A stretch of 29,927 nt of DNA from a virus. Taxonomy: Duplodnaviria > Caudoviricetes. Shown piece by piece: positions 1-29,927 of this stretch; the stretch's first letter is position 1, and every line of letters begins with the position of its first letter. The stretch lies in the IMG/VR virus record IMGVR_UViG_3300020568_000017, positions 1-29,927 of that record; one strand, written 5' to 3'. The notes beneath the pieces are model-generated. The model had not been told where the DNA came from. It worked only from the letters and a program-made list of their open reading frames with translations, and made no database searches. A program made the position numbers and the translations under genes.

Positions 1-97
1 CCACGAGCTTGTCATCGCTCGGGTCGGTGCTCGCGAGCCGCTCCCGCACCGCTGCCCGCAGTTCATCGTTCGCTCTCTCCAAGATCGCCGCCGTCAT
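1..97 (-). CDS. Hypothetical protein, 5' part only (MTAAILERANDELRAAVRERL...), runs off the window
   Basis: ATG at 97 overlaps the TGA of the upstream gene (ATGA coupling); frame is open to the window edge. Confidence 0.6.
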   Translation of the reverse strand, partial: MTAAILERANDELRAAVRERLASTDPSDDKLV

Positions 98-1281
98 GTC
101 GTTTCCTTTCGTGGCCCTGCCACATGCGTCGCAATCATCCCGCCGTCGTTGGCGTAGATGAAAGTCTCCATCGCTTGTCTAGCGTTCAGAAATCCCAGGC
201 TCGCATGCCAATCATCCGCAACGCAGAGCGAGGGTGCAGTTCGCACGAGCACGCCGTCGATCGTCTCGATCGGTCGCGACCACTCGGCAGCGGTCGAGTG
301 GTAATGCCCGGTGTGGTACTCGCGGTACGGGCACGCCGCCCACTGCGACGCCGCCTCGATCGCCATGAGTTGCGGGAGCTTCTTCTTCGCCCGATGCCCG
401 TGGGCGAAGCCCAGCAGGTTCCGCCCGTGCGAGAGGTACTTCCGCCCCGTGTAGCGTTCGTCGATCGTGATCCGCTTGTCGTTGCGGTATCGCTCCAGCA
501 AGAGCCGATGGAAGACCCACGAGAGCGTCTCGTCGTGGTTGCCATGCACGAGCACCACATCGGTCGGCACCGTCTCGGCGGATCGCTCCACGATCCCGAG
601 CAACGTCGCCACGCCGACATCGAGCATCTTCTGCAATCGCCCGTCGCGTTCGAGCAGCGTGCCGCTGGAGGTCTCGGCACGCTCGGCTCGGTCGTAATGA
701 AACAGATCCCCGAGGAAGGCGATCGTGCGGCGGGTGGGATTGTGGGAATCTCCCACCGCTAGGAGCTCGTGCCCAGTGTCGCGAACCACCCGCTCCGCGA
801 TCGAGAGATCCCAATCGGCTCCCGTGGTCGCCTTCCAACTGTAGTTCCCAAAATGGGTATCTGAAACGACCAGCACTTGCCAGAGCCCTGGCTTCGGCTT
901 GCCGTGCCCCTTGCTCGCCGGGCGGCGGATGTCGCGTGTCGCCGCCCCGATCATCGCCTCGACCGCCTGGGCGACGTTCGGCCCCGCTTTCGGTCGCAGC
1001 CTGACGAACACGCGATGGAGTTCAGTGACGGTCGTGCCGCCCTCGCCGTCGCTCGTGCCGACCTCCCACTTCGTCGCCTCGCTCGCGGCGACTTCGTAGC
1101 GGGTCATGTCCGCCTCGATGTGGGCGAGCAGATCCTCGACGGTCTTGATCCGCCGGCTCGTGGAGCGGGCTTCGAGCGTGTCGCCCTCTTGCCGCTGCGT
1201 CACCTGTTCCGCCGTGGCCGGCGGGCTGGGTGCGGGCAGGCTCGACACGACCGCCGCTTTCAATCCTGTTTTGCCAGCCAT
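94..1281 (-). CDS. Calcineurin-like metallophosphoesterase with N-terminal extension
   Basis: Motifs SDTHFG, GDLFH, GNHD, AHGH, GHYH in the canonical order; start taken as MAGKTG at 1281. Confidence 0.85.
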   Translation of the reverse strand: MAGKTGLKAAVVSSLPAPSPPATAEQVTQRQEGDTLEARSTSRRIKTVEDLLAHIEADMTRYEVAASEATKWEVGTSDGEGGTTVTELHRVFVRLRPKAGPNVAQAVEAMIGAATRDIRRPASKGHGKPKPGLWQVLVVSDTHFGNYSWKATTGADWDLSIAERVVRDTGHELLAVGDSHNPTRRTIAFLGDLFHYDRAERAETSSGTLLERDGRLQKMLDVGVATLLGIVERSAETVPTDVVLVHGNHDETLSWVFHRLLLERYRNDKRITIDERYTGRKYLSHGRNLLGFAHGHRAKKKLPQLMAIEAASQWAACPYREYHTGHYHSTAAEWSRPIETIDGVLVRTAPSLCVADDWHASLGFLNARQAMETFIYANDGGMIATHVAGPRKETT

Positions 1282-1511
1282 TCGCGTACCCCACAGAAGC
1301 CGCAGATCGTGATGCCGCGTTCTTTGCAGTTCGCCACGATCGCGGCGGCGAGCCCGCGACCCGAGGCTTGGATGGTTCCGGCGTGCCACTCGCGGCGGAT
1401 CGAGAGCAGTTCCTCGCGAACGTCGGCGGGCAGGCGGTCGATCCACCGGGCGGGCTGCCGGCGAGGCGTGGGAGAAGCCGTCGCGAGGATTGCAAAGCGG
1501 AGATCACTCAC
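1260..1511 (-). CDS. Small hypothetical protein (possible helical DNA-binding protein)
   Basis: 83 aa; overlaps both neighbours as expected in a phage operon. Confidence 0.6.
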   Translation of the reverse strand: MSDLRFAILATASPTPRRQPARWIDRLPADVREELLSIRREWHAGTIQASGRGLAAAIVANCKERGITICGFCGVREWLAKQD

Positions 1512-1788
1512 GCGGCACCTCCCTATACCCGAGCATGGTCAACACCCGCCGCTGCACGCGGGCGAGTTCAGTCACCGCCTCCTCACTGATGCTCGGGCCG
1601 AGCACCGCGTGGGCGATCTCGTGGAGCACCGTCTCCATTTTCTGCGAGCCCCGGCAGCGATCGTCGATGAGGATTCGCGGGCTGGTCGCGTTGTCGAAAA
1701 ACGTCCAGCCCATCGCGGCGCCCTTCAACCGGGTGAACCGCAGGAGCCAACGCTTGCCGTCGATCGTGATGTGATGATCTTCAGCCAC
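1504..1788 (-). CDS. Small zincin-like metallopeptidase (HExxH)
   Basis: ETVLHEIAHA motif followed by a downstream Glu (SEEAV); start may be GTG 1788 or TTG 1794. Confidence 0.7.
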   Translation of the reverse strand: MAEDHHITIDGKRWLLRFTRLKGAAMGWTFFDNATSPRILIDDRCRGSQKMETVLHEIAHAVLGPSISEEAVTELARVQRRVLTMLGYREVPRE

Positions 1789-1823
1789 GGGCAACCCTTT
1801 CGCCCGTCAGTGTCGCGGGGCTG

Positions 1824-2126
1824 TCAACCGATGCCGAACTTGCGGCCCAACTGGGTCAGCCGCTCTTGCCGCTTCTTGCACCCGCAGTCCTTCACGCCCA
1901 CTACGGCGGCGACCGCTTGGGCTCGTTCCTTCGTGATGCCAACCGCAGCGAGCCCGGCGGCCACCATGTCACCCAGGCCAGGCTTGGCCCGCGGGTACGC
2001 CGGGTGTGTCTCGTCTACCGTGATCTGGTCGCCGTCTTGGGTGACGATGCAGGGCCGTACCTCGTCGAGCGTGTAGCCACGCTGGCGGCATCGGGCCTCA
2101 AGGTGGCGCATGCGGCAGCGGATCAT
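1824..2126 (-). CDS. Conserved phage protein with GLGD...CGC..R motif
   Basis: PGLGDMV...KDCGCKKRQERL; ATGA overlap with the upstream gene. Confidence 0.7.
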   Translation of the reverse strand: MIRCRMRHLEARCRQRGYTLDEVRPCIVTQDGDQITVDETHPAYPRAKPGLGDMVAAGLAAVGITKERAQAVAAVVGVKDCGCKKRQERLTQLGRKFGIG

Positions 2127-2524
2127 GGCAGCGGGTTGCAGGGATAGATATCTACTGTTTGACCCGTGCACAATAGTGACACAAAGAAATCTTCTAACGT
2201 TATGCTGGTCGGCTCTGCCTCCCCATCAACTCCACCGCAGCAATCGCCAAGAACACGAAGCGTAAACCCAAAACCCAGGGTAGCAAGACTGATTTCTACT
2301 CGCGCGTTTGCATATCCAGCGTTTTCTATTTCTGAAAGCACATTGGCGTTTTGTATTTCTTGCTGTAAAGCAGCAATGTCAGCATCGCGGCTTTCTTCTG
2401 TTGCATTGCTATTGCTGCAGAACAAAAACCCAACGCGACAATCTTGGCAGCAGCACGCCTGCTCCGTGCCGACCTTGCCGTCACGCAGCACGACCTTGCC
2501 GTCTTGAATCGTGATGAGCGTCAT
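2123..2524 (-). CDS. Cys-rich tail-tip associated protein with a variable AT-rich core
   Basis: N-term GKVGTEQACCC, C-term CNPLP; last gene of the tail cluster; ATGA couplings on both sides. Confidence 0.65.
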   Translation of the reverse strand: MTLITIQDGKVVLRDGKVGTEQACCCQDCRVGFLFCSNSNATEESRDADIAALQQEIQNANVLSEIENAGYANARVEISLATLGFGFTLRVLGDCCGGVDGEAEPTSITLEDFFVSLLCTGQTVDIYPCNPLP

Positions 2525-2940
2525 GGGCTAGAGGTTGCCGTGGCGCAGGTCGTGATCGAGAACCATTGAATGATTCCCCCGCTATCCTTGCCCAACACCT
2601 GCTGCTCAAGGGCTACATAGTCAGGCTGGAGAGCCAAGTTCGCCGACACCAAATGCCATGTGCCGCGATGGAGAGCCGCCCAGCCCTGCCCCACGTTGAC
2701 GCCAGCAAACGTGTTTTTTGCTACGGCAGTAATCGAGGAATCAACGAACTCAATCGTGCTCGTGCTGTTCGCTGGCCACTCGCCCGACCACTGCACGTAC
2801 CGCACCCGCTTGCCCGCTTCGGGCTGTACCTTGCCGAATGTCAGCGGTGCCCCGTCGCGATTGCCGCCCTCGACCTGACGCACGACGGCAGCGATCCGCT
2901 CGGCGGCACCGCGAGTGAAATCGACGCGGGCGGTACTCAC
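2521..2940 (-). CDS. Putative tail-tip/minor tail protein (MSTARVDFTRGAAERIAAVVR...)
   Basis: GTG at 2940 overlaps the TAG of the upstream gene, GGAGGAG SD upstream; position downstream of tape measure. Confidence 0.65.
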   Translation of the reverse strand: MSTARVDFTRGAAERIAAVVRQVEGGNRDGAPLTFGKVQPEAGKRVRYVQWSGEWPANSTSTIEFVDSSITAVAKNTFAGVNVGQGWAALHRGTWHLVSANLALQPDYVALEQQVLGKDSGGIIQWFSITTCATATSSP

Positions 2941-3308
2941 TACTCCTCCAAGATCTGGAGGAGCAGCCGCGAGTCGGGAGCGTTCGCCTGGGCGGCGTAG
3001 TTGCCCGCCGCGAGCCGCAACACGGCGGCATCGCCCGGCTTCAGCCGCACCGTCTCGAAGAGCGTCGTGCCGCTGACCCGGCCGAACGAGATCGTATGCG
3101 TGCCAGCGGTCGCCAGCGACCGAGCGAAGCACAGCCCGAGGGCCGACGCCGACGCCGTGGTGATCGCCTGGGTGCTCGTGCCGACGTTGAGCGTCAGGGC
3201 CAGAAGCCCCGTCGCAGAGAAGTCGCTCGTGATGTTCGACGCGTTGAGGTTTTGGTTTAACGCCCCGGCGTTGACGTTCACGTTCACGCTGTAGCTGATG
3301 TCTGCCAT
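2940..3308 (-). CDS. Putative minor tail/virion protein (beta-rich, MADISYSVNV...)
   Basis: TAGGAG SD before ATG 3308; Ala/Thr/Ser/Asn-rich beta pattern. Confidence 0.65.
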   Translation of the reverse strand: MADISYSVNVNVNAGALNQNLNASNITSDFSATGLLALTLNVGTSTQAITTASASALGLCFARSLATAGTHTISFGRVSGTTLFETVRLKPGDAAVLRLAAGNYAAQANAPDSRLLLQILEE

Positions 3309-3316
3309 GAGAACTC

Positions 3317-4186
3317 CTAGGACGGCGGCGTGCCAAAATACTGTGACATACTGATTCGCTTGTAGACGCGACGGGTCAGGATCGCGGGCAAGGTCGCGCC
3401 CGCTTGTTTGCCGCCGCTGCCGTCGAGGGCGATCGGATTCGCGGAGGCGACTTGCTCGCCGTCCGGCCCCTCGACATCGGCCCGCTTCTTTACACCACCG
3501 TCGATGTAGTTGAATCCCACATCGGGCAAGAGCAGGCTCCACCCGCTCTGACGGCAGAGCAGTTCGCTCGTGATCTTCCAGTACCGCACTTCCTGCCCGT
3601 TCACAGACTCGACCGCTTGCTCGCCCGAGATGCCCTGCACCTTCACGCCGTCTTGGGGGAAGCCGAGGTAGCTGCCGTCGTTGACGCAGTTCGTGACCGC
3701 CGCCGCGAGAGCCGACGGGAAGTTTTGTCGGTTGCTCTGGATCGTGACTTTCTGCTGGGCTTCATCGACGCTCAGCCCCTCGAAATAGTCGCCGGCCGAG
3801 TTCGTGAGCGGCTTCTGCGTTGAGCCGTCGTAGTAGTAGAGGGCGGGCACCGCGACGCCTTGGGTCTGAAACTTCCACACGTCGGGCCGCAGCCACGGCA
3901 AGAGGGCGATGTCTCGCTCGCTCGCCGCTGGCACCTTGTACCGGGCGATCGCCTCGTGCCAGTAGCGATTCTCCTCAAACGCTTCGTTGACCTCGACTTC
4001 GTAGCACAGGGCGAACGCGTACTCGGGGTGCGACGAACCGTGCGTGCAGCCGATCGCCGCGATCACCGTGCCCGCGTTCGTGTTCGGGTCGTTGAGCGTC
4101 GCGATAAATCGCCGCTCGAACTCGGGCGACGCCCCGATCAGATGCGTCGCGGTACGAGCCAGTTCTCGCCAAGAGTGAACGCTCAT
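3317..4186 (-). CDS. Putative distal tail/baseplate hub protein
   Basis: 289 aa immediately downstream of tape measure; function inferred from synteny only. Confidence 0.6.
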   Translation of the reverse strand: MSVHSWRELARTATHLIGASPEFERRFIATLNDPNTNAGTVIAAIGCTHGSSHPEYAFALCYEVEVNEAFEENRYWHEAIARYKVPAASERDIALLPWLRPDVWKFQTQGVAVPALYYYDGSTQKPLTNSAGDYFEGLSVDEAQQKVTIQSNRQNFPSALAAAVTNCVNDGSYLGFPQDGVKVQGISGEQAVESVNGQEVRYWKITSELLCRQSGWSLLLPDVGFNYIDGGVKKRADVEGPDGEQVASANPIALDGSGGKQAGATLPAILTRRVYKRISMSQYFGTPPS

Positions 4187-4188
4187 GG

Positions 4189-6606
4189 TCAGCCCGTCCC
4201 CGCGAGGATGTCAACCTTCTCGGCGTTCAACTTGGCGATCTCTTTCCGCATCGCCTGGAGTTCCTTCGTCTGGGCTTTTGCCTCCGCGATGGCGGGATCT
4301 TCCTTCAGCGTGTCGAAGAACGCGGAGATGCCGCCCGAGCGGATGTCGTTGATCTCGACCGAGCCAGTGCGGACGGTGGCGAGCTCTTCGGCGCGGGCGA
4401 GTTCGATCTGATATTGGCGGTCGCTGATCTTTGCCTGGGCGTCCGCGATCTGCTGGCTAACGCGTTCAAGTTCGCGTCGCTGATCTTCGGCTCGCCGCTC
4501 GGCCTCCTCGGCAATCCGCTCTGCTTCCTTGGCAGCGTCCTCTCGGGCTTTCTTGGCACCGCTCGCAATGTCGCCCTCGCGGGCCTCTACTTGATCGAGC
4601 GTCGCAAGCCGGGAGGCGAGGGCGTTGATTGCCTCGGTGTCCCCGGCGGCTCTGGCTGCCTGGAGTTGCTCCTCAACCCGCACGATCTCCTGCTGGATCT
4701 TGAGCAGATTGTCGGCCGCCCTCGCCCGGCTGGAGTCGCCGCCGAACTGCTCATCGACTCGGATCTGTTCGAGGTTCGCGTCGATGATGTCTTGCACTGC
4801 CTTGGCTTCCGCTTCAGCCCGCCGCTGGGCTTCTTCCGCGAGCCGCCTGTTCTCCTCTGCAACGCGGCGGGCCACGTCGATCTGCTTCTCAAACTCAGCG
4901 GTCGCGTTGGCAACGCCGCGAGCGTACTGCTCAGCGTTCAGTTCGCCGTCGTTCGCTTGCTCTTGCAAGTCAGCGAGGGCTTGCTCGAACTCGAACGCGG
5001 CATCGAAGCCAGCCTGACCGAACTCGCCAGCCTTGGCGATCGCGGAGTCGAGCCCCTTCTGCGAGTCTGCGAACGCCTTGTCGAGTGCCTTGACTTGCTC
5101 CGCTGTTCGCTCGACCGATTCAGCGGTCTTCTCTGTAGCTGCTGCGGTCTCTTCAGCGGTCGAGAAGAACGACCGGAAGAAGCCGATCGTACCGTTGACG
5201 GCATCGCCGAACGCCCCGAACACCGAGCCGACGGTACTGAGAATCGGCCCGAGCACGGTGCCAATGGTCTGGGCTACTACCGTGACGATGTTGATGAGTC
5301 CGCTAAATGCCGTTGCGATCCCTTCAACAAGCCCGACGAACGGCAGAAGCACCGACTGCCCGAGACCTTGAATCGCTACGCCGACTTGATCGAATGCAGC
5401 ACCCAGGCCGGAAAAAGCGGTGCGGTCGGTTTCGCTCAGTGCCGCCCCGAAAGTCTGGATGTCATCGGCGGCACCGCCCAACTCATTGAAGAACGGAAGC
5501 AACTGCACACCGCTGCGGCCAAACAAGGCTATCGCCGCCGCTGACCGCTGGGCAGGGTCTTCGATTGCAGCCAGACGCTCGCCGATCAAGTCGATCCGCT
5601 GTTGCTCCGAGAGTGCCCCGAAGTCTTGAACCGAAACGCCGAGCCGCTGCAACGCCGCCTGGGCTTTCTTGCTCTCTTCGTCTGCCCCCGCGAGCGTGTT
5701 CTGAAGCCGGGCGAACGAGCCGCTTAACTGCTCAATCGAAACGTCGGCTCGGCGGCCGGCTTCCTCCAGCACTTGCACGAACTCGAACGAGACGCCCAAC
5801 TGGGTCGCCAAGCGACTAAGCCGCTCGACGCGATCCTCCAGGGCAACCAAGCCACGCACGACTGCAACCGCCCCGGCGGCGAACGCCGTGATTCCAGCGA
5901 GGGCGAGCGTGAACGGGTTGACGAGAGCCGTGACCGACGAGGCGATGCTCGTGAGCCCAGTCTTCAGCCCGCCCGCGAACACCCGCGACAGCCCCTCGCT
6001 CGCACTCGCGATGCCCGAGATCCGGCCTGCGATGTTGCCCAGCGGGCCGGGCAGCACCGAGAACACCCCCGAGAGTTCGTTGAACTTGAGCGTCGTACTC
6101 TCGGCTGCGGTGTCGATTTCTTTCTGCTGCACCGCCAGCCCGCGAGCCGCACGCTCCGCGTCGGTCAGCCCCTTCGCGGCGTTCTCGGTCGCCCGGTTGT
6201 AGGTGTCTAGCGAGATCCGCCCGGCGTTTAGTTGCTCGTTCAGTTCTGCCTGGGTGCGGTCGAACCGCTCCAGCGGCAGGAGGTTCGCTTCGGTAATCCG
6301 GGCCGCACGCTCGAAGGCGGCGGCTTCTTTGTTCACCGCTTCAGTGAGTCGCTCGAAGCCGACCGCGAACTGCGTCGCAGCCCCGTCGCCACCATCGCGG
6401 AGCGTGTTGATGAGATCCTGCGACTCCTTCTCGAACCGAGCCTGGGCCGCCGCCGCCGCTTCGCTCTCGCCCGCGAACTTCGCGAACTGACTCGTCAGCT
6501 TGTCGGCTTGATCGCCCAGCCCCACAAGCGCACGCTGCACCGGATCGAGCTTCAGCCCGCTGGCGTCAGCCGTGACCCGCAACGCTAGTGAGAGGACGTT
6601 AGCCAT
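4189..6606 (-). CDS. Tail tape measure protein
   Basis: 805 aa, Ala/Glu/Gln-rich helical with central hydrophobic Gly-rich segments; follows the tail chaperones. Confidence 0.9.
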   Translation of the reverse strand: MANVLSLALRVTADASGLKLDPVQRALVGLGDQADKLTSQFAKFAGESEAAAAAQARFEKESQDLINTLRDGGDGAATQFAVGFERLTEAVNKEAAAFERAARITEANLLPLERFDRTQAELNEQLNAGRISLDTYNRATENAAKGLTDAERAARGLAVQQKEIDTAAESTTLKFNELSGVFSVLPGPLGNIAGRISGIASASEGLSRVFAGGLKTGLTSIASSVTALVNPFTLALAGITAFAAGAVAVVRGLVALEDRVERLSRLATQLGVSFEFVQVLEEAGRRADVSIEQLSGSFARLQNTLAGADEESKKAQAALQRLGVSVQDFGALSEQQRIDLIGERLAAIEDPAQRSAAAIALFGRSGVQLLPFFNELGGAADDIQTFGAALSETDRTAFSGLGAAFDQVGVAIQGLGQSVLLPFVGLVEGIATAFSGLINIVTVVAQTIGTVLGPILSTVGSVFGAFGDAVNGTIGFFRSFFSTAEETAAATEKTAESVERTAEQVKALDKAFADSQKGLDSAIAKAGEFGQAGFDAAFEFEQALADLQEQANDGELNAEQYARGVANATAEFEKQIDVARRVAEENRRLAEEAQRRAEAEAKAVQDIIDANLEQIRVDEQFGGDSSRARAADNLLKIQQEIVRVEEQLQAARAAGDTEAINALASRLATLDQVEAREGDIASGAKKAREDAAKEAERIAEEAERRAEDQRRELERVSQQIADAQAKISDRQYQIELARAEELATVRTGSVEINDIRSGGISAFFDTLKEDPAIAEAKAQTKELQAMRKEIAKLNAEKVDILAGTG

Positions 6607-6943
6607 TGTTCGCTTCGAGATCGCCGAGACCGAACTGCCGTCGCAACTCCAACAACGCCGCCATGTCCTGCGACTCGTGCTGCGGCGGCTTCTCTATCGG
6701 AATGAAATCCTCGGGCTTGGGTCGTTTCGAGTTCTTCCCGATGTGCGGAGCCAGGAGTGCCGTGACGATCAACGCCGTCTCCCGCCACGAGTCGGGCAAC
6801 GCCGAGTAGTAGCGGTTGTAGGCGATCCACTCAGAGAACTCGGCCGAATCCATTCGCGTGCCCAACTCACCGACGGTCATGTGTAAGTCGCGAGCGACCG
6901 CGAACATATACCGCCGGGTCGGGCTCGCGTTTAGCCTTTTCCC
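6599..6943 (-). CDS. Tail assembly chaperone, -1 frameshift extension (gpGT-like, DUF4035-like)
   Basis: -1 frame opens at GGGAAAA and reads RLNASPTRRYMFAVARDLHMTVGELGTRMDSAEFSEWIAY...KPEDFIP. Confidence 0.8.
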   Translation of the reverse strand, partial: GKRLNASPTRRYMFAVARDLHMTVGELGTRMDSAEFSEWIAYNRYYSALPDSWRETALIVTALLAPHIGKNSKRPKPEDFIPIEKPPQHESQDMAALLELRRQFGLGDLEANNG

Positions 6944-7275
6944 AACTCCTGCACATCCTCCTCTGTCATCCGGTTGTGCTTCATCGCTTCGTCGAACAGC
7001 CGACCCATCACCGCACCGCTCTTGCTCGCGAGCTTGTCGATCTGGTCGCGAGTGAACAGGAGCTTGCCGGCCTCGTCGCACAGCACGCCCGCGAGGTACT
7101 GCGTGCGGAAGTTCTCGATGCCGGTTTCCTTCTTGCCGATCCACTTCCGCTCATACGAGTCACGCTCGCCCACGCTCATGACGCGGATGAAGACATCGCC
7201 GCCCCACTCGGGGACAGGAACCCGCTTCAGTCCGAGATCATCCGCCGCGAGAATCTGATCTGCCGTCAGTGCCAT
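6931..7275 (-). CDS. Tail assembly chaperone (gpG-like)
   Basis: LTADQILAADD...VPVPEWGGDVFIRVMSVGERD pattern; ends ELGKG* at the slippery site. Confidence 0.85.
   Translation of the reverse strand: MALTADQILAADDLGLKRVPVPEWGGDVFIRVMSVGERDSYERKWIGKKETGIENFRTQYLAGVLCDEAGKLLFTRDQIDKLASKSGAVMGRLFDEAMKHNRMTEEDVQELGKG
6937..6943 (-). promoter_or_regulatory. Programmed -1 ribosomal frameshift site G GGA AAA
   Basis: X XXY YYZ heptamer in frame near the chaperone stop; frame arithmetic links to the ORF ending at 6599. Confidence 0.85.
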
Positions 7276-7288
7276 CTGTCACGATCTC

Positions 7289-7651
7289 CTAGGGATTAGT
7301 CGGAGCCCCGACCGTATCCTGCACTCTAAAAGTGAAGGCAAGCCGCACGACCTCATTCGCGACGGCTTCGATCCGCTGGTCTTCGTAGATGCAATCTGAA
7401 TCGAAGAACGTGACCAGCGTTCCCGCCGACGCGGTGCGACCCGAGAACGTCAACCGCTTCCGCCGCCCGTACTCGCTCACGGGCAGATGAGCGGTCGAGA
7501 ATCCAGCCAGCCGCAACGTGCCCAGGCTCGGCGTCCACGTCGTGATGCGCCCGAGCGGCAGCCCGCGAGCGGCGTCTAGGTCAAACGCCTGCACCTCTTG
7601 GAGCGACTGACCGCCCCAGGTGATCGTGAACCCCTGACATGGAATCGCCAT
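7289..7651 (-). CDS. Putative tail tube-like protein 2
   Basis: 120 aa beta-rich ORF between the putative tube gene and the chaperone. Confidence 0.55.
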   Translation of the reverse strand: MAIPCQGFTITWGGQSLQEVQAFDLDAARGLPLGRITTWTPSLGTLRLAGFSTAHLPVSEYGRRKRLTFSGRTASAGTLVTFFDSDCIYEDQRIEAVANEVVRLAFTFRVQDTVGAPTNP

Positions 7652-7669
7652 GACGGCACCCCGTCATGA

Positions 7670-8101
7670 CTAGCGGGCAACCGTGATGACGCCCTGGCCC
7701 CGGATCGCGTCGTTCGTCGCCAGCGTCAGGGTCGAGCTCTGCACGGTGTGGTAGCTCGCCGTGGTGCCACCGACCAGCGTCACGCCCGCAACCTGAATGT
7801 GATACGTGCCGGTCGCCCCGTCCGAGATGACGATCTTGCCGATGTAGTCGAACGTGATCTGCCGACCCGAACCGCCGTCCTCGGCAGGCACCACGAGCGG
7901 CGGCGTCAGCCGAGCCGCCAGTTCGCCCGTTGACTGCCCGAGGTGGGCAACGTCCACCAGCGCATCGGCACCCGCGCCGGGATTGCTGTTCGAGATCACG
8001 ATGTTGCTCACGACGTAAGTCGAGGAAACACCGTTGAGCGTGAGCGTGAGCTTCGTCCCACTGCCGGAAACCGAGGTATCGTGCGGGGTCGAGAATGACA
8101 C
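7670..8101 (-). CDS. Putative major tail (tube) protein
   Basis: 143 aa, Thr/Ser/Gly-rich beta protein directly after the tail terminator. Confidence 0.6.
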   Translation of the reverse strand: MSFSTPHDTSVSGSGTKLTLTLNGVSSTYVVSNIVISNSNPGAGADALVDVAHLGQSTGELAARLTPPLVVPAEDGGSGRQITFDYIGKIVISDGATGTYHIQVAGVTLVGGTTASYHTVQSSTLTLATNDAIRGQGVITVAR

Positions 8102-8104
8102 GGG

Positions 8105-8524
8105 CTAGATCTCCTGCCAGAGAATGGTGTAGGTCTGCGTCACGCTGTAGACGGCGGGCAACTCGCCGCCGGCCAACTGCACGAACCCGTCGCTCTCACT
8201 GAGCAGCGACACGTTCCTGACTGAAATCCAGTTTCCCAGCGTGCCGCCGAAACCATCCAGTACCGCCCGGCAGCGGTCTGCCAGTTCCCTTACTCCCTCG
8301 TAGGTCGTGGCGTACATATCCACGGCCAGCGTCACGGTAGCGATCCCAGCCGGGCCGGATAGGGTGGCTTCCCGCTGCACCGCCTGCCGCCGCCAAGTGA
8401 CGAACGGGATCGCCGCCGAGGCAGGGGCGATGACGGGGTACACCCGGTCGCCCACGATCTCCGCGACGGCGGGGGCGGCGACCAGGGCATCGCCGATGAG
8501 ACGTTCGGGGGATTTGACGCTCAT
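8105..8524 (-). CDS. Tail terminator/completion protein (DUF3168-like)
   Basis: VAEIVGDRVYPVIAP...PFVTW...VDMYA pattern; synteny. Confidence 0.8.
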   Translation of the reverse strand: MSVKSPERLIGDALVAAPAVAEIVGDRVYPVIAPASAAIPFVTWRRQAVQREATLSGPAGIATVTLAVDMYATTYEGVRELADRCRAVLDGFGGTLGNWISVRNVSLLSESDGFVQLAGGELPAVYSVTQTYTILWQEI

Positions 8525-9294
8525 TAGTCGATAGCCCCCGTGACGGATTGCGAGAGCGTGCTGATCGCTTGCTCCAGTGACAGCCGCAGCTCCCGCTGAA
8601 GGATCTCGGCGACGGTCGCCTGCGTGCGATCCCAGGCAGTCTTCAGCGGGGGTTGCCCGGTGCTGCCGCCCGCCGGCATCGCAGGGATCGTGATCGGGGT
8701 TTTGCTCTTCCGAAAAAACGCTCCTGGGTAGCCCGGCTTTGTTTGCACTCGGCTCCGCTCGCCCTTCGTAGGCTTCTCCATCGTGAACTTGCCAAGCCTG
8801 TTGAAGCTCGATGCGATGTAGCCACCTTGCCTCGCGACGGGGTGCGTCTGCACTTGCGTCACCGTGCCCGACTTCGTGGTTCGCTTGTGCGACTTTCGCG
8901 TGTAGGGCTTGTCGGCAGGCTTGCTGATCGTCCGCGCGTCGGTGCCTTCTTCTAGCCAGTATTGGTGTCGCGCGCGGTCTGGCCCCTTTCGCACGCTGCC
9001 GCCGGCTGCACTCTCCGAATCAGCCCTCGCCGCCCGGCGAAAGCCAAGCAGGGCGACAGCAACGCCGTCATCGCGATAGACCACGTACTTCGTCTTGATC
9101 GCTCGCCGCAGGTTGCCCGTCGGCCCGAGCGGGGTCGTTTCCTTGAGAGCCAACTCTGCCGGAAGCATCGCCTTCTGCAACGCGGCCCGCAGGATCACGA
9201 CCGACCGCTGCCTGCCGAACACTTGCCCGATGTCCTTCTGGAGTTGCCCCAAACCGGCAAGCTCGGCCGAGAGTTCAATGCGTCCTAGTGCCAT
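8524..9294 (-). CDS. HK97 gp10-like neck/tail protein with a basic insertion
   Basis: TPLGPTGNLRRAI, YWLEEGT, PPLKTAWD motifs. Confidence 0.75.
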   Translation of the reverse strand: MALGRIELSAELAGLGQLQKDIGQVFGRQRSVVILRAALQKAMLPAELALKETTPLGPTGNLRRAIKTKYVVYRDDGVAVALLGFRRAARADSESAAGGSVRKGPDRARHQYWLEEGTDARTISKPADKPYTRKSHKRTTKSGTVTQVQTHPVARQGGYIASSFNRLGKFTMEKPTKGERSRVQTKPGYPGAFFRKSKTPITIPAMPAGGSTGQPPLKTAWDRTQATVAEILQRELRLSLEQAISTLSQSVTGAID

Positions 9295-9617
9295 CACTCC
9301 ACCCTCTCCGTGCAGAGCAACTCGTGCTCGCTGCGGTTCGCGTGTTCGAGCAGCGTCGTGACCTCCAGCACCCGACCACGCCACAGGAGCCGCATCGTCT
9401 GCACGAGCCCCGTCACGTACCGCAGCCGCACCCGGTGCGTGCCTTCGGTCTGCTGCTGCCCCAAGAGCAGCACCTCGCGAGACGAGAGCCCTTCGACGCT
9501 CGCCCAACGCTCGGCGAACGTCGCCCACTCCAGCGTGGTCTCGCCGAGCGAGTTGCGTCGCTCGGTCGCCTGCTGGATCGTCACCCGCTCGCGGAGTTTG
9601 CCAGGGTCAAGTGCCAT
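9294..9617 (-). CDS. Head closure protein (SPP1 gp16-like)
   Basis: MALDPGKLRERVTIQ...WASVEGLSSRE...THRVRLRY. Confidence 0.85.
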   Translation of the reverse strand: MALDPGKLRERVTIQQATERRNSLGETTLEWATFAERWASVEGLSSREVLLLGQQQTEGTHRVRLRYVTGLVQTMRLLWRGRVLEVTTLLEHANRSEHELLCTERVE

Positions 9618-10023
9618 ACAGCACCAGCGTGTAGGAGGCGGTGCCGGCGGAATACTGTGGGGCGATATTAAAGTTTTGCTGAGCCGATGGCTCGCAATCG
9701 CAAACACTTACCCGGCCGATCGATCTTGCGACTTGCGATTGCGTATCGGTTTCCTCTACCAAGCAGTTTCCGCTCGAAAGGAACACAACTCTTTCCACGC
9801 TACTAAACGACACCAAGTTTCCGCTGGCGTCTTTGTACGCACTGGGCTGAATAGAGATCGCGACCGCTGCCGTCCCTACCGTCCCCGTCACAATCGCAAC
9901 CTTGCCCGTCGTGTACTCGGTCGCATCCCGCAGCACGAGCGTCTTCAGCGACTGTGCCCCGCTCACGGTCGTGGCGTCAGTGAACGCCACATCGACCGAG
10001 ATCGTTCCGCGAACGCTGCTCAT
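9607..10023 (-). CDS. Hypothetical virion protein inserted between adaptor and closure genes
   Basis: 138 aa beta-rich, translationally coupled (ATGA) to the adaptor gene. Confidence 0.6.
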   Translation of the reverse strand: MSSVRGTISVDVAFTDATTVSGAQSLKTLVLRDATEYTTGKVAIVTGTVGTAAVAISIQPSAYKDASGNLVSFSSVERVVFLSSGNCLVEETDTQSQVARSIGRVSVCDCEPSAQQNFNIAPQYSAGTASYTLVLYGT

Positions 10024-10616
10024 CGGTAGCTCCCCCACTTCGCCGAATCAAGCAACGCCTTCACGCCGAACGGAATCTCCGACAGGCTCACCGCGTCAGC
10101 CGCCATGCGACGCTCGTACCACATGCCCACGAGCCAGAGGATCGCGTTCTTCACCCGCTGCGGCACGCTCGCCCCGGTGCCGTCACGCCCGGCGTGCCAC
10201 GTCACCGCAACCGCGTTGTAGTCCAGCAGATGCGAGGGCCAGGAGCCGTTGTAGTTCGTGCGGAGCACACCCGGCACGCTGTCACGATCGACCCGGTACT
10301 CGGCAGTCGAGAGCGTCGCGGTGCTCTGGTTCTCCAGCGTGTAGGTGATGCTGACCGCCGTCACCGTGCCGCTGGTCGCCATCGGCGGGCGGGGCAACTC
10401 GATCTCCACGGGGAACGAGTCGAGGGTCATCCGGTACTGCGTATGAACGAACGTCTCGTCACAGTACGCCTCGCACCACTCGCGAGCCGCCTTGAGGTAG
10501 GCAGCGATCAGAGCATCGTCGGTGTCGGTATCGACCCGGCAATGTGCCTTCGCTTCCGCGAGCGTGACCGGCTCAACCGCCGGTTGCGTCAGAGTCTTGA
10601 GACTGCGGTATCGCAT
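10020..10616 (-). CDS. Head-tail adaptor (HK97 gp6/phiE125 gp8-like)
   Basis: EPVTLAEAKAHCRVD...DDALI...AAREWCE; KNAILWLVGMWYERR. Confidence 0.9.
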   Translation of the reverse strand: MRYRSLKTLTQPAVEPVTLAEAKAHCRVDTDTDDALIAAYLKAAREWCEAYCDETFVHTQYRMTLDSFPVEIELPRPPMATSGTVTAVSITYTLENQSTATLSTAEYRVDRDSVPGVLRTNYNGSWPSHLLDYNAVAVTWHAGRDGTGASVPQRVKNAILWLVGMWYERRMAADAVSLSEIPFGVKALLDSAKWGSYR

Positions 10617-10812
10617 TCGGTTTCCTGCCGCGTCGCGGTCGTGCGTCAGCCCGCTCGACCTCGGGCTCGGCCGTCGCCGTCTCGATCAAATCCATCTGCG
10701 GCTCCCGCACGGCGATGCCGTCGCGAATGAGCCGCTCCGCTGTGTCGCCCTCGCAATCGACCACCCGGCCGACGGTGTAGGTCGAGTAGTTCTGCGTCAG
10801 TCTTATTTTCAT
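10573..10812 (-). CDS. Small head-cluster hypothetical protein (MKIRLTQNY...AERLIRDGIAV)
   Basis: ATGA coupling to the glycosyltransferase; typical small gene before the adaptor. Confidence 0.65.
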   Translation of the reverse strand: MKIRLTQNYSTYTVGRVVDCEGDTAERLIRDGIAVREPQMDLIETATAEPEVERADARPRRGRKPNAIPQSQDSDATGG

Positions 10813-11543
10813 GATCCGGGGGCACTCCATGCAGTTTTGGGCTTACCGTTCGCGGTGTAGTCGCCGACGTATTGAAACACGGGCTTCTGGAGATCCTTGC
10901 CCGGCCAGACCGAGACCCACTCGCCGTGACCGATCGCGATCCGGGGGGAGATGTAGACGCGGTTCCCGCCGGCTCGGAACTGTTTCCAAAAGTGAATGTC
11001 GGCGTCAGTTCTTCCCGATTCGTAGTCCCCGTCAGCATTCGGGATGTCTTGGAACCAAGGCTTCGGCGTTCGCTTCAACGCCTTGGTCGAAATCAGCGTG
11101 CAGCCGAAGTGAGCACTATCGACTTCCTGCACAGGCTCGGCGAACCAGCTCATCGGCAGTTCGGTAGACCCGCCCTCGGGCGGCTTGTCGAGCGTGCCGG
11201 GCAACGTGAACATCGGGCGACCGTCCTCCCGTTTCACTTGCAGCGGGGCGAGGGCGTCGCACTGAAAAGCCATCGCGATCGCGACCAGTTCCTCGACCGT
11301 CTTCTTGTCCCAAAACGAATCCATGTCGGTGCAAAGGATGTACTCGGTTTGGTCAACGAACTGGGAGAGGCACCGGGACAACACCTGACCCCACAGAGCA
11401 CCCTGCCCGAGCGTCGGGCGGATGCCGAGTGGCATGAGGGCTTGAGCCCAGCCGAAGACATTCGAGAGCGGGCCGAATCGCGGGCCACTCATCACGCACT
11501 CGATCCGAACATCGACATCCGTACCGCCGACCTTGACGATCAT
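10809..11543 (-). CDS. GT-A fold glycosyltransferase (GT2-like)
   Basis: YILCTDMDS (DxD), VDSAHFGCTLI, DADIHFW, IGHGE. Confidence 0.75.
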   Translation of the reverse strand: MIVKVGGTDVDVRIECVMSGPRFGPLSNVFGWAQALMPLGIRPTLGQGALWGQVLSRCLSQFVDQTEYILCTDMDSFWDKKTVEELVAIAMAFQCDALAPLQVKREDGRPMFTLPGTLDKPPEGGSTELPMSWFAEPVQEVDSAHFGCTLISTKALKRTPKPWFQDIPNADGDYESGRTDADIHFWKQFRAGGNRVYISPRIAIGHGEWVSVWPGKDLQKPVFQYVGDYTANGKPKTAWSAPGS

Positions 11544-11559
11544 GAAGCCCTCAAACAGA

Positions 11560-11593
11560 GATGGCGGGCACGGCTCATGCCGCACCCGCCATC
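11560..11593 (-). terminator. Stem-loop after capsid/decoration genes (possible partial terminator or mRNA stabiliser)
   Basis: GATGGCGGG/CCCGCCATC 9-bp arms enclosing CGGC-TCAT-GCCG; only a weak U-tract on the minus strand. Confidence 0.45.
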
Positions 11594-11617
11594 CACTGTG
11601 TCGAGGCTGTCAAGCGA

Positions 11618-12046
11618 TCAGCCGCTGTACTTCGCGAGCACGCCCTTGGCGGAAGCCGACTCGGGGCCGATCTCGCCCTTGCCGAGCCGAGCCACGATCG
11701 TGGTGGCAAGGCTGGTCGCGGGGGTAGCGTCGACCTTCACGTAGCGGCCCTTTCCACGCAGATCGACATCGAGCCGAACCACGCTGGGCTGGTTCGTCAC
11801 GGCCACGCTCGCGGCAGGGGCGGCCACGGTGTAGACCGAGGCACCCGCCGTGTTCGTGTCGCCCTGCGAGAGCGTCAGGACATTGAGGATCGACGCGGCA
11901 GTGTTCGCCGGGGTCGTGCTGACAGCCACCGCAACGTCGATCGACACGTAGTCGTAGCCGAGGCGGTCGATGGTCAGGGTCGCCGTTCCGGCGGCCGAGG
12001 TCACGGTGGAACCCACGACCGTCTTGGATGCTTCGAGGTAGTTCAC
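11618..12046 (-). CDS. Putative capsid decoration protein
   Basis: 142 aa Ala/Thr/Val-rich gene directly after the major capsid, with a KGRYVKV motif; TAGGAG SD. Confidence 0.65.
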   Translation of the reverse strand: MNYLEASKTVVGSTVTSAAGTATLTIDRLGYDYVSIDVAVAVSTTPANTAASILNVLTLSQGDTNTAGASVYTVAAPAASVAVTNQPSVVRLDVDLRGKGRYVKVDATPATSLATTIVARLGKGEIGPESASAKGVLAKYSG

Positions 12047-12076
12047 GGATCAGAGTCTCCTAGAGGGTCAGAGGGT

Positions 12077-13450
12077 TCACGAGGCGAACTTGAGAGCGAC
12101 GAGCGGGCCAGCCTTGCTGGTGTCGCCCAGGTCGTGGGCGACCATCGCCACACGCGCTGTGGCAAAGGTCAAAAGCTGGTCAAACTCCACGAAGCGAGAC
12201 GCGTCGGTCTTGACGCTGATCTCCCGCCGGGTGCCCATCGTGCAAGCCTGCGAGAGGTCGCCGAACAGGCAAGCGATCTGATTCGCGGTGCCGGTCAGGC
12301 GGCTCTCCAGGGGATGCACGAGCACCACCGGGAAGCCCAGGAAGGACAGGTTCGCACCGCCAGCCACGTCGGCCTGATTGTTGCCGCTCGCAGCCATCAT
12401 GAGCCGCAGCATCGAGGAGCCGTAGCCGGCGGGGCTGATGTACCACTTGGCATTCCGCCGAGCGTACAGGGGCAGCCGGGCGACCACGTTCGTGTAGTCC
12501 GAGAGGTCGAGACCGCTCGTGCCACCGCCGAAGGTGTTGTTGCCGGTGTCAGCCGTCACCACGCTCGCCGAGTGCGTGCCGTCGTTGATCGCGACCGCGA
12601 CGCCCACGGTGCCGTGGTAGAGCGAGCCGTTGCCGGTTCCGATGAACCCGGAGTTGTCGAAGGCTTCGGCGTAAGCCTGGGCCACCTCGACCGCCATCGC
12701 ATCGGCGAGATTGATAACCGAGTCCTCGATCAGCGACATCGGCACGCGGTTGTCCACGCCCCAGATCTTCGCGACGAGTTGCACGTTGTCGAAGGTCACG
12801 TCGCTCGTGGTCGGAGCGGCGTTCTCACCGATCGGGCGAGCCGACAGACCGCCGGTGCGACGGGCGATCAACAGCGTGTCGCTGTTCATCGTCACGTTGC
12901 GGGCGTTCGCCGGATAGGCACCGAACTCCTCGACGAGCCGGATGATCTCGGTCGAGAGTTCGTCATTGGTCAGCACGCCGCCAAGCGAGTTGATCCCGCC
13001 CGCCTGGGCACGGAAGTTGACGCCGTGATCGTGGCACCACCGCCGGGCTTCGTCATCGTTGAACAAGCTCGCCTTGGCAGCCATGCCAGCACGGTAGGCA
13101 CGCTCTTCGCTCTTAAAACCGCGAAGGGGACGGCTCGACTTCGGGATCGCGAACACGGGGGCCTTGCGACTCTCCACGGCAGTCTCCTCAACGGTGGCTT
13201 CGATCTTCTTGGCGGGAGCGGCACGCTCCAGAACGCTGCGGAGCTCAAGCTCCTTGGCCTGCACGCGGGTCAGGAACTCGATCCGCTCCTTCAACTTGTC
13301 GGCCCGAACTTCGAGCGACCGGAGCGACGCCTCTTGCTCTTCGGTCATCGGCTCGGCGGGAGCCTCACCCTCGGGGGCGTCCTCGGTCATCGCCTCCATC
13401 TCGGCGACAACGCCAGCCAACTCTTCGAGCAATGCCTTGATCTTGTCCAC
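12077..13450 (-). CDS. Major capsid protein, HK97 fold, with N-terminal delta/scaffold domain
   Basis: N-terminal coiled coil; GGVLTNDELSTEII, FIGTG, FLGFPV, LFGDLS motifs. Confidence 0.93.
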   Translation of the reverse strand: MDKIKALLEELAGVVAEMEAMTEDAPEGEAPAEPMTEEQEASLRSLEVRADKLKERIEFLTRVQAKELELRSVLERAAPAKKIEATVEETAVESRKAPVFAIPKSSRPLRGFKSEERAYRAGMAAKASLFNDDEARRWCHDHGVNFRAQAGGINSLGGVLTNDELSTEIIRLVEEFGAYPANARNVTMNSDTLLIARRTGGLSARPIGENAAPTTSDVTFDNVQLVAKIWGVDNRVPMSLIEDSVINLADAMAVEVAQAYAEAFDNSGFIGTGNGSLYHGTVGVAVAINDGTHSASVVTADTGNNTFGGGTSGLDLSDYTNVVARLPLYARRNAKWYISPAGYGSSMLRLMMAASGNNQADVAGGANLSFLGFPVVLVHPLESRLTGTANQIACLFGDLSQACTMGTRREISVKTDASRFVEFDQLLTFATARVAMVAHDLGDTSKAGPLVALKFAS

Positions 13451-13535
13451 GAGGGAGGCTCCTGTAGTCGGGTTCGTGGCGACGCAATCGCATCGCCTAC
13501 CCCGAAACTAGGAGTCACGCCCCGAAACCATTCAG

Positions 13536-13718
13536 TTAGGCACGCTCGGCAGTAAAAGACTTTCGCCGCACTTCACTTCCCGGCACGATCTGCTTGTCGG
13601 TGCATCCGCACCGCTGGCACCGCAGATAGCGAGTCTGGTACTCGCCGCTGCGAACACTCGACGCGACGGCGTACTTGCCATCGCGGCACCGGGGGCACGA
13701 ATCACCACTAGCGGCCAT
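13536..13718 (-). CDS. Small zinc-ribbon protein (Ogr/Delta-like)
   Basis: CPRC...SSVR...QTRYLRCQRCG. Confidence 0.65.
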   Translation of the reverse strand: MAASGDSCPRCRDGKYAVASSVRSGEYQTRYLRCQRCGCTDKQIVPGSEVRRKSFTAERA

Positions 13719-14718
13719 GCTGCCTCAGATACTCGCGGATCTCGGCAGCACGCGACCGGGCGAGCGAACGCTTCGCCACCTCGATCTCCTGCTGCTGCCG
13801 GTACTGGTCGAATGACCGCTGGGCGACCTTCACGTCGGCGTCGGGGTACGCAGGGAACGTGACCGGCCCGACATCGAGCAGCGTGTCGATCTTCTGGATC
13901 GTCCGCACGCTGCGACCATCCTCAACCGCCCACGAGTCGCCGCCGCTCGGCACCGTGAACGAGAACGACGAGCCCTTGACGATGCCCGCTCGGATGTTGC
14001 TCGCGATGTCTCGCCCGTAGGACGTGTCGGGCACGGGGAACTCGTACCGCAGCCCGACCTCATCCACGGTCATCCGCAGCGTGCCGGGATAGCGAGCGAG
14101 GGGGTAGTTCGGGTCGTGGTTCCACAGGGCTCGCGTCTCCAGCGGCTTCCGCCGGCCGCGACGCTCGGCGACCAGCCCGAAGGCACCGGGGTCGATCCGC
14201 TCCACGAAGTCGCCCAGGTCGAGGGACAGCACGCCAAACTTCGCGGCGTATCCCACGACCCACTCACGCTCGGCACCGTCCTCGCTGCGGCTCTCGACCG
14301 CGAGCAGCGGCACTGCCGACTCGATCTCGTCAATCGCCAAGGAACGCCGTTCGATGTTGCCCATGATGCTCCTTCCTTCCTCGTCAGCCGCTTCGATCTG
14401 CTTGGTCAGTTTGCTCGCCCACGCTTGCCCCGGATCGCCGCCCCACAACGCGTGAGCGATGCGCCCGTTACTCGGGAAGCCGTCCTCGCCGGGGCTCCAT
14501 CCTTCCGCCTGCCTGTTGCCTTGATGCCGGTCGAAGAACGCTTTCATCCGCTTCGCCGTGTCGGGCGAGATGTTCGTTCCGTTCGATAGGTCTCGTGCTC
14601 GGGCAACGCCGACTGCCGTGCCGCCTCGGCCGTACTCGTCTCGCCACGCGAGCCCTTTCGCTGCTTCCTCCCGCACGCCGCTCGGCGGGCTGAAGTCGAT
14701 GTGGTCATACTTAGCCAC
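13708..14718 (-). CDS. HK97-type prohead protease (S78) with an N-terminal extra domain
   Basis: GYAAKF, FVERIDPGAF, ALWNHD (His), GSSFSF (Ser), DVGPVTFPAY; GTG start with GGAGG SD. Confidence 0.9.
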   Translation of the reverse strand: MAKYDHIDFSPPSGVREEAAKGLAWRDEYGRGGTAVGVARARDLSNGTNISPDTAKRMKAFFDRHQGNRQAEGWSPGEDGFPSNGRIAHALWGGDPGQAWASKLTKQIEAADEEGRSIMGNIERRSLAIDEIESAVPLLAVESRSEDGAEREWVVGYAAKFGVLSLDLGDFVERIDPGAFGLVAERRGRRKPLETRALWNHDPNYPLARYPGTLRMTVDEVGLRYEFPVPDTSYGRDIASNIRAGIVKGSSFSFTVPSGGDSWAVEDGRSVRTIQKIDTLLDVGPVTFPAYPDADVKVAQRSFDQYRQQQEIEVAKRSLARSRAAEIREYLRQHGR

Positions 14719-16876
14719 CCTTCCGCCTCCGAGGCTTCCGCTTCGGCTTGCCGTAGGCGTTCTCCTCAACCGGCGGCGGCTCGGGGAGCGGGTCGATCTT
14801 CGTGAGCGTCGCGACCTTGTGCCCGACTTGCGTCTCGGTCGGTCGCCATCCGCCGCTCACTTCTTCGTAGACCGTGATGAGGGCGGCCGGGTCTTCCTCG
14901 GTCGCGTCGATCTTGAAGTCGGTGCCGGGGATGTCCAGCGTGCCGTAGTCCATCACATGGTCGATCCGCCCGCGAGCACGACCGCCCGACGAATCCCACG
15001 AAACGAAGTCGCCCTCCGCGACGCTGCCGGGGGCGGCACGCGACTCAGCGGCCCGCACGAACTGCGGTGAATCGTCCACCCATACATCGACCTCGATGCC
15101 CGCCTCGCGGGCGGCTTCGTCCTTCAGCCGGTCGCCCACAAGCAGCACGGCATCGAACGCCTCGCGGTAGTCGCCCAGCGTCTCGGCGATCTCGTCTTGA
15201 TTCTCGGGCGTGTCGCGACGGCGGGAGACCATCACGACCCGATTGCCGGCGGCGGCAGACTGCCGGGCGAACTCGCCCCACAACTGCGGGTCAGCGGCGA
15301 ACGTCCGGTCGAAGTCCACCGAGATCGTCATCGCCCGGCTCGCGGGCAGAGAGGCGGCGAGGGGCTCGGGGGCCGGAGCTTCGCCCGGCATCGCGACCGG
15401 GGCGGTGCTGGTGCCCGCGATGATCGCGTCGATTGTCGATGCCGGGATGCCGGGGAACGCAGCGGCGATGATCGCCTTCGCGCCCTGCTCGTTGAGGAGC
15501 CCGGCGTTGTATTGGGCGACGATCTCCAAAAGGCTGGAGACTTGCGCCCCGTTGAGCGAAACGTCGGCGATCTGCGGCCCCTCTTCCGCCTCGACCGGGG
15601 CGGCGTCCGCGACCGGCTCGGGAGCCGGGGCGGTCTCGTCCACCACGATCTCTTCGACCACGGTCGCGGGCATCGGCTCGGGGGTCGCTGCCGCCTTGTC
15701 GAGCGTGGTCATGTTCAGTTGCACGAACCTGACATCGCCGCTTTCGACCGGGTTCAAGTTCTCTAGTGAGCGGATCTCGTTCACGCTCAACACGCCAAGA
15801 TTCCAGAGCGTGTTGTAGTACGATCCCCGCCCGGCAGCGTCAGCCCGCAGCACGCCGCGAGTGTCGAACTCCGCGAAGTATTCGTCATCGCCTTCCAAGA
15901 GATCGCGAGCGATCGAAGACTCGATGCGACGCAGATACGGCATCAGCCCGTTCGTCAGGAAGTCGAGCGATTGCTGCTCAATATTCGAGAAAGAACTTCT
16001 GGTCAAATCGCCTACGAGGTGTGGGGGAACGCCAAAGAGCCGGCACACTTCCTCGACTTGGAACCGGCGAGCCTCAAGGAACTGGCTCTCTTGGTTGTTT
16101 CCGCCGAGTTCGTTGACCTTCAGCCCGCCCTGGAGCACCGCCGTTCGGTTGCTGCGATCCGCCCCACGGTGAGCCCGCTCCCACTGGTTCCTCGTGTTTT
16201 CGGCCGCCTCGGGCGAAAGTTCGTTATCGGTCGAGAGGATCACGCCCGGCCGGGCACCGTTGCCGAAGAACGTCGCCCCGTGGATCTCGCACGCCCGAGC
16301 CAGCCCGATCGCGTCGCGGGCGAGCTCGATCGTGCTCATCCCGTTCACGCCGTCATCCGACATGCCACGCACCGACATCACCGCATCCTGCGTGTAGACC
16401 GTCGAAGATCCCGACGCCTCGCGGTACGTGTACCGGAGCCGGTTGTTCTCCAACTGCTCGGTCTTCACCCGGCTCGGATGCAGCGGCACGATCTCGCTGA
16501 TCGCCCCGCCCGTGTAGACCTTCTCATCAAGGGCGAGCCCGTGCGAGAGCAAGTGCAGCATCATCTGCTCGCGCCACTCGAACGAGGTCTGCCACGAGTT
16601 CGGCTGCGTGTGCAAGAGCCGGTAGAGCGGATGCTCGCGGGCGATTTCCTTCCCGCCACCCGGCAGCCGGCGGTAGAGATGAAACGGCAGCCCGGCGACG
16701 CTGGTCGAGAGCACGCGGATGCACGCGAGCACCACGGTCGAGCGGAGTGCCGTCTCGGCGTCCACCTTCACGCCGCTCGGATTGCGGTTGCTCGAAGCCC
16801 AACCGCCAGACTCGTAATCCCAGTTGCGGGAGTCTTCGCCGGGGAGCCACAAAATGCGGTGAGCGTTGGCGATCAT
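14711..16876 (-). CDS. HK97-family portal protein with C-terminal HAD-like and Tudor-like domains
   Basis: HPLYRLLHTQPN, FFGNGARPGVIL, FGVPPHLVG, SNIEQQ, VNEIRSLENL in the first ~390 aa; extension to 721 aa. Confidence 0.92.
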   Translation of the reverse strand: MIANAHRILWLPGEDSRNWDYESGGWASSNRNPSGVKVDAETALRSTVVLACIRVLSTSVAGLPFHLYRRLPGGGKEIAREHPLYRLLHTQPNSWQTSFEWREQMMLHLLSHGLALDEKVYTGGAISEIVPLHPSRVKTEQLENNRLRYTYREASGSSTVYTQDAVMSVRGMSDDGVNGMSTIELARDAIGLARACEIHGATFFGNGARPGVILSTDNELSPEAAENTRNQWERAHRGADRSNRTAVLQGGLKVNELGGNNQESQFLEARRFQVEEVCRLFGVPPHLVGDLTRSSFSNIEQQSLDFLTNGLMPYLRRIESSIARDLLEGDDEYFAEFDTRGVLRADAAGRGSYYNTLWNLGVLSVNEIRSLENLNPVESGDVRFVQLNMTTLDKAAATPEPMPATVVEEIVVDETAPAPEPVADAAPVEAEEGPQIADVSLNGAQVSSLLEIVAQYNAGLLNEQGAKAIIAAAFPGIPASTIDAIIAGTSTAPVAMPGEAPAPEPLAASLPASRAMTISVDFDRTFAADPQLWGEFARQSAAAGNRVVMVSRRRDTPENQDEIAETLGDYREAFDAVLLVGDRLKDEAAREAGIEVDVWVDDSPQFVRAAESRAAPGSVAEGDFVSWDSSGGRARGRIDHVMDYGTLDIPGTDFKIDATEEDPAALITVYEEVSGGWRPTETQVGHKVATLTKIDPLPEPPPVEENAYGKPKRKPRRRKGG

Positions 16877-18507
16877 AGGATGAGGATGGAGGGTTCGACC
16901 GAGGGCTTGTTGGTGATCTTCGATGACTCCCAGCCACCCAGGGCGAAGATCAGAGCCACGATGCCGTCGATGCGACCCGTGCTCTTCTTCTTCACCGGCC
17001 GAACGTCCTCAAACGAGTTCGTCTCCACCGTCACATTCGCCGACATCCACGAGAGCACTGGGTTGCCGCCGTGGCGTATCCGGTTCTGAAGCACGAGCGA
17101 TTCGAGCCTCTTAGTGCCCGAGCTCATGCCTCGGAAGCCTTGTGACCATCCTGCCACTTTCAGCCCCGCCCCTTGCAGTTCCACCGCCAACTGCACCGCC
17201 CCGGTCAAGTCCATGTAGATGTGCTCGATCTCGTGCGTCTTCGCATACTCCAGCACATACTCGCGGATCTTCGAGTGGTCGATCACGTTCCCGTCGGTCG
17301 CCGTGATGTACCCCGAGTTCACCCAATGCTGGAACGGCTGGCGGTCGGTTCGCTCCCGCTCCATGATGAGATCGCGGGGAGCCCAGAACATCGCATCGAC
17401 CTCGAACTCGTCGCCCCCGCACGGGTAGAGAGCGACCATCGCGGAGAGGTCGGTGCTCTTCGAGAGATCCATCCCGAGGATGCACTTCCTCCCGGCGAAG
17501 GGCGAAGTCGGCCCGCCCGAGCACGCGGCCCACTTCTCGGGATCGAGCCAGCGGTTGGTGCTTTCTGTCCAGACCCCGAGCGAGTAGCGGAGCCACCCGT
17601 TCAGCTTGGTCGCTTTGTTCTTCGCCTCGCGGGCATCCGCCGCGAACGATTCCTCGGTCATGGTGACGCCCATGCCGGGATTCACACGCCGCCACACCGC
17701 CGGGTCGAAGTAGTCCTCCGAGCCGTCAGTCTTCGCCCCGAAAATCTTGCCGTAGAAGCGGGGATCGTAGTTCGGGTCGGCGGTTGTCAGTTCCGCGTAC
17801 TCGTGCTGCTCCCAGCAGATCGTGTCACGCCGATCGCCAGCCGTCGTGATCGTGCAGAGCAGCGGCTCCCGCCTGGAGCGTCCCGAGTACCGCAACGCCT
17901 CAAACAGCCGGCGGTCGGGCCACGCGTGAAGTTCGTCGCAGAACACGAACGAGTAGGACGGGCCTTCCGCCGCCCCGGCATCTCGCGAGATCACCCGCAG
18001 GCTCGACCCCGTGCTCATGCACACGATCGTCTTCCGCGAATCGACCACTTCGAGCGACGCCGCCAGTTCGGGCGATCGCTTCACCATCGCGGCAGTCTCG
18101 TCAAAGATGATCGCCGCCTGGTTGCGATCCTTCGCCGCGATGCACCCGAGTTCGCCCTCGCCCTCCATGAGTAGGTGCCAGATGGAAAGGCAGGATAGGA
18201 GCGTGCTCTTGGCGTTCTTCTTCGGCACTTCCAGATACGCGAGCCGATACCGCCGCAGACCGTCCTCGGTTCGCCACCCGTAGAGCGGCTCGATCACGTC
18301 TTGCTTGTGCCACTCCAGAAGCCGCATCGGCTCGCCGGCCTTGGCGGTCGGGGAGTCTTTCGTGTGGCAGCACACCGATTCCAAGAATCCGACCACCAGA
18401 TCGGCGGCGTCTTGATCGTAGGTGTAGCCCGCGACCCGCTCGGGCTCACGCCTTGCGGGCAGCCTTGAGGGCTCGGAACTTGTCGATTGCGCTTTCCGCC
18501 TTGGCAT
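16873..18507 (-). CDS. terL: Terminase large subunit
   Basis: Walker A-like VPKKNAKST, Walker B VFCDELH, ITTAG, GMDLSKSTDL, RIDGIVA. Confidence 0.95.
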   Translation of the reverse strand: MPRRKAQSTSSEPSRLPARREPERVAGYTYDQDAADLVVGFLESVCCHTKDSPTAKAGEPMRLLEWHKQDVIEPLYGWRTEDGLRRYRLAYLEVPKKNAKSTLLSCLSIWHLLMEGEGELGCIAAKDRNQAAIIFDETAAMVKRSPELAASLEVVDSRKTIVCMSTGSSLRVISRDAGAAEGPSYSFVFCDELHAWPDRRLFEALRYSGRSRREPLLCTITTAGDRRDTICWEQHEYAELTTADPNYDPRFYGKIFGAKTDGSEDYFDPAVWRRVNPGMGVTMTEESFAADAREAKNKATKLNGWLRYSLGVWTESTNRWLDPEKWAACSGGPTSPFAGRKCILGMDLSKSTDLSAMVALYPCGGDEFEVDAMFWAPRDLIMERERTDRQPFQHWVNSGYITATDGNVIDHSKIREYVLEYAKTHEIEHIYMDLTGAVQLAVELQGAGLKVAGWSQGFRGMSSGTKRLESLVLQNRIRHGGNPVLSWMSANVTVETNSFEDVRPVKKKSTGRIDGIVALIFALGGWESSKITNKPSVEPSILIL

Positions 18508-18943
18508 CCGGTTCCACCTTCAGCGAGGCTCGGGCGGCAGGCGAGAGACCGAAGTCGCTCTCCAGTTGCCGCAACTGCCCGGCGAGCTTGTGGGCGATCG
18601 AGACCTCGGGCCGCTGTGCGATGTACTTGATCTCGCCGCCGTCGTTGAGGATCGGGTACGTGTCGCCTTCCGCCTTCAGTTTCCCCCGCACCGCAAGCCA
18701 CCACTCCCACGTATCGCAGTAGCGGGCGAGTGCCTCGACATCGGCCCGCGTCATCACCCGCGTCGCCTGGAGCATCGGCAGCAACTCCCGCCACCGGGCG
18801 GCGGCGACTTCGCCCAGGTGCGGCGGCATCGCGATGCCATCGGCGGGCGGCTGCGGCTCGGCGTCGTTCAGTTTCTGTTTGCCGGGATTCCCGCGAAGGA
18901 TCTTCAGTTCTGTCGGGATCGGTTTTGGCCCGCGTCTTCCCAT
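18446..18943 (-). CDS. terS: Terminase small subunit, P27 family
   Basis: GRRGPKPIPTELKILRGNPGK...FGLSPAAR. Confidence 0.92.
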   Translation of the reverse strand: MGRRGPKPIPTELKILRGNPGKQKLNDAEPQPPADGIAMPPHLGEVAAARWRELLPMLQATRVMTRADVEALARYCDTWEWWLAVRGKLKAEGDTYPILNDGGEIKYIAQRPEVSIAHKLAGQLRQLESDFGLSPAARASLKVEPDAKAESAIDKFRALKAARKA

Positions 18944-19081
18944 GACTGACCTCGAAAGTGGCTGCCGTTTTTTGCGGCTCGAAAACGCGGTGGCGGCGGC
19001 AGACCTACCCCCGAGCCGTTACCCCCGCTCGCCCCTCCCCATAGGGACTTCTGGTTTTCCTCAGACGTGCCCGGCGAGGCG
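18944..19081. other. Probable cos/packaging initiation region
   Basis: Non-coding, G/C-run-rich gap between HNH and P27 terS, where HK97-like phages carry cos; exact site not identifiable by eye. Confidence 0.4.
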
Positions 19082-19450
19082 TCACCCGCCCTCCCCTCGC
19101 ACACCGGCTGCCCGCTCTTTGTGCAGTTCCTTGTTCGTCTTCCGGCTGTGGCAGCGGACGCAGAGACAGCGACCGCCGGCAACGTCATACCGAGACCGCC
19201 CATCCCGGCAGGCATCGGTGCCATGCACCACCGGGCTCACATGATCCGCGTGAGCCTCACGCCGAACAGCACACACCCGCCCGCAGTCCTGGCACTGCCA
19301 CGCGTCACGCGTCAGCACCGCGAGCCGCCACGCCTTGTGTCGGTTGTCGCAGTACCCACGGGCTGCCGCGTTGGGCCTCGTGTGCTCTGCCGCCTGAAGG
19401 GAAGCGGAGCGGAGACGCGGCGGCCTGTGGGTGGGTATGCGAGTGGGCAC
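19082..19450 (-). CDS. HNH endonuclease (terminase-associated, HK97 gp74-like)
   Basis: RDAWQCQDCG...HADHV...CLCVRCHSRKT; adjacent to terS. Confidence 0.88.
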   Translation of the reverse strand: MPTRIPTHRPPRLRSASLQAAEHTRPNAAARGYCDNRHKAWRLAVLTRDAWQCQDCGRVCAVRREAHADHVSPVVHGTDACRDGRSRYDVAGGRCLCVRCHSRKTNKELHKERAAGVRGEGG

Positions 19451-19454
19451 GGGC

Positions 19455-19811
19455 TCACGACTTGAACGAGACCACGCCGACAGTGCCGGTCGAGTTCGTA
19501 GTGCCGCTGACGATCCGCACGTAGGGAACCGCGAACACGGCATCGGGCAGCGAGTAGATCCGACCGTCGGTCGTGCTCGGGGCGAGGGTGACATCAGCGA
19601 CCGAGCCATCGGCACCATACACCCGGCGATACGGGCCAGCCTCTTCGATCGCACCCCAGCACTGGAGGGAGGCGGATGCCGTGACCATCGTGCCGACCGA
19701 GATGCACCCACCCGCCATGTCATCGACGCGGATGGTCGTGGCGGCAGCGGTCGCGGTGCCGAGGGTGATGCTGACGTTGCGGGTGCGTCGCTTGATCTTG
19801 ATCTCGCTCAT
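19455..19811 (-). CDS. Hypothetical beta-rich protein (possible virion component)
   Basis: 118 aa, GGAGA SD, ends VPYVRIVS...VVSFKS. Confidence 0.7.
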   Translation of the reverse strand: MSEIKIKRRTRNVSITLGTATAAATTIRVDDMAGGCISVGTMVTASASLQCWGAIEEAGPYRRVYGADGSVADVTLAPSTTDGRIYSLPDAVFAVPYVRIVSGTTNSTGTVGVVSFKS

Positions 19812-19860
19812 GGTATCTCCAGTGTTGGCGCGGGGCTTGCCCGACGCGGGGCCGATGCCT

Positions 19861-20052
19861 CTAGCCTACGCTGGACGCGTCGCGGGCTTGCAGTTTCGCG
19901 AGCTCGGCGTTGAGCCGCTCGATCTCATCTGCGGCCTGGGCGAGGGCGAGCCGTTGCTCCCGTTGGATGTCGAGGGCGGATCGCACCCGCTCGGCGAGGT
20001 CGGTGCCGCCGTGGTAGTCGGCGAGTTGGCGGCAGTGGGAGGCGAGGCTCAT
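19861..20052 (-). CDS. Small hypothetical protein (AADEIERL motif)
   Basis: 63 aa, ATGA coupling. Confidence 0.6.
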   Translation of the reverse strand: MSLASHCRQLADYHGGTDLAERVRSALDIQREQRLALAQAADEIERLNAELAKLQARDASSVG

Positions 20053-20252
20053 GCTTCAAGCAGCTCCCCTGGGATCATGCCCCGTATCTCCTCCGCCAGC
20101 CGTGCCGCTTCTGGCGTCGGGTCGCCGTGCTTGAGCAGCGACCTACACCGCTGGTCGATCTCCCACAGGGTGGTCAACGCCTTGTGGCCCAGCCGGGCGG
20201 CGTCGAACTCGCCCTGTTCGTCGGGCAGATCAAACTCTAGGGTGGCTTTCAT
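20049..20252 (-). CDS. Small phage hypothetical protein (MKATLEFDLPDE...)
   Basis: 67 aa, N-terminus of a type common in small phage genes. Confidence 0.7.
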   Translation of the reverse strand: MKATLEFDLPDEQGEFDAARLGHKALTTLWEIDQRCRSLLKHGDPTPEAARLAEEIRGMIPGELLEA

Positions 20253-20295
20253 TTGGGCTGTGTATCAGGAGTGATACGTTTCCCCACACAAACTG

Positions 20296-20706
20296 TCACT
20301 TTTCGCCAGTTTCTGTGCAGTCGGGCGGCGGCGGGAGCGGCATCCAGTGGGTGTACGCGCCAGCGACCAGATTCTTTCTGTCGGTGCCAACCCAGCCGTC
20401 CCAATACTTTGATATGCACGCCGCCTCGCACCCGCGATTCGGCCCGTAGCACCAGACCCATTCGCCGTCCGCCGGCAGTCGCTTGCTCACCGCGATCCAG
20501 CGGCCGGCGTCCTTCGGCACCAGCACCCATTCCTTCGTCTCCAGTGCCGTCGCCAGATCGTCTAGTTGGCTCCCGGTGACGTACTGCTCAGTCACTATCA
20601 TGACGGCACCGTTGACCTCGGCACTGATCTTGAGCGACCGGACGTTCTCCAGGCCGAGAGCGGCGAGGATGCGGCTGATCGCTTTGTTCGGCGGGCATAT
20701 CGCCAT
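20296..20706 (-). CDS. DUF551 domain protein
   Basis: RWIAVSKRLP...YTHWMPLPPPP. Confidence 0.8.
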   Translation of the reverse strand: MAICPPNKAISRILAALGLENVRSLKISAEVNGAVMIVTEQYVTGSQLDDLATALETKEWVLVPKDAGRWIAVSKRLPADGEWVWCYGPNRGCEAACISKYWDGWVGTDRKNLVAGAYTHWMPLPPPPDCTETGEK

Positions 20707-21020
20707 CACTTCACCTCCGGTGGCTGGCGATTCAGCACTTGCTCGGCAGTCGGAATGACGCCGGACTTGATTCGCAGGTTGGCAGGCGGCACTGGCCTCA
20801 GTGGAGGCGGCGGCCCCTTCGGCATCTCGCGGTAATGCTCACACTTCATGTTGGCGAGGCAGCGGCCCTCTGTGATCGCTGGCGGTGCAGGCGGTGACGG
20901 CGGTGCGGGGTTGCTCGCCTTCGGAAACCAGACGCACCTACCTTCTCGCATCGTTCGGCTCGCATTGCAGCCAATGAGCGACCCAACGAAGGCGGCAGCA
21001 GCCAAGGCCCAGAACTCCAT
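20706..21020 (-). CDS. Pro-rich exported/lipoprotein-like protein
   Basis: Hydrophobic N-terminus MEFWALAAAAFVGSLIGC; ends PPEVK; TGATG couplings. Confidence 0.6.
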   Translation of the reverse strand: MEFWALAAAAFVGSLIGCNASRTMREGRCVWFPKASNPAPPSPPAPPAITEGRCLANMKCEHYREMPKGPPPPLRPVPPANLRIKSGVIPTAEQVLNRQPPEVK

Positions 21021-21391
21021 CACTTCACCTGCGGCGGCTCGGGGAGCGGCGTCCAGTGACTCGGCTCGTACAGGGCAACATCGTCCCCAAGCCATCCGTC
21101 GCTCTGCGTGTACGTCGCCAGCCCTAAGTCATCAAGTTCAGGGTCAAACACCAGCACTCGCTGCTCACCTTCCGGCAGTCGCTCGCTCACCGGAATCCAG
21201 CGGCGATCCAGAAAGGCGTCCGTGATGCCATCGGCCAATTTTGCCTGGAACTCGTAGTCGGCTTTTTGTAGCCGCTCAAGTTCGCTGCACATTTGCAGCA
21301 TCAGCACGGCAGCGGCCGATGGATTTATGTCCTCGTCTTTGATGGCCCACTTCTCGGCCACTCGCCTGTAGGCAGAAACGTCAAGTTCCAT
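21020..21391 (-). CDS. DUF551 domain protein
   Basis: RWIPVSERLP...PSHWTPLPEPPQVK. Confidence 0.8.
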   Translation of the reverse strand: MELDVSAYRRVAEKWAIKDEDINPSAAAVLMLQMCSELERLQKADYEFQAKLADGITDAFLDRRWIPVSERLPEGEQRVLVFDPELDDLGLATYTQSDGWLGDDVALYEPSHWTPLPEPPQVK

Positions 21392-21627
21392 CACTTCACC
21401 TCCGGTGGCTCAAACTTCATCGCCGTTGGGTCAGGCCCGCCCGTGCAATGCGTCGGCTTCGTCGGCGTCCAATCCAACTCCTTGACCGGGAACCCTTCGA
21501 CGGTCGTCTGCTTCCACGCCTCATCAAGCCTGCGTGCCATCGCAATCTGAAAGGCCGTGATGATAAAGGCGGTGACCGGGCAAGGCGGCAGCGTGGACGG
21601 CCAGATTACGGAGTCGTCGTCGCTCAT
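21391..21627 (-). CDS. Small hypothetical protein ending EPPEVK
   Basis: 78 aa, TGATG couplings with GGAGGTG SD. Confidence 0.6.
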   Translation of the reverse strand: MSDDDSVIWPSTLPPCPVTAFIITAFQIAMARRLDEAWKQTTVEGFPVKELDWTPTKPTHCTGGPDPTAMKFEPPEVK

Positions 21628-21830
21628 CACTTCACCTCCGTCAACACCTGCCACGCTTCATAGCACCCGCTGCCGACCGGAGAGCCTTGCAGTAAGTACG
21701 CGGCGTTTTGGATCAGCATCCGCAGGCGTGTGATCTCATTCTCTAGGTCTTCCGCCTCGCTATACATCCGCCGCTCGGCCTCGGTGCAGTCGCAGTTCAT
21801 CGGCTTCTGGTCGCAGATCGGGCAGGTCAT
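21627..21830 (-). CDS. Small Cys-rich hypothetical protein (CPICDQKPMNCDC)
   Basis: 67 aa, ends TEVK at a junction repeat. Confidence 0.65.
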   Translation of the reverse strand: MTCPICDQKPMNCDCTEAERRMYSEAEDLENEITRLRMLIQNAAYLLQGSPVGSGCYEAWQVLTEVK

Positions 21831-21849
21831 GTCTCTTCACTCTTTATCT

Positions 21850-21892
21850 AGTGCCGTGCGTTATCACGTTCCGCAGAAACACTGGTTATGCC
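21850..21892 (+). other. attI-like primary recombination site
   Basis: GCAGAAAC-ACTG-GTTATGCC with upstream GTTATCA and GTTCCGC; GTTATGCC (21885-92) is the exact reverse complement of attC1 R'' GGCATAAC and has no attC hairpin in front of it. Confidence 0.55.
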
Positions 21893-22128
21893 TTCTTCCG
21901 CTCTGCCTTTGCGATTTCCGCATCGGCCCATTCTCTGACCTGCCGCTGCCATTCCCTGTCGGGCTGGCGAGTAAGCCAGTCTCGGATTTTCCTCGCCACC
22001 GCAAGGCCGTCCGAAAGCCCTCGCTGGTGCGCCGCGCTCAGTAAATCGTCTAACGCGGCGTCAAATCGTTGCTGTGGCGCGGCATAACCACGCGATGCAG
22101 CGGACATCTCATCTACCTCGTCTGTCAT
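21886..22128 (-). CDS. Cassette 1 hypothetical protein
   Basis: SD (AGGAG) and ATG lie in the attC1 loop; TAA lies in the GTTATGC core. Confidence 0.7.
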   Translation of the reverse strand: MTDEVDEMSAASRGYAAPQQRFDAALDDLLSAAHQRGLSDGLAVARKIRDWLTRQPDREWQRQVREWADAEIAKAERKKA

Positions 22129-22170
22129 GGTCGCTCCTGTGTTCGATGCCGCTGATCGCTGGCGTTCTCA
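22082..22170 (+). repeat. attC site 1
   Basis: GCATAAC-CACGC-GATGCAGC-GGACATC...GATGCC-GCTGATC-GCTGGC-GTTCTCA. Confidence 0.88.
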
Positions 22171-22419
22171 GAACAGTCGCTTCGCCAAGCCGCGCAACAC
22201 TTCGGCGTGTGCCGCGACCTCTGGGGTGTCTTCCTCATCCCACTCGTCGGCCTCTCTTGCAGCCCATGCAATCGCAAGTTGCTCCGCTTCGGTGAGCGAG
22301 GGCGAGCGTTCAGCCCGTGCAAGACGCTCCTGCTCAAGCCGTTCCATTTCTGCGTCCTCCTGCCTGCGCTCTTCCGCCTTGCGCATTTGCTGCTGCTCCC
22401 AGATTTCTTCTTCAGTCAT
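22168..22419 (-). CDS. Cassette 2 hypothetical protein (LTEAE...LRGLAKRL domain)
   Basis: AGGAG SD next to attC2 R''; TGA within attC1 R'. Confidence 0.7.
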   Translation of the reverse strand: MTEEEIWEQQQMRKAEERRQEDAEMERLEQERLARAERSPSLTEAEQLAIAWAAREADEWDEEDTPEVAAHAEVLRGLAKRLF

Positions 22420-22431
22420 GCCGTCTTCTCC

Positions 22432-22519
22432 TGAGAACCACGCGATGCAGCGGACCCGCGATGCCGCCGCCTAGTGTTGTTCGTCAGCGGTCGCGGGCCG
22501 CTGATCTCTGGCGTTCTCA
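22432..22519 (+). repeat. attC site 2
   Basis: TGAGAAC-CACGC-GATGCAGC-GGACCCGCGA...TCGCGGGCC-GCTGATC-TCTGGC-GTTCTCA. Confidence 0.9.
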
Positions 22520-22765
22520 CTTCCCGATCACCTTGCGCAGCGTGTCGGCATCCCGTCGCCTCTCGCCCTCCAGTTGCTCAAGCCGCTCCCGCAGCACCGA
22601 GTTCTGCCCACGCAGCCGCCATATCTCCTCAACCAGCGGGTCAGATCCTGTTGCCCAGTGCATCAACCAAGCCGACCCGAAGAACGACGCCGGGATGAGC
22701 ACGGCAAGAGAAAACCACGCATACCAAGGCATTTCGCTAGGCATTTTTCGTATCACATACGGCAT
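22517..22765 (-). CDS. Cassette 3 single-TM coiled-coil protein
   Basis: Hydrophobic WYAWFSLAVLIPASFFGSAWLM then a charged helix; TGA within attC2 R'. Confidence 0.65.
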   Translation of the reverse strand: MPYVIRKMPSEMPWYAWFSLAVLIPASFFGSAWLMHWATGSDPLVEEIWRLRGQNSVLRERLEQLEGERRRDADTLRKVIGK

Positions 22766-22768
22766 GGT

Positions 22769-23071
22769 TTAGGTCGGCCCCGCCCCGCCTACATCAGTGA
22801 CCTTGGTGGCACCAAGGCGTTCGACGGGAGCAGGGCCGACTTGTTGAGTTCGCTCCAGCAACCCGCTTATCGAAGCAGCAATCATCCCGCAAACCTCGTC
22901 GTCGTCCTGCATCGCATAGGTGTCTCGCACCATCCGCAGGAACGTCCGCTCCTCGTCGGTGAGTCGCAGGCGTTCGATCTCGTCGGCGGCATCGTCCAGC
23001 AACGCCAGCGGTTCGCCTTCCTGCTCTGCCCGTAGTGATCTCTCTCGCAGTTCGTTCGCTATGTCGCTCAT
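22769..23071 (-). CDS. Cassette 3 hypothetical protein (AADEIERL + LTDEER...LLER)
   Basis: MSDIANELRE start coupled (ATGA) to the upstream gene. Confidence 0.7.
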   Translation of the reverse strand: MSDIANELRERSLRAEQEGEPLALLDDAADEIERLRLTDEERTFLRMVRDTYAMQDDDEVCGMIAASISGLLERTQQVGPAPVERLGATKVTDVGGAGPT

Positions 23072-23469
23072 TTCGTCCGCTCCAGTAGCGACAGCAGCGT
23101 CTGGCGGGCTTCGGCATCCCACTCCGAACACTCCGCCGACCTGTCGATCACGCCTCCCAGCGAGCAACAGGCTCTCTCAACCGCCTCTCGCTCCTCTGCC
23201 GTCAGAGTCACACCCTTCCGCAGCCTCTTGAGTTCATCGTTTTTCACCAGCGTGTAGTCCGCCCAGGTGGAGCATTGGATGACCCTGCCGATCTGGTCTG
23301 CGTCCGAGAGCCGCGTCACAGTCACAGTCGGCTCGTTGTGGACGTTGACATCAATGCGGATGCTCTGCGTCAGTGCCGGATCGGCTCCGATGGTTTCGGC
23401 AAGCCTGCCGGTGAGTTCAGCGCGAGAACCAACAGATGCAGCGGACAGCTTTGCATCGTCTTTAGGCAT
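23068..23469 (-). CDS. Cassette 3 hypothetical protein (LTAEER...LLER C-terminal domain)
   Basis: SD (AAAGGA) and ATG (MPKDDAKLSAASVGS) lie in the attC3 loop. Confidence 0.7.
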   Translation of the reverse strand: MPKDDAKLSAASVGSRAELTGRLAETIGADPALTQSIRIDVNVHNEPTVTVTRLSDADQIGRVIQCSTWADYTLVKNDELKRLRKGVTLTAEEREAVERACCSLGGVIDRSAECSEWDAEARQTLLSLLERTK

Positions 23470-23511
23470 AGGGATTCCTTTCATCGCTGCCGCTGATCCT
23501 GCGCGTTCTGT
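23423..23511 (+). repeat. attC site 3
   Basis: CGAGAAC-CAACA-GATGCAGC-GGACAGC...GCTGCC-GCTGATC-CTGCGC-GTTCTGT. Confidence 0.88.
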
Positions 23512-23513
23512 GG

Positions 23514-23828
23514 CTACTTGTCGGCTTGTGGCGGGGCCGGGAGCGGCATCCAGTGGCTTGGCTCCATCTCGTCGTAGTCCCATTCTCCGTCGCGTCGCTG
23601 CTGCACACGCATTTCGATGTAGCCGTTGTGGTCGGAAATGGAGAACGTCAGCACATATTCCTTATCGGCTGGCATCCGCTCGCTCACAGGAATCCACCGT
23701 GCTCGCGTGAACGCATCGGTTATGTCAAAAAGAATCTTCTCTCGCGTCTCCCACAGTTCAGCCATAGCCGCGACTGCGTCGTCGCCGCCGTTGCGGATGC
23801 GGATTTCACAGTCTTTCGTGATTGCCAT
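23514..23828 (-). CDS. Cassette 4 DUF551 domain protein
   Basis: RWIPVSERMP...PSHWMPLPAPP; GGAGG SD. Confidence 0.8.
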   Translation of the reverse strand: MAITKDCEIRIRNGGDDAVAAMAELWETREKILFDITDAFTRARWIPVSERMPADKEYVLTFSISDHNGYIEMRVQQRRDGEWDYDEMEPSHWMPLPAPPQADK

Positions 23829-23848
23829 AGTTCCTCCACTCTACGCTC

Positions 23849-23939
23849 ACAGAACCACGCGATGCAGCGGACCCGCGATGGCGTCGGTTGTTTTTGTTCA
23901 TGGTCATAGGTCGCGGGCCGCTGATCGCAAGCGTTTTCA
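23849..23939 (+). repeat. attC site 4
   Basis: ACAGAAC-CACGC-GATGCAGC-GGACCCGCGA...TCGCGGGCC-GCTGATC-GCAAGC-GTTTTCA. Confidence 0.9.
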
Positions 23940-24236
23940 GTTCAATCGTTCCAGCAACGCACGCAGGGCGACCACGCCGGGATCGTCCTGCCCAAGATGC
24001 TCGCTTGCCCAATCAGCGACGACGCTGACTCGCTCCCGCTCCTCGTCGGTAAGCGCGGGCGGTGTGTTCGCTGCTTGGGCCGATTTTCCGGCACCGGAAA
24101 TCGCTCGCTCCAGCGCCGCCGCGAGCCGGTGGATCATGCAGTCCCGGTGCCACATGTGGCACCCGGCACTGTGGGTGCTGACGCGAGCGGCCTGCTGGTC
24201 ACGCCACTCACGGTAATCGGCAAGGATGTCGCTCAT
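23937..24236 (-). CDS. Hypothetical protein with His/Cys motif (THSAGCHMWHRDC) and LTDEER...LLER domain
   Basis: MSDILAD start with GGAG upstream; TGA within attC4 R'. Confidence 0.7.
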   Translation of the reverse strand: MSDILADYREWRDQQAARVSTHSAGCHMWHRDCMIHRLAAALERAISGAGKSAQAANTPPALTDEERERVSVVADWASEHLGQDDPGVVALRALLERLN

Positions 24237-24255
24237 TTGTCCATGCTCCAGAATG

Positions 24256-24315
24256 GCGATCCCGGCGGGTTCGGCTTGCCGGATTATCGGGCCGGTGCCT
24301 GCCCGCCGGGATCGC
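24256..24315. repeat. Perfect 14-bp inverted repeat (GCGATCCCGGCGGG/CCCGCCGGGATCGC)
   Basis: Arms 24256-24269 and 24302-24315. Confidence 0.8.
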
Positions 24316-24344
24316 TGATCGGTAAGAAACCCTAGGCACTTTTT

Positions 24345-24411
24345 CTGACGCCCCAATCGTATCGTATAAGACACGTTTTTCGGCGGTTCTTGCATACGGT
24401 TGGGGCGTTAG
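24345..24411. repeat. 18-bp imperfect inverted repeat ending in a GTTAGGT core-like motif
   Basis: CTGACGCCCCAATCGTAT (24345-62) / ATACGGTTGGGGCGTTAG (24394-411), 2 mismatches. Confidence 0.75.
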
Positions 24412-24420
24412 GTTCCGCCT

Positions 24421-24600
24421 CTAAGGACATTCGGCCTGCTGCTCCTTCGCGGCGCGCAACCGCTTGCGGTTCTTGTGCTGGCGGCCGCGAGAGCAGTACG
24501 GGCATGTGCCACCGGGTCGGCATGTGCGGTCAAAGGCTGCGGCCTTGTGGTATCCGCGCCGCCGCTCCTTGCCGTGTTCGATTGCTTTGTCCAGTCCCAT
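24421..24600 (-). CDS. Small basic Cys protein (LDKAIEHGKE...CRPGGTCPYC)
   Basis: Recognisable small phage protein pattern; start uncertain (24600, 24609 or 24663). Confidence 0.7.
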   Translation of the reverse strand: MGLDKAIEHGKERRRGYHKAAAFDRTCRPGGTCPYCSRGRQHKNRKRLRAAKEQQAECP

Positions 24601-24695
24601 GCCAGCCATCCTGTCGACCTGGGCAAACGAGTCTACGCCTCTTTCGTCGCAACCATCCGGCATCGCCGGATAGTTCCGGCCGTAGATTAGTGCGT

Positions 24696-24989
24696 CTACG
24701 GACGCGCCGGCAGTGGCGGATTAGCCACGGCCCCGTATTCCGCCTCGCTGATCTCCTCCACCGCACCGCTCGCCAGCAGTTGCGGCAGCATCTCTGCGGT
24801 GGCCTCGTAGCCGCAATACACCGCCGCAATGACCAGATAGGCCCTGCCCTGTGAATCACGCGGCGCATCGACGGCAGGCGTCAGGCTGGTCGCCGTCTTC
24901 GTCTCAGCGTTGGCGTAGCCCCAGGCGGCATCCAGGGCGGCCCGCACGCCTTCGTAAACCTCGTCAGTGCTGCGAAAAAACCGGAGCAT
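24696..24989 (-). CDS. Hypothetical protein (MLRFFRSTDEVYE...)
   Basis: TAATG coupling to the upstream LamG-like gene. Confidence 0.65.
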   Translation of the reverse strand: MLRFFRSTDEVYEGVRAALDAAWGYANAETKTATSLTPAVDAPRDSQGRAYLVIAAVYCGYEATAEMLPQLLASGAVEEISEAEYGAVANPPLPARP

Positions 24990-25798
24990 TACAGCCCCCA
25001 TTTTCGCGTTAGGTATGTCATGATCCGCGACCGCTCGGCGGTTGCAAGAATGGAAGACCGCGAATACATAAGGATTTCGCAGATCACGCCGTTCAGCCCG
25101 AACGACTGTGATGTCGGCGACAGGCTGCCGATGGCTAGGTTTCGTTCCGGGGCACCGGTCGCGGGAGTTCCTCCGCCCGCCGTAATTGCCGTCGATGACG
25201 CACCGGCATTGTTTGTCACTAGCACCCGATCAGCCGCCGTGGCGTTGTTCAGGTCGCCTACGATTTCAACGGCCCGCATGACATTAGCGGTCTGGCTGCC
25301 CATATTGCGAGTGATAACAAAGTTTCCCGCGTTAGTCGTTGTGACTTCCGCGCGGACGTTGTTGGCGGCCAGCGTTCCGAAGTCATGCCACAAGTAAAAC
25401 GAACGCACGCCCTGCGCGGAACTGCCCGTAGATAACAGCGTGCGGATCGCACCCGAAGCCGCCCGCCAGACAACGAACACGGCATACGGCTGGACGCCAT
25501 CATGCAGGAATGACCAAGTAGTGCTGGCCTCGTCAGACGCGAGCCGCCGCGAGCCGTCGAACGTGAGGCAGTTCTTGCCACTCTGGCCGGCGAGCGTGTA
25601 TTCCGGCTGGGCTCCGGCGGTCGATTGGCTGAAATGCCGATTGTTGCCAGACAGGTCGCGCCACTGCGAGACGTTGCCAGAGTTGAGCGTAACCGACGAC
25701 GACACTGAGCCGTCCAGCCAGAGGGCCAAGCCGCTGATGCTCTTGGGGTTGAACCCGCTCGCCGTGGGCCGCAGCAGCCTCGGATTCATGGCACACAT
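24989..25798 (-). CDS. LamG/ConA-like jelly-roll protein (possible virion appendage)
   Basis: GLALWLDGS...VSQWRDLSGNNRH...GVICEILMY...IMTYLTRKWG. Confidence 0.75.
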   Translation of the reverse strand: MCAMNPRLLRPTASGFNPKSISGLALWLDGSVSSSVTLNSGNVSQWRDLSGNNRHFSQSTAGAQPEYTLAGQSGKNCLTFDGSRRLASDEASTTWSFLHDGVQPYAVFVVWRAASGAIRTLLSTGSSAQGVRSFYLWHDFGTLAANNVRAEVTTTNAGNFVITRNMGSQTANVMRAVEIVGDLNNATAADRVLVTNNAGASSTAITAGGGTPATGAPERNLAIGSLSPTSQSFGLNGVICEILMYSRSSILATAERSRIMTYLTRKWGL

Positions 25799-25836
25799 GG
25801 AAGAGTCTCTGTCTCTAGAGTGGTGATGTGAAGTCG

Positions 25837-26115
25837 TTAGTTCGTGCCGGGTTCCGGCTCGCTCGCGTCCACAGTCCGCAAGCCATGCACGGGCTTCCCC
25901 GACTGTATCGAGAGCAGCAACCGCGTCTGGTCGCCAATCGCGTCCGCAATCTCACGCTGCGTCTCGCGCACTTCCTTCAGCGTCAGCCGGTGCTCTTCGA
26001 GCAAGGGCAGCAACAAATCCTGACGGATGAAAAACGCCAGACCAAGCGCCACGAGCGTGGGGAAGCCCCATCGCTCCATGATGCCCAGCATCGTGTCTTT
26101 CGTTTCGGTGGTCAT
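25837..26115 (-). CDS. Holin-like single-TM protein
   Basis: ERWGFPTLVALGLAFFI followed by a charged coiled coil; ATGA coupling. Confidence 0.5.
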   Translation of the reverse strand: MTTETKDTMLGIMERWGFPTLVALGLAFFIRQDLLLPLLEEHRLTLKEVRETQREIADAIGDQTRLLLSIQSGKPVHGLRTVDASEPEPGTN

Positions 26116-26474
26116 CGCGTCAACTCCTGCTGCCAGATCAGAATGCGTACCCGATTGATCCGTGCATCGAGCCACCATCGCAGGATGAGTTGCACCACGA
26201 TCGAGGCGACGGCCTGGAGCACGAGTGCCCAGAAGAATCCGTACTCTTGCGGATCGTCCTTGTCACTCACGATCTGGTAGCCCCGCTTGACGCTCTTCAG
26301 CACTTCCTCGGTCACGATCGCTTGCTGATCGGCACTCACCGCGTGCGTGTACGCCTCGCTCTCCCAGTGCTGTACCGCGAGCTCGGTGAAATCGTCGATC
26401 ACCTGACGGCCCACGAGGTGCCGCCGGATGCCGACGTTTCGCCAGACCCAGAGCTTCAGATCCGCGACCGTCAT
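26112..26474 (-). CDS. Hypothetical membrane protein
   Basis: C-terminal YGFFWALVLQAVASIVVQLILRWW segment; ATGA coupling. Confidence 0.65.
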   Translation of the reverse strand: MTVADLKLWVWRNVGIRRHLVGRQVIDDFTELAVQHWESEAYTHAVSADQQAIVTEEVLKSVKRGYQIVSDKDDPQEYGFFWALVLQAVASIVVQLILRWWLDARINRVRILIWQQELTR

Positions 26475-26776
26475 CGCGAGCCCTCCGCGACCAGCGGCAC
26501 GAAGATCGCAGGGTGAAGAACAGACCGGGCTTCTTTCCCGGTGCCGTTGCACTCGGGGCATGTCATCACGATTCGCCCATCGCCGATCTTCCCGGTGCCG
26601 TTGCAGTTCGAGCATTCGCCCGCGTCGGGCGTGGGGGCGGGCGGGGCGACCGGGCTGGCGATCACCATGCGGGCAGTCTCAACCGCGAGATCCGCCGAGA
26701 TGCTGGGATCGTCTGGCAGCGAAGCGACGCAGCCTATCGACGCGACCATGAACACGATGAGCCAGCGAAACATCAC
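26471..26776 (-). CDS. Putative lipoprotein with DnaJ-type CxxCxGxG zinc finger
   Basis: Signal MMFRWLIVFMVASIGC; CSNCNGTG and CPECNGTG. Confidence 0.7.
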   Translation of the reverse strand: MMFRWLIVFMVASIGCVASLPDDPSISADLAVETARMVIASPVAPPAPTPDAGECSNCNGTGKIGDGRIVMTCPECNGTGKEARSVLHPAIFVPLVAEGSR

Positions 26777-27711
26777 AGGATTCCTTCCAGCCAGTTCTCT
26801 GGCAGCGTAGTCGGCTTGAAGCCGGTGAAACCCGCGAGGGCATAGGAGTCACCGCCCTTGCACATCGAGTCGATCACCTCGGCATCGACCCAGCCCGCCG
26901 ACTTCTGAAATGCCTCGGGGAGCCGCGAGTCAACCGGCCCGGAGTAACAGTTGCCCCACGAGTTCGCGACGAGCAACGCAGGGCGATCGACACGCAGCGA
27001 GCACGCCATCATGCAATGTGCCCAGGTGCCAGCGGGCGTGAGCCATCCACCGCCGAGCGATCCGCGATCCGCGAACCGCATACTGAAGCCCCTCATGCTG
27101 CACAGGGACACGCTGAAGCCGTTGCTGATCGCTTTCGCACAATCGTCAAACGACTTGACGAGCGTGACCTCGGAGCACCGCCGCAGCTTCGCGTATGGCT
27201 CCAGTTCGTCGGGCATTCCATCCCGACCCCACGCTTTCTCCTGCGTGCCGGTGAACTGGCGATCGAACCGAACACTGCCGTATTGCTGCCCGTAATGCAG
27301 CACGCCCCAATCTCTGACAGCCTTCGCGGCATGGAATCCGGTCGAGCCGTCGCCGCCTGGAGCCGACGTTCGCCCGCGAGCCTCCACCCGGCTTACGGCG
27401 TAGACCGACGCCTCGATCGTGCGACCGCCCCAGACCTCGGGCTCCTTGCGTAGCACGATGTCGCACGCGGCGAGGATGTCCACGCTCATCGCGAAGCCCC
27501 AGCCCACACACGAGCCGATCGGCTGGCTACCCCGCTTCCACGAGGGCGAGCACGCGAGCAACGCCCGCTCTAGATGAACGTCGGTCTTCGCCGCCTGGAG
27601 ATCCGGCCCGGCTTCCGCGAGCGTCGGGTGCGGGAGTGAGGCGACGAACGCCGCCGAGCCCTCGGGGTCGGGCGTGTAGCCGAACAACGGCAGGAAAGCC
27701 TCACCCGCCAT
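26773..27711 (-). CDS. Papain-like cysteine peptidase (C1 family)
   Basis: Q-PIGSCVGWG (oxyanion Gln, catalytic Cys), WAHCM (His), ANSWG (Asn). Confidence 0.85.
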   Translation of the reverse strand: MAGEAFLPLFGYTPDPEGSAAFVASLPHPTLAEAGPDLQAAKTDVHLERALLACSPSWKRGSQPIGSCVGWGFAMSVDILAACDIVLRKEPEVWGGRTIEASVYAVSRVEARGRTSAPGGDGSTGFHAAKAVRDWGVLHYGQQYGSVRFDRQFTGTQEKAWGRDGMPDELEPYAKLRRCSEVTLVKSFDDCAKAISNGFSVSLCSMRGFSMRFADRGSLGGGWLTPAGTWAHCMMACSLRVDRPALLVANSWGNCYSGPVDSRLPEAFQKSAGWVDAEVIDSMCKGGDSYALAGFTGFKPTTLPENWLEGIL

Positions 27712-27714
27712 CGC

Positions 27715-28326
27715 TCACCCCCCGTTCACGCCAGCCCACGCCACGGCTCTCGCAAACGCGGCGTAGCGGTCGCGGATGTCCTTGGTGACCGGAACCTCGT
27801 CCGTGCCCACCGCTGCCCCGTAGGCGGCTTCCAGAGCCTTCCTGAGCGGTTCGTTGCTGCCCGGCTCGTGCCGCCCGATCCGCCGCCATGCGATGTCGAG
27901 AGCCAACCCGGTGAACGCCTGGAGGCTGCGGGTATCGGTGAACGCCGCCTCGCGGGCGGTCGCATCCCCAGCCACCACGATCGCCGCCTTGCTCCACGTC
28001 GATGCCCAGAGCATCCGATCGCCAGCCGGCAGGGATCGCAGAGCGGCGGCGACGGGGGCGACCAGCGTCTTCATCTCGGCACTCGGTTCCTCGACCTCGA
28101 CCGCCGGCACGGCGGGCACCTCAAACGACGGCATGGGGATCTTGCCCCACGCTGCCGCCACGATCAGCCCGGCGGCGGCGAGCCTCCCGAGGATGTTGGC
28201 GTGGGCCTTGGCGGCAGCGACTCCCGCTTCGAGAGCGTCAGCCACCACACGCCAATAGGGCGCGGCCAGGATCGCCACGGCTGCGACGGCTGCGAGGGAG
28301 CGTAGGAGTGTTTCACGATCCATCAC
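27715..28326 (-). CDS. Membrane-anchored hypothetical protein
   Basis: Two N-terminal hydrophobic segments then a helical domain. Confidence 0.7.
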   Translation of the reverse strand: MMDRETLLRSLAAVAAVAILAAPYWRVVADALEAGVAAAKAHANILGRLAAAGLIVAAAWGKIPMPSFEVPAVPAVEVEEPSAEMKTLVAPVAAALRSLPAGDRMLWASTWSKAAIVVAGDATAREAAFTDTRSLQAFTGLALDIAWRRIGRHEPGSNEPLRKALEAAYGAAVGTDEVPVTKDIRDRYAAFARAVAWAGVNGG

Positions 28327-28631
28327 TTCACGCCTGCAAGCCCGAGACAGAACCGAACGAGAGCCTCGCCTTCCTTGGTCTTCGCGACCTCGGCGAGATG
28401 CCGAACGAGCTGATCGTCAACCTGGGAGTCGGTCTTGCTCGCGAGCCACTCGGCAGCCTCGCCCACGATCAGACCCTTCTGGTACGGGTCGATCGTGTTC
28501 ACGAACTTCTGCCCGTAGGCGAGCAGTGGGCTCCACGTCTGCAACAGGCGGATCGCCTGCCAGATGTTGAGCGTGTTGCCGTACTCGGCCGCTTCGGCCG
28601 GGGTCATCTCATACGCGGGCATGGTTGGCAC
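28323..28631 (-). CDS. Hypothetical protein
   Basis: 102 aa, coupled to the downstream gene; KTDSQVDDQLV motif. Confidence 0.65.
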   Translation of the reverse strand: MPTMPAYEMTPAEAAEYGNTLNIWQAIRLLQTWSPLLAYGQKFVNTIDPYQKGLIVGEAAEWLASKTDSQVDDQLVRHLAEVAKTKEGEALVRFCLGLAGVK

Positions 28632-28639
28632 TCCGGGGG

Positions 28640-28894
28640 CTATCCCTCCGGTGTACCACCTTCGTCGCCCGAACTTGCAGTCGGGAAGTTGATGAGCTCG
28701 TTCAGCGAGTCATAGACCAGCGAGTACACATCCTTCGCTTCCTCGTGGCATTCCTTTCGCTCCAACTTGTAAGGCTGTTTGAACGACTCCTCATCAATGA
28801 GCTTCCCAGCCCCGTCTGTGATGTAGGCGTAGGCGTACCGCAGGCCGAACTCGACCACGATCCGCCGCTCCACATAGTCGGGCAGGCTTTTCAC
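28640..28894 (-). CDS. Acidic hypothetical protein (MKSLPDYVERRIVVEFG...)
   Basis: GTGA overlap with the upstream stop, GGGGGAG SD. Confidence 0.6.
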   Translation of the reverse strand: MKSLPDYVERRIVVEFGLRYAYAYITDGAGKLIDEESFKQPYKLERKECHEEAKDVYSLVYDSLNELINFPTASSGDEGGTPEG

Positions 28895-29298
28895 CACTCC
28901 CCCTCGGCTGGTTCGTCCACCAGATCGCGGGCTTCGTCGGGCGTGGCGAACCGTGCCAGCCGGAACGGCTCGGGCTTCACCGCTTGCCGCTCGGCCCAAT
29001 CGGCGGGCGTCCATGTGGCATGTACCACCGTCACCCGCTCGGCGACCATCGGGGCGAGGTCGAGGCTCGACTCGCTGGCGGCGAGTTCGTCGGCGTCGGG
29101 GTCGAGCAGCCGCTCATCTCGGCTCGGCTTGTAGCGTCGCTTGCGATCGTTGCGGGGAGGGAGTTCCCACGCGACGCGGAGCCGCACGAGTTGGTGGACT
29201 GTAATCGTGAAATGCTGGCAGATGGCTCCCATCGGAAGATAGGAGTCCCAAAGAACGCGGAGCGTGGTCGCGTCAATCGTTGCTGTCTTGCCCGCCAT
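28891..29298 (-). CDS. Hypothetical protein, possible N-terminal HTH
   Basis: LRVLWDSYLPMGAICQHFTITVHQLVRLRVAWELPPR. Confidence 0.6.
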   Translation of the reverse strand: MAGKTATIDATTLRVLWDSYLPMGAICQHFTITVHQLVRLRVAWELPPRNDRKRRYKPSRDERLLDPDADELAASESSLDLAPMVAERVTVVHATWTPADWAERQAVKPEPFRLARFATPDEARDLVDEPAEGEW

Positions 29299-29927
29299 TC
29301 GGCACCCAGAAGGAGACCGCCCGGCTCGATGGGTTCAAGCCCAGCCGGTAGTGCTCGTCATTCCACAGTCTCCCCTGCTCTGCAATCGAACGGTGCAGCA
29401 CAACGTGCTCACAGTCGGCACCGCCGTACTTGCCCGAGAGGTACGGGCCAGCACGATAGACCGCCAACTGCCCGAACGCGGAGTTGAACTCAACCGGCGG
29501 CGAGCCCACGGCGGGATGCCAATGGTGAAACCATTGCTGATCGCGTCGCTCCCAGTGATTGAGCCTCGCGGCGAACGCGTCATAGTGCGCCGCCACCGGG
29601 CCGATCGCGGTGTTCATCTCGCACCACGAGTAAGACGCCAGCCCGTACCACGAATGGTCGAGCGAGAGCCACGCGATCGAGTTCATCACACCGTCGATGC
29701 TGAAGCCGCCCCAAGGATCGGTGTCGAACACGATCACATAGTCAACCGGCTCGCGGTGTCGCACCCAGTGCTGGCATTGCTCGCGGTATTCGGCAAGGGC
29801 GACCGTCCGCTCCTGGGCGATCGTGTGAGAAAGGTGCGGACGGTGGTTGATGTTCAGCGAAACTTTGCGCCGGTCGCCGTCAGCCCACGCCGCGAGAACT
29901 TCCTTCGTGCCGTCGGTCGAATCGTTC
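29273..29927 (-). CDS. GT-A glycosyltransferase (GT2/CAP59-like), 5' end outside the window
   Basis: Frame is open to the window edge: NDSTDGT...ERTVALAEYRE...YVIVFDTD (DxD)...FNSAFGQLAVY...DCEHVVLH. Confidence 0.75.
   Translation of the reverse strand, partial: NDSTDGTKEVLAAWADGDRRKVSLNINHRPHLSHTIAQERTVALAEYREQCQHWVRHREPVDYVIVFDTDPWGGFSIDGVMNSIAWLSLDHSWYGLASYSWCEMNTAIGPVAAHYDAFAARLNHWERRDQQWFHHWHPAVGSPPVEFNSAFGQLAVYRAGPYLSGKYGGADCEHVVLHRSIAEQGRLWNDEHYRLGLNPSSRAVSFWVPNGGQDSND

Follow-up and report, generated by a model that had tools for sequence, protein, structure and literature searches.

The stretch of DNA considered here (hereafter the window) is a 29,927-nt IMG/VR record (29.9 kb; completeness estimated at about 70%), in which the terminase, portal, HK97-type capsid and HNH genes are all encoded on the minus strand. 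At positions 21840-23939 it carries an array formed by an attI-like head, four cassettes and four attC sites, with a fifth gene lying distally against the last core. Every gene of the array is on the bottom strand, i.e. antisense to cassette polarity. At least half of the words of the array stretch are present in 23 of 24 lake or freshwater metagenome runs among the matches listed, and no RNA run is found among those matches; a comparison of the array with 50,697 GenBank phages gave no match.

By motif reading of the window, the four attC sites are 89, 88, 89 and 91 bp long, all with the plus strand as top strand: attC1 (22082-22170, with the minus strand as the recombining bottom strand), attC2 (22432-22519), attC3 (23423-23511) and attC4 (23849-23939). 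In 4/4 sites the elements follow the order AAC, 5-nt spacer, GAT(G)CAGC, GG(A)C, loop, GCTGATC, 6-nt spacer and GTT. The opposite assignment, with the minus strand as the attC top strand, was considered and excluded: spacers and bulged bases fit the plus strand as top, and the hairpin found on the 5′ side of each gene travels with that gene. A structure-only scanner recovers exactly these four sites in the window, and none in each of 15 shuffles. A covariance model trained on 29 chromosomal attC, taken from seven regions beside IntI matches in Planctomycete genomes, scores them at 58.7 (attC1), 56.8 (attC2), 43.6 (attC3) and 65.8 bits (attC4), the next-best match being at 12.2 bits; this test is only partly independent, since the training genomes were reached via a pattern derived from the window, the neighbouring IntI match is truncated for two of the seven training regions and the scanner requires the same attC architecture as that of the window sites.

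The core that opens each unit is complementary to the R″ that closes the same unit, with 8/8, 8/8, 7/8 and 8/8 bases paired in cassettes 1 to 4. The bottom-strand folds, calculated for the circle and for the sites as found, have energies of -19.6/-14.8, -29.7/-28.8, -17.6/-15.1 and -26.7/-20.2 kcal/mol, respectively, the circle form being the more stable in 4/4 cases. Folds and covariation together describe a bottom-strand hairpin with two extrahelical bases, an unpaired central spacer and a variable terminal structure. Two-sided changes occur in 15 of the 21 stem pairs among 113 distinct phage sites, and the covariation score is reached by 0/500 shuffles, the alignment being one fitted to the model. 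The sequence-only reading that preceded this analysis had proposed four attC of 88-91 bp with this architecture and the complementarity of opening and closing cores within each unit, and both proposals hold. Judged from sequence, the elements are real attC sites behind an attI-like head.

The cassettes delimited by these sites lie in plus polarity, and none carries a gene in the typical forward orientation, towards its own attC. Cassette 1 (21886-22164, 279 bp) contains an 80-aa gene (21886-22128, minus strand) with its ATG and an AGGAG ribosome-binding site in the attC1 loop and its TAA in the opening core; the gene has no match in Pfam or PHROG, and a 95% identical copy of its protein is encoded in a cassette of the related locus L060, placed there behind an attC rather than behind an attI. 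Cassette 2 (22165-22513, 349 bp), identical in L060, contains an 83-aa gene (22168-22419, minus strand), again with no family match in Pfam or PHROG, whose ribosome-binding site abuts R″ and whose TGA lies in the opening core. Cassette 3 (22514-23505, 992 bp), also identical in L060, is occupied by three reversed genes: an 82-aa gene (22517-22765, minus strand) with no Pfam family match, which encodes a hydrophobic stretch and a coiled-coil-like C-terminus and ends with a TGA in the opening core; a 100-aa LTDEER-type gene (22769-23071, minus strand), the 3′ end of which is a GC-rich in-frame palindrome at about 22771-22840; and a 133-aa gene (23068-23469, minus strand) that starts inside the attC3 loop. 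Parts of this cassette are found separately in L010, L024, L026 and L038, and it is likely a composite of former cassettes. Cassette 4 (23506-23933, 428 bp), likewise identical in L060, carries a 104-aa DUF551 gene (23514-23828, minus strand; PF04448, E 7.7e-14), the start of which is overlapped by a leader ORF of 33 aa (23806-23907, minus strand), predicted from sequence, that begins in the attC4 loop. The fifth, distal reversed gene (23937-24236, minus strand) has its TGA in the last GTT core and no closing attC, a layout found in 38 of 43 arrays that have at least two attC and 2 kb of distal DNA (overlapping loci included).

Thus far, the four cassettes agree with the sequence-only reading, which had, however, missed their reversed polarity, the three genes of cassette 3 and the fifth reversed gene. 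Its description of the cargo as phage-type and paralogous to genes outside the array stands for DUF551, also found in two genes outside the array with 43% and 36% identity to that of cassette 4, but the paralogy of the LTDEER-type cargo is weak, the sole match being that of cassette 2 to the fifth gene (E 0.001). Next to the array, a gene without attC (‘naked’; 21391-21627) shares 68% identity with genes that L043 and L117 carry in cassettes, and the similarity fades at the gene borders; like the phage-host difference in the attC loop described below, this is a hint as to origin. Separately, another repeated junction links four genes nearby.

Reversal has a regular layout in the array. Stop codons occupy the opening cores, at 21886, 22168, 22517, 23514 and 23937, and, at the other end, two genes start in the loop of their own attC, the ribosome-binding site of a further gene lies at R″, and the loop-started ORF overlaps the DUF551 gene. 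With the genes reversed, a Pc promoter reading into the array would not express them. A search for sigma-70 promoters around the array gave 0 vs 1.0 expected, and a promoter and terminator scan of the array did not rise above shuffles.

The same organization recurs in a family of phages. A narrow pattern retrieved 132 loci in 118 viral records of IMG/VR, and about 170 stretches are estimated to exist; counts for the family may include duplicate loci from one contig, save where overlapping loci were removed. The 177 delimited cassettes fall into 163 clusters, and 114 of them contain reversed ORFs only, 42 both orientations, 3 forward ORFs only and 18 neither. The three called forward by ORF rules were rejected as forward-gene cassettes: of the two inspected, c14 has reversed genes and c27 has no convincing gene, and the third has a reversed HTH match. 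Of the 173 reversed ORFs, 150 were compared with Pfam and 40 gave matches, vs 0/131 forward ORFs; the families are DUF551 (18), DNA methylases (11, not all of them above the cut-off), HNH (2) and others. Among the cassettes with long sites, 94 of 142 have an in-frame ATG within the attC, accompanied in 76 of these by a Shine-Dalgarno-like motif.

At the head of the window array, the putative docking site (21840-21892, plus strand) is an AAA-N5-GTT simple site with the crossover at G|TT (G at 21885) and a GTTAT repeat 25 nt upstream. Forty-six nucleotides of it are 100% identical in three other contigs, in which a different cassette follows the head. In all, 22 viral stretches contain the motif, and 17 different cassettes take the first place behind it; an attC lies downstream in 19 of the 22, and the first R″ matches at 4/5 positions or more in 17 of these 19. 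By its sequence and by its behaviour (varied first cassettes, match to a host attI), the head may thus be regarded as an attI, as the sequence-only reading had suggested.

Comparison of relatives places the changes in gene content at the crossover point. After removal of eight overlapping loci, 57 adjacent pairs were available for core matching: pairing in the circle configuration averages 3.95/5 (30 perfect) vs 2.67 as found, with a permuted mean of 2.49, and 0/10,000 permutations reach 3.95; 17 of the 57 pairs match at no more than 3/5, some of them explained by missed sites. With 16 overlapping loci removed, 28 of 42 left alignment ends between relatives fall within -40 to +12 of G|TT (ten coincide with it, at 0); for right ends the count within -10 to +12 is 24 of 41. 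L060 is 99.4% identical to the window over 21885-24432, but has another head and three extra cassettes in front. The identical cassettes c97, c98 and c99 stand in the order 97-98-99 in L053 and 98-99-97 in L063. In lake contigs, joints from 21887 point to other cassettes behind the same head. At sequence level, these comparisons establish that relatives have acquired, lost and rearranged cassettes at G|TT. Precise excisions and circle junctions, which the sequence-only reading had proposed to look for in reads, did not appear among the joints listed in contigs of eight lake runs; contigs drop rare variants.

As to the enzyme, neither PF00589 nor TIGR02249 has a match in the window record (about 70% complete), so that the array, with four attC and no intI match in the record, is a CALIN, defined as at least two attC with no intI nearby (Cury 2016, PMC4889954, available portion), and not a complete integron, for which an IntI with the IntI-specific insertion is lacking. 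The earlier statement that no integrase is present is accordingly correct for the record, but needs qualifying by its incompleteness and by the fact that 17 of 18 near-complete relatives have a recombinase, though a non-IntI one. A rival explanation is that the sites would be recombined by a divergent tyrosine recombinase of the phage itself, probably encoded in the missing 30% of the genome. A PF00589 protein is present in 32 of 50 related records, including those 17 near-complete ones, five aligned representatives keep the catalytic R, H, R, H and Y columns, and in L018 and L028 the gene adjoins the array. However, the best TIGR02249 score among 20 phage recombinases is 26.5 bits vs a cut-off of 265, a cut-off reached by 0 of 27 phage records; the IntI insertion, described in the available portion of Cury 2016 (PMC4889954) as required for folded attC, is absent from all five aligned proteins; and in most records the gene is kilobases away from the array, while the phage attI and attC match sites that lie beside a true IntI of the host. 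This alternative seems to us quite improbable.

Those host sites were found among Planctomycetota. Of 301 genomes in the order to which the Pirellulales MAG G054 belongs, 18 carry near-identical attC, and a full IntI above the cut-off is present in 10 of the 10 tested among these 18. In five genomes of this order an attI resembling the window head is found 228-358 nt downstream of a co-oriented intI, in integrons of the kind called ‘inverted-integrase integrons’ in the available text of PMC13323075; a second type of phage head (L360, L368) matches sites upstream of a divergently oriented intI. One relative of the terminase, at 45% identity, also bears the name Pirellulales. A Pirellulales bacterium with IntI is likely the host of the phage. 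Exchange of cassettes between the two is suggested by the 69 cassettes of the host arrays, classified as 22 forward, 43 unclassified and 4 reversed with phage-type attC, with the longest ORF forward in 52 of the 69. Three of the four reversed ones have close counterparts in phage loci, namely a cassette of L026 (95.5% identity over 267 bp), L041 (98.7% over 302 bp) and L115 (90% over 364 bp). At their junctions, phage-type cassettes have little beyond the core in common with dissimilar neighbouring attC, which argues against misassembly, although chimeric MAG contigs are conceivable; beyond two of these host arrays, Pfam matches are not to phage families. The two pools also differ in the attC loop, where, 41 nt from the end, AATG is found at 46 of 138 host sites and CATG, a start on the bottom strand, at 45 of 186 phage sites.

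The reading that best accommodates these findings is that a host IntI acts in trans on a mirror-image pool of phage cassettes, which we consider probable because the phage attI and attC match host sites and phage-type cassettes are found inside bacterial arrays. The sequence-only reading had likewise invoked a host or distant IntI in trans: gain, loss and reordering of cassettes at G|TT, matched host sites and phage-type cassettes in host arrays support it, while the enzyme itself is one that we infer. Among the remaining competitors, the attC could be host-derived repeats that have become gene leaders, with swaps taking place by homologous recombination between repeated arms rather than through IntI. 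The arms are indeed near-identical repeats, 16 of 42 left alignment ends run 11-40 nt into the shared arm, the repeated junction that joins the four nearby genes offers a parallel and start codons inside the loop (in the 94 of 142 cassettes mentioned above) give the hairpin a second use. What makes such a process improbable is that G|TT junctions join unrelated left flanks (attI vs attC) that share only the core, and that, within host arrays, phage cassettes are flanked by host attC of dissimilar sequence; furthermore, circle-type core matching would not persist, and bulged bases and spacers are conserved across 216 distinct sites, though the scanner requires them. That the array might instead be a relic of a host integron, acquired on a single occasion and now inactive, would agree with the lack of an integrase in the record, the composite look of cassette 3 and the distal gene without attC, but, in contrast to host cassettes, its genes are phage-type and run in reverse, and 163 clusters among 177 cassettes are hardly those of a single capture; the different orders of identical cassettes largely refute this view, which can be given very little credence.

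If a host IntI is indeed the enzyme, during infection or lysogeny it would fold and cut the attC bottom strand, the strand that IntI is reported to prefer in the available text of Loot 2017 (PMC5371416), and a circle would be released that could insert at the phage attI or at the attI of the host. The platform would oppose phage transcription, which would enter the array at the distal end as part of the minus-strand operon of the phage, with no Pc. Each stop lies at the base of the hairpin that follows, and in many cases the next gene starts within the loop of that hairpin, so that translation might be coupled from cassette to cassette; newly inserted cassettes would be the last genes of the transcribed run. 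Cassettes that change sides, whether forward ones of the host landing in a phage array or phage ones in a host array, would be antisense there and remain silent. Host cassettes compared with PADLOC gave 3 matches in 63, with partial domains only, which lends little support to the idea that reversal silences defence cassettes; toxin families of toxin-antitoxin systems were matched by 4 of 63.

CALINs in phages are already known, and DUF551 and methylase genes are the cargo of one of them. The available portion of Qi et al. 2023 (PMC9892861) reports 17 phage CALINs in 10,705 genomes, seen as a route for host cassettes, and recombination of 5/6 tested phage attC sites with IntI1; their likeness to the window lies in attC clusters without IntI in phages. 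The CALIN of Tetrasphaera phage TJE1 has DUF551 and methylase cassettes as well as a 42-nt mini-attC, but its genes are forward, whereas those of the window are reversed. In the phage MW202573 of the same study, one attC-like site is opposite to the flanking genes, and our scanner found 1 of the 4 reported sites. In the available text of Qi et al. (PMC9892861) there is no mention of a reversed family, of a conserved attI of host type in the CALIN of a virulent phage, of cassettes in changed order among relatives or of phage cassettes within bacterial arrays. Planctomycetota (Pirellulales) chromosomal integrons resemble the window array in their attC of 80-85 nt, L boxes, bulged bases and attI sequence; they differ from it in that intI is present and genes are forward (37 forward, 1 reversed, 2 both, 41 unclassified). 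Action of IntI in trans at sites away from the integron has been described for SALIN/attG (Loot et al., bioRxiv 10.1101/2022.09.11.507474, available portion), where the target is a chance attG, in contrast to the conserved, host-shared attI-like site and the phage cargo of the window. New relative to published phage CALINs would be the reversed family, the host-attI head and the phage cassettes in host arrays, as no paper on a reversed, host-attI-headed phage cassette family or on host exchange was found among titles and abstract openings of CC-licensed PMC articles and bioRxiv. How cassettes form is called unknown in the available portions of Cury 2016 (PMC4889954) and Loot 2017 (PMC5371416), and recent preprints, in their available portions, present integrons as stores of anti-phage genes.

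The occurrence of one gene in naked and in cassette form, together with matched pairs of phage and host attI and IntI, makes both the birth of cassettes and their flow between phage and host directly testable. Integrons are regarded as a bacterial tool, while here phages appear to exploit the integron machinery for their own accessory genome (DUF551 in 18 of 150 reversed ORFs, DNA methylases in 11 and HNH in 2). More tentatively, and as a possibility that we hold to be rather doubtful as a whole, a widespread guild of lake phages may run a mirror-image integron on the integrase of the host. These phages would have taken over the attI of the host in both its types, made a translation start of the attC loop through a single-base change (AATG to CATG) and built new cassettes from their own genes, with the recombinase shared and cassettes traded with the host, each pool being silent in the array of the other. 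If this were true, the mirror-image guild would be a visible factory of new cassettes.

Distal to the closed cassettes, the stop codon of a reversed gene falls within the last GTT core in 38 of 43 arrays, namely those with two or more attC sites and 2 kb of distal DNA, overlapping loci included; the gene at 23937-24236 is the example in the window. For this distal reversed gene, the structure scanner detected no closing attC in those 38. The gene may mark the original insertion point of the platform or, alternatively, be a decayed cassette. Directly upstream of it lies a second strong hairpin (24255-24320 in the window), of which more than 10 relatives have a copy near the array ends, in some cases immediately past the last GTT or just ahead of attI. 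A GC-rich palindrome of approximately 70 bp (22771-22840) is read in frame inside LTDEER-type genes, and is found, at varying positions, in nine further loci. In the related loci L018 and L028 (records G009 and G015), the distal end of the array holds the phage's own tyrosine recombinase gene, which is co-oriented with the cassette genes and, in L028, has its stop approximately 10 nt from the last GTT.

Among the 216 distinct phage attC sites, 30 are mini-sites of 41-48 nt from AAC to GTT, in which the terminal loop is nearly absent (e.g. in the loci L026, L052, L074, L338 and L374, and others). Host arrays also contain them, on phage-type cassettes, and attC1 of the Tetrasphaera phage TJE1 is comparably short. 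In MW202573, one of the phages listed in Qi et al. 2023 (PMC9892861), an attC-like site (L387:3674-3734) faces opposite to the flanking genes.

Two IntI matches above cut-off are present in each of the Pirellulales-order genomes G117, G175, G187, G318 and G358, two with an internal stop. At least three attI types occur in these genomes, and copies of two of them are present in the phages.

To the left of attI, the genes at 20296-21830 of the window, including two DUF551 genes that lack an attC, are linked in a chain by one recurring junction, formed by a ribosome-binding site, an 'EVK' stop and an overlapping start (copies near 20704, 21018, 21389 and 21625). The exact motif is present in few relatives. 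These chained genes may represent a second swapping system, based on homology.
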